Counted from the first letter of the stretch, positions 1 to 64,000 are shown. The stretch is DNA of 64,000 nt from Cenarchaeum sp. (GCA_965242695.1 CBDESU010000001.1:1984001-2048000); one strand, 5' to 3'. Notes: a model not told the origin generated them from the letters alone. Program-made: numbers and translations.

Positions 1-1
1 T

Positions 2-1165
2 GCAAAGAGGCACTCGGTCGACTTTGCGTTCGTCAACGCCGACCAGCCGCTGGCCAACGGTGTCGTCGATGCACTTCTGGAAGCCGGCATCCGCACGGCC
101 GGCGCAACGAGGGCCGCCTCGCGCATCGAGTGGGACAAGATATACTCGATGGGCCTCGTCGAGAGAGCCTGCCCCGAGATTGCGCCGTTCAACGTCGTGG
201 TGCGCAGCGCAACAGAGGCCGACGCGGCCGTCGAGCAGTTCAAGTCGCGCGGAATGCAGGTGGTCGTAAAGCCCGAGGGGCTCACCGGCGGCAAGGGCGT
301 AAGGGTCATGCCCGAGCACCTCGCAACGTACGGCGATGCGAATGCATACGCAAAGGAGCTCCTCGCAAGGGGCCGCCCCGGCGAGGGCGTGCTCCTGGTC
401 GAGAGGCTGGAGGGCGCCGAGTTTACGATAATGGGGATCACGGACGGCAGGCGCCTGGCCCTGGCCCCCGCAAGCTACGACTACCCGTACAGGCACGAGG
501 GCGACACGGGGCCCGGCACGGGCGGGATGGGCTGCTTTACCGAGGCGTCGGGCAGGCTGCCGTTCCTGTCGGATGCAGACGCGGAGCGGTGCCGCTCGGC
601 CATGGAAAGAACAATCAGGGCCATGCGGGACGAGGGGCACCCGTTCAACGGCGTCCTCAACGGGGGCTTCTTCAAGACGGCCGGAGGCATCCGGTTCATG
701 GAGTTCAACGCGCGCTTTGGCGACCCCGAAGTCCTCAACGTTCTCTCCGTAATGGAGGGATCGTTCTCAAGGGTCGTCGCCGGCCTGGCGGACGGCGATC
801 TGGCAGGGGGCGCCGTCAGGTTTGCCAAGAGGTCGAGCGTGACAAAGTACCTGGTGGCAAAAGAGTACCCCGGCGAGAGCGAGCATGCCATACCATTCTC
901 CGTCGACGAGGGCGCCGCGGCCGCGGCCGGCGTCGATACCATTCCCGCATCGTGCGTGCGCGTCGGCGAGGGCAGGTACGAGACCATACGCAAGTCTCGC
1001 GCGATGGCGTTCGGCGCCGTGGCCGGCACGGTGGAGGAGGCCGCCGGGATGGTCGACGCGGCGATAGACGGGCACTTTGACGGAAGGCTGGAGTATAGGC
1101 GCGACATCGGCTCGGCCGCCAACCTGGAGAGGCTCAGGGCGGCCGTTCCGGCCCCTGGATCCTGA
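2..1165 (+). CDS. purD: Phosphoribosylamine--glycine ligase (5' end outside window)
   Basis: Frame open from base 2 (AKRHSVDFAFVNADQPLANGVVDAL...); motifs VVKPEGLTGGKGV, GDTGPGTGGMG, EFNARFGDPE, YRRDIG. Confidence 0.93.
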   Translation, partial: AKRHSVDFAFVNADQPLANGVVDALLEAGIRTAGATRAASRIEWDKIYSMGLVERACPEIAPFNVVVRSATEADAAVEQFKSRGMQVVVKPEGLTGGKGVRVMPEHLATYGDANAYAKELLARGRPGEGVLLVERLEGAEFTIMGITDGRRLALAPASYDYPYRHEGDTGPGTGGMGCFTEASGRLPFLSDADAERCRSAMERTIRAMRDEGHPFNGVLNGGFFKTAGGIRFMEFNARFGDPEVLNVLSVMEGSFSRVVAGLADGDLAGGAVRFAKRSSVTKYLVAKEYPGESEHAIPFSVDEGAAAAAGVDTIPASCVRVGEGRYETIRKSRAMAFGAVAGTVEEAAGMVDAAIDGHFDGRLEYRRDIGSAANLERLRAAVPAPGS

Positions 1166-1175
1166 CGGCGCGCCG

Positions 1176-1802
1176 TCACGGGCTGGCCGCGGCGGCGGCG
1201 CCGCCCCGCGCCCGAAACACCCCCCTCTCGGTGACGACGCACTTGACGGGAACGTCCAAGGCGCCCGACGGCATGCTCCCGACGACCTGCTTGTGGAACG
1301 CCAGGGCCATCGTGCTGGACGTCTGGCCGCCCTCTCCCCCCGCCAGGAACCGGTCGTAGTAGCCGCCCCCGTACCCGAGCCTGTCCCCGCGTATGGTGAC
1401 CCCGACGGCCGGAACGATGACCAGGTCGGGGGAGGGGCACTCTGGGCACGACGCCCTCGGCTCCATTATCCCGAACATGCCGTCCCCGCCCCAGCCGCCG
1501 CGCTCGAGGCCTCGCAGGTCGCCGACTAGCCGGAACGCGATCGACCCGCCCGAGACGCGCGGCAGGCACACTCGCTTGCCGCGGCTTGCCGCCTCCTGCA
1601 TGATGTCCTGTGTGGGCACCTCGCTGCCCGTCGGGTAGTAGCAGGCTACCGTCGAGGCGGCGGCAAACTCTGGCGATGCCCTGACGCGCTCGAATATCCG
1701 GCGGCCGGCCAGCTGCGCCATCTCGTGCGATATCGAGTCGCGCCGGCGCAGGAGAAGCCTGCGCAGCGCGGCCTTGTCAGAGGCCGCGCCCATCGGCCCC
1801 AC
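1176..1802 (-). CDS. 5-formyltetrahydrofolate cyclo-ligase
   Basis: K..LR N-terminus, FGIMEP, DLVIVPAVG, GDRLGYGGGYYDRFL; overlaps folD. Confidence 0.92.
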   Translation of the reverse strand: MGPMGAASDKAALRRLLLRRRDSISHEMAQLAGRRIFERVRASPEFAAASTVACYYPTGSEVPTQDIMQEAASRGKRVCLPRVSGGSIAFRLVGDLRGLERGGWGGDGMFGIMEPRASCPECPSPDLVIVPAVGVTIRGDRLGYGGGYYDRFLAGGEGGQTSSTMALAFHKQVVGSMPSGALDVPVKCVVTERGVFRARGGAAAAASP

Positions 1803-2688
1803 GCCCGCCGCCGGCCCCGCCGGCCGTCCCGCCTGCGCGCGATGCGGCCGCCAGCGTGTTCCTCAGCAGCATCGCGACGGTCATCGGGCCGACGCCGCCG
1901 GGAACCGGCGTCGCGTACGACGCCCTCTCGATTATTCCGTCGTAGTCCGCATCGCCGGCCAGCCTCCCGTCGGCCTCCCTGGAAATGGCCACGTCGACGA
2001 CGACGGCTCCGTCCCGTATCATGTCGGCCGTGAGCGTGAATCTGTCCCTGTCGCCGACGGCGGTCACGACAATGTCGGCGCGCGCCGTGTGCGACGCCAG
2101 GCTCCTTGTCCTAGAGTGGCACACCGTAACGGTCGCATCCCTGCGCAGCAGGAGGTGAGCTAGCGGGCGCCCGACGAGCCCGCTCCTTCCCACGACGACC
2201 ACGTCCTTGCCGCGCAGCGCTATCCCGTAGTAGTCGAGGAGCTCTACGATGCCGGCCGGCGTGCACGGCACGAGCGCCGAGGATGCGGCCCCCGATGCGA
2301 GCAGGCCGGCGTTGTGCGCCGTAAGGCCGTCGACGTCCTTGGCAGGCGACACGAGCGAGACGGCCCGCTGCGCATCAAGGCCGCCCGGCAGGGGGAGCTG
2401 GACGAGTATCCCGTGGACGGCCCCGTCGGCGTTGAGCCCCCTGATCAGGCCGTCGAGCTCGTCCTGCCGCGCGCCGCCCTCAAGGCGGTGGTCGCGCGTC
2501 TCGATGCCCGCCCTTGTGCAGGCCCCGTGCTTGTTGCGCACGTATGTGGCCGACGCCGGATCGTCGCCTACGAGCACGGTGGCAAGACACGGCGCGATGC
2601 CGCCGGCGCGGAGGCGGGCCGCCTCGTCGGCCGCCGCGGCGACGACCTCGGCCGCCACGCGCTTGCCGTCCATGCGGATGCCGACCAT
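1777..2688 (-). CDS. folD: Bifunctional methylenetetrahydrofolate dehydrogenase/cyclohydrolase
   Basis: LVGDDPASATYVRNK, HGILVQLPLP, KDVDG, PCTP, GRSGLVGRP, TPVPGGVGPMTVAMLL. Confidence 0.96.
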   Translation of the reverse strand: MVGIRMDGKRVAAEVVAAAADEAARLRAGGIAPCLATVLVGDDPASATYVRNKHGACTRAGIETRDHRLEGGARQDELDGLIRGLNADGAVHGILVQLPLPGGLDAQRAVSLVSPAKDVDGLTAHNAGLLASGAASSALVPCTPAGIVELLDYYGIALRGKDVVVVGRSGLVGRPLAHLLLRRDATVTVCHSRTRSLASHTARADIVVTAVGDRDRFTLTADMIRDGAVVVDVAISREADGRLAGDADYDGIIERASYATPVPGGVGPMTVAMLLRNTLAAASRAGGTAGGAGGGRGADGRGL

Positions 2689-2973
2689 GCGCGGCGGCAG
2701 GCGGCGCCGTATTTATGGATGGGGTTGCCAAGGGGCGTGCGCCTGCGGCCGATCCTGGCGGCGTTTGGCGGCGTGCAGGCAGCGCGTGGAGGCGGGCGCG
2801 CCGCTAGTTCGCTCGGGGAGGCTCGGGCGTGCTGGGCGTCGAGGTTGTGCGGGGGCGGGATCGAGGGGCCGCCGCCCGTCGAGACCGGGACGCACTGGTG
2901 GCACGATCGGCGGCATCTGCACGTCCGAGAGGGTTTATAACCATCTACCCGTGGTGCAGGCTGTCGAATCAGC

Positions 2974-3375
2974 ATGACAATGATGAGTTTGTGGCTGTCG
3001 AGGCTCTGCACGGGCAGGGAGTCGCTAAGTCAAATACGCGATGTCCTTGCAAAGGCCAAGGCTGGAGGCGGCGCATACATGCCGTCGGCGCAGGAGCAGA
3101 AAGACGTTCTGGCCGTCCTCACGCCCCTAGCCAATGCCGTCAACGACAGGTTCATTTTCTCGCATCGCGTGAACGCCGCAGAGCTTGCCGCACTGTTGCG
3201 GGAGCAACACCGCGACGGCTGGGCAGAATGCAGGGATGCAGTGACGGAGGCTGAGGCCAGGATCAGTTCCAACAACGGGCCGCTTGACAGCGACGATGTG
3301 TTGGCCCTGCGCCTTGTAGCCGACGCACTAGATGAGCAGTGTGCCAACCTGTGGGCCAGGACAGGCGGGTACTGA
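2974..3375 (+). CDS. Hypothetical helical protein, first gene of a lower-GC two-gene insert
   Basis: 133-aa ORF with protein-like composition; TTTATAA at ~2934-2940 upstream; stop overlaps the next ATG (TGATG). Confidence 0.7.
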   Translation: MTMMSLWLSRLCTGRESLSQIRDVLAKAKAGGGAYMPSAQEQKDVLAVLTPLANAVNDRFIFSHRVNAAELAALLREQHRDGWAECRDAVTEAEARISSNNGPLDSDDVLALRLVADALDEQCANLWARTGGY

Positions 3376-4531
3376 TGCCCATACCTACGGACTATGCAGA
3401 TGCGTTGATATGCGAGGAGATTGCAAGAACCCGCGCCATGATGGGGCTTGTCCCTTACCCACTCAAGATGGCGCCCTTGAGGGGCTGGCAGAGAGGTGCA
3501 CATACGTCTTAAAGGAGGGCGCCTCTACACTCGAGTCACTGCGCACGGATGTCCGTTCCGGCGGCGATGTCGGAGCCGTCATGGAGGGCGTGAGCTTGTG
3601 CATTACGAGCATCCTAGACATTGAAGAGTACGGCCTGCCCCCGCTACAGTGCCAGACCAATGAAATGGCCCTGCTCAACGTGGTCCTACGCAGACTGCAT
3701 GACGAAATGTCGCTCCCCTTTCCGCGCCCGACGGCCTGCTGCATCTCCAACCAGCACTACGCTTCGCACATTCCGACCAACACCATATACACGCCCATAG
3801 GCGAATCGAGGTCCATTCAACACTTTCCGCACCTATACCATGAGCTCGGTCACTACCTGTTCTATGCCCTCGAAGATCCTAGGCTGATGCCGTTGCGCGA
3901 GGGGTTTAAGCAGGCTGCAGCCACGGTCAATGCGCACTACACAGGCCTAGAGCAGGACGGGACAGAGACACACAATCGTCCGCACACAAAGGGCTTCGCA
4001 ACGCAGGTGCGCGCGCAGTGGACAGAGTGGCTCATAGAGGCCCTGTGCGACCTGCTCGGGGTGTTCGGCGGGGGGCCGGCCAGCGCATGGGCGTACCTGC
4101 ACATGGTGGCCAAGAGGCGCTTTCCCGTGTACGGGCTGGGTGCGCTTGTGCCGCAGTCGCACCCTCCCAGCGACGCAAGAATGGCGATGATGTGCGCAGG
4201 GCTGAGGCTGTCCGGATTCGTCAAGGATGCGGACGTGATATGGGCCAGGTGGAAGGATGTGGTGGACACGGTCGACGGATCGCCGGACGCAATGTACCGG
4301 CATGTGGCTCCAGAGGGCCTCCTGCGCGACATAGTGTGCATCATCTACGAGTCGCTCGGCAAGACGAGCGTGGTCATGTACGATCCCGGCTCGCGCGGGA
4401 GGGAAGGCTCAAGCATGCGCACACTGCTCAACGATGCGTGGGACGTCTTTTGGCGGTCGCGGGAGGGCGAGTACCAGGAATGGGAGGCGGCCGAACTGGA
4501 CAGGCTAGTCCGAATGGCGGCGCAGACGTAG
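3375..4531 (+). pseudogene. HExxH zinc metallopeptidase-like protein (gluzincin/M48-like), apparently frameshifted near 3462-3466
   Basis: HLYHELGHY, IEALCD and SHPP..R lie in the 3332-4531 frame. The coupled ATG at 3375 reads MPIPTDYADALICEEIARTRAMMGLVPYPL in another frame and joins DGALEGLAERC if one base is added at CTC AAG AT. Confidence 0.6.
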
Positions 4532-4576
4532 CCGGCAGATCCGGCTGCGGCTGCGGCTGCAGGGCCGTGCCGGCCG

Positions 4577-5941
4577 CTACTGCCCTCCGGACATCTCGAC
4601 GCCGGCGCCAATCCGGCGCAGTTCGTCAAAGTACGACGGGTACGATATCGAGACGCTGCCGGCATCGCGCACGACGGCGCCGGATGCGCCGGATGCGAGC
4701 CCCGCAAGCGACAGGGCCATGGCCACGCGGTGGTCCGACACGCCCCTGCCGCCGTCGGCGCTAAAGTCGTAGCGCGGCATGCCGGCTACGGGCGGCCTGC
4801 CGTGCACGGTCATCTCGTCGCGCCCCGACTCGGTGCGCACGCCGTGCCGGCCGAGCTCCCTCTCGATCACGGCTATGCGATCGGTCTCCTTTGTGCGGAT
4901 CTGCGGCATGCCGTGCAGCCGGGTCGAGCCCGAGGCGTGCGCGCCAAGGACGGCCATTACCGGAAACAGGTCCGGCGTGGCCGACAGGTCTGCCTCGATC
5001 CCCTCCAGTGCGAACGGGCCTCGCACGCGCAGATCCGCGCCGCCGGTGCGCTCCTCTATCGCAGCGCCCATCCGGCGCAGCAGGCCGACGATCGCGCGGT
5101 CACCCTGCCGGTCGCCCGGGTCGAGGCCGCGGACGGTCACGTCGGACTCGGCCAGGCAGGCGGCGGCTAGAAAGAACGCCGCCTGCGAGTAGTCGCCCGG
5201 CACCTCGTACACGGCCGGCGGGGACGGCCTCTGCCCGCTCTCCACAAAAAACGTGCCGGCCGCATAGTCGGCGTCCACCCGCATGCCGAACGCCCCGAGC
5301 GCCTCGACGGTCATCTCCACGTACGGCCTCGAGACTAGCGGCCCGCGCACCTCGACCGCAGTGTCGGAAGAGGCCAGGCCGGCGGCGATCAGCAGGGCCG
5401 AGACGTGCTGCGAGCTCTCCCCGGCCTTGACGGCCGCCGTCCCGCCTGCGATCCCGCCGCCTGCCATGATCGGCGCGTACACCTCGGGCCTGCCGCGGGC
5501 ATCATCGCGCCGCTCCCCGTCTGCCGCGGCCCCGAGCGAGCGGAGGGCCCCGACAAGCGCCCCCGTCGGCCGGGTCCGCAGCGACGCGTCCCCCGTGACG
5601 GTCACGCGGCCCGTCGACAGGGCGGCCATGGCGACGACGATGCGCAGGGCCGTTCCCGAGTTGCCCACGCTTACAGTGCACGACGCCGACGGCTTCCCGG
5701 CCCCGAGGCCGCGCACGCGAAAGGAGCGGGAACCGGCATCGACGCGCGCGCCGAGCGCGCGGCAGGCTCCCGCCATGGCGCGGTTTGCGTCAGAGTCAGA
5801 CGCGTTTGCAATCTCGACATCCCCGCCGTACAGCGTCGCGGCAGCCAGCGCCCTGTGCGTGTACGACTTTGACCCCGGGGCCGTGACGATTCCGCGCAGG
5901 CCGTCCGCCGGCGGGCGGACCAGCGCATCCGTGCGGATCAC
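4577..5941 (-). CDS. aroA: 3-phosphoshikimate 1-carboxyvinyltransferase (EPSP synthase)
   Basis: PGSKSYTHR, GNSGTALR, GDASLRTRP, SSQHVSALL, VPGDYS, KETDRI, DHRVAM; GTG start at 5941 overlaps the upstream TGA. Confidence 0.95.
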   Translation of the reverse strand: MIRTDALVRPPADGLRGIVTAPGSKSYTHRALAAATLYGGDVEIANASDSDANRAMAGACRALGARVDAGSRSFRVRGLGAGKPSASCTVSVGNSGTALRIVVAMAALSTGRVTVTGDASLRTRPTGALVGALRSLGAAADGERRDDARGRPEVYAPIMAGGGIAGGTAAVKAGESSQHVSALLIAAGLASSDTAVEVRGPLVSRPYVEMTVEALGAFGMRVDADYAAGTFFVESGQRPSPPAVYEVPGDYSQAAFFLAAACLAESDVTVRGLDPGDRQGDRAIVGLLRRMGAAIEERTGGADLRVRGPFALEGIEADLSATPDLFPVMAVLGAHASGSTRLHGMPQIRTKETDRIAVIERELGRHGVRTESGRDEMTVHGRPPVAGMPRYDFSADGGRGVSDHRVAMALSLAGLASGASGAVVRDAGSVSISYPSYFDELRRIGAGVEMSGGQ

Positions 5942-6918
5942 CGGCTGCGCGGCGCGGCGCGAAACGAGGCGCGGCCCGGGCGGCGGCCGCTTGCCGCCCC
6001 TGGCGCGGGGGCGGGGGCCGCGGCGTACAGGCCGGCCGCGAGCAGCAGGGCAAGGGCCGCGGCTCCGTGCTGGAGCGGGGCGGCGTTCGCGTCCCCCTCG
6101 TCGCCCGGCGCGGCTACGGCGACTGCCGGCGCGATGAGCGCCTTCACCGCGTCGCGCAGCGCAGGGCTCTGCCGCTCGAGGTCGGCGACGGCCGGCGAGA
6201 ACGCATAGTACGCAAAGCTCAGGGCCGAGACCAGGTCGCGGCCGGGCCACGACGCGAGCGGCGGCACCTCGCGCAGCTCGCGCAGGCGCTGCACCTGCGG
6301 GGCCAGTTCCGTTCCGTATGCGGCGGTCGCAATCAGGCAGCCGCCACCGCCCTCCGGCCCGCCGCCATCTTCGGCCGGCGCCGGGTCGGGCGGGTCGGGG
6401 GCGCGCGTCGCGGTCGGAGGCACGCAGGGGGAATCCTCGGCGGGCGGCGGGCCGGCCGTCACGTTGATCGTAAACGACCTCTTGAGCTTTATCGTCTGCG
6501 TCGCCGACTCTTCCTTTGCCGCGGTGACGGCCCCGCCGTACGATCCGGCAGGCGTGCCGTCGGGCACCGCTGTGCGCAGGGTCGTAAACTGGCGCGGCGT
6601 GTCGGCGGTGAGGACGAGCGACGGCGGGTCCAGCTCGACAAACTCGGCCGCCTCGCCTGCCACCTCGAAGACGACCGTCATTCCGGCCGGCGGTATCGCA
6701 AGGACGTCCCGCTCGCTGACGACAAACCGCGACTCGGCGCAGCCGCCGGCCGGCAGCGACTTGTCCATCGGGAGGGACGGGCTCATCTCGTACGCGAACG
6801 CGGCGTCGGCAGGCGGCGCGGCGGCCAAGTGGCCGGCAAGGGCCGCCACTACAGCGGCGGCCGCTAGCAGCGCCGCGTGAGGGCGGGACGGGGCGCCGGG
6901 GCGCCGCAGAGGTTGCAT
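5938..6918 (-). CDS. Secreted CFI-box-CTERM domain protein
   Basis: Signal-peptide-like N-terminus, beta-rich domain, Pro-rich linker, GGGCLIATAAYGTELAPQVQRLRELR, C-terminal hydrophobic helix; TTTATA ~30 nt upstream of ATG 6918. Confidence 0.85.
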   Translation of the reverse strand: MQPLRRPGAPSRPHAALLAAAAVVAALAGHLAAAPPADAAFAYEMSPSLPMDKSLPAGGCAESRFVVSERDVLAIPPAGMTVVFEVAGEAAEFVELDPPSLVLTADTPRQFTTLRTAVPDGTPAGSYGGAVTAAKEESATQTIKLKRSFTINVTAGPPPAEDSPCVPPTATRAPDPPDPAPAEDGGGPEGGGGCLIATAAYGTELAPQVQRLRELREVPPLASWPGRDLVSALSFAYYAFSPAVADLERQSPALRDAVKALIAPAVAVAAPGDEGDANAAPLQHGAAALALLLAAGLYAAAPAPAPGAASGRRPGRASFRAAPRSR

Positions 6919-7012
6919 GGGCGCGCGGCGCGGCCAAACCATTTCGTATAAACCGTGCGGGGCGCGGCGCGGCGCGGCGCGGCGGACAGGCACGCCCCTC
7001 CACCCGCCCGGC

Positions 7013-7240
7013 CTACGGCCACCGCCCCTCCTCCTCGGCCTTGTAGATGGCATTGTTGATCTGCGAGAGGAGTTTTTTCTTTGACCGCGCCGCCCTTCTG
7101 CTGTGGCCGTAGTCGTGCACCTCGACGAGCGACTGAAGGCGCTTGAGATCGGCCAGTCCGAGCCGCTTGAAGCCGCGCCTCGAGACCTCGTCGAGAAGCC
7201 GCACGCGATCCCTGTCGTCGTCGGTGACCCTGTAGTCCAT
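7013..7240 (-). CDS. Small basic hypothetical protein
   Basis: 75-aa ORF with host-like codon use; TTAAA box ~25 nt upstream. Confidence 0.75.
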   Translation of the reverse strand: MDYRVTDDDRDRVRLLDEVSRRGFKRLGLADLKRLQSLVEVHDYGHSRRAARSKKKLLSQINNAIYKAEEEGRWP

Positions 7241-7559
7241 GCCCCGCCGTCCTGCACGCCGCCTTTAAGCGTATGTGTGGATGCAGGGTGGTCAAGCGCG
7301 AGGCAGTGATGTCCGTGACCATCGGTTGGACGATCGTGGGAATGCCGCGCCAAGTAGCAGAAGCATTCCACGGACCGAGGTTGCCCACAGGAGGATCGCT
7401 GCAGAGCCTACATCGTGCAGTGTCCCCCTCCCCCCCCCCCCGCCCGCCCGCCCGCCCGCCCGCCCGCCGCCGCCGCGGCGGCGGCGGCGGCGGCAAGCGC
7501 CCGGTCGCGGGTCCAGGAGGGCTGTCGGTTGTTTTTCAAGGATGTGAATAATTGATGCA

Positions 7560-8404
7560 TCAGCCCAGCGTAGTCTGTACCTTTCGCTCCTCTACAATCT
7601 CTTGGCATATCGCCTGGAATTTTTGGAGTGTGGTAGTAGGTATTCGGCCTTCTAGACTTTTGTCCTTGATCGCCTTGAGTTCATCGCGTTCCAAAACGGT
7701 TCTAAGCGTCTTTTTCACTCTATTGCGAAGATCGTTACGGTGTTTTCTCCCATGTACTTGTACTTCGGATGTACAGCCTTTAGAAGATCAGTCAACGTCT
7801 CATGCTTGGTAAGGTCAGAGAGTGACTTTGGATGGCTTTTACGAACCCAAGCCAGTAGCCCAACCATGACGTGCAGAAGTATGAGAGGATCGTCGTCACA
7901 AGCTGAGAAAGGGTAGAACAGCATAGGTTCAAACTTGCTTGAAAGACTGCTTTGCTTGCACAGACTTTGGTTAAGATGGTCATGCCCAAAATCGCCCCTG
8001 CCTTCGACAAATTTCCTTCCAAACAAGACAAACGGTAGATCGGTGTGGTTCCTTAGAGCGCCATAGTTGGAATCGTTCGCAACGTAGCATGTAGACAATG
8101 TGAGGCGTGCTTTCTCTCGGACGTCAATCCAATTGAAAAGGTGCTCTGCCCTAATACTTTTGTACCTATCATCCTGGTCACGGTCTATGTTGTTCCCGCT
8201 TTTACAATCAACTACGACTGAATGCAGGAGTTTGTCGGATACGACGACGACGTCCGGTGTCACTCCATCGGTTTTTGTACTGATCTTTTGTTCCACGAGC
8301 TTGACACGGTACCCCAGTTCGTACATGACGGAGGGCCAATAGTCGACGTTGCTGCACAGGCCGATAAACTTGTTCATAAGCCTTGTGTGGGCGTTAGCGT
8401 ACAA
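7560..8404 (-). pseudogene. PD-(D/E)xK nuclease-like protein with one frameshift at ~7749-7751
   Basis: VTPDVVVVSDKLLHSVVVDCKSG; TTG start after GGTGGAG. Adding one G at ATG-GG-AGA extends the ORF to MGRKHRNDL...EERKVQTTLG*, which aligns with the paralogue at 63612-64000. Confidence 0.7.
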
Positions 8405-9518
8405 GTTGCTCCACCTGCCTGCACCTAATGAGGGTTCCAAAGCGATCCTGGAGGTTGCACAGCAGACGCATGATCGTATTGCCGCAGCTGTTCTCGGAAA
8501 GATAGACGCGCATCATATTTGCGGCGATCTCAAAGTTAATCGGATCGCCCGTATGAAGGTCGAGCCCCGCCACGCGGTAATACCCTTCATCAACCTCCGA
8601 CTTCAAGCCCCAAAGCCGAAACGGTCTAGTCGAGTCAAACAAGCGTGTTATAAAACGGTTTGTGTCCTGAAGCGGCTCTTTAAAGTCGAAGTGGAGGGGT
8701 TCGCCTCCGATCACCGTCTCGCCGTTATGACGTGACGAGCCAAGTCTGCACTCTTCAATCCCTTCAACCGTATTTGTATACAACGCTTTTGCCGAGTCGA
8801 CCAAATGGAGGTGATCTTGGACAGACGTGCCGCGCTTCACCGCAAAGTACCCCTCCTTGCCAATGTCATCATGGACATAGTCGGACAGTCTCGCCTCTTC
8901 ACCGCGCATAAGCCGAATTTTCCTATAAGCTATTGTCCCTGCCAGGTGTGGGTTTTGCATCATATGGCCCTCTATCTCCCTGGCCATGGAGCCATTGATG
9001 TTCATGTTAAGGTCGTCGACGCCGCGCGGTCGATCTTCATCGAGAAAGCCGCTCGCATATTTGACGCCGAACCCCCGAAATGTGCCGGCGCCAGACTTTT
9101 TGGCCAGGGCCTTGAGCAACGAGTCGGACAGCCACATTCTGTCTAGCGGATGTCGATCCATGTCTGTGATCGCGGTGACCGCCCGACCCGCCTCATCGGA
9201 CCGGGCAGTAGTGTGGAGCACGTGGAACCGCTTGTCGGAAACATCGGCATAGAATTCGCACACAGTGTCGCCGACATGGGTTCGCATGATCTTCATCTTG
9301 TCAATCCCCGTATCTGTCAGCTCCCAACTGGCACCATCCGACTTGCCCGACCGCGGGATGCCAGAGTCTGCCTCGACTACGTAGGCCTTCAGCTCGCGCA
9401 ACCCGTCTTGGTCATGCGGCCCGTCATCCTCATCCTGGGGCGGGCTGATCTTGTTGCCAAGATAGTCCATAAACTCTTTTCGCGTCTGGACCTTTGGAAG
9501 GGACAAATCGTGTGTCAT
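8394..9518 (-). CDS. Hypothetical protein (374 aa), partner of the downstream nuclease-like gene
   Basis: Long ORF in a lower-GC insert; GGTGAT SD-like motif before ATG; overlaps the downstream gene; C-terminal LWG...LDLHTG...CGNTIMRL...FG. Confidence 0.85.
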   Translation of the reverse strand: MTHDLSLPKVQTRKEFMDYLGNKISPPQDEDDGPHDQDGLRELKAYVVEADSGIPRSGKSDGASWELTDTGIDKMKIMRTHVGDTVCEFYADVSDKRFHVLHTTARSDEAGRAVTAITDMDRHPLDRMWLSDSLLKALAKKSGAGTFRGFGVKYASGFLDEDRPRGVDDLNMNINGSMAREIEGHMMQNPHLAGTIAYRKIRLMRGEEARLSDYVHDDIGKEGYFAVKRGTSVQDHLHLVDSAKALYTNTVEGIEECRLGSSRHNGETVIGGEPLHFDFKEPLQDTNRFITRLFDSTRPFRLWGLKSEVDEGYYRVAGLDLHTGDPINFEIAANMMRVYLSENSCGNTIMRLLCNLQDRFGTLIRCRQVEQLVR

Positions 9519-9634
9519 CTCAGATCACCGCCTAGCGCATTCAGGCGATGGGTCGTGGCATCCCGCGCCCCCTTTCCATCCAGCGTCCCCTCCAGATCCA
9601 TGCCGGCCCGTGCTGCTAGCCACCCTACACACAT
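9515..9634 (-). CDS. Possible 39-aa leader ORF or gene remnant
   Basis: ATG ~25 nt after the palindromic GTATTAATAC (9656-9665); stop overlaps the ATG of 9518 (ATGA). Confidence 0.3.
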   Translation of the reverse strand: MCVGWLAARAGMDLEGTLDGKGARDATTHRLNALGGDLR

Positions 9635-9940
9635 GCAGGGTTGCCCCACTAGGCAGTATTAATACCCAACATGGCGCGTGCAAGCCGGGCTGTACAACCC
9701 GGCAGACTGCCGGCGCTCCACCTCAGTGACAGAGCGGCCACGGGGTGCATCTCCAACCTTGCTAGGGATGATCTCCTACACCCAACCGTGTGGCAGGGGG
9801 AAGGGCGGCGATCGGCGCACGGATGGGCCGATGCCCGCCCAGATGGCCCAGCCGCCGCCTGACCATCACGATTGCCGGAGGGATTACAGCTCGCACCTCG
9901 GCACTCAACCTAGAAATACCGCCCCTCGTCGCGGCCCCGC

Positions 9941-10978
9941 ATGGCCAAGATGCGCGCGATGGTCCTCTCCGAGCTCGGCCCCGTCGAGTCGAGCCCGCTC
10001 AGGCTCTCCGAGATCGACCGCCACGAGATATCCAGGCCCAACGAGGTGCTGGTAAGGATAGAGGCGTGCGGCGTGTGCCACTCGCAGCTGCACGGCATCG
10101 AGGGCGACTGGAAGGACCTCGGCATCCCGCCTGCCCTCCCGACCGTCCCGGGCCACGAGATAGTCGGACGCGTCGTAGAGGCCGGCCCCGAGGCGTCCAG
10201 GTTCGACGTCGGCGACCGCGTCGGCGTCTCGCCCCTGCTCGAGTCGTGCAGGAAGTGCCGCCACTGCGGCGAGGGCAACGAGCAGCTGTGCGAATCGATG
10301 GAGGTGCTCGGCGAGTCGCTCAAGGGCGGGTACGCCGAGTACGTCACGGTCGCCGAGGACTTTGCCACGAGGGTGCCGCTCGAGATGAGCCCCGAGTTTG
10401 CCGCGCCGCTGTTCTGCGCCGGAATCACCGCGTACAAGGCCGTAAAGGCCACCGAGGCCGGCGCCGGCGCAAGGCTCGGCATACTAGGCATCGGCGGCGT
10501 GGGCCACATGGCCGTACAGTTTGCCAGGCTTGCCGGCGCCGAGGTCACGGCCGCCTCGCGCGGCCAGAGGCACCTAGAGGTGGCGCGCGAGCTTGGCGCA
10601 TCGGCGACGGCGAGGCTCGGGGGGACGCCGGCCGAGATGGCAGGTGCCGTGACGGACGCGGCCGGCGGACAGCTCGATGCGGCCGTCGTCCTTGCCCCGT
10701 CGGACGACGTGGCCGAGGCGGCCATCAAGGCAGTCAGGAGGGGCGGGACGATCGTCGTCGCCACTGTCGGCAGCCTGCGCGGGTTCGTCGCGTTCGAGGA
10801 AAAGACCATACGGGGCACGCTCATCGGGTCGCGCCGCGACATGGCAGACGTCGTCAGGATCGCATCCGAGGGGAGACTCAGGGTCGTCTCCGAGGCGTAC
10901 CCCCTAGAGGAGGCCAACGAGGTCCTCCGGCGCCTAAAGAACTCGCAGATCGACGCAAGGGCAGTCCTCGTGCCGTGA
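9941..10978 (+). CDS. Zinc-dependent alcohol dehydrogenase (MDR family)
   Basis: ACGVCHS, PGHEIVG, structural Zn C-x2-C-x2-C-x7-C, GIGGVG Rossmann motif. Confidence 0.93.
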   Translation: MAKMRAMVLSELGPVESSPLRLSEIDRHEISRPNEVLVRIEACGVCHSQLHGIEGDWKDLGIPPALPTVPGHEIVGRVVEAGPEASRFDVGDRVGVSPLLESCRKCRHCGEGNEQLCESMEVLGESLKGGYAEYVTVAEDFATRVPLEMSPEFAAPLFCAGITAYKAVKATEAGAGARLGILGIGGVGHMAVQFARLAGAEVTAASRGQRHLEVARELGASATARLGGTPAEMAGAVTDAAGGQLDAAVVLAPSDDVAEAAIKAVRRGGTIVVATVGSLRGFVAFEEKTIRGTLIGSRRDMADVVRIASEGRLRVVSEAYPLEEANEVLRRLKNSQIDARAVLVP

Positions 10979-11040
10979 GGCCAGGCGGCGGCGCGGCGCC
11001 GCGCGCGGTTTTAATACGCCCCGCTCGGGGCAGGCGCATC

Positions 11041-11193
11041 CTGCACTGCGACCGATGCCACCACGCCGACATGGCCCACGCGCCGTCCGATACGAGCACG
11101 TCCCTCATGAGGCTCGGCGCGTGCTCGATACCCGGCTGCACGTGCCCCGAGTACCGCGAGGCCATCAGGCGCATAGACGAGGAGCTCGTCTAG
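11041..11193 (+). CDS. Small Cys/His metal-binding protein (start uncertain, CTG/ATC)
   Basis: HCDRCHHADMAH...GACSIPGCTCPEY; TTTTAATA at 11009-11016. Confidence 0.65.
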   Translation: MHCDRCHHADMAHAPSDTSTSLMRLGACSIPGCTCPEYREAIRRIDEELV

Positions 11194-11238
11194 TGGATGG
11201 GCGGGGCGAATATATTGAAGTGTGTGAGGGGCACGCGC

Positions 11239-11502
11239 ATGAAGCAGGGCGGCCACGGAAAATCGCCGGACGAGGCCAAGAGGGAGTTTGACGCGATGGC
11301 CGCCAAGGTGAACGCGCTCGAGGTGTCCGCGTCCGACGAGTGGCAGCGCGGCGTAGCCAAGGTCCTCAGGGCGCTAGTCGACGGGCAGGCGCACGCGCAC
11401 GGCGAGCTCGGCCACCACAAAAAGGCCATGGACCTGCTCCTGCTCGAGATATTCAAGGCGCAGGGGTCCGGGGCCGGGGCGCAGAAGGGCGGCGGCCCCT
11501 AG
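11239..11502 (+). CDS. Small helical hypothetical protein
   Basis: AATATATT box ~25 nt before ATG 11239; host-like codon use. Confidence 0.7.
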   Translation: MKQGGHGKSPDEAKREFDAMAAKVNALEVSASDEWQRGVAKVLRALVDGQAHAHGELGHHKKAMDLLLLEIFKAQGSGAGAQKGGGP

Positions 11503-11606
11503 CGGGGCGCCGTGTCGCTCAGCCCGCACGACGGGCACCTTACAAGTATAGAGCTCCCCAGGTCGCGCTCCTTTTTCATCTCGGTCCCGCAGCACGGGCA
11601 GTTCAT
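11499..11606 (-). CDS. 35-aa zinc-ribbon microprotein
   Basis: MNCPCCGTEM...VRCPSCGLSD; TTTATT box ~27 nt upstream. Confidence 0.65.
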   Translation of the reverse strand: MNCPCCGTEMKKERDLGSSILVRCPSCGLSDTAPR

Positions 11607-11641
11607 CGCCGGCGCGCGGCCCTCGCCCCGCGAATAAAGCG

Positions 11642-11980
11642 TTACCCCTCCCCCGCGCCGGCCCTGTTGCATGCGGGCGCGTACGCCGAGACGATGCGGT
11701 CGACGACCCGCCTCCGGTCGTGCGCGCCGGCCTCGAACATGGGCAGGATCGCCAGGTGCAGGTTCGCCTCGCCGCCGGCCTCCTTCAGCCAGCACTTGAA
11801 CCGGTCGTTCGACGTCAGGTAGTCGGGCTTGTCCGTATGCTCGCACTCGCCGGCGTACAGGATCGTAAACCGGTCGCGGTCGCGCGCCATCACCAGGTAG
11901 ACGACCTTTTCCATGGGCGGCCCCCACTCGGACAGGCCGGCGGGGCCGAGGAACTCGTACTGGAGTATCTGGAGGGCCAT
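11642..11980 (-). CDS. Hypothetical protein, GIY-YIG-like pattern
   Basis: MALQILQYEFLGP...VVYLVM...ILYAGE...IVSAYAPACN resembles GIY-YIG spacing. Confidence 0.7.
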   Translation of the reverse strand: MALQILQYEFLGPAGLSEWGPPMEKVVYLVMARDRDRFTILYAGECEHTDKPDYLTSNDRFKCWLKEAGGEANLHLAILPMFEAGAHDRRRVVDRIVSAYAPACNRAGAGEG

Positions 11981-12442
11981 GCAGGCCGGGCGCGCCGGCG
12001 GGCGGATTTTTGTGTTTCTAGGCAGCCCGCGGCGCATGCCGCATGCGGGGCCCGGGCGGCCCTCAGGGGCGGGGTGGTGGAGCGGAGGGGCTCGCGCGCG
12101 CACCACTCCCCGCCTCGCCCCGCGCCCTGCGGGCGTGATCCGGCAGAGGGCGCGCAGTGCACGCAAGAATGCTGCGGCCGGATGAGGATGGCGGCAGTCG
12201 ATGCCGTCTCCGGGGCTCGGCAACGCTAGGCTCCGGCCGCGGCGGCGCGCCGTGCAGGGCGGGGAAACCGCGGCGGCCGCGCGTCGCGGCCGAGCGGCAA
12301 GGCCCGCGCCCATTCACGCGCATGCGCGGAGCGCGGCGGAACGGGAAAAAAGGCGGCGCGATGCGGCAGTAGGGCCGCCGCTTCCCCGAAGGGAGGGGCA
12401 TGGAGCCAGCAGGAAGCGCAACCTGCGGCGCCCCCGCGTCGC

Positions 12443-15400
12443 CTAGTTGCACGAGACAGAGTACTCCAGGGTCTGCGACATCGTGCCGGCGGCGAGCGCC
12501 GGCATCGACGAGAGGTCGACGACAAACTGCACTGCGATTTCCTCGCCGGGACCGAGCGACGAGCCGGACAGCGCGGTCGAGGCCCCGAGGCCGGCGTACT
12601 CGGCGCCTGCACCCTGCACCATGCGGTACATCGTAAGGCCGCGGTCTAGCGCAGTCGACGGCTGGGCGGTTGCGTTGGCGGCGGCGGCAGGTCTGTGCTC
12701 CCACATGCCGGCCGAGACGGACACGCCGGCGTCGCCGTACGCCGTGGTGCCCGTATTGAGCACCGTCTGCGTGTCGGCCCGCGAGCGCTGGCCGGGCATT
12801 AGCGGGCCAAAGTCCGTAGCGGCCTTTTCGAGATCGATGCTGCACGTTCCGGCGCCCTCGCGCGGCTCGCCGATGCGGCTCCACGAGCCGTCGGCGCCGA
12901 CGGCAGATACAGAGTACCTTGCCGGCATGGCCAGGTCGCCGTTGGCGTCGAGTATGATCCTCCCGCCCAGGGCCGATCCGGCATACTTGCGCGCGGCCTC
13001 GGCCATATTTGCAGACACGTCGGACGGGGCGGCGTCCCGCGGCGCGGTCGAGCCCGCGGCGGCGATCGAGCGGCCGAGCAGGAACGCCGCGTCGTACGCC
13101 GCGTACGCGGGTCCCCTAGTCGAGTCGTCCAGTACAACGGAGGACATGGCGGCCATTAGCCGCGCATCGACCACATCGCTCGGCGCCGCGTGCTGCGACA
13201 TCACGGCAAGCCCGGTCGCCCTTGCAAGGCCGGGCGGCGGCATGCCAAGCTCGGCCCTGGCCAGCTCGCCCGTGGCGTACCAGTTTGCGCCGGGGCTTGC
13301 GCTGCCGGCAGCCGGCGTCCCTGCAAGGGCCGCAAACGCGCCGGCCCTGCCCGTGTAGACTACCGCCGTCGAGTTGGCCAGAGTGCCGCCCCCATCAACG
13401 GCGGCGTTTACGGCCTCCATTGCGGCGCCGGCCCAGCCCTCGTCCTCGGATGCAGAGTCGTACGAGACGACCTGTACGGTCCTGCCGCCGGCCGACGCAT
13501 CCGACGACGGGGATGCAAGGGCGGCGGCCATGCTCATGCTCTGCAGCGATGCGCTGTCGTTTAGCACAACGACCCTCGATGTGTCGCCGCCGAGCAGCCC
13601 AGCAAGCACGCCGGCGGCCGTGCCGTCCGGAGGGGCAAGGCGGAAGAGCGAGTCGGCGGCGGCAAGCGCTGGCACGTCGGCCGTCGAGGTCGGCGAGACG
13701 ACTGTACCAGAGCCGCCCGTCGGGTCAGCCGCGGCTGCCGCATCGCCGGCTGCCACGAGCAGGTGCGACGGCGCGCCCGGCGGGTAGTGGCCGGCCCCGA
13801 ACACCAGGTCGTCGGCCGTGCCGGCCACGCCGTCAGGGCCGTTGTGCAGTACGATGATCGAGCGCTTGGACTGCATCTCGCCGCCGGCCGCCGGGTTTGC
13901 AAACTCGTACGTCCACCACTTCCACCTAGCCTCGGGGTACCCCTCGATACCCTCCGACGCGGTCCCGTCGTCAAAGTCGTACAGCGCGCGCAGTCCGTCG
14001 GCTCCGCCCGCAATGCCGAGCACGACGTCGGCCCGCCCGACGAGCGAGGGGTTTGCGCCGTGGGCGACCAGGGTCCCGTTCCGGTTCGTCGCGAATGGAT
14101 AGTGGCCGTATTCGGCCCCCATGGCGCTTATCGCCTCTAGGCCGCCCGTCGCGTTCCCGTCGTACAGCGCGATCGCCCGCGCGATCGAGTTTTCCAGGAC
14201 GGGGCGCATCCTCTCGTCGTCGTTGGCGCCGGTGCGGAGCGCCTCGAGCGCCGCCGTGTGCGCGTCCGAGTCGGCCAGGTCGGGCGAGGCGACCGTGTAC
14301 GGAACCGGTTCGATCCCGACCAGCCCGCCCATGCGCGCCTGCCCCTCGTTGTAGGCCTCGGCTCCGGCGGCGAACCCGACGGCCGCCGCCGCGTCGATCG
14401 AGCGCACGGGCGATCCCGGCGCGTCCGCCACTACGACGCCTACCCTGACGGGGCCGCCGTCGTCGATCGCCGGCGCGTACTCTACGCTTGCGCCCGGAGT
14501 GGCTGCAATTCCTGTTCCGGCCGCCACGGATGCCGCGTGTCCCGGATAGTAGTTGCTGCGGGCGGCGAGCGTCCCGCCCGCGCTGTTGGCAACGAGTGGG
14601 GCCGTGTTTGTCGCGTCGATCGTATTGTGGCTGAACCGCACGTCGTTTGCGCCGTCGGGCGAGCCGAGCGGGGCCGCGCCGACCGCGACGGGATCGCCGC
14701 CCGTCCCGTCGGCCGCGTCCGCCCCCGGATCGCAAGTGCCGGCGCACACGGAAAGCGCGCCGGCGCTGCCCGATATGCGGTTGAGCGCGACGACGACGTC
14801 GTCCGAGCCCGACCAGACCTCGATTGCGGCGCCGGCCAGGCCGTCGTGCGCCGGCGCGCCGTCCGGCGGCATGTGCGGCGCGGCGTTGGCGCCGATTATG
14901 GTGTTGCTGCGGACGTCGACGTTCCGGGACGGCAGTATCCGTATGCCGTCGTCGGGCACGCCCTCTATGTGGTTGCCCTCTATGACGAGCCCGTCGGCGC
15001 CCGCCACCCTCATTCCCGTGTAGGTCGTCCCGAAGATGTAGTTGTCCCGGATGGTCGCGTTTGCGAGCTCGGTCGTGCCGGCCGTGAATGGCCCGTGCCT
15101 TCCGGCCACTATGGCGTCGGCCCTGTCGGGGGCCGACGGCGACATGCAGCCAGCCGAGTTGGACCCGATGTCGTAGAACCTGTTGCCGGATATGGTCAGA
15201 TCTGCGATAGGCGGGGCGCCGGCGTCGGCCGCCGCGCGGATGCCGCTGTCGCACGTGTCGCGGAACGTGTTGCCCTCTATTGTGACCGGCGCGGCGCCGG
15301 CGGCTGAGCCGGTCTTGGACAGGACGGTTATCGAGGCCAGGCCGCCCGCGCCCGACGTGTGCGACGTGTTCATGAACGCGAGGTTGCGGATTGTTATGGG

Positions 15401-18400
15401 GCCGGCGGCGGACGGCTCGACTATGATGTGCGAGTAGCCGGTAAAGACCGGCCGGTCGTCGGGGTCGGCCGCCTCTATCGTCAGCGGCTTGTCGACTATC
15501 AGAACCTCGGCGCGGTACTCGCCCGGCTGCACCTGGACGGTGCCTCCCGGCGGGGCCGACGAGACCATGGCCTCGAGGGCAGAGGCGGCGCGGGCCGTCC
15601 CAAACTTTGTCAGGTGGTACGTGTGTATGACCTTGTCGCCGCCAGAGTCGCGCTGGCACTCGCCCGACCCGCCGAGCTGCGCGTGCACTGCGGCCGTGTC
15701 GTCGGCCTCGCATACGGCCGCAATCGGCACTACCGAGCCGTCCGACGTGTTCACGTAGAACGCGCTGCCGCCGGCCTGCCCGTCGAGTACGATGCGGACC
15801 GGCAGGTCGAAGACGATTCGGGTCTCGCTGTCGCCGACCTCTACGACCTGCAGCACCTCTAGGCCCGAGGGGGCGGCATCGCCGAGCGCCTCGGCGACCT
15901 CCTGAACGGTCGGCCTGTCGGGCGAGACGTACAGCTCTAGCAGGCCGTCTGCGGGAACCATCGTGGCCGTGACGTTTGGCGGGAAGTGGACCTCGGCAAA
16001 CGATGCGACTATTGCGACCGTATCCGTGCCGGGAAGCCTCACCGTGTTCGTCCCGTTCTCCTCGAGCGGCATCTCGGCGAGCGACGAGACGTTGACGGCC
16101 GGGCGGACCGTCTCGCCGCCGTCGACGACGTCGACTTGGCGGACAAAGCCGTCCCGCTCGATGGCCACGACGGGCGCATCGCCCGTCGGCGCCACCGTGA
16201 CGGCGAACGTGCCGGCCCTCACCGGTATCGTGTCGTCGGTAAACGTCTGCGGCGTGCCGCCGGCGCTGCGCCCCTCTAGGTCAGTGTTGAGCGCGATCGT
16301 GCCCGTGTCGCTGCGCGAGACGCCGGGCCCGCCAAACCGCACCGTGTGCGTCGCGGTGCCCAGGCCGTCCACATCCGTCGGCGATGCGGTCGTCCCGTCG
16401 GACAGCTCGATCGTCCCGTACACGTCGCCCGTGTAGCCGCTCGGTGGGCCGAGCGGCGCCGTATAGTCGATGCGGATGGTATTCCTTGCCGAGAATGCCG
16501 CCTCGGCGGCAGTCTCTGTCGTATCCCTGTCCAGTATGACTATACGGCCGCCGCTCGTCTCGGCAAGCGATGCGCCCGTCCCCGCGCCGGGCAGCCCCGG
16601 CGCCGCATCGTTGCCGGCCATGTCCCTGATCGAGGCGCCGCCGGCGAGGATCAGATCCGTAGCGGTGTTTGTCAGCGGGTCGGCAGTATCGCCACCCTGC
16701 ACCGTGTACTCGAAGGCGATGCGACTCGTGCCGTTCCCGCCCGAGTACGATGCGGCCGAGCCCGGCAGGTCCGTCGCCAGCGGGAGGGTGGGCGTTCCGC
16801 CGGCCACGACCACATCCTCGCTGAACGCCGCTATAATCTCGATCGCGCTGCCCGGATAGTACGATCCCGCGGGTGTCGTCGTTGTAATGTTCACGACGTA
16901 CGGGCGCACGCTGTCGATTGCCGGAACGCGGCCTATGGCAGGCAGCTCCAGCACGGCATCGGGGTTTGGCTCGGCGTCGATCAGGGCACCGTTGAGATCC
17001 ATGCGGACCAGCATGTCGGGGCCGAGCCGATCGTCCTCCCTTACCGTGTACTCAAAGCTGAGCGTGTTTCCCGAGGCGCCCCTGTACACCGCGGTGCCCG
17101 TCCCGGTCGCTGATCCCGTCGACAAGAGGAGCGACGGCTTTCCGTGCAGCGTATTCACGACCGTATCCTTGCTGAACGTGGCCGCGATGCCCACCGCATC
17201 GCCGATTCCCTGCACGCCGGGGGACGGAATCGGCGACACGCTGGCTATGGACCGCGCCGTCGTAGAGTAGTCGACCGTATCGGGGCTGCGTATCTGCTCC
17301 GGTGCGATCATACCCGGGTAGTAGTTGTTCGTCGCATCCAGCACGCCCGTCGCGTTGTTGGCGATCAGGTCGGCGCCGTTCAGGCCGTTGTCGCCCGATA
17401 TCGCGTTCCAGTTGAACGCAAAGTTGTTTGCGGTCACGTTGATGCTGTAGCTCCCAAAGCCGCCGTCGTCGTACGCAGGGAGCAGTATGTTGCGGACCTT
17501 CCACCGGTCGCGGTTGTCGGGGCCGCTGTGGATCACGCCGTCGCTCTCGGTGGCGCACGTGCCGGCGCATGCGACGAACGCGCCGCCGCTGCCCCTGATC
17601 GCGTTGTCCGTTGCGGTCACGCCCTCTAGGTTGGCCCACACCTTTATGGCCGCGCTCGGCGTCGGCTTTTCGTAGTGGGGCCTTGTAATGTTGCCGCCGA
17701 GCGATTTTCCATCCAGTCCGATTGCACCGTAGTACGACAGCTCGCCGCTGCCCTCTACCCCGTCGAGGTAGTCCATGTCCGGCTCGGTGTTGGCGTTGAC
17801 GATCGTGTTTGCGCGAATCAGCACGTCTGACTCGTCGTAGTTCTTGTTGTGCGCAAGCGCAATGCCCGCCTCGGGCGTGTTCTGTATCGTGTTGCCGACG
17901 ATCCGGACGTCGTCGGGGTTGAACACCCGGATGCCGGCCGAGCTCGTCCTGCGTATGTCGTTGTAGGAGATGTCGGCGTTCCTCACCTCGTCCTGGCCCG
18001 GGTGGAACGACAGGCCGATCCCGCCGTGCGTGTACAGCCACTCGTCCTCGCCGCCGGTGTTGAGCGGCTCGGTCTTGCCCGGCGCGATCTTGGTGCCGAC
18101 GTTTGCGAGCTCGTTGAACCTTACCTTTGCGTTCTCGAGCCCCTTGCCGCCCTTTGTCTGCACCGCGGCGTGGCACGTGTCCGCAAAGCGGTTGTCCTCG
18201 ATCACGATGTTCTCGAGCTTGATCCGGTTGTGTATGCCGATGTGGTTGTAGGGCAGGCCCGGCATGCAGTCCGTATCCTCGAACGACAGGCCCCGTATCG
18301 TGACGCCGCTCGACTCTACCTGTATGCGGGAATATCCGGTGAACGTTGCGGGCCCCGCCTCGCCCGTCGTCGACGTGAGCGTGAGCGACTTGTTTATCAC

Positions 18401-21400
18401 AAGGACGGTGTCTGCGTACGTCCCGTCCGGAATGGTCACGACGGAGCCGGCCGACGCGGCGTCGATCATTTTCTGCAGGCCGGTGCGCGGCTGCGGGTCG
18501 ATCACATACACACTCGGCGTCCACTGGGGCGAGACGTAGACGGTCCCGTCGCCCCGGTCGACCGTCAGGCCGCGCATCTGGTCGGACAGCGACGACTCGC
18601 CGAGTATCGAGCCGTCGCTGGCGCGCAGCGCGTACACGGACGGCCTTACGCGGTCGTAGCTTACCGCGTACAGCACGCCGTTGCCCGCATCCAGGTCTAT
18701 GCCCTGGATGTCGCCGGGCAGTCCCTGCACCCTCTCGGGCGAGCGCGGCAGGCCCGTCTCGCCGTCGAGTTCGGTGCCGACGTCGTACCTGAGCAAGGTT
18801 CCGTTCTCGAACAGGACGTACAGCTTGTCGTGCTCGTCGTCCAGGATCATGTCGCTTGCCCAGACGTTGCGGTGCCCCTGATCTCGGTGGTTGTAGGTAT
18901 GGTGATCGCCGGTGCCGTTGACGATTGGGACAAAGTCGAGTATCTCGTAGTCGGGGGTGACCGTGCCGTCGCCGCCCTCGAACGAGACCGTCGCAATGCC
19001 CCACAGCGGGCTGCCGAACGTGCCCGTCCTGCCCACGACGTACGCCGAGTGGCTCGCGGTGGCGTTGGCGACCACCGCGCTCGGGTGCCCGATCGCCGTT
19101 GGGCTTGCCGTGTGGTCGTACGGGTGCCTCCCCTCGTGGAAGACCGCGGGGTGCAGCGAGCCGTTGTTCGTGTTGACGACCAGTATGGGGCTTGCATTCC
19201 TGTCGCGCACAATGTCGGGGCGGTGGCCCTCGGTCGATATGTATGCGGCGTGGTTTGTCGGGTCCAGGTCTATGGCGTACAGGTCGTACCGCTCGTTGAC
19301 CTCGCCGTGCCTGTTGGTGTGGTTTAGTGGAACCGACCATGCGATCTCCATGCTGTCCAGGTCGATCTTTGCCAGCGAGGCATGCGTGCCGTCGCTCTCG
19401 CCTTCGGGCCGCTGCTCGCCCAGGTCGTACGTGTGGTTGTACGCGTGTATGACGTACAGCGCGCGGCCGTCTACGTCGATCTCCATGGCTGGGATGCGGG
19501 GATAGTCTATGCCGACCGGCTCGAACCTCTTGGCCAGCGGGTACCCGTTGTCGGCGTCCAGATCGTACGCCAAGAGGGAGACGGCCTCGGGGCTCGCCGC
19601 CCCTACGAAGGGCTGGCTTGCCACGTATGCGATGCCCTGTACGTGGTCGATCCGGACGATCTCGGGCGAGATGTCGCCCGCCGTAAACGACCCCGTCGCG
19701 TGGTACGTGCACCTGTCCGCGTCCGCAGACGACGGGCACTGCGCGTCCTCGCCGTCCGGAACAGCCTGCGCCAATACGCTAGACCCCAGGTCCATGGCCC
19801 CCAGGACGGGAACGTCCGATGCGGCCGAATACCCGGGGAAGCTGTTGCCCGTCGCATCTAGCGTTCCCTGCGTTACATTGCTCCGGATCAGCACGCCGTT
19901 GTTGTCCGTACCGTTGTGCGCGTATACGACGTTGCTTCGGAACACGATGTTGGCGCCGTCAATGTTTGTGTCGGACGGTATGTTTCTGTTCCCCCCGCGC
20001 ACGAGCCCGTCGCTCTCGAACGCGCACACGCCGGTGCACACGGTAAAGGCCCCATCGCTGCCTCGTATGGTGTTTTCCTCTACCCTGATGTTCTCGCCGT
20101 TGGACCACACATTGATTGCGGCATCCGGCGCAGGCAGGCCGTCTCCGTACGTCGGGTGATCCTGGGGCGTGAGCGTGATGCGGAGGTGCAGCACTGCCGA
20201 GCCGAAGAAGCGCCAGTAGTCCGCATCGCCGCTGCCCTCGATGCCGGCAAGGTAGTCCAGATCGGGCTCGCTGTTGGCGTTGACGATGGTGTTGCGGAGG
20301 ACTTGGACGTCTCGGGGTCCGTGCGGCAGCCCGATTGCGCTCGCCGGCGTGTTTGCTATGTAGTTGTCGGATATCTCCATGTTGTCCGCGTTGAAGACGC
20401 GTATGCCGGCCGCGCTCGTGCCGTTGATGAAGTTGCCCGTAATCTGGCCGCTGATCGTGTTCTGGCCTGGGTGGTGCGACAGCCCTATGGCGCCGTGCAT
20501 GATCTGGAACTCGTTCTCGCCGCCCGTGTCGAGCGGCCCGGTCCAGCCGTGCGGCACCTTTAGTCCGATGTTCACGAACGTGTTGTCCCGGATGGCGATA
20601 TCGATCAGCTTGCCGTTGCCCTCCTTTTGTATTGCCGCGTGGCACGTGTCGCGGAAGACGTTGTTTTCTATAGTGACTCGCTCCCTCGAGACGCCGCCGT
20701 GCGTCCTGATCTCTACGAGCGACCCGCCAAAGCCCGGCATGCAGTCCGTGTTTTCGAACGAGAGGCCCCTGACGGTCACGTCGTCTGCCTCTATCTCGAT
20801 GCGCGAGTACCCAGTGAACTTTGCGGCGCCCGGCTGCCCGGATGCCGTCTCCAAGGTAAGGGACTTGTTGATGTCGAGGACCGTATTGTCGTAGATGCCC
20901 GGCTCGACCGTGATCGTATCGCCGTCGGATGCGGCGTCTATCCTCTTTTGGAGGTCAGTCTTTGGCTCGCCTGCGATGACGTACGCGCCAAGCGCCCACT
21001 GCGGCAGCACGTACACATCCCCGCTGGACGAGTCGATCCCCATCTCCATGGTCTGGCTCGTCGTAGATGCGACGCCCACGCGTACATGCGTCTCCGAGTT
21101 CAGCACGATCACGCGCGGGTCGGTCCAGTCGTACAGCGAGGCGTACAGCAGGCCCCTCTGGGAGTCAAGGGCAATGTCATGGATGGTGCGATCCGCAGAC
21201 CTGCCCGTCTCGTCGGGCGTCCTGACGTGCACTTCCTCTATGCTCTCGGGGAGACCATTCACGTCAAGCGGTGCGGCCCACACTGTATGGTTCTCGTACA
21301 GGGCAAACAGCTTGTTGTTCAGCCTGTCGAGGTGTAGGGCCTCGATGCGCGCGTCGGATGCGCCCCTGCCGCCGGTGCCGCCGCCGCTGTTATCACAGGC

Positions 21401-22414
21401 AAAGACGTAGTAGCCGTAGCCGCATGACGGAAACGGATCGGACAGCGCCTGCGACGACACGTTCAGAAAGCCAGCCCGCGTATAGCGGGCCGTCGCATGG
21501 CCGTCTTCGCCCGTAAAGTTGAGTGCGGCAATGCCCCACGAGGCGCGTCTTTCGTCAATCTTGTCGCCCACGACGACGCCTGCGTACACGAGGCCCGAGT
21601 CCTCGTCGACCGTCAGGGCCATCGATATTGTGCCAACGGCATGCGCATTCCACCCGTCGGATCCGCTGTTGGTTCCAGTGCGGTTCGCCACGGCGGGCAA
21701 CAGCGTCGTTGTGTTTGTGTCGACGACCAGTATGGGCGCGCGCTCGGCTCCAATGTACGCCAAGTCGCGCCCCCTGTCGAGTGCAATGTCGTGTATCCAG
21801 AACCTGTCCGTGTCCCACAGCAACACATCGCTAGGCACGGGAACAGTCTCGTTGTAGTATAGGCGGATCGTCTTTGAGATCTCGTGGGTCTCTAGGTCTA
21901 TCGTGGTCAAGTTGGCCCTGCCTTGGGCGTCCCAGTTTAGCTCTGTCCACCCCTCCGAGCGGTCGCCCAGGCCCCACAGGTGCACCACATGGAGCTCGTT
22001 AGTCCGGTCGTTGATCTCAAAGCCGGCGATGCGGGTGTTGTACCCGATGTCGAACTTGAACTCTGCGATCGGCAGGTACCCGTTGGCAGAGCTGTTGTAC
22101 GCGTTGAGGTACGAATAGTTGAGGTCCCTCGAGCCCTGAATCGGATTGGTGGCGACGTATACGTACCCCGTGTCCGGGTCAGCTCGTATCTCGGCGGGCC
22201 ATATGTCCCGTATTGCGAGTGCCTCCGTGACGTGGTACACGCACTCGTCGCCGGCTGCCGCCGACGGGCATTCGGGCGCGCCGTCGGCAGACTGCGCGGA
22301 CGCCTCGCCTGCAAGGTGTCCTGGCGCCGCCAAGGCCGCGGCGGCCAGCGCCACCACGGCCACGACCGCCGCCACGCTGAAGCGCAGAGACATGGGCCCG
22401 CCTGCCGCGGTCAC
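12443..22414 (-). CDS. Giant secreted/surface protein (3323 aa): 2x[beta-propeller + right-handed beta-helix], Ig-like repeats, third beta-helix, type I periplasmic-binding domain with Cache-like insert, C-terminal beta-sandwich
   Basis: Uninterrupted 10-kb ORF; signal peptide; (L)QK.IDAAS.G....I..G.Y and FTGYS.I.(I/V)E recur three times; I..N.I beta-helix rungs; AYAAYDA...ILDANGDL end typical of LivJ-type binding domains. Confidence 0.9.
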   Translation of the reverse strand: MTAAGGPMSLRFSVAAVVAVVALAAAALAAPGHLAGEASAQSADGAPECPSAAAGDECVYHVTEALAIRDIWPAEIRADPDTGYVYVATNPIQGSRDLNYSYLNAYNSSANGYLPIAEFKFDIGYNTRIAGFEINDRTNELHVVHLWGLGDRSEGWTELNWDAQGRANLTTIDLETHEISKTIRLYYNETVPVPSDVLLWDTDRFWIHDIALDRGRDLAYIGAERAPILVVDTNTTTLLPAVANRTGTNSGSDGWNAHAVGTISMALTVDEDSGLVYAGVVVGDKIDERRASWGIAALNFTGEDGHATARYTRAGFLNVSSQALSDPFPSCGYGYYVFACDNSGGGTGGRGASDARIEALHLDRLNNKLFALYENHTVWAAPLDVNGLPESIEEVHVRTPDETGRSADRTIHDIALDSQRGLLYASLYDWTDPRVIVLNSETHVRVGVASTTSQTMEMGIDSSSGDVYVLPQWALGAYVIAGEPKTDLQKRIDAASDGDTITVEPGIYDNTVLDINKSLTLETASGQPGAAKFTGYSRIEIEADDVTVRGLSFENTDCMPGFGGSLVEIRTHGGVSRERVTIENNVFRDTCHAAIQKEGNGKLIDIAIRDNTFVNIGLKVPHGWTGPLDTGGENEFQIMHGAIGLSHHPGQNTISGQITGNFINGTSAAGIRVFNADNMEISDNYIANTPASAIGLPHGPRDVQVLRNTIVNANSEPDLDYLAGIEGSGDADYWRFFGSAVLHLRITLTPQDHPTYGDGLPAPDAAINVWSNGENIRVEENTIRGSDGAFTVCTGVCAFESDGLVRGGNRNIPSDTNIDGANIVFRSNVVYAHNGTDNNGVLIRSNVTQGTLDATGNSFPGYSAASDVPVLGAMDLGSSVLAQAVPDGEDAQCPSSADADRCTYHATGSFTAGDISPEIVRIDHVQGIAYVASQPFVGAASPEAVSLLAYDLDADNGYPLAKRFEPVGIDYPRIPAMEIDVDGRALYVIHAYNHTYDLGEQRPEGESDGTHASLAKIDLDSMEIAWSVPLNHTNRHGEVNERYDLYAIDLDPTNHAAYISTEGHRPDIVRDRNASPILVVNTNNGSLHPAVFHEGRHPYDHTASPTAIGHPSAVVANATASHSAYVVGRTGTFGSPLWGIATVSFEGGDGTVTPDYEILDFVPIVNGTGDHHTYNHRDQGHRNVWASDMILDDEHDKLYVLFENGTLLRYDVGTELDGETGLPRSPERVQGLPGDIQGIDLDAGNGVLYAVSYDRVRPSVYALRASDGSILGESSLSDQMRGLTVDRGDGTVYVSPQWTPSVYVIDPQPRTGLQKMIDAASAGSVVTIPDGTYADTVLVINKSLTLTSTTGEAGPATFTGYSRIQVESSGVTIRGLSFEDTDCMPGLPYNHIGIHNRIKLENIVIEDNRFADTCHAAVQTKGGKGLENAKVRFNELANVGTKIAPGKTEPLNTGGEDEWLYTHGGIGLSFHPGQDEVRNADISYNDIRRTSSAGIRVFNPDDVRIVGNTIQNTPEAGIALAHNKNYDESDVLIRANTIVNANTEPDMDYLDGVEGSGELSYYGAIGLDGKSLGGNITRPHYEKPTPSAAIKVWANLEGVTATDNAIRGSGGAFVACAGTCATESDGVIHSGPDNRDRWKVRNILLPAYDDGGFGSYSINVTANNFAFNWNAISGDNGLNGADLIANNATGVLDATNNYYPGMIAPEQIRSPDTVDYSTTARSIASVSPIPSPGVQGIGDAVGIAATFSKDTVVNTLHGKPSLLLSTGSATGTGTAVYRGASGNTLSFEYTVREDDRLGPDMLVRMDLNGALIDAEPNPDAVLELPAIGRVPAIDSVRPYVVNITTTTPAGSYYPGSAIEIIAAFSEDVVVAGGTPTLPLATDLPGSAASYSGGNGTSRIAFEYTVQGGDTADPLTNTATDLILAGGASIRDMAGNDAAPGLPGAGTGASLAETSGGRIVILDRDTTETAAEAAFSARNTIRIDYTAPLGPPSGYTGDVYGTIELSDGTTASPTDVDGLGTATHTVRFGGPGVSRSDTGTIALNTDLEGRSAGGTPQTFTDDTIPVRAGTFAVTVAPTGDAPVVAIERDGFVRQVDVVDGGETVRPAVNVSSLAEMPLEENGTNTVRLPGTDTVAIVASFAEVHFPPNVTATMVPADGLLELYVSPDRPTVQEVAEALGDAAPSGLEVLQVVEVGDSETRIVFDLPVRIVLDGQAGGSAFYVNTSDGSVVPIAAVCEADDTAAVHAQLGGSGECQRDSGGDKVIHTYHLTKFGTARAASALEAMVSSAPPGGTVQVQPGEYRAEVLIVDKPLTIEAADPDDRPVFTGYSHIIVEPSAAGPITIRNLAFMNTSHTSGAGGLASITVLSKTGSAAGAAPVTIEGNTFRDTCDSGIRAAADAGAPPIADLTISGNRFYDIGSNSAGCMSPSAPDRADAIVAGRHGPFTAGTTELANATIRDNYIFGTTYTGMRVAGADGLVIEGNHIEGVPDDGIRILPSRNVDVRSNTIIGANAAPHMPPDGAPAHDGLAGAAIEVWSGSDDVVVALNRISGSAGALSVCAGTCDPGADAADGTGGDPVAVGAAPLGSPDGANDVRFSHNTIDATNTAPLVANSAGGTLAARSNYYPGHAASVAAGTGIAATPGASVEYAPAIDDGGPVRVGVVVADAPGSPVRSIDAAAAVGFAAGAEAYNEGQARMGGLVGIEPVPYTVASPDLADSDAHTAALEALRTGANDDERMRPVLENSIARAIALYDGNATGGLEAISAMGAEYGHYPFATNRNGTLVAHGANPSLVGRADVVLGIAGGADGLRALYDFDDGTASEGIEGYPEARWKWWTYEFANPAAGGEMQSKRSIIVLHNGPDGVAGTADDLVFGAGHYPPGAPSHLLVAAGDAAAAADPTGGSGTVVSPTSTADVPALAAADSLFRLAPPDGTAAGVLAGLLGGDTSRVVVLNDSASLQSMSMAAALASPSSDASAGGRTVQVVSYDSASEDEGWAGAAMEAVNAAVDGGGTLANSTAVVYTGRAGAFAALAGTPAAGSASPGANWYATGELARAELGMPPPGLARATGLAVMSQHAAPSDVVDARLMAAMSSVVLDDSTRGPAYAAYDAAFLLGRSIAAAGSTAPRDAAPSDVSANMAEAARKYAGSALGGRIILDANGDLAMPARYSVSAVGADGSWSRIGEPREGAGTCSIDLEKAATDFGPLMPGQRSRADTQTVLNTGTTAYGDAGVSVSAGMWEHRPAAAANATAQPSTALDRGLTMYRMVQGAGAEYAGLGASTALSGSSLGPGEEIAVQFVVDLSSMPALAAGTMSQTLEYSVSCN

Positions 22415-22420
22415 CGCTTA

Positions 22421-22708
22421 CCCCCCCCCCCCAGCTCATTCGGCGCCATGTTGAGATGGATGGGCATCCGCCCGTATTGCCAGAGCATTGACGGGCCGGC
22501 GGCGCCGACAATGGGTATATGAGGGTTAAGCCCCCCCCCCCGCTCGAAAGTCCCGGCTTGTACTGTGCAGGACGGCGGCGCGGGCCAAGTGCAGTCCGCC
22601 GTGCCGCCATTCCATTGATCTGCAGGGGCGCACCGGACGGCCGAGGGAGAAGGCAGGCGCCGGAGTGCAGCGTGCGCGTCACATGCAGCGCCATGACCCC
22701 CCCCCCCC
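22421..22708. repeat. Three poly-C tracts (C12 22421-22432, C11 22531-22541, C12 22697-22708) upstream of the giant gene
   Basis: Read directly from the sequence. Confidence 0.9.
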
Positions 22709-22794
22709 TGCTCCCCCGCCGCGCCAGCCGCCCCGCACAACCCCGGCCGCCGCCCTGCAACGGTTAAATTCGGCGCTCCGGCGGCCGCTCCAAA

Positions 22795-23157
22795 ATGCCC
22801 GATCCCGATCCGCACAACTACCGGAAGGTCGGCTACGCCATGATCACCGTGGCGGCATCCCTCACGGCCATAGCCCTAGTCGGCCTGGCCATAGGCGAGG
22901 ACGTCCTGTACGCAGACAAGATACAGAGGGCAAAGACGGCGCACTTTGAGGAGTGCAAGGAGACGGGCTTTGCCGCCGAGAGCTGCCAGCCGTACGAGAT
23001 ACACATGAAGTTCGAGGAGTGCGTGGCCGACAGGTCGCTCGACGACGAGGAGTGCTACAAGTACAGGACATGGGTAGAGGCAGAGATATTCGAGGAGTGC
23101 AGGGTCGGCGACGCCGGCGACAGCCCGCTGTGCGCAAAGTACGAGGGGCTGTACTGA
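22795..23157 (+). CDS. Membrane-anchored Cys-rich hypothetical protein
   Basis: One N-terminal TM helix, three FEEC repeats; GTTAAAT box ~27 nt upstream. Confidence 0.8.
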   Translation: MPDPDPHNYRKVGYAMITVAASLTAIALVGLAIGEDVLYADKIQRAKTAHFEECKETGFAAESCQPYEIHMKFEECVADRSLDDEECYKYRTWVEAEIFEECRVGDAGDSPLCAKYEGLY

Positions 23158-23182
23158 CGGGCGCGCGCCCCGCCGTGGGCGG

Positions 23183-24424
23183 TCAAAACCCGCATGCGTG
23201 CGGGTCGGCCGGCTTTACGATCTCGCGCATGACGACCGTCGCGTACGAGCCGCGGCCGAGGGTGAACGAGACCGTGTCGGCGGCCGGCGACTCGACACCC
23301 GAGCACGACACGGCCGCCGAGCGCAGGCCCCCCTCCAGCGCGATCTCGGGCATGCCCTTGGCAAGAAAGCCGCGCGGTGCCATCCCGTCGCCTGCCATTG
23401 CATCCAGAACGGCCACCTCGAAGCGGGTCTTTTTGTAGTGGGTGTATCCGGCCAGCGGAATGGCCGGCACGGCTGAGGCGTCCGGCGCCGAGGAGAGCCG
23501 GTGCGGCTCGCCGTCGGGCCCGTACGAGACGTCGCCGGCGCGCGCCTCGAAGATGTCCCCGCCGGCGGCAAGTAGCGAGCTGGCCGCCGCATTGAACAGG
23601 TACGACTGGTACGCCTGCGCAAGGAACCGGCGCATCGCGGTCGGCACGGCGGCAAGAGCCCTGCGGGCGTCGCCGTGCCGGATCATCCCGTCCAGGACGG
23701 CGCGCTCGAGGTCCATGCCGCGCGGCAGCTCTTTTGCCGCCCGGGTATAGTTTGCCGGATCGGCCATCATGCGCCGCAGCTCGGCGCGCTCGGGATCGTC
23801 GTACGGCGACTCGAATGAGAGCAGGAGCGACACGGCCGTATCGTACTCGCCGAGCAAAAGGGCCCTGCCGATCAGGTGGGATACGGGGCGCGCCGAGCCG
23901 AACCGCTGGTACCCGTAGTAGTTGGCGATTCGCCCGTACGCGCCAAACGCGCCGACCGAACCCGATGCGCCGTCGACCCGTATCGTAAAGCGGTTGCCGA
24001 CCATGTCGGGGCCCGCAAGCGGGCGCGGAGAGTAGCCGACCAGTTCGAGCTCGACGGGCCCCGCCTCGATGCGCGCCGGGCGCGGCCCCCTCCTGCCCGC
24101 CGAGTACACATACTGCGACGTCTCGGCGGCCGCATCCTTTAGTCCGAGCGCCCTGAGGCGCAGGCCCGACCTTGCGCGCACCCTGGCCAGGGCGTGGGTC
24201 GTGTCTATGCCCCTCTTTCGCATGATGTACACGGCATGGCCCCCGCCGCCGCCCTTTTCTCCCCCTCCCGACTCGGGCGCAGATATCATCGACAGGGCGG
24301 CCGGGCGGAGCTCCTCGGCCACGGCAAAGTCGCCCGGCGACCGGCGCAGCGACCCGCCCGTGCCCGCGCCGGCCGTGCTGTACGCGAGCATGCCGATGCG
24401 CCGGTCCGCGTCCGGGGGGTCCAC
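23183..24424 (-). CDS. truD: tRNA pseudouridine(13) synthase
   Basis: DFAVAEE, GLKD, GNRFTI, NYYGYQRFG, QAYQSYLFN, FTLGRGSYATVVMRE. Confidence 0.95.
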   Translation of the reverse strand: MDPPDADRRIGMLAYSTAGAGTGGSLRRSPGDFAVAEELRPAALSMISAPESGGGEKGGGGGHAVYIMRKRGIDTTHALARVRARSGLRLRALGLKDAAAETSQYVYSAGRRGPRPARIEAGPVELELVGYSPRPLAGPDMVGNRFTIRVDGASGSVGAFGAYGRIANYYGYQRFGSARPVSHLIGRALLLGEYDTAVSLLLSFESPYDDPERAELRRMMADPANYTRAAKELPRGMDLERAVLDGMIRHGDARRALAAVPTAMRRFLAQAYQSYLFNAAASSLLAAGGDIFEARAGDVSYGPDGEPHRLSSAPDASAVPAIPLAGYTHYKKTRFEVAVLDAMAGDGMAPRGFLAKGMPEIALEGGLRSAAVSCSGVESPAADTVSFTLGRGSYATVVMREIVKPADPHACGF

Positions 24425-24470
24425 GGCGGCGGCCCGGCCGGCGCGCCAATAAAGGTAGGGAGGGCGGCGC

Positions 24471-25259
24471 CTACGGCCCCCCGGCCTCGCCGCCTCCCTT
24501 GCCGGCCCCCTCGTCGGGCAGCATTACCGATATGACGGTCGGGTTCGACGATGCCGATATCGAGCCGCCGTGCAGCTCGGCGGCCAGGCGGCAGTACGGA
24601 AGGCCCATCCCCGTGCCCGTCGCCTTTGTCGTGAACGCCGTCTCGAACGCCCTCTCCAGCGCGCCCGGCGGTATTCCCGGGCCGCCGTCGCGCACGCGCA
24701 CGACGGTGCCGCCGGCGAGCCTCTCGGCCGAGACGCGGACGGAGCCGCGGCCGCCCATCGCGTCTGCCGCGTTCGTCATCAGGTTGACCAGGACCATGCG
24801 GAGCATGCCGGGGTCGCAGTACACCTCGGCGTCGGGGTCGGGCCCCTCGATGCGGACTGCCGACGGGAGGCGCGCCGACGAGGCGGCGTCGGCGAGCAGC
24901 CTGGACAGCATGATGCGCCCCCTCACTGGGCTCCGGCTGCGCACCCGCTCGGCCATCTCGTCGATGCGGTTGCGCTCGCGCAGGCGCGACGCCCGGTCGT
25001 ACTTGCGCTTCATGGCCAAGATGGCGCCCATGAGCGCGATGGCCGCCACGTTGGTGCCGACCACGTACATGTCGCCCGTCTCCATTCCGTACGCGATCCA
25101 CAGGCAGGCTCCGGCCAGGATCGTCACGAGCAGGTACTTTGAGACGTCGCGGAGGCGCTTTGTCCTGTACCCGTGGAATATCTGGTGCGCCCACCCCGAC
25201 AGTATGAGTATGCCGGCGAGCACGCCGACTAGCGTGAGGGCCGCCCCTTCCAGTGCCAC
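24471..25259 (-). CDS. SemiSWEET/PQ-loop membrane domain fused to a histidine-kinase-type ATPase (HATPase_c)
   Basis: 3-TM unit HQIFHGYRTKRLRDVS...LWIAYG...VVGTN; N box NLMTNAADA, G1 DGGPG, F box AFETAFTT, G2 GTGMGL; GTG start ~25 nt after ATATTA. Confidence 0.85.
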   Translation of the reverse strand: MALEGAALTLVGVLAGILILSGWAHQIFHGYRTKRLRDVSKYLLVTILAGACLWIAYGMETGDMYVVGTNVAAIALMGAILAMKRKYDRASRLRERNRIDEMAERVRSRSPVRGRIMLSRLLADAASSARLPSAVRIEGPDPDAEVYCDPGMLRMVLVNLMTNAADAMGGRGSVRVSAERLAGGTVVRVRDGGPGIPPGALERAFETAFTTKATGTGMGLPYCRLAAELHGGSISASSNPTVISVMLPDEGAGKGGGEAGGP

Positions 25260-25772
25260 CGCGAGGGGCGGGGTGGCGCGACTAATATGCCGTGTGCGGG
25301 CTGTGAGGAGGCAGTGGACGGGGCGGACCGGCAGCCGGGCCCGGAGGCATACGCAGCGCCGGGCGGCGCCCTGCCCAGAGCAAGGCGTTCTTGGGGACAT
25401 GGACTGGGGGCCAGGCACGGACGCCCCAAGCGCCGCCGTTGGCGGCTGCGCGAAGCGGCCGCGCGGCAGCATTACCCTCTAGGCATCCCTGTACCGCCGC
25501 CCGGCCCGCCCTTGGCAGGCCCCCCTAGGGCGCAGCCTGCGCCCACGGGGCTGTCCCGCCAGTCTCGGGGTACGTTTCTGTAGGGGGTGCAGGGCGTTGG
25601 CATGCGGCACGATGTCACGCCCCGCGCATCGTGCACAGGGGTGCCTCAAGGCCAAGATCCGCCCGGCCCGCGATCGCCCGCTCGGTCGCGCCGCATCGAA
25701 AGCCCGCGTTGTTGGCTCGGGCGGCCGGCGAACGGCTTATATTGCCCGCATCGTTGCGCATCTTGAGTCGCC

Positions 25773-26840
25773 ATGTCGAAGCAAGAGTGCGCAGAGTTGC
25801 TGTACGACGGGGGCGTGGGGCTGAAGGGCATCGTCAGGGCCGCCGACGAGGCGGTCCCCATGGGCGGCGCAAGGATCAACGCGGTGGTGCTCCACTCGCG
25901 CAAGGATCCCGCTAAAGAGGTCACCGAGTGGGCCCCCGACGGCAGGTGCCCCGACGTGTCCCGCAGGAGAGGCAAGGCTGTGCTGACGCTCAACGGGCGG
26001 GGCGTCGACCCCGTCCGCATCGCGGTAGTGAAGAGCGACCGCGATCCGAATGTGTACTATGCGCTGAGCGACTGCCCATCCACAGACTTTAAGGGTCGGT
26101 TTGTGTCGCTGCTCGACGACCACGTCCCGACGATCACAAGGATGCACCTCTCAAACGCGGAGATTCGCAGTATCATAGGGGCGGCTGCCGAAGGCCGCGA
26201 CGTGCGGGTCAGGCTCGTGTCGAGCAGGTCCAGGCGCCGCGGCCGCAACGGGTTCGACTCGCGCGTGGATCGCATTGACGAACCGGCCGAAAGGTTCGCC
26301 GGCGCGGCCGGCGAAGGGAGCCGTGAGATCATGGCGGTGGAGCTTGCCTGCAGGCTCCGCGGCCAGGACGGCGGCAGCTCCGGGATGCTGACCGTATCTA
26401 GGGACGGTCGTTTTTCGGCCAGGCGCGGTGTGGGAGTCCTGTTCGGCGCAATTCTCCCGCGTGCCGCCGACCTGGCCGCCGGCAGGGCCGAAGTGTTGCT
26501 GGCATGTGCCAAGACGGCGAACCGGAAAATCTCTGATCAGTTGATCGTGAGGTTCAAGGAGCATGTGTTTGCCGACCGTGGCAAGAACCGCGCCCACATC
26601 GACGCGATCGGGGCCATGTCCCATACCGTGCTTGTCGACCACCGTGCGGACCCGTCCATACACATGTCGCTGGTAGACTACGGCGACTGCTCGGCGTACG
26701 GCATATGGGTGGTGGCAAACGACGAGATTACGATCATACCGAGCCTTTTTGCGAGCGACGCGTCCATGTCAAGGCTGGTCAACCACGTAATGGAAAAATT
26801 CGGCGATGCCACAGTCGAAATGTACAACGGTGGGCCGTAG
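25773..26840 (+). CDS. Hypothetical protein (355 aa), partner of the downstream nuclease-like gene
   Basis: CTTATATT box upstream; stop overlaps the next GTG; C-terminal L..FKE...D...AN...RL......FG pattern resembles 8394-9518. Confidence 0.85.
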   Translation: MSKQECAELLYDGGVGLKGIVRAADEAVPMGGARINAVVLHSRKDPAKEVTEWAPDGRCPDVSRRRGKAVLTLNGRGVDPVRIAVVKSDRDPNVYYALSDCPSTDFKGRFVSLLDDHVPTITRMHLSNAEIRSIIGAAAEGRDVRVRLVSSRSRRRGRNGFDSRVDRIDEPAERFAGAAGEGSREIMAVELACRLRGQDGGSSGMLTVSRDGRFSARRGVGVLFGAILPRAADLAAGRAEVLLACAKTANRKISDQLIVRFKEHVFADRGKNRAHIDAIGAMSHTVLVDHRADPSIHMSLVDYGDCSAYGIWVVANDEITIIPSLFASDASMSRLVNHVMEKFGDATVEMYNGGP

Positions 26841-27805
26841 TGGACAGTATTGATGCAACGAACGCAGAAATGCGCGCGTACGAGTTCACAGTCGAGGCGA
26901 TGATCTGCCTTGAAAGATCCTTCAAGGACATCGCCGGCGCAAGGTTCCGCCAGGGCCCGAGGATGCGCACGGTGAGTGGCGTGACAGTCACTCCAGACAT
27001 GACCCTCGAGGTGGCAGGAGGGCGGGGCAGTGCAGGATACCGCGCAGTGGGCGAGATCAAGTCGTCGTTCCCGCTACACAAGACGGCTGTCGATCAGATG
27101 GTCAGGCAGGTGCGGCACTACGACGGCGAGCTTGTCGGATGGGAACACGAGGCGCCGCACGGCGGCGGCGGTGGCGGCGGCGACGATCATGACACCATAA
27201 TAGTGGTAAGATCCAAGGATGCTCACGTCTTTGCCACCAGAATCCCCGCCGCTCTCATGGAGAGGGGCATAGATCTAGAAAACCCGCTCTCGATTCTGGA
27301 GATCATACGCAAGGAAAACAATGACGGGGTCGATCAAGTTGTTTTAAAGGGATCGTTTGGGGCGTTGTCTCACAAAAAAGCCCACGATGATCTTGGAAAG
27401 GGATGGTCGATCGATGCGAGAAATTTGACAAGCGAGGTTGACAAAACAAAATTTTACGACTCAAGGCCGCCTCTGCCGTATATTATGTCCGTACTATGGA
27501 CCCGAGTGTTTTTCAACCTGGTGCATGGCAAAAAGCGCAAAAGGCTTCGCATGAGCGCGGAAGTCTCCATCGATGTCGGGGTCGACAGGATACACCTCAT
27601 CGCCTCGAAGCTTGGGCCTTCGTCAAACCCGGGGTGTGTCAAGCGGGCGTGGATAAAGGATGCAATGGAAGAACTTGTGAGAGTCGGCCTTGCGGAAAAG
27701 TTAGGCGGAGACAAATACAGGGTATATTACTCGATGCGCGAATCTCAGCCGCTGGAATGGCTCGCGGGGCTGACCGCATCAAAGACGGGCAGTGCGGGAA
27801 CATAG
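26840..27805 (+). CDS. PD-(D/E)xK nuclease-like protein with winged-helix-like C-terminus
   Basis: VTPDMTLEV...AVGEIKSS; C-terminal WIKDAMEELVRVGLAEKLGGDKYRV; lower GC. Confidence 0.75.
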   Translation: MDSIDATNAEMRAYEFTVEAMICLERSFKDIAGARFRQGPRMRTVSGVTVTPDMTLEVAGGRGSAGYRAVGEIKSSFPLHKTAVDQMVRQVRHYDGELVGWEHEAPHGGGGGGGDDHDTIIVVRSKDAHVFATRIPAALMERGIDLENPLSILEIIRKENNDGVDQVVLKGSFGALSHKKAHDDLGKGWSIDARNLTSEVDKTKFYDSRPPLPYIMSVLWTRVFFNLVHGKKRKRLRMSAEVSIDVGVDRIHLIASKLGPSSNPGCVKRAWIKDAMEELVRVGLAEKLGGDKYRVYYSMRESQPLEWLAGLTASKTGSAGT

Positions 27806-28078
27806 GTGCTGAGCGCGAGCACGTCGAAAGGCTCGCCGCCGCGAAAGCTCGGTCCCGCCAATCCCGGGCGGTAGCGGCGGGGCGCCGGCGGATTTTCGAC
27901 ATCCAATCCATCCCCTGTCGCTCTGGGGCGATGCGGCGCATCGGCCCGAACCGCCCAAGTCGGCGCATGCGACGCCCTCCCGCCACGGCGGCGCGCCGGC
28001 CGATCGTATCGAGAGGCGGCCGGCGGGCGCGGCCGGCGGGCGGGGTAGGTTTAATTTCGGCGCGGCGCGGCCGGCGCC

Positions 28079-28813
28079 GTGGCATCCGGCGCGCAGACAC
28101 CGGCGGCGGCCGGCGCGCCGGGCGGCGGGGACAGCCAGCCCCCAAGGTACGTCGAGGTCGAGTCGATGCTCGAGTTTGCGCGGCTCGTGTGCGCGCTCGA
28201 GCGGTTCCCGCACGCATCGTTCCTGCACGATCACGGCGGCAGGCGCGTCCTGTCGGCCCAGGTCGACGTGCTCGAGGACGTGCCTGTCATCTACTACGCG
28301 CCGCTCGGGGAGGAAGAGGGGGGCGCGGGCGAAAACTACCTGTCGTACGCGGCGCGCGGCGGCCGCGAGGAGGCGCGCATGGTCGGGTCGGCCGGCGATG
28401 CGAGCATCGCGTACTCGCCCATAGTCCGCGTAAGGTCGCTGCCGGCAAGCCTCAGGCCCGGCGCGGGCGGCCCCGGCCCGCTGTACCACCCCGTCGCGCT
28501 CGAGGACATGGCGAGCCTCGCAAGGCTGTCGTACGCGTTCGAAGAGTCGCCGTTCCCGCTGTTTGCGTACCCGCGCGGCGAAGAGTGGCTCGTCGGCATG
28601 TTCATGACGCTCAGCGAGAGCGGCGCGTCGTACTTTTGCCACGCGCGCGCCGGCGGGGACGGCGGCGGGCCGTCGGCCCCGTTCCTACGCTTCTCGGCTA
28701 GCAGCGGCGCGGCGCCGTCGTTTGTCGGGACGCCCGACGAGCACGGGTACAACTACGCAAAGGTGATAAGGCTGCGCGGGGCGCATCCGCTAGTCGACGA
28801 TGCGCAGCTATAG
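28079..28813 (+). CDS. Conserved hypothetical protein upstream of pyrF
   Basis: TTTAATTT box ~25 nt upstream; host-like codon use; overlaps pyrF. Confidence 0.8.
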   Translation: MASGAQTPAAAGAPGGGDSQPPRYVEVESMLEFARLVCALERFPHASFLHDHGGRRVLSAQVDVLEDVPVIYYAPLGEEEGGAGENYLSYAARGGREEARMVGSAGDASIAYSPIVRVRSLPASLRPGAGGPGPLYHPVALEDMASLARLSYAFEESPFPLFAYPRGEEWLVGMFMTLSESGASYFCHARAGGDGGGPSAPFLRFSASSGAAPSFVGTPDEHGYNYAKVIRLRGAHPLVDDAQL

Positions 28814-29561
28814 GGACAGGATCGAGGAGGCGGCGCGGCGCGCCGGCCCCCTCGTCGTGGCGCTCGACGTTCCGGCCAGGTCGCCGCGCCCGGCAGGGGC
28901 GGCAGCCAGGGCCGCAGAGGCCGTGGGCGGGGCCGCCTGCGCCGTAAAGATCAACTTCCACCTGCTGCTCCGGCTCGGCCCCGCCGAGGTGTCGGGGCTG
29001 TGCTCGGCGGCGCGGCGCGCCGGCATGCTCTGCATCGCAGACATCAAGCTCAACGACATCGGCAGCACGAACGAGGCGGCATGCTCGGCCCTGTGGTCGA
29101 TGGGGTTTGACGCCGTCATCGCAAACCCGATCATGGGGCGCGATGCGCTCGGCTCCCTCGCGCGGTCGGCCCGCGCGCGCGGGCGCGGCGTGATCGCGCT
29201 GTGCCACATGAGCGCGCCCGAGGCCAGGGAGTCGTACGAGGCGCACGTCGGAGCCGGCCCCCGCTCGGAGCCGGCCGAGCCGCTGCACCGCAGGTTCCTG
29301 CGGTGGGCCGGCGAGGCCGGCGCCGACGGGGTCGTCGTCGGGGCCACGTTCCCGCGCATCATATCCGAGTGCGCGCGGCGCGAGCCCCGCCTGAGCGTGT
29401 ACTCGCCTGGGGTCGGCGCGCAGGGCGCCGATGCGGCCGAGACTGCGCGGGCCGGCGCGTCGTACGTCATTGTCGGGCGATCCATCGTGGGGTCGCGCAG
29501 CCCCGGGGCTGCCGCCAGGCGCGTCGCCGCGTCGCTGCGGGCGGCGCGGCCGGATCCCTAG
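28800..29561 (+). CDS. pyrF: Orotidine-5'-phosphate decarboxylase
   Basis: VVALD, AVKIN, ADIKLNDIGST (DxKxxDI), VVGAT, SPGVGAQG, IVGRSI. Confidence 0.95.
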   Translation: MRSYRDRIEEAARRAGPLVVALDVPARSPRPAGAAARAAEAVGGAACAVKINFHLLLRLGPAEVSGLCSAARRAGMLCIADIKLNDIGSTNEAACSALWSMGFDAVIANPIMGRDALGSLARSARARGRGVIALCHMSAPEARESYEAHVGAGPRSEPAEPLHRRFLRWAGEAGADGVVVGATFPRIISECARREPRLSVYSPGVGAQGADAAETARAGASYVIVGRSIVGSRSPGAAARRVAASLRAARPDP

Positions 29562-29723
29562 CCGAATGGGCGGCGCGGCAGCCTAGGGATGCGCTGCGCC
29601 CGGCGCGCCCCGCCAGGCGAAAGGCGCAGGCTGGGTCGCGGGCGCGGCCCAGGCGCCTCGGACGGCATGCGTATATTGGGCATGCGGGCCGCTCCGCCCA
29701 GGATCTGCCCTTGAGCAGTCCTA

Positions 29724-31176
29724 TTGTTCACGTCATAAAGATTTGACTTATTTTACCCAAACTATTTGACGCGGTCAGGGTCTGCAAACAGTGGGATGTA
29801 TTTTTTGGGCGACTTCGGTACCGGTTGATCGCCGTATTTGCGGATTATATAATTCAACGCTCCTTCTTTACCATGTCGATTTTTTCTTCGCTTTATGTTT
29901 CGCCTGTATGCATACGGACTTCTCAATAGATATTTCCAAAGGTTGAGGCGAGGGTTTAACATAGTGTTAAGGTATCTTAGTGTCTTCCGCCTCTTTTTTG
30001 TAATACTTGAAAAATATTCATCATAGAACTCGGCAAGCTTGGTTTGGCGCCAATTTGCCTCCTGTAGACTCAAGTATGACGACCCCGGTGGAAGATAAAA
30101 TATGATTATCATGTTTTCCATCTTGTCAATGAAATCCTTTAGTTTCTTGGACTTGTGCCATCCTGCGTTGTCAGAGATCACCACGATTGGGCCGAATTCT
30201 TCGACCGCTTTTTTCAAAAGCTTGATGACACCATCAGTGTTGGCTGCGTCGTACATAACGTTGCAATGCCGAGCAACGCCATTTTTGTCGGGCTCGGTGG
30301 TCAGTCCCAGTGCGACACACTTGGAACCCTCTCCAATGTAGGGCACCTTGACGGCCTCGCCCGGGGGCGACCAGTAGATCAGCTTGCCGTTCGCGTCTTG
30401 GTATACTATCATCTCGTCCTCGATCACCACTAGATAACCCTCTTTTTTGAGCGCCAAAATCTGGGGTAGGACCACTTTGCGCCAGTAGTAGACCTCGTGC
30501 GGTTCGGGCGATCCAACGTGTGCCTTCTCTGCCTTCTTTCCGGTCAGGCCTTCCTCGTGCAGTATGCGCAGGGCCTGCCTTTTGGACATTCTTAACTTGC
30601 ACAGTTTGTACATTTCAGTGATAAGCTTGCGGGGGGTAATACGACCGCCGTTTTTCTTGATATTTTTGATCGCCTTTTTGACCAGTTTGCGATCATAAAC
30701 GTGCGGTCGTCCCTGCCCGCCCTTATCGTACAGCCCGTTGACCCCCTTCAAGGTGAATCTTTTCATGTAATTTCTGACCGAACCTGTGGATACGCTTAGC
30801 TCTTCCGCGGTCATTTTGCAGGCCTTTGTTTTTTTCATTTTTGATTTTTTGATCTTTACGCGAACAGAATTAACAACTAGCATTCTTTTTAGAGCCCTTG
30901 GATCTTTCTCCACCTTGATTGCTCTTTGGAGATTTCCTAACCTCATTGCCCGCCGACGCTCAGCGGGGTCTATTATATCTAGGCCTGCGTCCAAATGCCT
31001 AGAATGAAAAATTGAGTATCAGCTTTTTAGTATAAATGATTAAAATCTATGGAATCAATTGATATCAAATCAAGTCCTGGGTGGAGTGTATGCAACCACA
31101 TCGTCTGCAATCGATCGTTAATGGTTGATGGTTGGCTTGCTTCACAATTAGTGTCAAAACTTTATGTCCTAAACAA
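29724..31176 (-). mobile_element. IS630/Tc1-mariner family insertion sequence (1453 bp)
   Basis: Imperfect 24-bp TIRs TTGTTCACGTCATAAAGATTTGAC / TTGTTTAGGACATAAAGTTTTGAC (4 mismatches); TA duplicated at 29722-23 and 31177-78; AT-rich. Confidence 0.93.
29762..30994 (-). CDS. IS630 family DDE transposase
   Basis: N-terminal HTHs (AEELSVSTGSVRNY, GQGRP); catalytic VIEDE, SDNAGWHKS, YLPPGSSYLSLQEANW. Confidence 0.92.
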   Translation of the reverse strand: MDAGLDIIDPAERRRAMRLGNLQRAIKVEKDPRALKRMLVVNSVRVKIKKSKMKKTKACKMTAEELSVSTGSVRNYMKRFTLKGVNGLYDKGGQGRPHVYDRKLVKKAIKNIKKNGGRITPRKLITEMYKLCKLRMSKRQALRILHEEGLTGKKAEKAHVGSPEPHEVYYWRKVVLPQILALKKEGYLVVIEDEMIVYQDANGKLIYWSPPGEAVKVPYIGEGSKCVALGLTTEPDKNGVARHCNVMYDAANTDGVIKLLKKAVEEFGPIVVISDNAGWHKSKKLKDFIDKMENMIIIFYLPPGSSYLSLQEANWRQTKLAEFYDEYFSSITKKRRKTLRYLNTMLNPRLNLWKYLLRSPYAYRRNIKRRKNRHGKEGALNYIIRKYGDQPVPKSPKKYIPLFADPDRVK

Positions 31177-31535
31177 TAGGAGGGGCGGGGTCCGCGGATT
31201 CGCGGAATCGTCCCTCCGCCCTAGCAACACGTGTGCAGAGCTCCGGCCATGGTAGTGATCCCTCCGCCAGAGATGCGGCTGACGACCGCTGTGCCGGACA
31301 AGAGGGCGCGCCGGTGCCAGCTGCAGGAAGGGTGAGGCGGCGTGTAGCGAGGTAGGCGGCAATATCCAGCGCCATCTCCCCTACAGACGTGTTGTTCTCT
31401 TGGAGAGGCCCCATGCGGCCGACCGGTGTGCCGCGTGCGCCAGCGGCTGTGCAACACGTAGCGGATCCTACCCCCAGGTGTGAAAAAATGTTGACCAAGC
31501 CACAGTACAGGTCAAGATTTCATGCCCAACATGCA

Positions 31536-31542
31536 TTATATA
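31536..31542 (+). promoter_or_regulatory. TATA box upstream of hairpin RNA copy 2
   Basis: TTATATA ~23 nt before the repeat start, with no convincing + strand ORF downstream. Confidence 0.6.
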
Positions 31543-31564
31543 GGGCCTCTAACCGCCTCCTCTT

Positions 31565-31640
31565 AGGATCTGCCCTTGAGCAGTCCTAGGGGGGACGGGG
31601 TCCGCGGGTTCGTGTAACCGTCTCCCCGCTCTATCAACAC
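31565..31640 (+). ncRNA. Putative two-hairpin RNA, copy 2 (intact), convergent with the DUF3800 gene
   Basis: GGA-U-CUGC-CCUUGA-GCAG-UCC hairpin, UA linker, 10-bp stem GGGGGGACGG/CCGUCUCCCC; covaries with copy 1. Confidence 0.65.
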
Positions 31641-31794
31641 GCTTTCAAGTCCTGCGCAGCATGTGTCGGGGTGAGGGGGACATCCTTGCAACGACACTAC
31701 ATGCCTTTGGCCACATGGCCCACGTAACCTCGATGTGCACAGGTGCAATCTGGCAGTCACACTGCCTTTCCACACCCCCGCATCTGACACGGTG

Positions 31795-32514
31795 CTAGCG
31801 CACCTCGGCATAGCCATAGGTATTGTGTTCTAGGCGCTCGTTCCAACCGGAGAATACGGCGTCCCCTTTCTCACGCTTGTGGACCATATATCCTATCACG
31901 TCTGCCAGCTGAATTACTGGTTCGAGCCGCGAGTCCCTGAAGAACACACCGTCAAGGACAGGAGAGCGGTGTCCCCCTGTGCCGTACCTTCGCGCTGTCC
32001 TGTAGACGGCTTTCGCTATCAGTTGCTCCGAGACCCTATCACACGAGTCCGCCATGATTAACCCATACTCCGCCCCACTTGTGGTAGACAGGTAACGTTT
32101 GAATCCCTTGACCAAGTCTATCCATGAGCGCTCAAGGGGCCAATGCCTACCATCCATGCCGATGTCCAAACTCTTATCGATGATTACGTTGATTATCTTG
32201 ATATTAGAACTGGAGGCAAGATCAACGGTTCGGTCAAAAATTCTCATCTTGCCCTCTAACGCCAAGCCATACTTGTCTGAACGGAACAAACCGTTGCTGT
32301 TCCATATCTCTTGTGCGTGCAGCTCCAGCTCGTTCGGGTTCGTGCCTGGAAAGAGATCCTGTTTTAAGCGAGCAATGTCATCCTGCAGGCGCTGGAGGTT
32401 GGACTCGTGCACCACCACGCCCGACAGGACGTAAAACCCGGGATCCCTCGAGGGATCCACTGCCCTTCCCGAGCCCGACCCATCTGCAAACATCACGTAC
32501 ACGACGGCCGTCAA
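31795..32514 (-). CDS. DUF3800 domain protein
   Basis: N-terminal F.D(G)SG (family consensus DESG), FYVLSGV, ELH, C-terminal DS...IQLADVIGY; lower GC; own TAAA box. Confidence 0.88.
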   Translation of the reverse strand: MTAVVYVMFADGSGSGRAVDPSRDPGFYVLSGVVVHESNLQRLQDDIARLKQDLFPGTNPNELELHAQEIWNSNGLFRSDKYGLALEGKMRIFDRTVDLASSSNIKIINVIIDKSLDIGMDGRHWPLERSWIDLVKGFKRYLSTTSGAEYGLIMADSCDRVSEQLIAKAVYRTARRYGTGGHRSPVLDGVFFRDSRLEPVIQLADVIGYMVHKREKGDAVFSGWNERLEHNTYGYAEVR

Positions 32515-32556
32515 CTTGCCGCGTTTATGAATGTACTCGCCGCCGCCGCTACGCCG

Positions 32557-33480
32557 TCAGCGGCGGCCCGCGCGCCCCTTCGTCCCGCCCTCCTCTGCCG
32601 CGGGCGGCGGGGACCGAAGCAGGTGATCCTCGGCGCGCCGCAGGACGGACTTTGCATTCTCAAAGGTGGCCCGCCTCAGGCAGTCCTTGAAGCCGAGCCA
32701 GTCGTACGCGACGTGCTCGTCGGACAGGGCGACCCTGCCGGTGCCGGTTCGCGCCAGGTAGAAAACGACCTTCTTGCGTATCGTCCTGCCCTCCGACCTG
32801 AACCGGTACCGCACGGTCTCGGTGAAGCCCCCTATGAACTCTAGGTCTGATATGCCCGTCTCCTCTCGCGCCTCGCGCACCGCTGTCTCGTACAGCGTCT
32901 CGCCCGGCTCGACCTTGCCCTTGACAAAGTCCCAGTGCCCCGATGGGTAGTGCAGGACGAGGTACCGCCTAGCATCCTCCCCGGCGCCGCCCCGGCGCCG
33001 CCTGCCGCGCACTTCTCGGAAGATCACGGCGCCGGCCGAGACGACCGAGCCTAGGGGCCTGGAGCCGCCGGCGGACGACTTGGCGCCGCGGGACGAGCCG
33101 CTGCGGCGGCGCGCACCGGCGGCGGCGCTGGCGCCCTTGGAAGTGGCGCCGGCGCGCCGGGTGCCCCCGCCCCGGGCGGCGCTGGCGGCGCCCTGCCGCC
33201 GACCGCGGCGCCCCTCAGTCCCCGCGCCGGCGCCAGTCTCGGATCTGGAGGCTCCCCCGCCGCGTGGAGAGCCCGGCGTGCGCACCTCTCGCACGAGCGG
33301 GTCGCGCCTTGGCGGCGCCGCGGCCTTGGCGGCGCCGCGGCCTTGGCGGCCCGCATCCTTGGCCCCAAGCCCGCCGCGGCGGCCCCCGCCGCGCCCTGTC
33401 GTCTTGGCGGCAGGCCTGCCGCGCCCGGCGCCCCCGCCCCCGCCGCGGCCGCCGCGCCCCCTCCCGCCGCGGCCAGTCAA
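32557..33480 (-). CDS. NUDIX hydrolase (Ap4A hydrolase-like) with Arg/Gly-rich N-terminal extension; start uncertain
   Basis: SAGAVIF, GHWDFVKGKVEPGETLYETAVREAREETG Nudix box, LSDEH; TTG at 33480 overlaps the uppS stop. Confidence 0.85.
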   Translation of the reverse strand: MTGRGGRGRGGRGGGGGAGRGRPAAKTTGRGGGRRGGLGAKDAGRQGRGAAKAAAPPRRDPLVREVRTPGSPRGGGASRSETGAGAGTEGRRGRRQGAASAARGGGTRRAGATSKGASAAAGARRRSGSSRGAKSSAGGSRPLGSVVSAGAVIFREVRGRRRRGGAGEDARRYLVLHYPSGHWDFVKGKVEPGETLYETAVREAREETGISDLEFIGGFTETVRYRFRSEGRTIRKKVVFYLARTGTGRVALSDEHVAYDWLGFKDCLRRATFENAKSVLRRAEDHLLRSPPPAAEEGGTKGRAGRR

Positions 33481-34265
33481 CGCCCCGCCCGCCTCCTGCG
33501 CTTCTGGAACATGCGGATGGCCCGCATGAGGTCGATCTTGCGGAACTCGGGCCAAAAGATGTCCATGAACACGAGCTCGCTGTACGCGCTCTGCCAGAGC
33601 AGGAACCCGCTGAGCCGCTTCTCGCCGGACGTCCTGAGTACCATGTCCGGCGAGGGCTGCGGCAGGTGCGACGTGTACAGGTGCGACTCGATCGCCCCCT
33701 TGTCGATGTCCGTGACGGACATGTCGCCGCCGCGTATCTTTTCGCCGATCTTGCGGACCGCATCGACAAGCTCGTCCTGGCCGCCGTACGCTAGCGCCAG
33801 GTTGAGGAAGTGGTCGCTGTACCCCACGGTCGCCTCGTCGAGCCTTGCGAGCACGTCGCGGATCGACTGCGGCAGGAGCTCGACCCGCCCGAGCGCCGTC
33901 ACGCGCATGCGGGTGCGGTGTATGCGCGGGTCGCGGTACAGCTTTTCGAGCCTCTGCTCGATCAGCTCGTACAGGTGGTCCAGCTCGTCGTCCCTGCGGC
34001 CCAGGTTCTCGGCGGACAGGGCGTACAGCGTGATGATCTTTATGTCGAACTCCTCGCACCAGTCGAGGAGGTTCTCGACCGCATCGGCGCCGCGCCAGTG
34101 GCCCGCCCTTGCGAGGCCCAGGTTGCGGCTCGCCCAGCGGCGGTTGCCGTCGAGTATGAGCGCGACATGGTTGGGCATGCCGCCGTTTCGGATCTCGCTC
34201 TCCAGCCTCCTCGTGTACAGGCTGTACAGCCCCGACAAGTGCAGCGCCGCGTCCTTTATGCCCGT
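33477..34265 (-). CDS. uppS: Undecaprenyl/polyprenyl diphosphate synthase (start uncertain; TTG at 34238 possible)
   Basis: PNHVALILDGNRRWA, YALSAEN, AYGGQDE, RTSGEKRLSGFLLWQSAYSE. Confidence 0.95.
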   Translation of the reverse strand, partial: TGIKDAALHLSGLYSLYTRRLESEIRNGGMPNHVALILDGNRRWASRNLGLARAGHWRGADAVENLLDWCEEFDIKIITLYALSAENLGRRDDELDHLYELIEQRLEKLYRDPRIHRTRMRVTALGRVELLPQSIRDVLARLDEATVGYSDHFLNLALAYGGQDELVDAVRKIGEKIRGGDMSVTDIDKGAIESHLYTSHLPQPSPDMVLRTSGEKRLSGFLLWQSAYSELVFMDIFWPEFRKIDLMRAIRMFQKRRRRAGR

Positions 34266-34565
34266 GGTATGCCGCCCCCTAGCCCGCCCGGTAAGCGGGG
34301 CTATTTGTTGGTTGGGCGCCGCGCGGGGGCCGGCGCCGTTCCGATGCCGGGGGCGCGCCCGCCCCGCCTCCCGTCCGCTGCCCGCCCTCGCGGGCAGGAG
34401 GCGGGAAGCCAGGGCGATCGCAGTGGCCCGCCCGTCTCCCGTCCCCTGCCCGCCCCCGCGGGCGGGGCGCGGGCCGCGTGGCCCGGCGTGGCCGCGCCGC
34501 TCGCGGCGGGCCCGCCGCCCGCCGCCCGACCATCCAATAAAAGACGGGCGGGGCGCCGGGCGGCC

Positions 34566-35957
34566 GTGGCCGCGGCGCAGGGCAGGATTGTGCAGGGCGA
34601 TCGCCCCGGCGGGCCGCTGCCCGCGGACCTGTCCGACCGCATCGTGACCGACGTGCGCCTGACAAGAAGGCTCGTCTCGTACCAGGGAAACCGCGGCTCC
34701 CCGGGCCTGCGCTGGATGAGGTACAAGGAGGGATTCTCGGCCGATCTGGTAAGGGGCATCCTGGAAGAGGCCGGCGCAAGGAGGGTCCTCGATCCATTCT
34801 CCGGCATGGGAACGACGGCGCTGACCGCGTGCAGCATGGGCATCGAGTCGGTCGGCATGGACGTGATGCCGGTGGGCAACGAGGCCGCCAGGGCCATCAT
34901 TGCCGTTGCGATGGACATCGACGAGGCGGCGCTGCGGCGCGCCGCGGACGGGCTCGCGGCGTGCGTCGCAGGGGGCTCGGAAGGCGGGCGCGAAAGCCGG
35001 CCGTTCCCGCATGTGCGCATTACGCGCGGGGCGTTCCCCGCCGATACCGAGGCCGAGATCGGCAGGGCGCGGGCGTTCACGGCGGGCATCCCCGATCCGG
35101 CCGTCCGCGCCGTCCTCGACTTTGCCTGCATGAGCGTGCTCGAAGAGGTCAGCTACACGAGCAAGGACGGGCAGTTCCTGCGGTGGGACAGGCGGTCGGG
35201 CAGGGACGTCTCCGACAGGCTCAGGAAGGCGCGCATACCGGCCCTCGGGCCGGCGCTGTCCGCGCGGCTTGCGATGATCACGGCCGACGCCGGCGCCCTC
35301 AGGGAGAGGTACGGCGGCCCGCGGCCCGTCATACGCACGGTCTCGTCGCTCACGGGCCTCAGGGAGATGCGCAGCGGCTCGTTCGATGCGGTGGTGACGT
35401 CGCCCCCGTACGCGAACCGGTACGACTACACGCGGACGTACGCGCTAGAGCTCGCGTACATGGGGTACGGCGAGGAGGAGATCAGGGCCCTCAGGCAGGA
35501 CATGCTCACGGCCACCGTCGAGAACCGCCCCAAGGGCGGCGCGATAGCGGCCGCGTACGGCCGGTCGGCGCTCCCCTCCAGGGCGGCCGAGATGGCCGCC
35601 GGGTGCGGCCGCCTGCAGGGGGCGCTCGGGCTCCTGCGCGGCGAGATCAGGTCGCTCAACAACCCGCATATAGTGCGGCTCGTCGAGAACTACTTTGCGG
35701 AGATGGCGCTCGTAATAGCCGAGCTTGCACGGCTGGTGGGGCCCGGCGGCAGCGCCTTCATGGTAAACGACAACGTCAGGTACCACGGGATCGACGTGCC
35801 GGTCGACCTCGTCCTGTCCGAGTTCGCCGAGCGGGCTGGGTTCCGCTGCGAGTCGATAAGGGCCCTCAAGAGGGGCAAGGGCAACGCGAGCCAGCAGATG
35901 GGCAGGTTCGGGAGAAGGGAGATGCGCAAGTGCGTGTACCACTGGCGAAAGCCGTGA
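34566..35957 (+). CDS. Amino-DNA methyltransferase (N4-C likely), no adjacent endonuclease
   Basis: RW..YKEGFS, motif I VLDPFSGMGTT before motif IV VTSPPY; AATAAAA box ~25 nt before GTG 34566. Confidence 0.9.
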   Translation: MAAAQGRIVQGDRPGGPLPADLSDRIVTDVRLTRRLVSYQGNRGSPGLRWMRYKEGFSADLVRGILEEAGARRVLDPFSGMGTTALTACSMGIESVGMDVMPVGNEAARAIIAVAMDIDEAALRRAADGLAACVAGGSEGGRESRPFPHVRITRGAFPADTEAEIGRARAFTAGIPDPAVRAVLDFACMSVLEEVSYTSKDGQFLRWDRRSGRDVSDRLRKARIPALGPALSARLAMITADAGALRERYGGPRPVIRTVSSLTGLREMRSGSFDAVVTSPPYANRYDYTRTYALELAYMGYGEEEIRALRQDMLTATVENRPKGGAIAAAYGRSALPSRAAEMAAGCGRLQGALGLLRGEIRSLNNPHIVRLVENYFAEMALVIAELARLVGPGGSAFMVNDNVRYHGIDVPVDLVLSEFAERAGFRCESIRALKRGKGNASQQMGRFGRREMRKCVYHWRKP

Positions 35958-36022
35958 GGGCCGCGCCGAGGGGGCCCGCTTGCCGCGCGCCCGCCGGCGC
36001 GGCGGGCCGGCGGAGGGAGGCG

Positions 36023-37342
36023 TCAGGCGCCGCGCGCCGCGGCCCGCTCGGCGTCGCCGTCGCCGCCCTGCTCCCGCGCCGGAGCGCGCTCCCCGTCGGC
36101 CGCCGCCGCGGCGGCGGCGCGGGCCGCGCGGGCGGCCCGGCGCCTCCGCCCCCCCGGGCGCGCGCCGCCCCGGAACTTCTTGAAGAGGACGGCGGCGGCG
36201 ATCAGGGTGGCCGCCAGCCCCGCCAGGAGCGGGGGGATCAGCGTAAACGAGCTCTCCCCGACGGCCATTATGGCCGTAAACTGCAGGGCGGCGGGGTACA
36301 GGGCTGCCAGGACGACGAGCCGCAGTATGTCTGTGATCTGGCGGCGCGCGCCGCCGAGCCAGTTGGCGATCAGCATGCCGGCAAACACGGCGCCTATCCC
36401 GATCCAAATGAGCGGAAGCGCCCCCGACAAAAACTGCCCGACGGCCTCGCGGTTGGCGACGGCCGACAGGGGATCCACCTCGCCGTCGCCGAACAGCCCC
36501 ATGTCGACGGTCGACAGCCCCGCCGGTATCGACGAGAGCATCAGCAGCACGCCGGCGGCGGCCATGAACGTGCGCACGAGGCCCGGCGGGGTCGGCTTGG
36601 CCCAGTTGGACCACGCGCGGTCGACGTCGAACGCCCGCACTAGCAGGGCGCCTCCCAGGACGCTGACCAGGACGGCGAACAGCTCGGTAGTGTACCCGAG
36701 GACGGTCGCCGCCCCGCCGACGAGCAGCAGCATGCCGGGCACGCCCAGGAAGAACTTGGAGTACTTTGAGTCGTACGCGGCCATCTTTAGGTACTTGCCG
36801 AGGACCGCGTACGAGTACTCTACGGACCGGCTCACCTTCATGACGACGCGCTTTACCGATATGACGGGCATGATGCCCTGTATGACGGGTATGACGCTCT
36901 CGTCGTCCTCGCCGTCAGAGACTATAACGGCGCCGGCGCCGGGGAACTTTTGCAGCAGGGCGCGCACCTCGGCGGCGACCTTTTCGTCTGCCTGCACGCC
37001 CCTGCTCTTGGTTCCGGCCACGGTCGCCACCTCTGCCTCGTACCCGCGGCTGACCAGGTCCTCGTACGTCTTGATGGCCGAGAATATGGCGTTAGAGTCG
37101 GCGTCCTCGGGGTCCTCGAGCGCGAGGCGCTGCGCGGCCTCTATGCACGCGTCGCGCCCGACGACGGGCGTCGCGATGCCGGCCTTTTGGCCCACGTCGT
37201 CGTCGCGGTCGACGCATATGACGAGGAGCGGCTGCCGGTGGCGCGACTCCTGCCTGCCGCCGTCGGGCATCTGCGGCGCCGCCTGGCCGGCCGCGGCCGC
37301 CGCGGCGCCCTCTTCCAGGCCGCCGGCCGCCGTCTGCGCCAT
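36023..37342 (-). CDS. DUF373 family membrane protein
   Basis: LLVICVDRDDDVG.K...PVVGR...LALEDPEDADSN, VSDGEDDE, followed by several TM helices. Confidence 0.9.
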   Translation of the reverse strand: MAQTAAGGLEEGAAAAAAGQAAPQMPDGGRQESRHRQPLLVICVDRDDDVGQKAGIATPVVGRDACIEAAQRLALEDPEDADSNAIFSAIKTYEDLVSRGYEAEVATVAGTKSRGVQADEKVAAEVRALLQKFPGAGAVIVSDGEDDESVIPVIQGIMPVISVKRVVMKVSRSVEYSYAVLGKYLKMAAYDSKYSKFFLGVPGMLLLVGGAATVLGYTTELFAVLVSVLGGALLVRAFDVDRAWSNWAKPTPPGLVRTFMAAAGVLLMLSSIPAGLSTVDMGLFGDGEVDPLSAVANREAVGQFLSGALPLIWIGIGAVFAGMLIANWLGGARRQITDILRLVVLAALYPAALQFTAIMAVGESSFTLIPPLLAGLAATLIAAAVLFKKFRGGARPGGRRRRAARAARAAAAAAADGERAPAREQGGDGDAERAAARGA

Positions 37343-37595
37343 GCGTTGCGGCGATCGCCGTGCCGTATTAACTTTGGCCGGGCGGGACCCGGCCTGGAAG
37401 TGGGGCGGAGCGAGGGCGGGCGGACGGGTGTTATCCGGCGCGCAGGCGCACGGCGGCGGCGGGTAGTATAGCCTCCGCAGGGTGGGCGGGCCCCGCGGTT
37501 CCCGCGCCGACATGCAGGGCGATTGGGGGGGAGGCGGCGCGCGTGCGCACAGCAGCCCGCAACGGTTGATATTCCGCCGCCTAGCGGGCGGCGCG

Positions 37596-38246
37596 ATGTC
37601 GCTCAGGGTGTACGACAGGTACAAGAAGGCCGGAATGCACTTCAACAACAAGCTCATGGAGTCAAAGTGCCTCGGCAAGGACGCGCTAGGCAGGGCGGGG
37701 GAGGCCCTCGGCATCAGGGACAAGTCGGGCACGATGGTCTTCAACTCCGAGCTCGAGATGCACGCGACGATGGACCTTGCCCTGTGCGACCTCAAGGGCA
37801 AGGACGGGAGGACCCCGGTGCAGGCATACATGGAGGACGTCGGGCCGGACGGCGAGATGGAGCGCGCCCTGCTCGAGGCGCGCATAAACTCGGCGACCTC
37901 GCTGTACAGGGTGGCCGGAGGCGACCCCGGCGGCGGGACCGTGGCCCTGTCCGACCTGCTGCACGGTGGCGGGGACGTGACCATACACGACAGGGGCCTG
38001 AGCCTGACGGCGGGGGCCGGGGCCGGGGGCGCCATCTTCATCCGCCTGTTCAGGTTCCCCGAGCTCAACACGGCATCGGGCATCGCGTTCGTCTTTTCTG
38101 AGGACAGGGTGCCGGCGATGGTCCGCAAGTACAACAAGATGAGGGAGAGGCCGGGCCGGCGCGGCCCCGTGTCGAGGTACGCGCTGTTCTTCAGGCTGCA
38201 CCGCAGGTACGGCGTCCCGAGCCTGTTTACCGACGAGGTGCTGTGA
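37596..38246 (+). CDS. Hypothetical protein
   Basis: 216-aa ORF with host-like codon use; TTGATATT box ~25 nt upstream. Confidence 0.75.
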   Translation: MSLRVYDRYKKAGMHFNNKLMESKCLGKDALGRAGEALGIRDKSGTMVFNSELEMHATMDLALCDLKGKDGRTPVQAYMEDVGPDGEMERALLEARINSATSLYRVAGGDPGGGTVALSDLLHGGGDVTIHDRGLSLTAGAGAGGAIFIRLFRFPELNTASGIAFVFSEDRVPAMVRKYNKMRERPGRRGPVSRYALFFRLHRRYGVPSLFTDEVL

Positions 38247-38298
38247 CGGCGGCTGGGGGGAGGCGCGGGGCATGCGAGGGGCGCCGCCGCAGGCGCCG

Positions 38299-39975
38299 CT
38301 ACGGCAGTATCCTGACCGTCACGTACTTTGAGACCGTGACGTCGCCCGTCCGCGCGCCGAGCAGCAGCTGGTGGTCGGTCTCAAGGGCCGTCGCGCGCGC
38401 CGATATCGTAATCTCGGCATCCTGCGCGCCGGCAGAGCCGGCGGCGCCGCCTGCCGCCCCGAGCACGAACATGGCCGTGTCCGACCTCACCGTAATGTCC
38501 GAGAACTGCGACGTGTCGGCCTGCACGAACGATGCGCCGGCGGCGGGGCCCACCATGCCCGGCTGCTGCCCCGGCGGGTCAGAGGCGCCGGCATCGGCCG
38601 GCGCGACCGTCATCGTAAGCGTGGCAGTTCCGCCCTTTTCGACCTCGACCACGTCCGAGCTCGTGCGGACCTCGAACGGGAGCGGGACGGACGTGTCGAC
38701 TACGCCGATGTTGTTCTCGACCCACTCGGTGAACCATATCCGGTCGCCGTCGATGGCAAAGTCGAACGGCTGCGAGAGGCCGCAGTCTGCCAGGCCGCCG
38801 CAGTCGCCCCAGTTCGGGTTCCTCGAGGGTATGACGTACTCTACGAGCGTCGCCTCGGCGGGGTCGAGCACCGCGATGCGGTTGGCCGTCTGCTCGTTGA
38901 ACACGATGCGGCCGGCGTCGTCCAGGTCCGACCAGTACGGCCGCGATATGGGCGTCTTTATGATTCCGGACGCGTTGCCGAACGTGTTGCGCGGCGGCGG
39001 CGACGTCACGTACTGTGCAAACTCCCCGGTCGAGGGGTCGAACGCGAACAGGTAGCTGCTCGACGTGTCCATTATCCACACCCTCCCGTCGGCGCCGATC
39101 GTCACGCCGTTGGGCGTCGTCGACTCGCGCGGCAGCGCGTACCGCTCCATAAACTCGGACGGGTCGGCGCCGGCCGCGTCCGCGTAGGCCGGCCGGTCGA
39201 AGCGGACCAGTATCCGCTCTCCCTGGAATATCCAGTTCGTGTACCAGATGGCCCCGTCGGGGGCCACGTCGAACCCGCTCGTAAAGGCAGGATTCTCGCC
39301 GCCTGGCGCGCCGAGTCCGAGGGGGGACGGTATCGCGACCGCCGGCGCCTCCATGGCGTCGGCCGCCTTCACGGGGTCGATCAGCGTCAGCTTGCCGCCG
39401 GTGAAGTCGTTGACGACGAGCTCTGATCCGTGCGCCTCGATGCGCTGCGGCAGCGAGTCGGCCGACGGCGTGTAGAAGATGCGCTCGTACCGGGCGTCGC
39501 CGATGACGAACCGCCACAGCAGGTCGTTGGCCTCGTCCGTGTACCACAGCGAGCCGTCGGGCAGGTAGTCCATGCCCCACACCATCGAGCGGCCGCCCTG
39601 CGGCCAGAACACGTTGTCGTACTCGTTGAACAGCTCCGTGTCGGGGCTGAACCTTGCGATGCGGCCCGTGTTCGTCTCGGCGAACCACACGTTGCCGTCG
39701 GGGTCGACCTCGATGGCCAGCGGCTGCGTGCACTCGGTCGGCACGCGGTACTCGCGGACGAACCGGGTCGACGACGGCGGGTCCTCGCCGCCGCAAAACT
39801 GCGCCCGCTGCGCGTCCGGAAAGTTGTCGGCGGGCGTGCCCGTCACGGTCATCGGCTCGTCGGGGCCCGTCGGGAACAGGCCCGGTATCTGCGGCATGCT
39901 CGATGCCGTGGCCCAGAAGAGCAGGCTGCCGCCGAAGATGACTAGGAAGATCAGCCCCTTTGTCTGCTTTCTCAC
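38299..39975 (-). CDS. Membrane-anchored Vgb (virginiamycin B lyase)-like beta-propeller protein
   Basis: N-terminal TM; repeated P..I.VDPDGNVWF, DGSLWYT, DGAIWYT, DGDRIWFTE blades; C-terminal Ig-like segment. Confidence 0.85.
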   Translation of the reverse strand: MRKQTKGLIFLVIFGGSLLFWATASSMPQIPGLFPTGPDEPMTVTGTPADNFPDAQRAQFCGGEDPPSSTRFVREYRVPTECTQPLAIEVDPDGNVWFAETNTGRIARFSPDTELFNEYDNVFWPQGGRSMVWGMDYLPDGSLWYTDEANDLLWRFVIGDARYERIFYTPSADSLPQRIEAHGSELVVNDFTGGKLTLIDPVKAADAMEAPAVAIPSPLGLGAPGGENPAFTSGFDVAPDGAIWYTNWIFQGERILVRFDRPAYADAAGADPSEFMERYALPRESTTPNGVTIGADGRVWIMDTSSSYLFAFDPSTGEFAQYVTSPPPRNTFGNASGIIKTPISRPYWSDLDDAGRIVFNEQTANRIAVLDPAEATLVEYVIPSRNPNWGDCGGLADCGLSQPFDFAIDGDRIWFTEWVENNIGVVDTSVPLPFEVRTSSDVVEVEKGGTATLTMTVAPADAGASDPPGQQPGMVGPAAGASFVQADTSQFSDITVRSDTAMFVLGAAGGAAGSAGAQDAEITISARATALETDHQLLLGARTGDVTVSKYVTVRILP

Positions 39976-40352
39976 GCGCGCGCGCGGCCGGGCCGGGCAA
40001 TAATACCCTTTCAAGGCGTGGGCGCGGGCGGCGGCGATCGCCGTCCGGCGGGCGCGGGCGGCTGTCCACGGGCAGAGCGAGTGGGGCGCGGGCGGCGGCG
40101 CCTGCGGGCGGCCCGTCCCCTCCTGCGGCTCCGACGGAGGCCGCATATCCGCCCCTGAGCAGCCTCGTCTGCGGCAGGGCCACCCTCCAGCCTTCCCAGC
40201 CCAACGGAGCCGCGCCGCAAAGGTGCGCCCCTGCGGGCGGAGCGGCCGGCCGCCGCAGTTTCGTCGACAGTTGCCGGCCGCGCAGGGCACAGCCCGCCGC
40301 ACGATCACTAAAATAGGCGCAACATTTCTGGAGAGCGGAGAGGGAGAGGTCT

Positions 40353-41198
40353 TTGATCTGTAGGGAAGGACAAGTGTTGTCGAACGGCAGGCGATGCCGC
40401 AGCTACCGCAAGGATCTGCCGTGCACAAACCCCGTCATCCCGGCGGCGGGGAGACACGACTTGGCAGGTGTCGCGGTCATCAACTACGTGGCGCAGCGCC
40501 TCGGCTACGACACCGAAGAGTGCATACGGATGGCCTTGGAGGACGGCTATATAGAGCTGTACCACCGCAACCAGCACGGCTACAGGGAGTACGACACATA
40601 CCGCCTCACCGCCAAGGGGCGCAAGGCGCGCGACGAGCACACTAGGGAGGTGTTCCAGAGGTCGTCCGAGGTAGCAAAGCGCATAAAGGAGGAAAAGGAG
40701 AGAAGAAACGGCAGTATGTGGCCAGCCATAGCCGTGCCGAGTGGAAGGCCCCCTCTGCCCGCGGCGGGGGAATTGCCGCCTGAGTTGTTGCATTTTCAAA
40801 AGCAGGCCTTGAGGGCCTTGTCAGCGGCTCGCACTTTGGCGCATCGCCAAATCCTGCCGGGTTTGCCGGTGCCTGCCCGACATGATCCAAGAGGGCCGCC
40901 CCCTGTTAATCGCGCGCGCCGATCCCGTGTTCGCAGCATTGCGAGCGCTGGCAGGTCAGGATCCCCGCCCGATGCGCAACGCGGGTGCGCTCAGGTGCCA
41001 TGCACAAAGGGTGCAACGGGCAAGCGGGCGTGCCGGCGGCAGAATCGGCGTGCGCCGCAGTGGCCAGGCATCGCAAAAGCCCCTCGAGTGCGCCTGTTGC
41101 GCCGTCCCGGGCGCACAGCGGACATCCAAATCGACGGCAATGACGCCTCTGCCGGGCATCACAGAAGTGCGGTCAGAGCAGCCTCTGCCCGCCGGTGA
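40353..41198 (+). CDS. Hypothetical protein with winged-helix-like core; both ends doubtful
   Basis: ALEDGYIEL...YRLTAKGR wing motif; only ~40380-40720 looks protein-like. Confidence 0.45.
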   Translation: MICREGQVLSNGRRCRSYRKDLPCTNPVIPAAGRHDLAGVAVINYVAQRLGYDTEECIRMALEDGYIELYHRNQHGYREYDTYRLTAKGRKARDEHTREVFQRSSEVAKRIKEEKERRNGSMWPAIAVPSGRPPLPAAGELPPELLHFQKQALRALSAARTLAHRQILPGLPVPARHDPRGPPPVNRARRSRVRSIASAGRSGSPPDAQRGCAQVPCTKGATGKRACRRQNRRAPQWPGIAKAPRVRLLRRPGRTADIQIDGNDASAGHHRSAVRAASARR

Positions 41199-41544
41199 CC
41201 CGGTCGACGGCCGGCGCTGGCGCCGGTCCGAACCCGATGCACGTCACCGTCCCGGGATCGAGCTGCGTGCGGCCGGCGTCGGCGACCTCGGACCATGGCA
41301 TGCCCAGCTCGACGGCGCGCGCCTTGAGGTCCTGCAACTCCCTCGGGCCGGCAACCCGCACGACGACCTTGGCCTGCCCCGACTCGAGCCACGCCGCGGC
41401 CCATCCCGGGTGCGATGCCCGGACACGCTCGAGCGCCATGACCGCGGCATGCCCGACCTGGGCGGCGATCTTGCCGCGCCCCATTCCCAGGTCGGTCCGC
41501 ACGGCGACCGACAGCTTTAGCTCCCCGTCCCCGCCGAGTCCCAT
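41173..41544 (-). CDS. pth2: Peptidyl-tRNA hydrolase type 2
   Basis: VRTDLGMGRGKIAAQVGHAA, GQAKVV, DAGRTQLDPGT.TCIG.GP. Confidence 0.95.
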   Translation of the reverse strand: MGLGGDGELKLSVAVRTDLGMGRGKIAAQVGHAAVMALERVRASHPGWAAAWLESGQAKVVVRVAGPRELQDLKARAVELGMPWSEVADAGRTQLDPGTVTCIGFGPAPAPAVDRVTGGQRLL

Positions 41545-41620
41545 GCCCGCATGCCGCACCCGCGCAACAAATACCTTTGAATAAATTGGCGCGCCACACG
41601 GCGGCGGCGGGCGGCCAGAA

Positions 41621-42829
41621 ATGCGGGACGAGTACGATGTGGTGATCGCCGGCGGGAGCATAGCCGGGCTGCTGTGCGCCCGCGAGGCTGCCGCCGCCGG
41701 CCTGTCCGTCCTGGTCGCCGAAAAATCCCACGAGGTTGGCACGCCCGAGCACTGCGGCGGCCTTGTCAGCGCGTCTGCGCTGCGCGAGCTCGGCCTCGCC
41801 CCGGGGCCGGGCGAGTCGACGCGGCCGGTCGACGCGGCCGTCGTCTCGCACCCCCCGTCCGGCGGGTCGCTCGAGGTCCCGGCCCGGGGGCAGAACGTCG
41901 TCGTAGTGGACAGGCGGCGCCTTGACGGGCAGGCGGCCATGCAGGCGGCCAAGGCCGGCGCAGAGGTGGCCGCAGGCGCAGAGGCCAGGGTGAGGGGGGG
42001 CGGAACGGACGGCCCCCGCTCAGTCTCGGTGGCCGGCAGGCGAATCGAGTGCAGGGTCGCAGTCGATGCGACCGGCGCGCAGTCCATGATGGCGCTCCGC
42101 GGCGGGAAGAAGGACAGTGGCGGCATCGTGCCCTGCGCGCAGTACGTCGTGCATGCGGACTGGATCGAGGAGGGCAGGGTAGAGGTCGTCGTCGATGCAA
42201 AGAGGTACCCCGGCTTTTTCGCGTGGGTCATACCCATGGGCGGCGGCGTCGGCAAGGTCGGGGCGGCCGGGACGGGGATCAACCCCGGCGCGGCCGTCGA
42301 GGAGCTTGCCGCAGGGCGCGGGCGGCACTCGGTCGTGCGCAAGATATTCGCCCCCGTGTGGGTCGGCGGGCCGGCGGCGTCGTTTGTCGACTGCGGCGGC
42401 GGCCAGGATGGGAACGGCGGGCCGGCCGCAGTCCGCGTCGGCGACGCGGCCGGCCAGGCAAAGCCGACGACGGCCGGCGGCATATTCACGTGCGGGACGG
42501 GCGGCGCAATGGCCGGCAGGGCCATTGCCGCGCACCTGGGGGCCGGGCAGGGCGGCGGCCTGGCGTCCTACGAGGAGGCGTGGAGGAAGAGGTTCGGAAC
42601 AGAGTTTGCCAGGCAGCGCATCGCCCGCAGGCTGCTCGCGTCGCTCGACGACCGCGCGATCGGGAAGATGATCGGCGCCGTCAGGCCCGAGGCGATCGAG
42701 AGGGCATCGGGCGGCGACTTTGACTTTCACGCGCTCGCGATCGCCAGGCTGCTTGGCCTGCGCGGCGTGCTCGGGGTAGCGGGCGCGGCAATCGGCGCCA
42801 GGGTCGCGGCAGGGCGTGGCGCCGGGTAG
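41621..42829 (+). CDS. FAD-dependent oxidoreductase, geranylgeranyl reductase family
   Basis: YDVVIAGGSIAG, PEHCGG, FAWVIP, VGDAAGQAKPTTAGGI. Confidence 0.88.
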   Translation: MRDEYDVVIAGGSIAGLLCAREAAAAGLSVLVAEKSHEVGTPEHCGGLVSASALRELGLAPGPGESTRPVDAAVVSHPPSGGSLEVPARGQNVVVVDRRRLDGQAAMQAAKAGAEVAAGAEARVRGGGTDGPRSVSVAGRRIECRVAVDATGAQSMMALRGGKKDSGGIVPCAQYVVHADWIEEGRVEVVVDAKRYPGFFAWVIPMGGGVGKVGAAGTGINPGAAVEELAAGRGRHSVVRKIFAPVWVGGPAASFVDCGGGQDGNGGPAAVRVGDAAGQAKPTTAGGIFTCGTGGAMAGRAIAAHLGAGQGGGLASYEEAWRKRFGTEFARQRIARRLLASLDDRAIGKMIGAVRPEAIERASGGDFDFHALAIARLLGLRGVLGVAGAAIGARVAAGRGAG

Positions 42830-42880
42830 CCGGCGGGTCGCACCCTCCGCCGGCGCAATTTTTCCGCCTCCCCGCCAAGG

Positions 42881-42887
42881 TATAAAT
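42881..42887 (+). promoter_or_regulatory. TATA box of the Zn-finger/EF-1beta operon
   Basis: TATAAAT 23 nt before GTG 42911. Confidence 0.7.
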
Positions 42888-42910
42888 CCGCTAGGCGGCG
42901 CGCCGCCCCA

Positions 42911-43090
42911 GTGTCGACCGAGATCAGCCTGCCCGTGTGCTGGTGCTGCAAGAGGCACATCATGCCCAACGACAAGTGCGTAAAGTTCTTCTGCCCGGAC
43001 TGCGGGCAGGAGCTCGTGTGGAGGTGCCAGAGCTGCCGCGAGGCGGCCAGGACGTACAAGTGCGACACGTGCGGATTCGAGGGGCCCTGA
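42911..43090 (+). CDS. 59-aa double zinc-finger protein (DUF1610-like), missed by the ORF track
   Basis: [13 protein letters not shown]...FFCPDCG...WRCQSCR...[11 protein letters not shown]; this family sits before EF-1beta in archaea. Confidence 0.9.
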
Positions 43091-43091
43091 C

Positions 43092-43373
43092 ATGGCGCAG
43101 CTCCTCATCGTCGCAAAGGTGCTGCCGACGGGCACAGACGTCGACCTAGACGCGCTCGCCGAGGCCATACGCGGCTCGCTCGAGGGCGGCATAGCGCTCA
43201 GGCGCCACGAAAAGGAGCCGCTCGCGTTCGGCCTGCACTTCCTAAAGGCCGAGTTTGTCATGGACGACAAGGAGGGGCAGATGGACTCGCTCGAGAGATC
43301 CGTCAGGTCCAACGAGGGCGTGAGCGAGTTCGAGGTCCTCAACATGAGCAGGATGTCCGTCGACATGAAGTGA
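43092..43373 (+). CDS. ef1b: Archaeal elongation factor 1-beta
   Basis: KVLP...VDLD.L, EPLAFGL, 93 aa. Confidence 0.93.
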
Positions 43374-43463
43374 CCGGGGGCGTCCGGACCTGGCTCTAGA
43401 GACTGGCATGGCCACCTGCGCCCGCCGCTGCCGCCGCCGCCGCGCAGCGGAGGTGATTCCGTA

Positions 43464-45716
43464 GTGGCCCGCGCCGGAAATGTCCGCCTCAGGGTCGTCG
43501 AGGCCATGCAGCGCGACATCGGCAAGAAGAGGGCCCGCATAGGCCCGAGGGCCATGGAGGGGCTCGGGGCTGCGCCAGGCGACACGGTCGAGATTGCATC
43601 CGCCTCCGGCAAGGGCAAGAGGGGCGGGGCCACGTGCGCCGTCGTGTGGCCGGCCGACGAGGACGAGAGCCGCGCCGACATCGTGCGCATCGACGGGCAG
43701 ACGCGCCGCAACGCCGGCGCCGGCGCCGGCGATGCCGTCGACGTAAGGAAGATACCCGTCGCAAAGGCCGATTCCGTGGAGCTAGGCCAGGCCCCCGGCG
43801 CGCCGCCCCTCGACGGCGAGCTCGTCGCGTTCGCCAGGAGGCGGCTAGCCGACGTGCCGCTGTACAGGGGCGACCGCATCGCCGTCGACGTGCTCGGCAA
43901 CGCCATAGACCTGTCGGTGGACGGAGTCGCGCCGCGCGGGGGGGCGGTGACGATCGTCGCCTCGACGACGGTGAGGGTCGCCTCGGGCCGGCAGGGGGAG
44001 GCCGCCGAGCCCGGCGCCGCGCCCGGCGCGGGGACCGCGACGTACGAGGAGGTCGGCGGCCTCGGGGCCGAGATGGCCGCCATGCGCGAGATCGTAGAGC
44101 TGCCCCTGCGCCACCCCGAGGTGTTTGCAAAGCTCGGCGTAGAGTCGCACGGCGGCATACTCCTGCACGGCCCGCCCGGCTGCGGCAAGACCCTGATAGC
44201 GAGGGTGCTCGCCGGCGAGTCGGGCGCGAGCATGTACTCGATCAGCGGGCCCGAGATCATGAACAAGTACTACGGGGAGAGCGAGGCGAGGCTGCGCGGC
44301 ATATTCAAGGAGGCGCGCGAGAACTCGCCGAGCATCATATTCATCGACGAGATCGACGCCGTCGCGCCGAGCAGGGAGAGGGTGCACGGCGACGTCGAGA
44401 AGAGGGTCGTCGCGCAGCTGCTCGCCCTCATGGACGGGCTGGCCGACAGGGGCAACGTCGTCGTCCTCGGCGCGACCAACCGGCCCGACAGCGTAGACCC
44501 CGCCCTGCGCAGGCCCGGCAGGTTCGACCGCGAGGTGGAGGTGTCCGTCCCCAACAAGGACGGCCGGCTCGAGGTGCTCCAGATACACACGCGCGGCATG
44601 CCCGTCGCCGACAGGGGCGGCCTCGAGCGGCTCGCCGGCGACCTGCACGGGTACACGGGGGCGGACATCAAGTCGCTGTGCCGCGAGGCCGCCCTCAAGG
44701 CCGTCCGCCGGCACCTGCCGGACGCCGGGCGCGGCGGCGGGCGCATCTCGGCCGATGCGCTAGAGTCAATAAGGGTCGAGATCGGCGACTTTTACGAGGC
44801 CATGCACCAGGTCGTCCCGACCGCGATGCGCGAGTTCTACGTCGAGCGCCCGCGCGTGAGGTGGTCCGACGTCGGCGGGCTGGCGGGCGAAAAGCGCGCC
44901 CTCCAGGACAACCTGATCGCCGCAATGCGCGACCCGTCGCGGTTCGCCGAGATGGGAGTATCCCCGCCGCGCGGCGCGCTCATCTACGGCCCGCCCGGCT
45001 GCGGCAAGTCGCTGCTCGCAAGGGCCCTTGCCGCCGAGAGCGGGGCCAACATGATCCTCGTGAGGGGGCCCGAGATACTCTCAAAGTGGGTCGGCGAGGC
45101 CGAGAGGGCCGTAAGGGACATCTTCCGCAAGGCGAGGGCATCGGCGCCGTGCGTCGTCGTCCTCGACGAGCTCGACTCGCTTGCGCAGGCGCGGGGCGGG
45201 GCTGGGGGCCCCTCGGGGCCCGGAGCGGGCGGAGGCGCGGGGCCGCCGGGGCAGGCCGTCGTCGGCCAGCTGCTCGCCGAGATCGAGGGCGGCCCGGCAT
45301 CCTCGAGGGTCGCCGTCGTCGGCATTACGAGCAGGCCCGACCTGCTCGACCCCGCCCTGCTGCGCACGGGCCGCCTCGACCTGCTGCTGTACGCGGGGCC
45401 GCCGGACGCCGAGGCCCGGCGCGAGATACTCGGCGTGCTGACTGCGCCCATGCCGCTCGGCGCAGGGGTCGATGCCGGGGCGATCGCAGGGCGCGCGTCC
45501 GGCTTTACCGGCGCCGACCTGGCCGCGCTGTGCAGGGAGGCCGCCGTGGCGGCCATGCGGGACGGCTCAAAGTCCGTCCGGCCGGCGGACTTTGACGCCG
45601 CGTTCGGGGTGGTGCGCCCGTCGGTCGGCGAGGAGGCGGCCAAGTGGTACGAGTCCGTCAGGGACGGGCTGGCAAGCGCACTGCCAAAGGCTTTAGATAG
45701 CCCGTTCTACGGGTGA
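43464..45716 (+). CDS. cdc48: CDC48/VCP family AAA+ ATPase
   Basis: N-domain (RDIGK, RIDGQTRRN); two AAA modules with GPPGCGKT/S, IFIDEID/VLDELD, DPALRRPGRFD. Confidence 0.93.
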   Translation: MARAGNVRLRVVEAMQRDIGKKRARIGPRAMEGLGAAPGDTVEIASASGKGKRGGATCAVVWPADEDESRADIVRIDGQTRRNAGAGAGDAVDVRKIPVAKADSVELGQAPGAPPLDGELVAFARRRLADVPLYRGDRIAVDVLGNAIDLSVDGVAPRGGAVTIVASTTVRVASGRQGEAAEPGAAPGAGTATYEEVGGLGAEMAAMREIVELPLRHPEVFAKLGVESHGGILLHGPPGCGKTLIARVLAGESGASMYSISGPEIMNKYYGESEARLRGIFKEARENSPSIIFIDEIDAVAPSRERVHGDVEKRVVAQLLALMDGLADRGNVVVLGATNRPDSVDPALRRPGRFDREVEVSVPNKDGRLEVLQIHTRGMPVADRGGLERLAGDLHGYTGADIKSLCREAALKAVRRHLPDAGRGGGRISADALESIRVEIGDFYEAMHQVVPTAMREFYVERPRVRWSDVGGLAGEKRALQDNLIAAMRDPSRFAEMGVSPPRGALIYGPPGCGKSLLARALAAESGANMILVRGPEILSKWVGEAERAVRDIFRKARASAPCVVVLDELDSLAQARGGAGGPSGPGAGGGAGPPGQAVVGQLLAEIEGGPASSRVAVVGITSRPDLLDPALLRTGRLDLLLYAGPPDAEARREILGVLTAPMPLGAGVDAGAIAGRASGFTGADLAALCREAAVAAMRDGSKSVRPADFDAAFGVVRPSVGEEAAKWYESVRDGLASALPKALDSPFYG

Positions 45717-46027
45717 CGGCCGAGATGGCAGTGCCGCTGCGAAGCGCGATGTACGAGAGGGTGAGCGGCGGCACGGGCGGCTCGATGACCGACGCCGAGC
45801 TCGCAAAGGCGCTCGCCAAGGACGGGCGGATCGTCGCGCCCGACAGGTTCAACAAGACGCTGCTGGACATGGAGATTCTCGGCCTGGTCAGGGTCTCTTG
45901 GCTCTCAAAGGACACGCGCCGCATCGAGGTCGTCCCCGACGAGTCCGGCGGCGGCGAGGACGAGGTCGACGCGCAGAACCGCGAGGCGGCCGAGCGCGAC
46001 TACGAGGCAAGCTTTCCCGGGGCGTAG
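45713..46027 (+). CDS. Hypothetical winged-helix-like protein coupled to cdc48
   Basis: GTGA overlap; FNKTLLDMEILGLVRVSW. Confidence 0.8.
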   Translation: MTAEMAVPLRSAMYERVSGGTGGSMTDAELAKALAKDGRIVAPDRFNKTLLDMEILGLVRVSWLSKDTRRIEVVPDESGGGEDEVDAQNREAAERDYEASFPGA

Positions 46028-46103
46028 CGGGAGGAGGGGCGCGGCGCCCGCAGGCGATGGCCGGTCGCGCTAGCCTCGTGCAGGGCGCTTAGGCCTGCCC
46101 GGC

Positions 46104-46176
46104 AGGGACTGCGAACGGGCAGAACCGAGGGGCGGCGGCATTGCGCAACTGAGCGCTACCGCTGCCCCGCTATCAT
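46104..46176 (+). ncRNA. Putative two-hairpin element, copy A
   Basis: 71/73 identical to 46636-46708; CUGC-N6-GCAG hairpin plus 10-bp stem GGGGCGGCGG/CCGCUGCCCC. Confidence 0.45.
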
Positions 46177-46473
46177 CCACATGGTCAACTCTCAATGCCG
46201 AGCCCGCAGTTGTCACCCCTCTCCATTCCTAGCCCACGCGCCCCGTGGCGTCAAATCAGGCCCGCAAACGACGGGTCTGCGACAGTGCCTTTGGCATGCC
46301 CAAGTCGCTGCAACGCCTTGCATCCCGATGCGCCGCGAACTGCTCGAGTGCCACGACACTGGCGGGCGTACGGGTCGGCCGGCCCGCATGGCAGTAGGAC
46401 GACCTGACCACAACGCGGGGCAACGTACGCCACGCTCGCTGCCGTCCGCAGGCCCTGGCGCATCCTAGCAACC

Positions 46474-46578
46474 GTTGCCGGGCCCGCCCAAGCCCTTCCC
46501 GCTAGTGTCCAGTGATTCGGCGCAGCGCAACGCCGCTAGCCTTGGTTGCCGGGCCCGCCCAAGCCATTCCCGCTAGTG
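46474..46578. repeat. Two 34-bp direct repeats separated by 37 bp (period 71)
   Basis: GTTGCCGGGCCCGCCCAAGCC[C/A]TTCCCGCTAGTG at 46474-46507 and 46545-46578. Confidence 0.9.
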
Positions 46579-46607
46579 CCTAGCAGTGGTATTTAAGCAA
46601 AGTAACC

Positions 46608-46614
46608 TTATATA
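46608..46614 (+). promoter_or_regulatory. TATA box upstream of hairpin element copy B
   Basis: TTATATA ~22 nt before 46636; the next CDS (46945) has its own TTATTATT box. Confidence 0.55.
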
Positions 46615-46635
46615 CAGCGCAACGGCATGCCCCCT

Positions 46636-46708
46636 AGGGACTGCGAACGGGCAGAACCGAGGGGCGGCGGCATCGCGCAACTGAGCGCTACCGTTGCCCC
46701 GCTATCAT
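46636..46708 (+). ncRNA. Putative two-hairpin RNA, copy B
   Basis: Same architecture as 31565-31640; upstream TATA; the stem difference from copy A is G-C to G-U. Confidence 0.55.
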
Positions 46709-46944
46709 GCAACTAGGCAGCATTGGTGCCGAACCCGCTCCCGCCCGCCCCCACACTCCGCCAATGGCGGGGGCGGTACGGCAGTCCAGCACAAGCCTCT
46801 AGCACGGCCCCGCATGATCAGAAAAGGCGGCAGGAAGCTAGGCAGGCGGGCGCTGAACCTCATGCGGGCGCGCACGCGGCGCCCCAAAGCACAGGCGCGG
46901 GCGCCGCCGCCTAGCTTATTATTACCTGCGGCAGGCGCCGCCGC

Positions 46945-47274
46945 GTGAATATAGAGTACGAGGAGTTTGCCAGCATCGAGGACGTCTTCCTCTACATGTC
47001 TGCCGCCTCGCCGCCGATGAAGAACACGATGCCCGTCAACTCGTACAAGGGCCATGTAATGTCGTTCATACCGATCGGCCAGGGCAAGTCCGACACGTAC
47101 CTCATGATATACGCAAAGGGCGAGCTCGAGCCCGGCATCTACGAGTTTGACGTGCAGTCCATGTCGTACAAGAAGGTCGAGTCGGTCGAGAGGGCAGACA
47201 AGAACTACTTCATCATTCTCACGCCGAGGCGCAACACCATAGCCGACGCCGCCCTGGCCCAGATGGACGGCTGA
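46945..47274 (+). CDS. Conserved hypothetical protein
   Basis: 109-aa ORF with strong coding composition; TATA-like box ~22 nt upstream. Confidence 0.82.
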   Translation: MNIEYEEFASIEDVFLYMSAASPPMKNTMPVNSYKGHVMSFIPIGQGKSDTYLMIYAKGELEPGIYEFDVQSMSYKKVESVERADKNYFIILTPRRNTIADAALAQMDG

Positions 47275-47338
47275 CCGGCGCCGCCCCCCTGCCGCCGCCA
47301 GGATGCCCCGCTTTCGGCCGAATGCCCGCCATCCCCAA

Positions 47339-47438
47339 GTCCCAGGCCCCGCCCCGGCAGGCGCCCGTCCCCCCGCCCTTGCAGCCCACGCGGGCCTTGG
47401 GGGCCGGCGTCGTCCCAGGCCCCGCCCCGGCAGGCGCC
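47339..47438. repeat. Two identical 27-bp direct repeats (period 73) between convergent genes
   Basis: GTCCCAGGCCCCGCCCCGGCAGGCGCC at 47339-47365 and 47412-47438. Confidence 0.85.
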
Positions 47439-47486
47439 TGTCATCCCCCAGGCGCCCGGCGCCGTGCGCGCCGGGGCCGGCTGCCA

Positions 47487-49064
47487 CTAGAGCTTTTTCG
47501 TCTCGATCCTCGGCGCCGAGACCGACCTGGCCCGGGCGTACTTGTCGACGATCTCGTCGGGCGTGCGCCCGTTGAACAGGTCCTTGCACAGGCCGCGCAG
47601 GTACCTCATTATCGCCCACGTGCCGGCCTTTATGATCCCGTACATGAACATCTTCATCGGCGGCCCGTACGTCTTGTTGCGCAGGATGATCGGTATGATG
47701 TCGTTGATGACGCGCAGGTTGTTCTCCCAGCAGCGCCAAAAGAGCGTAAACTGCGCCTCGTTGAGGTTGCCAAAGTGCATAGAGTTGCGCTCCCCAAAGT
47801 CCTGGTAGAGCAGCGGCGCGACGAGCCCCCTAAAGTCCATGGCCCTAAAGTCGGACATCATGCGGATGGTGTCCTGGACGTCGTCGGGCGTCTCGTCGGG
47901 CCAGCCAATGATGATCGTCGCGGCCGGAAACCAGTGGTTCTCGTTGAGTATCTCGGCGCCGCGCCGCACGACGCTGCCCCACTCCTCGGCGGCGAACGGG
48001 CGCGTCTTGACGCCGAGGTGCTTCTTGACCATAGACGGCGAGACGGTCTCGATCCCGAGGTTGGTCGCAAGCCACCTGTTCGTCTCGTCCTGGCGGTTTA
48101 TCGTCGATATGCGGCGCATGAGCTCGGGGTCGGCCGCGACGGCCGAGAACGTCATGTGCGTCGTGCCGACAAAGTTGGCGCCGAGCCCCTTCAGGCCCGT
48201 CCACAGGTCGGTTATCGCATCGCGGTTGGGCACAAAGTCGCGGTTGTCGCACCCGTACAGGAGCATCTCGTCCGAGTGGAGCCATATCGAGTCGAACCCG
48301 TAGTCGAGGTTTATCCGAGCCTCGCGCTGCAGCCTGTCGAGGGGGAGGTCCTTCTTCGAGCGCTTGTTGACGTCGCAAAAGTCGCAGCCGCGGCCGCACC
48401 CGCGCATCGCCTCGATCAGCGAGTTTACGGTCGGGCCGCTGATCACGGGGATGTTCTGTATGTTCTTCACGAAGCAGTGCATGAGCTCGGGCGCATCGCC
48501 CCTCTCCAGGTCGTTGAACAGGTCTAGCGCGAGCTCGTCGGCCTCGCCGACGACGACCGTGTCGATGCCGTGCACGCGCATGCGGTCCGGCTTTGCAAGC
48601 TCCCACGCCCCGTTGCCGCCGACGACGACGTGGAAGTCGTACCTCTTCTTGAGCTGGATGATCTTGGCGCACATGCGCTTGAACTTCATGGCCACGTACG
48701 AGAGCTTTTCGGGCGACATCGTCGTCGTGACCGGTGCCATGCCGAGGGGATCCATCACGTTGATGCCGACGACCTTTGTGCCCTGCCCGACCGACTTTTC
48801 AAGGTGGTCGGGGTTTGCAATGAACACCTCGTCGCGCCGGTACCCCTGGAGCAGGGCCCCCTCGACGCGGCGCAGCCCGACCTGGGCGACCTTTGCCTCG
48901 CCCGTGGCTGGGTCGGTCTCGACGGCCGGGCAGAAGACCCTGTCGAAGACCCACTCGGGCAGCACCTCGTACGGGCCGCATGCGATGAACCCGTACAAAA
49001 AGTTGCCCCTGTAGTTGGTCATGAGGCTCCGGTCGGCCGTCAGGACGATCCTCTTGCCGGGCAA
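47487..49064 (-). CDS. B12-binding-like radical SAM protein
   Basis: CGRGCDFC (CxxxCxxC); VVVGGNGAW and VVVGEAD in the N-terminal domain. Confidence 0.9.
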   Translation of the reverse strand: MPGKRIVLTADRSLMTNYRGNFLYGFIACGPYEVLPEWVFDRVFCPAVETDPATGEAKVAQVGLRRVEGALLQGYRRDEVFIANPDHLEKSVGQGTKVVGINVMDPLGMAPVTTTMSPEKLSYVAMKFKRMCAKIIQLKKRYDFHVVVGGNGAWELAKPDRMRVHGIDTVVVGEADELALDLFNDLERGDAPELMHCFVKNIQNIPVISGPTVNSLIEAMRGCGRGCDFCDVNKRSKKDLPLDRLQREARINLDYGFDSIWLHSDEMLLYGCDNRDFVPNRDAITDLWTGLKGLGANFVGTTHMTFSAVAADPELMRRISTINRQDETNRWLATNLGIETVSPSMVKKHLGVKTRPFAAEEWGSVVRRGAEILNENHWFPAATIIIGWPDETPDDVQDTIRMMSDFRAMDFRGLVAPLLYQDFGERNSMHFGNLNEAQFTLFWRCWENNLRVINDIIPIILRNKTYGPPMKMFMYGIIKAGTWAIMRYLRGLCKDLFNGRTPDEIVDKYARARSVSAPRIETKKL

Positions 49065-49256
49065 CGCCGGGCCGTGCTATTGTAACTATAAATCGCTTGC
49101 TAGGCGGCGCCGGGCGCGGCCGCGGGGCGCTCCGGCGCGGGCGGGGAGGGGGTGCGCCAGAGGCGAGGGGGCGGAGGGGTGCGACCAGGCCTTGCGGCAC
49201 GGCACGGGATGCAGGCGAGGCAACATTCCTTGGGCCGACAAGGCCCCGGGGTGCTG

Positions 49257-50312
49257 TCAGGCCGCGCGGCACAGCACGAGCGCGTACGCGCCGTCCGCTC
49301 CGGTCCACGCGCCCTCGACGGGCAGGCCGGCGGCGCCGAACATGGCCCGGATCTGCGGCAGCGTGTACTTGTGCGAGTTCTCGGTGTGGATCATCTCGCC
49401 GTCCTCGAGCACGCCGGCCAGCCCCGCCCTGCCGACCTCGAAGCGCTGCCGCTCAAGCGAGCGTATGTGCATCTCGACGCGCTGCTCGGCGGCGTTGTAG
49501 CGCGCCGAGTGCCTGAACCGCGACAGGTCAAAGTCGCCGGCCAGCTCCGAGTTTATCCTGCGGAGCATGTTGAGGTTGAACTCGGCCGTTATGCCCTGCG
49601 AGTCGTCGTAGGCCGCCTCCAGGGCCCCGCGGTCCTTGACAAGGTCCAGGCCCGCAAGGAACGTGTCGCCGGCGCGCATCGAGGCGCGCAGCAGCGCAAG
49701 AAAGTCGGCGCCGTCGGCCGCGTCAAAGTTGCCAAAGCTCGAGCCCAGGAACGCGACCAGGTTCGCCCCCCCGCCGCCGCTGCCGCCGAGCCGCTTCACG
49801 AACTCTAGGCCGCCGCCGTACGCGTCGACGACCCCCGTTATGGTCAGCCCGTCGTACTCGCCGACCAGCGCGCCGCAGCTGTCCGGCATCATGCCAGAGA
49901 CGTCTATCGGGACGTACTCTGTGCGGTCCTGCACGGCGGCGAGCGCGTCGAGCAGTAGGCGCGTCTTGCGCGACGAGCCGCTGCCCAGCTCGACGAGCCT
50001 GACGCGCCGCCCCGGCGCGCCGGCCGCGGCGCGCACGATCTCGCCCCCCGCATCGGCGAGTATCGCGGTCTCGGCCCGGGTCAGATAGTACTCGGGCGCA
50101 TCGCAGATGCGCTCGAACAGGGCCGATCCGCGGTCGTCGTAAAAGAACCGCGGGCTGAGGGCCTTGTGCGGCGGGGGGCGGCCGAGGCCGTCGGCGACGG
50201 CCTGCGCAAACGTCGCCTCGGCCTGCGAGCGGAGCGGGCGGTAGTACGCCTGGCGCGGGCCGCGGCGGCTGCACTCGTACCCGAGCACCTGCCCCGCTGC
50301 GGCCCTGGTCAC
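49257..50312 (-). CDS. egtD: L-histidine N-alpha-methyltransferase
   Basis: K.L.P.FFYDDRGS.LFE.IC..PEYYLTRAE, ELGSGSSRKT, FLGSSFGN, AYDDSQGITAEFNLN, IHTENSHKY. Confidence 0.93.
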   Translation of the reverse strand: MTRAAAGQVLGYECSRRGPRQAYYRPLRSQAEATFAQAVADGLGRPPPHKALSPRFFYDDRGSALFERICDAPEYYLTRAETAILADAGGEIVRAAAGAPGRRVRLVELGSGSSRKTRLLLDALAAVQDRTEYVPIDVSGMMPDSCGALVGEYDGLTITGVVDAYGGGLEFVKRLGGSGGGGANLVAFLGSSFGNFDAADGADFLALLRASMRAGDTFLAGLDLVKDRGALEAAYDDSQGITAEFNLNMLRRINSELAGDFDLSRFRHSARYNAAEQRVEMHIRSLERQRFEVGRAGLAGVLEDGEMIHTENSHKYTLPQIRAMFGAAGLPVEGAWTGADGAYALVLCRAA

Positions 50313-50482
50313 GGCGCGCGCCGCCGGGCGTGCGCATAAAAGCATTGGCGGGCGGCCGTCCTTTCCGGCGCGGCGGCGGGAGGGGCTCGGCGAGACGTCC
50401 CGCAGGCGGGCGGCCCGGAGCGCGCCCCGCGGCGCGGCATGCCGCCGGCAACGGCTTTATTGGCGGGGCTGAGGCATGCCGC

Positions 50483-50824
50483 ATGGCAGACGAGGATGCG
50501 GGCGGCGGCGGCATCGAGGGGCGCGACGAGGTGATCGGCAGCCTGTTCGACCCCGACGTGTCGGGGCTGATCGCCGAGCTCGAGGGCGGCCCCCTCCCGC
50601 TGTCCGACCTTGCATCCAGGTCCGGCATCGCGCCCGGCGAGGTCGACTCGCGCCTCTCGCGCCTCGTCGAGCTCGGCTACGTCTCGCGGCGGGCCGATCC
50701 GGCGGCCGGCGGCGGCGCCGTGTACGAGGCCGACGCCTCGAAGCTCGCCGCCGTCATGGAGAGCGACGAAAACTACCAGTCCGCCGTCGACGGCATGGCA
50801 AAGCTCGACAGCTTCCTCAACTGA
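50483..50824 (+). CDS. Winged-helix (ArsR/TrmB-like) protein
   Basis: GPLPLSDLASRSGIAPGEVDSRLSRLVELGYV; TTTATT box ~22 nt upstream. Confidence 0.8.
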   Translation: MADEDAGGGGIEGRDEVIGSLFDPDVSGLIAELEGGPLPLSDLASRSGIAPGEVDSRLSRLVELGYVSRRADPAAGGGAVYEADASKLAAVMESDENYQSAVDGMAKLDSFLN

Positions 50825-50860
50825 CCGGCCCGCCGCCGGCGATCGCCGCCGCGCCTGCCG

Positions 50861-51385
50861 CTACCGCCGGCGCCGCCTGGCCCGTGCCCGCACCGCGATG
50901 ACCCCCACAACCCCCATGCCGACGAGCCCGGCGACCGTCAGGTAGAGGCCCGTGATCCCGACGGCGATCTTTTCCGTCCCCGGCAGGGCGCCGATGACGG
51001 CGACCGCCTCGGTGCTCCCCGAGCCCGACCCGTCGACCCGCAGGGTGTACGCGCCGGCCTCTTCCACGTCAAAGTATCCCTCGTGCGAGCCGCCCTCGAT
51101 GCGCCCGCCGGCGAGCTCCGAGCCCGAGGGCCCGACTACGCTGGCCCGCACGCCGGCGCCGGCATCGGGGTCCATCACCTGCACGACGAACACGCCGCCC
51201 GGCCCGCCCTCGCCGTCCGGCTCCAGGTGGGCCGAGACTGACACCGAGCCGCCGCCCGGCCCGCCGACCAGGCCCACCTGCTGCTCGAGGTCGCCCGTTA
51301 TGATCGACGAGCCGTAGAACGACAGGGCCAGGCCGGCGGCGACCAGGCCGCCGACTATGGCGAGCATCGCGGCCGCCGAGAGCAT
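50861..51385 (-). CDS. Two-TM membrane protein with a beta-sandwich loop
   Basis: Hydrophobic N- and C-terminal helices, basic tail; TTTTA box upstream. Confidence 0.78.
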   Translation of the reverse strand: MLSAAAMLAIVGGLVAAGLALSFYGSSIITGDLEQQVGLVGGPGGGSVSVSAHLEPDGEGGPGGVFVVQVMDPDAGAGVRASVVGPSGSELAGGRIEGGSHEGYFDVEEAGAYTLRVDGSGSGSTEAVAVIGALPGTEKIAVGITGLYLTVAGLVGMGVVGVIAVRARARRRRR

Positions 51386-51494
51386 GGCGGCGCGTGCGCC
51401 GGCCCCCCTAAAAGCGTGCCGCCCAAAAAGTTAGCCCTGCACAACAAATTTAGCCCATGCTAACTTTAAAACCGCCCCGCGGCCGGCGCCGGCC

Positions 51495-52595
51495 ATGGGG
51501 CTTAGGCGCAGGCAGGCGGCGATGGCCGCGGCCGGCATGGCGGCCGTCGCGGCCGCGGCGGCGGCCGCAGTGGCCGACCCGTCCCCGGGCGCGTCCGCCT
51601 CGGGCGGGGAGCGCGTCTTCGTCACGCACACGGGCGCCGTCGTGCGCACCACCGGCGAGGTGCTCGACCCCGTGTACGCCGGGCAGGCCGTAGAGTTCGA
51701 CCCCCTCGAGTACCTCCGCTCGTTCGAGTACGGGAGGACGACAGAGCTGGCAGACGGGACGCTCCTGCGCGAGTACACGATAGTTGCCGACGACCACCGG
51801 GTCATGGAGGTCGCGCCCGGCGTGTTCTACAACGTGTGGACGTTCAACGGGACCGTTCCCGGCCCGACCATACGCGCCACCGAGGGCGACCTGGTCCGCA
51901 TCCACTTCTTCAACAACGGGTCAAAGCCGCACACGATGCACTTTCACGGCATACACGAGGCCCGATTCGACGGCGTCTTCGAGACCGTCGGGCCCGGCGG
52001 GAGGTTCACGTACGAGTGGCGCGCCGAGCCGGTCGGCGTCCACCCGTACCACTGCCATATAATGCCGCTCGAGGAGCACATAGCGCACGGCCTGTACGGC
52101 GTGTACATCGTCGACCCCGCAGGCGGCAGGCCGCCGGCCGACGAGATGGTCATGGTCCTCAACGGGCTCGACACCGACTTTGACGGCGAGAACAACTTTT
52201 ACGCGGCCAACACGGTCCCGTTCTACTACCAGCACCACCCCATACGGATAGGCGTCGGCGAGCCCGTCCGCGTGTACGTCGTGAACATGGTAGAGTTCGA
52301 CCCGATCAACAACTTCCACCTACACGGCAACCTGTACCACTACTACCCGACGGGGACGGACACCGTCCCGTCGTTCTACACGGACATGGTGACGCTCTCG
52401 CAGACCGAGCGGGGCATAATGGAGTTCACCTACGACTATCCTGGGCGGTACCTGTTCCACGCCCACAAGGTAGAGTTCTCCGAAAAGGGGTGGACGGGGC
52501 TGTTCCTGGTCGGCGGCGAGGAGGGCGCGGGGGAAGAGTACGGAGGAGGCGCGGCGGCCGGGGCGGCCGGGGCGGCGGGGCAGGGCTATGGCTGA
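51495..52595 (+). CDS. Two-domain multicopper oxidase
   Basis: WTFNGTVPGPTIR, PHTMHFHG, YHCH..PLEEHIAHGL, NNFHLHG, FHAH; Arg-rich signal region. Confidence 0.92.
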   Translation: MGLRRRQAAMAAAGMAAVAAAAAAAVADPSPGASASGGERVFVTHTGAVVRTTGEVLDPVYAGQAVEFDPLEYLRSFEYGRTTELADGTLLREYTIVADDHRVMEVAPGVFYNVWTFNGTVPGPTIRATEGDLVRIHFFNNGSKPHTMHFHGIHEARFDGVFETVGPGGRFTYEWRAEPVGVHPYHCHIMPLEEHIAHGLYGVYIVDPAGGRPPADEMVMVLNGLDTDFDGENNFYAANTVPFYYQHHPIRIGVGEPVRVYVVNMVEFDPINNFHLHGNLYHYYPTGTDTVPSFYTDMVTLSQTERGIMEFTYDYPGRYLFHAHKVEFSEKGWTGLFLVGGEEGAGEEYGGGAAAGAAGAAGQGYG

Positions 52596-53943
52596 GGCGC
52601 GCGGGGCCGGCCGGGGCGGCGGGGCAGGCGGGCGCAGGCGGGCCGCTGCCGCAGCGGCCGGAGGCCTCGCCCCGCTTGCGGCAGTCGCGCTCATGGCGGC
52701 GTACATGCTCGGGCCGGCCACCGACGCGCTCGACCTCGGCACGGCCCTGCCCGAGCTGTCGATCGAGGAGGTCGGCTTTGCCGACGGCGAGATACGCGCC
52801 ACCGTGCGCAACACCGGCCCGATCCCCGTGTCGGTGGCAGTGGCCGACGTCAACGACAGGATCCACCCGGCGGCGATCGAGCCGGACCGGAGCCTCGAGA
52901 GGCTAGAGACGGCCGTCGTCCGCATACCCTTCGACTGGAACGCGGGCGAGCCGTACAGGATCGGCGTTACGGTCGACGACGGCACGCGCTTCGAGAGGGC
53001 CGTGGAGGCGGCGTCTGCGCTGCCCGAGCCCACGGCCGACCTGTTCGCAGTGTTTGCGCTAGTCGGCACGTACGTCGGGGTCGTCCCCGTGCTCGTCGGC
53101 ATGCTGTGGCTGCCGTTCATGGCGCGCATGCGCGGCGGCGCGTACGCGTTCATCCTCGCATTCACGGCCGGGCTGCTGCTGTTCCTCGGGATCGACGCGG
53201 CCGAGGAGGCGGCGGCCATATCCGCCGAGAGCCTCGCCGGCGGCCTCAACGGGCTGCCGCTGATCGCTACCGTGTCGGCCGCCTCGTTCCTTGCGCTGCA
53301 CGTGGCATCCGGCCGCCTGTCCGCGCGCGGGGAAGAGGCCGCGCCGGCGGCGGGGGCCGGGCGCGAGGCCGCGGGAGGATCGGCCGCCCACGGCCCGGCG
53401 GCAGGGCCGAGGGGCGAGGCGGCGCGGCCGATGGCGATCGCCCTCATGATCGCCGTCGGCGTCGGGCTGCACAACCTCGGCGAGGGGCTTGCGATCGGCG
53501 CGGCCGTCGTCCTCGGCCAGGCGGCCCTCGGCGCGTTCCTCATAGTCGGCTTTGCCCTGCACAACACGACCGAGGGCGTGGCGATTGCCGCGCCCGTCGC
53601 AAGGGCCGCAGGGAGGGGCCGCGGTTCGGCCGGCTGGGCGGACATGGGAGGCATCCGCGCCGCCGCGCGCCTCGTCCCGCGCCTTGCCGCCCTCGGCGCG
53701 ATAGCCGGCGTGCCGGCGATCTTTGGGGCGTGGATCGGCGGGTTTGCGTACTCGCCGGTCTCTGCAATCGTGTTCCTGTCCGTCGGGATCGGCGCGATAT
53801 TCCAGGTCGCGTACGCCGTCCTTGCGTGGTCCAGGTCGATGGGGGCGGAAAGGGGGGGCGCCTACGCGTTCCCTAGCGCCCCGGCGGCAGCCGGCATAGC
53901 CCTCGGCATGGCCGTCATGTACCTGACGAGCGTGCTCGTCTAG
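52588..53943 (+). CDS. ZIP family metal transporter with extracellular N-terminal domain
   Basis: GLHNLGEGLAIG and FALHNTTEG metal-site helices; overlaps the MCO stop. Confidence 0.92.
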   Translation: MAEARGAGRGGGAGGRRRAAAAAAGGLAPLAAVALMAAYMLGPATDALDLGTALPELSIEEVGFADGEIRATVRNTGPIPVSVAVADVNDRIHPAAIEPDRSLERLETAVVRIPFDWNAGEPYRIGVTVDDGTRFERAVEAASALPEPTADLFAVFALVGTYVGVVPVLVGMLWLPFMARMRGGAYAFILAFTAGLLLFLGIDAAEEAAAISAESLAGGLNGLPLIATVSAASFLALHVASGRLSARGEEAAPAAGAGREAAGGSAAHGPAAGPRGEAARPMAIALMIAVGVGLHNLGEGLAIGAAVVLGQAALGAFLIVGFALHNTTEGVAIAAPVARAAGRGRGSAGWADMGGIRAAARLVPRLAALGAIAGVPAIFGAWIGGFAYSPVSAIVFLSVGIGAIFQVAYAVLAWSRSMGAERGGAYAFPSAPAAAGIALGMAVMYLTSVLV

Positions 53944-53948
53944 CGCCG

Positions 53949-55427
53949 TCAGGCGGGCTCGGGGTGGACCGTGACAAGGGCGCCGGCGAACCTGGCCCTG
54001 ATGGCGCGCTCGATCTCGGCCGTCATGTCGTGCACGTCGCGCACCGGCAGCGAGCCGTCGAACGCGCAGTCGACGTCGACCTTCAGCACGTCCTTGAGCG
54101 CAAACGATGCGATGCGGCCGACGCGGGCGACGCCGGGGTGCGCGCCGACGATGGCGCGCAGCTCGCCGTCCCTGCCGCGCGCGGCGCCCCCCTCGCCGCC
54201 GCCCCTTCCGGCATCCCCCGGCCCCTCGTCGGCCTCGGCCTGGACCTCGACGCGCGGCTCGATGTGCACCGTGGCATGCTCGGTGTCGGGGAACTCGGCG
54301 ACGATTGCATCCTCTATGGCATCGGATATCGCGTGCGCATCGGAGAGGGGCATCGCCCCGTCGACCATCGCATGGAGGCTAGAGTACGAGCGCCCGCCGA
54401 ACGAGTGCGTGCTGACGTTGTGCACGTCGCGCACGCCGCCGACCGACGAGGCGATCTCGTATATCCTGGCGTCGCGCGGAACCACCTCCCACGCCGGCTC
54501 GAAGTGGACGGTCGTCTCGGCGTTGTGCACGGCCCCCGATATGCTAGACTCGACTGCGTCGCTTATCGCGTGGGCCCTCTCAAAGCTGGCATCGCCGCGC
54601 AGCCTGACCGTGACGTCGGCGAACACGGCGTCCCCCGACGTGCGGACCATGACGGCGCCCGTGCCGACCACGCCCGGCGTCGATGCGGCGGCCCTCCGCA
54701 CGGCAGAGACGGTCTCTGGCGAGACCGTGTCGGCAAGGTCGGCGGCCGACCCGTGCACAAGCCGTATGCTGAGGGCGGCAAGGAGGGCTCCGAGGACGAG
54801 CGCGGCGGCAAAGTCGCCGTTCGCCACCCCGAGGGCCGACAGGGCCACGCCGGCCATGGCAAGGCCCGTCGAGCCGGCGTCCATTGTTGCGTGGTACAGC
54901 TCGGCCCTAAGGGCCCTTCCGCCGGCCCTGCGAACGGCCCTGCCCACGATCGCGATGCGAAACGCGGCGACGGCCATTGCGTAGGCGCCTGCCGCAAGGA
55001 GGGGCGCGGCGGCCTCTGCCGTCGTGGACGCGGCCGGATCGGCCGCGACAAGCCTCGCGGACGCCGCGTACACAAGGTAGGCGGCGACGAGGAGCATCGC
55101 CATGCCGCCGAGCAGCCCGCCGAGCGACTCGATCTTGCCGTGGCCGTACGTGTGCCTGGCGTCCGGCGGCCTAGAGGCCATGCGGACCGACACGAGCAGG
55201 ACGGCGACCACGACGCAGTCGAGCAGGGCATGCGCGCCGTCCGTCACGATGGCCAGGCTTCCGTACGCCATGCCGATGGCCGTCTCGACCGCAAAGGCCG
55301 AGGCAATGGCGATCAGCGACATGCGCAGGACGGACGTGCGGCGCGCAAACTGGGGGAGGGCGGCGGCGCGGCCGTGGGCTGCCCCAGGGCCCTGCGAGGC
55401 AGGCGCAGGTGCCTTGCCACCCGCCAT
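53949..55427 (-). CDS. Cation diffusion facilitator with three C-terminal dimerisation domains
   Basis: SLAIVTDGAHALLD, PPDARHTYGHGKIE, three AH.I...(V/I)E...H.EP repeats; ATG 55427 follows an AATATA box. Confidence 0.9.
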   Translation of the reverse strand: MAGGKAPAPASQGPGAAHGRAAALPQFARRTSVLRMSLIAIASAFAVETAIGMAYGSLAIVTDGAHALLDCVVVAVLLVSVRMASRPPDARHTYGHGKIESLGGLLGGMAMLLVAAYLVYAASARLVAADPAASTTAEAAAPLLAAGAYAMAVAAFRIAIVGRAVRRAGGRALRAELYHATMDAGSTGLAMAGVALSALGVANGDFAAALVLGALLAALSIRLVHGSAADLADTVSPETVSAVRRAAASTPGVVGTGAVMVRTSGDAVFADVTVRLRGDASFERAHAISDAVESSISGAVHNAETTVHFEPAWEVVPRDARIYEIASSVGGVRDVHNVSTHSFGGRSYSSLHAMVDGAMPLSDAHAISDAIEDAIVAEFPDTEHATVHIEPRVEVQAEADEGPGDAGRGGGEGGAARGRDGELRAIVGAHPGVARVGRIASFALKDVLKVDVDCAFDGSLPVRDVHDMTAEIERAIRARFAGALVTVHPEPA

Positions 55428-55618
55428 GCGTTGCGGCCGCGCCGATCGTATATTGGTCTTGCACGGGCCACCGGCGGGGCCGGGGCCCGAGTGCGGCGGC
55501 CTGCGGGCGCCCGGATCGGACGGAATGCGAAGCCCGCCGCATCCGCTCTGCGCGCTTTGCATGCCCGCCGGCGCCCCTCGCGCCGCAGGCGCCCGCGCCC
55601 CGCGTCCCCGGTGCGGCG

Positions 55619-56404
55619 CTATTCCGGAGATGGGGGAAGCCGGCGACACAGCCCTGCGTATCAGCCCAAGCTTGGCGGCCAGGCCGTCCGAGTGCACGCA
55701 CTCCACGCCCCACTCGCCGAGCAGCCCGATGATCCGGCGCGCGCGCGGCCCGACTCTGCCTGCCTCGGGCTCGGACTGCGCAGTGCACGCGGAAAACTCG
55801 ACCGTCGAACCTGCCAGCTCCCTGGCCGCGCGCACCTTGCCGAGCGCCATCCCGGCCGCAGTGTGCGAGCCGCGCGCGGCAAGCGAGAGCGCAAAAAGCG
55901 CGTAGCGCGGCTCGGTTCCCGCAAGGAACACGTTCGGGAGGCGCACGGCGGGGCCTCCCATATCCAGGTCGTACGCCCTCCTGTAGCAGCCCGGCGGGAA
56001 CCCCGCCCTTGCAATCTCCCTTCCAAGCAGCGCGCCGGCATCCCCGCCGCCCGAGTCCGGCACGCCCACCTGCATGTTGTACACCCACTCGAGCGCCGCC
56101 TCGTGAGTCTCAAATCTCACCAGGTTCCGGGGCCGCGTCACCACCAGGCGGTCCAGCACCTGCCCTTCCGCCAGGTTCTTCAGGTAGCCGCCTCCACGTG
56201 GAACGGCCCCTGCACGGCCTGCTCGTCCCTGCCCGGGACGTACGCATAGCCCGTCCGGCGGCGCACCTCTTCCCAGTTGTCAGCAACCTTGCGGTACGCC
56301 GTGTTGGTGTCGGGATCGTACAGGATTACCCCTATGTTGACAGGATCGGGATGCGCGGGGCCGTGGGGCGCCACAGTAATCGTCGAAAATTGGCAGTCCG
56401 GCAT
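55619..56404 (-). pseudogene. DUF3037-like protein, frameshifted at ~56187; 3' end uncertain
   Basis: PVNIGVILYD in the first frame; GGYLKNL...VTRPRNL...EAALEWVYNMQV continues in another frame, which runs without a stop into the CDF gene. Confidence 0.6.
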
Positions 56405-56444
56405 CGTCAATCCACCCGCAGGGCGCGACGCACCCAAGCTGCAC

Positions 56445-56563
56445 CCGCAGGCCTGCCGCCCGCGAGGCAGGGCACGGCATTCCGCAGGCCTGCCGCCCGC
56501 GAGGCAGGGCACGGCATTCCGCAGGCCTGCCGCCCGCGAGGCAGGGCACGGCATTCCGCAGGC
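56445..56563. repeat. Perfect 37-bp tandem repeat, 3.2 copies
   Basis: CCGCAGGCCTGCCGCCCGCGAGGCAGGGCACGGCATT at 56445, 56482 and 56519, partial at 56556; internal hairpin CCTGCC/GGCAGG. Confidence 0.95.
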
Positions 56564-56608
56564 GCTCCATGCCGCGCCACCTTCCATGCAGCCGCGGCCC
56601 GAGCCGCC

Positions 56609-59600
56609 CTACTGCCCCGGCGCCCCGCACGAGGCGGTGTACGTGACGGTCTGCGCGGCCTGGCCGGCGTCGGCCTGCCGCAGCGTCGCCGGCACCTCGA
56701 GGCGGAACATCGCCTCTGTCGGCCCCTCGCCCGGCTCGGCGCTGAACGGGGAGCCGAGCGGCGTCCAATCACCTTCGCCCCCGATCATGATGCTCGTCGC
56801 GCCGGCGGGCAGCACCTCGCGCCCATCCGTGCCAGCCCATCCCGACGCCTCGATCGTCAGCCCGTCGAGCGGCAGCGTGCCGACGTTCCGCACCGCCTGC
56901 ATCGCGGGGCCCGACCGCCCGCCCGCGCCGACGTCGCCGAACGCAAGCTCGCCCGATGCGAGCGAGATGCCGCATACGGGATCCAGCCCCGCTCGGTCCC
57001 CCGTGTCCGTCCACGCCCCCGTCCCCGGCGCCGTCCGCCATATTGCGACGCGGTTGGGCGATATGCGGTCGCCGTTGGCGTCGAGGCGCAGGTCGCCTCC
57101 GAGCAGCCCGTCGAGCGCCTCGGCGGCCGCGTGCATCTCGGCCGCCACGCCGGCGCCCGTGTGCGAGCCGCCCGCATCCATCGAGCGGTTGACCGCGCCG
57201 GCGAGTAGGTACACAGAGTCGTACGCAGAGTACGCATAGTGCTGCGGCTCGACGCCCCCGCCCGCCGCGGCAAGGGCGCGGTGGACGCGCTCGAACTTTG
57301 GCGTCTGAGGCAGGTCCCACGATATGCTGTAGAACTGCGCGGCCTGCGCGAGGCGCAGCGTCTCGGGGTCCTCGATCGGCTGCGGCGGGAAGAGGTGGCC
57401 CGGCTCGAACCACTTTGCCTGCCGGAGCAGGGGGTACTCTACGGCGTAGTGTGCGATGTCGTGCAGCTCTTGGCTGAACGAGACGACGAGCAGCCCGATG
57501 TCGGACGGATCCGTCCCCGATGCCGCCGCCGCCGCGACGCGGGAGTTGATCTCGGCGACCGTCCCCGACTGGTTCTGGTTCGGGTGTGGTATGTGGACGG
57601 TGTCGAGGACGGCCATGCCGAGCGTTTCGGACTCGCGCCGCACCTCTTCCTCGTAGCTCGTCCCGTACGCGGTGATCACGACCGGAACGACCGTGCCGAT
57701 CCCCTCGCGGTGCGCGGCGATCGCGAGCTGGTCGGCCTCGTACCTGTCGTTGATCGAGAGGCGGAACAGGCCGTCGTCGCGCAGGTGCGACGGCGGCGAC
57801 GTAGACTGCGACGTGGGGCTGACCATGACCGTGCGAGAGTCCTCGGTAAAGTTCGCAAGCGCGGCGGCGACCGAGCTGAACGTGGGGCCGAGGTACGCGA
57901 CGATCCCGGCGCCCCCGCCGTACGCGGCCGCGAGCCCGTCGGCCGGCGAGGCGAACGTGAGGTTCACCTGCTCTAGGCGCACCCGGAGGGGCGAGCCGTC
58001 GGCGGCCATCTCTGCGTTGTAGTCGCGCACTGCAATCTCGTACGCCGCGTGGACCTCGCCGTTTATGCGCGGCGCGAGCGCGTCGGCCTCTGGCAGGTAC
58101 AGCTCGCCGAGCACGATGCATGTGGTGCCCGCATCGCCGCACCCGGCCGCGCCGGGCGGCTCGACCACGGGCGCCGCCCTCGTCTCGCCCGTGTCAGTCC
58201 ACGCGCCGTCGACTACCCGCCACACCGCAAACCTGTCGGGGACGAGCAGGTCGCCGTTGGCGTCGAGCTCGACGTCTCCGAGCACGCCCTCGTACGCCTT
58301 GGCGGCTATCGGTATGGACAGCCCGACGCTCGCCTGCGTGTGCTCGCGCCCCGCCGCGTCGTTGAGCTCCAGCGCCCCGCCTAGCACGTGCAGCGTGTCG
58401 TACGCGGCGTACTCGTAGAACGACAGGCCGGGCACGGCCGCGTCGAGGGCGGCCCGGGCAGCGCCGTCCCCGACGTCTATTGCGATCCCCGTCATTTGGG
58501 CAGCCGTCGCAAAGGCGCGCCCCGCATCGTCTGGTATCCTGGGGCCCTGCGATATGCCGCTAGGCGTCACAAACCACTGCACGCCGTCCGTCAGCGCCGT
58601 CCCGTTTGCCGCCTGCCAGGCGGCCGCAAGCGAGTTCTGGTCGTTCTCGACTCCTACGAACGCGACGCCGACCGTCGGCGCATCGCCGCGCGAGGAGGCC
58701 TCTGATATCGCCGACGAGGCGGCGGCCACGGCGGACGGCCAGTCGGCCTCCCCGCCGGCGGCGAACCTCACCGATGCGGCCACGTCCGCGCCGCGCGCCT
58801 CCAGTGCGCCGGCGATGCTCGCGTTCAGGTCGCGCCCCCACTCGTCGTCGCGCACGAGCAGGACGGCGGACTCGATGCCGGCATCGGCCATCACATTCCC
58901 GATGAGGGCCCCCTGCCGCGCGCTGCTTATTGTCATGCGGAACACGCTGTCGCCGGCGACGGCGAGCGACTGCGCCTCCGAGCCTGGGCTGAACAGGACG
59001 ACGCCGTGCGCGTTGGCCGGCCCCTCTACCCTTGCAAGGTTCGAGCTCAGTGTGGGCCCGATGTAGATGAACGGGCCTACGCCGCCGCCGTGCGCGCCGC
59101 TGAGCACCGCAAGCGCGTCGCGGCCGGTAATGTTGTGCACCGCAAGGTTGACGAACACCCGCCTCGGCTCGGCGTTGTTGTAGTCTTCGACGGCCTGCCG
59201 CACGGCCCGCACGGTCAGGTCGTCCGGATAGTCCCTGTCCCCGAGTGCGGCGAGGACGCCGATGTCGACGACTGGGGTGAACTTGCGGATGCCGGTGTCC
59301 GTCCAGTTGCCGTCCCTTACGTACCATATGCCGAACCTGTCGGGCGTGAGCAGGTCGCCGTTGGCGTTGAGCGCAATGTCGCCGAGTATGCCGACGTGCT
59401 CCTCGGCGGCAACGGGGATTGCGGCCGAGAGGCCGGCCGCGTCGTTGGGAGTGCCGGCCTGCACGTTGGACCGTATTGCCTTGCCGAGGACGAACAATGT
59501 GTCGTACGCTGCAAACTCGTAGAGCCACGTGCTCGGGACGTTGCACTCAAAGTAGGCGCGCAGGTAGTTTCCCGCGACCGCATCCGCCTGCGAGCCGCAG

Positions 59601-61678
59601 TTGCGGCCGGCGGCCGAGAGGTGTTCCGGCAGGTTGTTGTTCCACACCACGTCGTTGTCGATGGCCGTCATGTTCCGAACGTCGCTTGCAAACGCGGCCG
59701 TGTCCGGATCCTGTATCGCCGGAAAGCCCACCGAGGATACTGTACTCGTCGTCACAAACCACTCTTCGCCGGTCAGCACGGCGCGGGCGGCGGGGTCCGC
59801 GGCCGCCGCGCCCGCAAGCCCGTCCAGGTCGTTGATGAGCCCGACAAACGCGACTAGCATGGTCGCATCGTTGCCGGCGACGGCCGCCGATGCCAGCTCT
59901 ACGACGCTCGTCCAGTTGGCCATGTTGTCGGGCGCGAACCGGACGGTGGCGGCGACGTCGACGCCGCGCGAGGCGAGCGTCTCGGACAGCGTGCGGTTCA
60001 GCGACAGGCCCCACTCGTCGTCGCGCAGCAGCACGACGACCGACTCCGTTCCCCTCTCGGCCATCGTCCGCCCCATGTAGGAGGCCTGCCGGTCGGTGCT
60101 GACGGCCATGCGGAAGATGTTGTCGCCCGGTATGGAGAGCGACTCCGCCTCCGACCCCGTGCTGAACAGGACGATCCCGTTGTCCTCGGCATAGTCCGCT
60201 ATGCTTGCAAGCCTAGAGCTGAGGCTAGGCCCCACGTACACGGTCGGGCCCTTGCCGCCGTCGTGGGCGGCGGCGAGCACGGCCGAGACGTTGCGGCCCG
60301 TAATGTTGTACGCGATCAGCTTTACCAGCGACTCGTCCTCGCCCTCGTTGTAGTCTGCCGCTGCAAGCCTCAGGCCGTCGAGCGTGAGATCGTCGGGCCA
60401 GTCCTGGTAGCCTAGGGCCATGAGTGCCCCGACCCTAGTCACAGGGGTCTCGCCGGTCCCGCCCTCGGCGAGCTCGCCCGTGGTCCGGTCCGCCCTCCAG
60501 ACGGTAAAGCCGTCGGGTGCGCGCAGGTCGCCGTTCTTGTCCAGTATGATGCCGCCGATCGCGCCCGTGTAGTTTAGGGCGGCGGCCGGCAGGGCCGCTG
60601 CCACAGACGCCGCATCGGCAGAGGGGCCGCCGGCGGCCGCTATTGCGCCGCCCAGCACGAATACAGAGTCGTAGGTAGAGTACTCGTAGAACGAGAGCGG
60701 ATCGGCGCTGCTCAGGTTCGAGTCGATCGCCCGCGTAAGGCCGCTCTCGGGCACGTTCTGCTCGAGTATTGTCAGCCCGACGGCGGCCGAAAAGTCGCGG
60801 ACGGGGCCGGCCGGAAGCTGCGACGAGGCGACAAGGGCGGTAGACGGCGCAAACCAGGACGTGCCATCCAGCACGGCAGAGCCGGCCGCAGCGGCGGCCA
60901 TGTTCGGATAGCTGCTCCCGTACCCCGCAAAGAACACGCCCGTGTCTGGCTCCGTCGCGCCGCCCTCGACCTGCCGGGCAATGCCCTGCCAGTAGTCAGG
61001 ATCGGTGCTGTCGCTGAACAGCACGGTTGCCGCGACGTCGATTCCCCTCTCGGCTGCGCTTGCGTTGACGAACTCGGCAAGCTGCCTGCCCCACTCGTCG
61101 TCGCGCGCGACGACGACTAGCGAGGATATCCCGGCAGACTCCATCTCGTCGACCAGTATGGCCCCCTGCCGCTCTACGTTGATGGCCAGGCGGAATATCC
61201 TGTCCCCCTCAATGGCCAGCTGCGGCGCCTCGGACGACGGGCTGACCAGGACCGTCCTGTTGAGGACGTCCATCGACGTCGCGTTGGCGCGTATGTTGGC
61301 AAGCCCCTGGCTGGTCGTCGGCCCGACGTAGAACAGGGGGCCGGTGCCGCCGTCGTACGCCCCGACGAGCCCCGCCGGCTCGCCGCCGCGCTCGATCGTC
61401 GTGACTTCGAGCGCCAGGTCGAACCCCGCGCTCTGCTCGTTGAAGCGGTCGACGGCGTACTCTAGTACGGCCGTGCGGTTGGTGTCGTCGAACTCTTGGC
61501 CAGGCCCGCTCATGAGGGCGCCGATGGCGACGGTCGGCTCGGCAGACTGCGCGTGGGCCGCATCCAAGCCCAGGGCGGCCGCTGCCGCCACTGCCAGCAC
61601 GGCCGCTGCCGCCAAGAGCGCGGCGCTCCCGCGTGCGGCAGGCGCCGTGCCGCCGCGCCTCCATACGCTTGGCTTCAC
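56609..61678 (-). CDS. Large secreted protein with four tandem type I (LivJ-like) periplasmic-binding domains and a C-terminal beta-sandwich
   Basis: GTG 61678 after CTTATAA; signal peptide; four units each with Y(V/I/L)GP..S, FR(L/M), Y..YD, (L)D.NGD. Confidence 0.9.
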   Translation of the reverse strand: MKPSVWRRGGTAPAARGSAALLAAAAVLAVAAAAALGLDAAHAQSAEPTVAIGALMSGPGQEFDDTNRTAVLEYAVDRFNEQSAGFDLALEVTTIERGGEPAGLVGAYDGGTGPLFYVGPTTSQGLANIRANATSMDVLNRTVLVSPSSEAPQLAIEGDRIFRLAINVERQGAILVDEMESAGISSLVVVARDDEWGRQLAEFVNASAAERGIDVAATVLFSDSTDPDYWQGIARQVEGGATEPDTGVFFAGYGSSYPNMAAAAAGSAVLDGTSWFAPSTALVASSQLPAGPVRDFSAAVGLTILEQNVPESGLTRAIDSNLSSADPLSFYEYSTYDSVFVLGGAIAAAGGPSADAASVAAALPAAALNYTGAIGGIILDKNGDLRAPDGFTVWRADRTTGELAEGGTGETPVTRVGALMALGYQDWPDDLTLDGLRLAAADYNEGEDESLVKLIAYNITGRNVSAVLAAAHDGGKGPTVYVGPSLSSRLASIADYAEDNGIVLFSTGSEAESLSIPGDNIFRMAVSTDRQASYMGRTMAERGTESVVVLLRDDEWGLSLNRTLSETLASRGVDVAATVRFAPDNMANWTSVVELASAAVAGNDATMLVAFVGLINDLDGLAGAAAADPAARAVLTGEEWFVTTSTVSSVGFPAIQDPDTAAFASDVRNMTAIDNDVVWNNNLPEHLSAAGRNCGSQADAVAGNYLRAYFECNVPSTWLYEFAAYDTLFVLGKAIRSNVQAGTPNDAAGLSAAIPVAAEEHVGILGDIALNANGDLLTPDRFGIWYVRDGNWTDTGIRKFTPVVDIGVLAALGDRDYPDDLTVRAVRQAVEDYNNAEPRRVFVNLAVHNITGRDALAVLSGAHGGGVGPFIYIGPTLSSNLARVEGPANAHGVVLFSPGSEAQSLAVAGDSVFRMTISSARQGALIGNVMADAGIESAVLLVRDDEWGRDLNASIAGALEARGADVAASVRFAAGGEADWPSAVAAASSAISEASSRGDAPTVGVAFVGVENDQNSLAAAWQAANGTALTDGVQWFVTPSGISQGPRIPDDAGRAFATAAQMTGIAIDVGDGAARAALDAAVPGLSFYEYAAYDTLHVLGGALELNDAAGREHTQASVGLSIPIAAKAYEGVLGDVELDANGDLLVPDRFAVWRVVDGAWTDTGETRAAPVVEPPGAAGCGDAGTTCIVLGELYLPEADALAPRINGEVHAAYEIAVRDYNAEMAADGSPLRVRLEQVNLTFASPADGLAAAYGGGAGIVAYLGPTFSSVAAALANFTEDSRTVMVSPTSQSTSPPSHLRDDGLFRLSINDRYEADQLAIAAHREGIGTVVPVVITAYGTSYEEEVRRESETLGMAVLDTVHIPHPNQNQSGTVAEINSRVAAAAASGTDPSDIGLLVVSFSQELHDIAHYAVEYPLLRQAKWFEPGHLFPPQPIEDPETLRLAQAAQFYSISWDLPQTPKFERVHRALAAAGGGVEPQHYAYSAYDSVYLLAGAVNRSMDAGGSHTGAGVAAEMHAAAEALDGLLGGDLRLDANGDRISPNRVAIWRTAPGTGAWTDTGDRAGLDPVCGISLASGELAFGDVGAGGRSGPAMQAVRNVGTLPLDGLTIEASGWAGTDGREVLPAGATSIMIGGEGDWTPLGSPFSAEPGEGPTEAMFRLEVPATLRQADAGQAAQTVTYTASCGAPGQ

Positions 61679-61700
61679 GCGGCCGCGCCCGCAGGGTTCG

Positions 61701-61812
61701 TTATAAGCCTGCGGGGCAGCCGCCATCGGAGGACGGAGGCCGCCACAGCCATGCCGCCCGCCAAGAGGCCGCCTCCTGCCGCCACGGGGCGGCCCCCTAG
61801 CCAATATATAAA
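61701..61812. promoter_or_regulatory. Divergent TATA boxes for the two surface-protein genes
   Basis: TTATAAG at 61701-61707 (minus-strand gene) and TATATAAA at 61805-61812 (plus-strand gene). Confidence 0.65.
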
Positions 61813-61840
61813 TACGTGGCAGGGGCGGCGGGCAACAGCA

Positions 61841-63004
61841 ATGCGCGGGAGGACGGGACAAGCAGCACTGGCCGCAGTGGCGGCGGTTGCCGCGCTGGCG
61901 TGCGCGGCGCTGGCCGGCGGCGATGCCGAGGCGCAGGAGCCGCTGTCCATCGAGATTGCAGATCGCTACGTAAAGGGCGACACGATAGCCATATCCGGCA
62001 CGGTGCGTAGCATCGACCCCACGCTCATTCATAGCGTCACGATCATGATACGCGATCCGAGCGGCAACATCGTCGGCATAAACCAGGCAACGCCGGCCGG
62101 CGACGGCACGTACTCTACCTCGATAGTGGCCGACGGCCCCAGGTGGAAGGACCCCGGCGCCTACGAGGTGCGCGTCCAGTACTCGGCCCAGAGGGCCAGC
62201 ACGACGTTTGAGTTTTTCCCGGGCGACGGCACGGCGCCGGCGCCGGATCCAGCCCCCCCGGCCCCCGTGGCGCCCGAGCCGGACCCGACTCCGGCGCCTC
62301 CGCCGCCGGCCCCCGACCCGACGCCGGCCCCGCCAGCCCCCGTGGCGCCGGCCCCCATAGTGCCCGACCCAGCGCCCCCGCCGCCCCCACCCCCCCCTCC
62401 GCCTCCAGCGCAGCCCGATCTTGAGTGCGGCCCCGGAACCGTAGAGCAGGACGGGCAGTGCGTGGCAGAAGAGCCAGAAGAGCCGGCCGCGCCCACGTGC
62501 CCCGCCGGCCAGACGCTCGAGGACGGCAGGTGCGTCGACGTAAAGCCCGACCTGAACTGCGGCCCCGGAACCGTAGAGCAGGACGGGCAGTGCGTGGCGG
62601 TGCCCGATACGTCTTCCGGCAGCTGCCTCATAGCTACGGCAGCGCACGGAACAGAGCTTGCCCCGCAGGTCCAGCTGCTGCGCGAGCTGCGCGACGGGAC
62701 TGTAATGACGACGGCATCCGGCGCATCGTTCATGTCGGGGTTCAACGCGGCGTACTATTCGTTCGCCCCGGCGGTAGCAGACATGGAGCGCGAGATCCCC
62801 GCCGTGCGCGACGCAGTCCGCCTGCTCATCACCCCGATGCTCGCATCCCTTTCCGTAATGTCGCTGGCCGAGGGCGGCTCGGACGCGCAGGTGCTCGCGC
62901 TTGGGTCAATAGTCATTGCCCTCAACGCCGGCCTCTATATTGCGGCGCCGGCGGTTGCCGGAACGATCCTCTCCAGAAGGCTGGCGAGGCGCTGGCGCCG
63001 GTAG
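61841..63004 (+). CDS. Secreted CFI-box-CTERM protein with Ig-like domain, Pro-rich stalk and Cys repeats
   Basis: Signal peptide; CGPGTVEQDGQCV twice (41-bp identical DNA at 62426-62466 and 62558-62598); SCLIATAAHGTELAPQVQLLRELRD; C-terminal TM. Confidence 0.9.
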   Translation: MRGRTGQAALAAVAAVAALACAALAGGDAEAQEPLSIEIADRYVKGDTIAISGTVRSIDPTLIHSVTIMIRDPSGNIVGINQATPAGDGTYSTSIVADGPRWKDPGAYEVRVQYSAQRASTTFEFFPGDGTAPAPDPAPPAPVAPEPDPTPAPPPPAPDPTPAPPAPVAPAPIVPDPAPPPPPPPPPPPAQPDLECGPGTVEQDGQCVAEEPEEPAAPTCPAGQTLEDGRCVDVKPDLNCGPGTVEQDGQCVAVPDTSSGSCLIATAAHGTELAPQVQLLRELRDGTVMTTASGASFMSGFNAAYYSFAPAVADMEREIPAVRDAVRLLITPMLASLSVMSLAEGGSDAQVLALGSIVIALNAGLYIAAPAVAGTILSRRLARRWRR

Positions 63005-63045
63005 CGGCGCGGCGGCGTTCTGCACGGGCAATGTCGCCCTGACCT

Positions 63046-63356
63046 GTAGGCGCAACCAACAACTTGGTAGGCCATCGTTGGAACGGGGCCGAACCGGTAC
63101 GTAGAGTTGTGCGAGGCAGGCGCAGCCAACAACCCGGCAGGCTGCTACAAATCTGCGCGTTTTGCGTACCGCATACGAGAACCGACGCAAGTGCAGCCAA
63201 CAACCCGGCAGGCCGTCGCTGGGCGGCATAGGCAGTGACAACCTCGACGGGGCCACAACAGGCGCAGCCAACAACCCGGCAGGCCTTACCGGTCGAAGGT
63301 TGTCGAGGCGCGTGGCCAGGACGCGGTCGTAGGAGCAGCCAACAACTCGGCAGGCC
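63046..63356. repeat. CRISPR-like interspaced repeat array: 5 degenerate 28-bp repeats, 4 spacers of 42-43 bp, no cas genes in window
   Basis: Consensus GCAGGCGCAGCCAACAACCCGGCAGGCC at 63046, 63116, 63187, 63258 and 63329 (periods 70, 71, 71, 71). Confidence 0.85.
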
Positions 63357-63611
63357 GCTACCGGGCCACTTGCCGGCAGCATCCGGCGCAAGCTGCTGGT
63401 ATACGACAGGCGCCTGCGTAGGATGCAACGTTCATGCCGCGGTGCGGCGCGGCGCGGCGCGGCAAGCCTTTGCAAGTTGGCCAATGCTACTCCCGCGTCG
63501 TTCCCGCAGGCGCTGCCACTACCAGCCGTGCGGGCCCTTCTAGGTCAATTGTCGTTTCTGCGTCGTCGTCCCCGCAGGACTGCGCCGCGGGCATCCGGCA
63601 ACAGCGCGCCA

Positions 63612-64000
63612 CTAGGGCGCATCCACCACACTGCCCCGCTGTGTCTCCAAGCCCATCCTCCTCTTGCAACGATCGGTGAACGCCTGCGCAGTGCTGGGGT
63701 CAAAGCCGCCACGAAGCAATTTTTTGTAGAGTGCCCCGAGATCGTCGTCCTCCTCCAGCATCTCGGCGAACCACGCTGTGGCCTTGCGGACTAGCAACTC
63801 TGCATGCCGCGCCCCCATTTCATCATAGAATATATGGACTGCCTTGATCACATCTCTCATGCCAGACTCGGTGGTAAAGTCAGCCGGCTTGCCTGCGCCC
63901 GCCTTTGTTGCACAAGACACAATACCTTCGAGGATAAAGGGCAACGCAACCGACGGAGGATCGTCGGGGGAAAATGGGTATAGAGACAAGGGTTCCCGCG
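63612..64000 (-). CDS. C-terminal part of a paralogue of the 7560-8404 nuclease-like protein (5' end outside window)
   Basis: REPLSLYPFSPDD...KAVHIFYDEMGARH aligns with FEPMLFYPFSACDD...KAVHPKYKYMGRKH; frame open to the window edge. Confidence 0.8.
   Translation of the reverse strand, partial: REPLSLYPFSPDDPPSVALPFILEGIVSCATKAGAGKPADFTTESGMRDVIKAVHIFYDEMGARHAELLVRKATAWFAEMLEEDDDLGALYKKLLRGGFDPSTAQAFTDRCKRRMGLETQRGSVVDAP

Follow-up and report, generated by a model that had tools for sequence, protein, structure and literature searches.

A static, cas-less CRISPR-like array with a new repeat beside a nuclease-family gene in a Cenarchaeum genome

The window analyzed here, a stretch of 64,000 nucleotides, corresponds to C1:1984001-2048000 of an archaeal genome of 3.89 Mb, assembled in two contigs with a GC content of 67.5%. 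Toward its right-hand end, five short direct repeats occupy the space where genes from the two sides converge. The left-hand gene, on the plus strand (61842..63004), codes for a surface protein; its start was assigned to the first ATG that follows a TATA-like box, and the longest open reading frame, of 502 aa, begins at 61496. The stop codon of this gene (63002-63004) lies 44 nt before the first repeat, and the gene is convergent to those on the other side of the array. On the right, beyond a (CGCGG)5 microsatellite (63438..63463), the minus strand carries the 3′ part of an MJECL32-like PD-(D/E)xK gene (63612..64000), with its stop codon at 63612-63614, about 255 nt from the end of the last repeat. 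This gene encodes 297 aa and continues for 505 nt past the window (3612-4505 in the coordinates of the locus, L006). Upstream of it on the same strand, outside the window, is a gene for an MJECL33-like partner of 417 aa (L006 4456-5709). Together, the two genes form an islet of 51-60% GC amid DNA of 65-73% GC. Identical or nearly identical DNA of this locus is found in 12 sequencing-run rows from six studies, several of them labelled as sponge metagenome.

Neither the 297-aa nor the 417-aa protein gave a match in PADLOC, in NCBIfam, or in a copy of Pfam that lacks PF25924 and PF27326. Their classification is instead based on precomputed family assignments of their homologues, with family names taken from a protein atlas: PF25924 (MJECL33) is found in 62 of 62 homologue clusters of the 417-aa protein, and PF27326 (MJECL32) in 12 of 14 of those of the 297-aa protein. 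A literature search on MJECL32 and MJECL33 found no paper; profiles of both proteins yielded nothing below E 0.3 among PDB sequences, and a scan of viral contigs with the MJECL33 alignment detected no relative. Among 12 sequences of the 297-aa protein, Glu50, Pro62, Asp63 and Lys80 are invariant and Asp78 nearly so. By these residues, the protein is assignable to the PD-(D/E)xK superfamily, with the predicted catalytic E, D and D-x-K residues kept. The best Foldseek matches of its structural model (pLDDT 87) are restriction-endonuclease-like proteins, namely XisH, SdaI and the endonuclease domain of R2, although their E-values of 0.01-0.05 are weak. The model of the 417-aa protein (pLDDT 81) gave middling fold matches, with a best Z of 7.0 (Foldseek, VIA); these include CENP-L (Z 6.8) and RdgC (Z 6.6), over 184-191 residues, and KA1-type domains, all in a commonplace Z range. 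The 297-aa gene is also paralogous to a gene at about 7748-8440 of the window, with 47% identity over 231 aa. The initial annotation was right that the neighbor some 255 bp from the array is a PD-(D/E)xK-like paralogue with its N-terminus outside the window, and right that no cas gene is adjacent, both neighbors being MJECL32/33-like and without a cas match.

The repeats were located by a repeat search of the window, which found five direct copies of 26-28 nt at 63048-63356. They constitute one direct family, with starts at 63045, 63115, 63186, 63257 and 63328 and hence a spacing of 70/71/71/71 bp. With the five copies in register, the mean pairwise identity is 0.87 across a well-conserved block of 26 nt; a weakly conserved G-Y dinucleotide on the 5′ side of this block extends the repeat to 28 nt. 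In the 10 nt to the right of the block the identity is at background (0.31 versus a null of 0.27, p=0.22). The four spacers thus measure 44/45/45/45 nt with the 26-nt repeat, or 42/43/43/43 nt with the 28-nt repeat, and the initial description of five 28-bp repeats separated by 42/43/43/43 bp is accurate.

Read on the minus strand, repeat 1 (63048..63073) is the most degenerate copy, with four transitions from the consensus, all four inside a putative 5-bp stem. Repeat 2 (63118..63143) has one change, repeat 3 (63189..63214) has two, at the repeat edge, repeat 4 (63260..63285) is identical to the consensus, and repeat 5 (63331..63356) again has two changes. The intervening spacers occupy 63074..63117 (spacer 1, 44 nt), 63144..63188 (spacer 2, 45 nt, GC 0.56), 63215..63259 (spacer 3, 45 nt) and 63286..63330 (spacer 4, 45 nt). 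The core of the repeat holds a direct pair, GCAG(C/G)C and GCAGGC, 15 nt apart. As read from the sequence, the repeat is without the usual GAAA(C/G)-type end, and neither an AT-rich leader nor a clear archaeal promoter is visible between the nuclease gene and the array. The GC content of the array, 0.646, is host-like (genome, 0.675). The flank of repeat 5 resembles a non-coding, GC-rich stretch at C2:193440-193483, with 37 of 44 nt matching.

The array is not an assembly artefact, because contigs of other sequencing runs span it. Tandem Repeats Finder did not call it, as would be expected of repeats that are interspaced rather than tandem. A coding repeat was ruled out, as had been proposed from the outset, since the period is not a multiple of three and no codon-phase GC bias was found across the array. 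A decayed plain tandem repeat was likewise rejected. The summed in-register identity of the spacers is 70, compared with a shuffle mean of 76, and in purine/pyrimidine code it shows no excess (147 versus 141, p=0.21). The spacers are therefore not diverged copies of one unit; had they been so, this would, by the criteria of the initial annotation, have spoken against its proposal.

Out of register, the spacers do share sequence. The 25 nt at the 3′ end of spacer 1 align with the 5′ part of spacer 4, where 21 of 25 positions agree and three gaps of 1 nt are needed, a score reached by none of 1000 shuffles. In addition, residues 22-37 of spacer 3 reproduce 15-16 nt of spacer 4 in inverted orientation (p=0.004), which creates an inverted repeat of about 15 bp around repeat 4 that is used by both minimum free-energy folds. 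A second motif, of 16-25 nt, is thereby common to three of the four intervals, in differing positions and orientations. Judged by these similarities, the spacers appear not to be fully independent, which is unusual for viral spacers.

The fold of the whole array is no better than that of shuffled sequences (z of −0.06 for the minus strand and −1.6 for the plus strand). On the minus strand, however, every repeat can form a 5-bp hairpin, GCCGG-GUUG-UUGGC, with a GUUG loop, whereas the plus-strand counterpart of this helix would contain A·C mismatches in most copies. All 25 cells of the minus-strand stem pair, and the substitutions in repeats 1 and 5 preserve it: one G-C pair becomes A-U through changes on both sides, and two G·U pairs become A-U through one-sided changes. 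This covariation is weak, in that 82 of 500 shuffles do equally well, and eight of the nine substitutions in the repeats are GC-to-AT transitions. Because the hairpin pairs there in every copy, any transcript would be likelier on the minus strand, in the same direction as the two cassette genes.

A possible further repeat, strongly decayed, is located at 63506..63536. The evidence for it is weak and consists of a local score of 22, which 3 of 1000 shuffles reach, and an ungapped profile score within the top 0.044% of genome positions, with about 230 positions tested. Two other in-register positions, at about 63408 and 63576, were inspected by eye for repeats and did not reach significance in the profile scan. 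The candidate hints that the array may once have been longer, toward the nuclease gene.

We searched for the repeat in the genome and in several sequence collections. The 21-nt core, with up to two mismatches, occurs five times in the forward and zero times in the reverse orientation in the whole genome, and a reversed-pattern control gave zero matches; a profile built from the five repeats found no sixth copy genome-wide. As the genome has no other copy of the 26-mer, tRNA-derived att repeats were ruled out as well. A genome-wide scan for arrays of alternating conserved and variable blocks, defined by a conserved block plus at least 25 variable columns, returned this locus and one locus of period 51 only, outside true CRISPR. 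No array of the core was detected in 400 relatives of the same class (13 genomes have one match each, all with two mismatches), in the GTDB species-representative genomes (six single matches, in unrelated bacteria), in JGI metagenome contigs (four single matches) or in IMG/VR viral contigs (three single matches); these collection searches required near-exact identity, so that distant relatives of the repeat would escape them. Nor did the Rfam search suggested at the outset produce a credible match at E≤1, CRISPR-DR families included. A literature search on orphan CRISPR in Thaumarchaeota and sponges yielded general genomics papers only.

Protospacers were sought as well. The organism's own genome offered nothing beyond chance 13-21-mers, and none was found in four other genomes of the genus or in 220 genomes of the family. 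Phage records contained none, and plasmid records only two chance matches of 33-35 nt. A comparison with the viral contigs of IMG/VR, with one exact 22-mer per spacer, also gave no match, in a collection where viruses of this host are poorly sampled.

The genome has a single CRISPR-Cas locus of its own, approximately 950 kb from the mini-array. Its 35-nt repeat, which contains an 8-bp palindrome and has the 3′ end ATTGAAGC, is present in about 330 copies, and its 326 spacers measure 32-41 nt (mean 37, GC 0.668), for a median period of 72. The array is flanked by Cas2, a Cas4-Cas1 fusion, Cas3, GSU0053 and GSU0054, a gene set that we take to be type I-G-like, formerly I-U. The whole genome encodes one Cas1 and one Cas2; no second copy of either was found, and a genome search for Cas6_C and RAMP families gave no match. 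The native repeat family is also present in a second genome of the genus, G236, and both G236 and the genome of a sister species, G344, have one Cas1 each. Comparison of the mini-array with the native repeat revealed no significant likeness, the best local match being 10 of 11 nt, mostly in the flank, and none of the 326 native spacers matches the array or any of the genome's four MJECL33/MJECL32 cassettes. The only Cas1/Cas2/Cas3 set in the genome serves a repeat unrelated to that of the mini-array.

The MJECL33/MJECL32 pair exists in four copies in this genome, and searches returned two matches in G344 and eight, at seven loci, in G236; the order of the two genes is conserved in the four own cassettes and in nine of the relatives. 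A comparable array is found downstream of none of the other 12 cassettes (three in this genome, two in G344 and seven in G236), in agreement with the caveat in the initial annotation that its cassettes A and B have no comparable array, and in conflict with its suggestion of a guide or antitoxin array serving the cassette. One G236 cassette is followed by an ordinary tandem repeat of 49/56 nt, and three others by irregular GC-rich triplets. The closest available orthologous cassette, in G344, has an upstream gene with 65% amino-acid identity and resides at a different locus, without an array; an insertion of about 2 kb splits its nuclease gene, and the gene that comes next has the opposite orientation. 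Each cassette is an islet of low GC content, unlike the array, whose GC content is host-like. The array is not a property of the cassette, and a link to the neighboring genes is not supported.

Comparison of strains and species shows that the array is part of a variable block. In the syntenic region of G344, 544 unrelated bp stand in place of 3,076 bp (L006 ~2937-6013) that include the array, the 255-nt gap, both genes and their upstream region. Homology to G344 ends inside the last codons of the surface-protein gene (L006 ~2937) and resumes at ~6013. In run X6, a contig of a co-occurring and more abundant strain joins L006 3010 to 4454 via 418 other letters; the second of these positions is exactly the end of the 417-aa gene, which in this strain is about 89% identical. 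This second strain of X6 thus either lacks the array and the nuclease gene or has other DNA in their place. By contrast, contigs of runs X1 (all 3.5 kb) and X5 (L006 2600-4370) do not differ from the reference, and a contig of run X7 is about 1.5% diverged, with 51 substitutions and 11 gap positions over 2602-6100. The only indel listed in X7 between the surface gene and the cassette is of 5 nt, in (CGCGG)n at L006 3444, where this variant strain has one unit less. Spacer turnover, which the initial annotation had proposed to look for, was not seen in X1, X5 or X7: no spacer was gained or lost, the array had no indel, and the spacers agreed in number, in spacing and, in essence, in sequence. 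Contigs from independent sponge samples therefore carry the same spacers.

What could have produced such an arrangement? Since 26-mers that are conserved alternate with intervals of random identity, either an insertion mechanism or selection on the 26-mer is needed. An insertion mechanism is the best fit to the anatomy, and we rank it first. Repeat and spacer sizes are typical of CRISPR, in which direct repeats of about 23-47 nt are usual, the end repeat is degenerate, the region is non-coding, the spacers are dissimilar in register, all stem cells of the minus-strand hairpin pair, and the architecture is nearly unique in the genome. We therefore tentatively favor, with somewhat less than even confidence, an orphan and now static CRISPR-type array whose repeat has not been seen elsewhere; the array is most likely an inactive orphan, although both its present inactivity and its origin by spacer insertion are what we infer. 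According to this model, the array would have been built by spacer insertion in an earlier context, which may have been that of a CRISPR-Cas system, foreign or since lost, or that of the mobile DNA with which the block arrived, and the cognate adaptation and processing machinery would no longer be in the genome. The array would now sit at the edge of a strain- and species-variable block of about 3 kb carrying one MJECL33/MJECL32 cassette, and its juxtaposition with the nuclease cassette would be incidental rather than functional. Several observations count against a CRISPR reading, namely that the repeat was found nowhere else as an array, that no protospacer or leader was found, that the spacers share sequence out of register, that the repeat is without its usual end, that the covariation of the hairpin is weak, and that the array as a whole folds no better than shuffles. 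A genuine decayed repeat at 63506-63536 would, moreover, make the decay less clearly one-sided than it should be at a CRISPR trailer.

Among the three readings put forward in the initial annotation, the decayed orphan CRISPR survives alongside the array of binding sites, while the guide/antitoxin array is disfavored. The second survivor is nearly as likely as the orphan CRISPR-type array, although by itself it remains doubtful: a functional array of non-CRISPR type, in which the 26-mer is selected as a DNA-binding site or an RNA hairpin motif and the 45-nt intervals drift. The binding-site forms that we envisage, with the same reservation, are iteron- or centromere-like sites and a regulatory or silencing platform. 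Selection of this kind is what the 0.87 identity of the 26-mers next to intervals at background would demand if no insertion mechanism operated, and the fixed period of 71, the direct GCAG(C/G)C and GCAGGC pair in the core and the motif common to three of four intervals are in line with it, as are the identical spacers across strains, the missing leader and the repeat without relatives. The cassette family is, in addition, named after genes of an extrachromosomal element, the MJECL name presumably deriving from such a plasmid, and the 417-aa protein has its weak RdgC- and CENP-L-like fold matches (Z 6.6-6.8). However, such sites accompany none of the 12 other cassettes, and neither a partition ATPase gene nor a Rep gene adjoins the array. 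A period of 71 bp does not amount to a whole number of helical turns, and it far exceeds the spacing of known iterons. The array is located between convergent gene ends, not upstream of a promoter, and it is dispensable, since the co-occurring strain and the sister species both do without it.

Dispensability between strains is equally what would be expected of a neutral, functionless leftover, i.e., an old local duplication or an insertion-scar array that merely resembles CRISPR, which we consider unlikely. The array is unique to one lineage, its repeats are possibly decaying at both ends, and its GC content is that of the host. Small arrays without cas genes are, furthermore, frequent false positives of CRISPR finders. 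Yet neutral decay cannot leave 26 nt at 0.87 identity beside 45 random nt, unless the intervals were different initially, and an architecture of this kind is almost absent elsewhere in a repeat-rich genome.

We also consider it improbable that the array functions independently of Cas, as a novel kind of RNA or DNA element that arrived with the cassette, be it a guide or decoy array recruited by one copy or else a natural neo-CRISPR at its birth. In either case, the 418 bases of the X6 strain could hold a differently loaded version. As for the origin of a neo-CRISPR, the spawning of new arrays by off-target integration is reported for E. coli by Nivala et al. (2018), as described in bioRxiv 10.1101/148544. 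An analogous origin here, by integration of spacers at a non-CRISPR site by the resident I-G-like Cas4-Cas1/Cas2, is decidedly improbable. The period of 70-71 is close to the native median of 72, the adaptation module and the very large native array indicate that adaptation has been active, and a repeat unique to this genome is what duplication of a random target would give. Nevertheless, repeats of 26-28 nt and spacers of 42-45 nt fall outside the native dimensions of 35 and 32-41 nt, the 10 nt beyond the conserved block are at background identity, the repeat bears no significant likeness to the native one, and the spacers do not turn over between strains. Finally, a role for the array as a source of guide or antitoxin RNAs for the neighboring MJECL33/MJECL32 nuclease pair is highly improbable: the array does lie about 255 nt downstream of the pair, on the strand where the hairpin pairs in five of five repeats, it was gained or lost together with the nuclease gene in one strain comparison, and the nuclease keeps its putative catalytic E, D and D-x-K residues, but none of the 12 other cassettes examined in the genus, the closest available orthologue among them, has an array, the family, although widespread (62 and 14 homologues), carries no annotation of arrays, neither a promoter nor a processing signal is evident, and the host-like GC content of the array differs from the low GC of the cassettes.

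If the orphan CRISPR-type array is the correct reading, the locus represents one more CRISPR relic devoid of cas genes, with a repeat unseen so far, and this sponge-symbiont archaeon would have encountered a second type of CRISPR or a mobile element that bears repeats. The locus also counsels caution, in that a CRISPR-looking array near a nuclease-family gene is not, in this case, evidence of a guide system, because the genus has a dozen further copies of this gene pair that lack an array. Its significance would be greater if the repeats turned out to be under selection or to be transcribed, or the array to be dynamic or processed.

How, then, does the array compare with known systems? The centromere and iteron arrays of plasmids adjoin a two-gene operon, as in sopABC of F, and the present locus is similar in that a two-gene operon is followed by a directly repeated array; here, however, there is no ParA-type ATPase, the intervals are unconserved, the period is much longer, and the other copies of the operon are without an array. 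The ToxI repeats of type III toxin-antitoxin systems are contiguous and near-identical, and lie upstream of an endoribonuclease gene. The likeness to these is that short repeats stand beside a nuclease-family gene; in our case, though, the repeats are interspaced with unrelated intervals, downstream of a gene of PD-(D/E)xK type, and the locus does not qualify as such a system. With the neo-CRISPR arrays of Nivala et al. (2018), as described in bioRxiv 10.1101/148544, the mini-array shares a novel repeat confined to a single genome and an active-looking adaptation module, but the lengths of its repeats and spacers differ from those made by the resident integrase. The native type I-G-like locus has a similar period (72 versus 70-71) and its spacers, too, are near the genome mean in GC content; it differs in having an unrelated and longer repeat (35 versus 26-28 nt), with a strong 8-bp palindrome and the 3′ end ATTGAAGC, in its shorter spacers (32-41 versus 42-45 nt), and in its location some 950 kb away. 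Orphan CRISPR arrays, short relics included, resemble the mini-array in their CRISPR-length repeats, spacers of uniform size that are dissimilar in register, degenerate terminal repeat, small hairpin and lack of adjacent cas genes; against this likeness, the repeat of the mini-array matched no other array in the collections searched and none of the CRISPR-DR families of Rfam, no protospacer was found, no leader is visible, the spacers do not turn over between strains, and a motif is common to three of the four. Its repeat is new, and the array itself, cas-less, static and lineage-specific, is of a known general kind.

The cassette, a two-gene pair encoding an MJECL33-like protein and an MJECL32-like PD-(D/E)xK nuclease, is a module found in several copies in this genome and in two other genomes of the genus, G236 and G344. 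In the genome itself, whose two contigs are C1 and C2, copies are located at window positions 7748-9506 and at C1:1540895-1542821, C1:2047615-2049709 and C2:197301-199208; G236 carries seven loci and the sister species G344 two. Each copy forms a sharp-edged islet of about 2 kb with a low GC content, 43-60% against about 68% for the genome. The paralogues share just 41-52% identity, and several G236 copies contain in-frame stops. The cassette looks like a mobile or selfish element of the defence type. In the closest available orthologue of the cassette beside the array, at the G344 locus G344:C2:1579336-1587583 (locus positions 3792-5797), the nuclease gene is interrupted by an insertion of about 2 kb, with residues 1-197 and 192-280 encoded 2 kb apart.

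The end of repeat 5 of the array and its flank (window 63349-63389) match C2:193440-193483 in minus orientation at 37/44 nucleotides; this non-coding, GC-rich site is located upstream of a further copy of the cassette, at a distance of about 4 kb. A (CGCGG)5 microsatellite at 63438-63463 is shorter by one unit in the strain of X7, a sequencing run with a contig that spans the array. The cassette at about 7-9 kb of the window is likewise followed by a similar (CGCCG)n run.

To the left of the array, the 3' segment of the surface-protein gene (about 350 nucleotides, 62618-62965, in its C-terminal part) represents a domain present in multiple copies. Of 372 first-look candidates in the genome, 40 were scored as matches; every one of these has 68-82% nucleotide identity, and each large genome of the genus also holds many copies in this range. 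The segment is presumably a C-terminal anchor common to many surface proteins. One inverted copy adjoins the cassette at about 7-9 kb.

At C1:1072616-1096390 the genome carries a type I-G-like CRISPR array of very large size, about 330 repeats, flanked by cas genes that occupy C1:~1062700-1072400 and C1:1096696-1098880. Two of its spacers match the genome perfectly elsewhere, at C2:698844-698878 (35 nucleotides) and C1:975632-975669 (38 nucleotides), and these sites are therefore self-targets or integrated elements.

Tandem repeats also occur. About ten perfect copies of a ~39-nucleotide unit, with 80% GC and several frames open throughout, lie at C1:2051576-2052043 (positions 7576-8043 of the array-side locus), in a small membrane-protein gene adjoining the ribosomal L1/P0/P1 cluster. 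At the G236 cassette locus G236:C1:3028905-3036951, five to six copies of a 49/56-nucleotide unit (locus positions 4272-4531), an ordinary tandem repeat, lie about 400 nucleotides downstream of the cassette paralogue; here the entire unit is conserved, and, in contrast to the array, the repeats are not interspaced, their sequence being unrelated to it.
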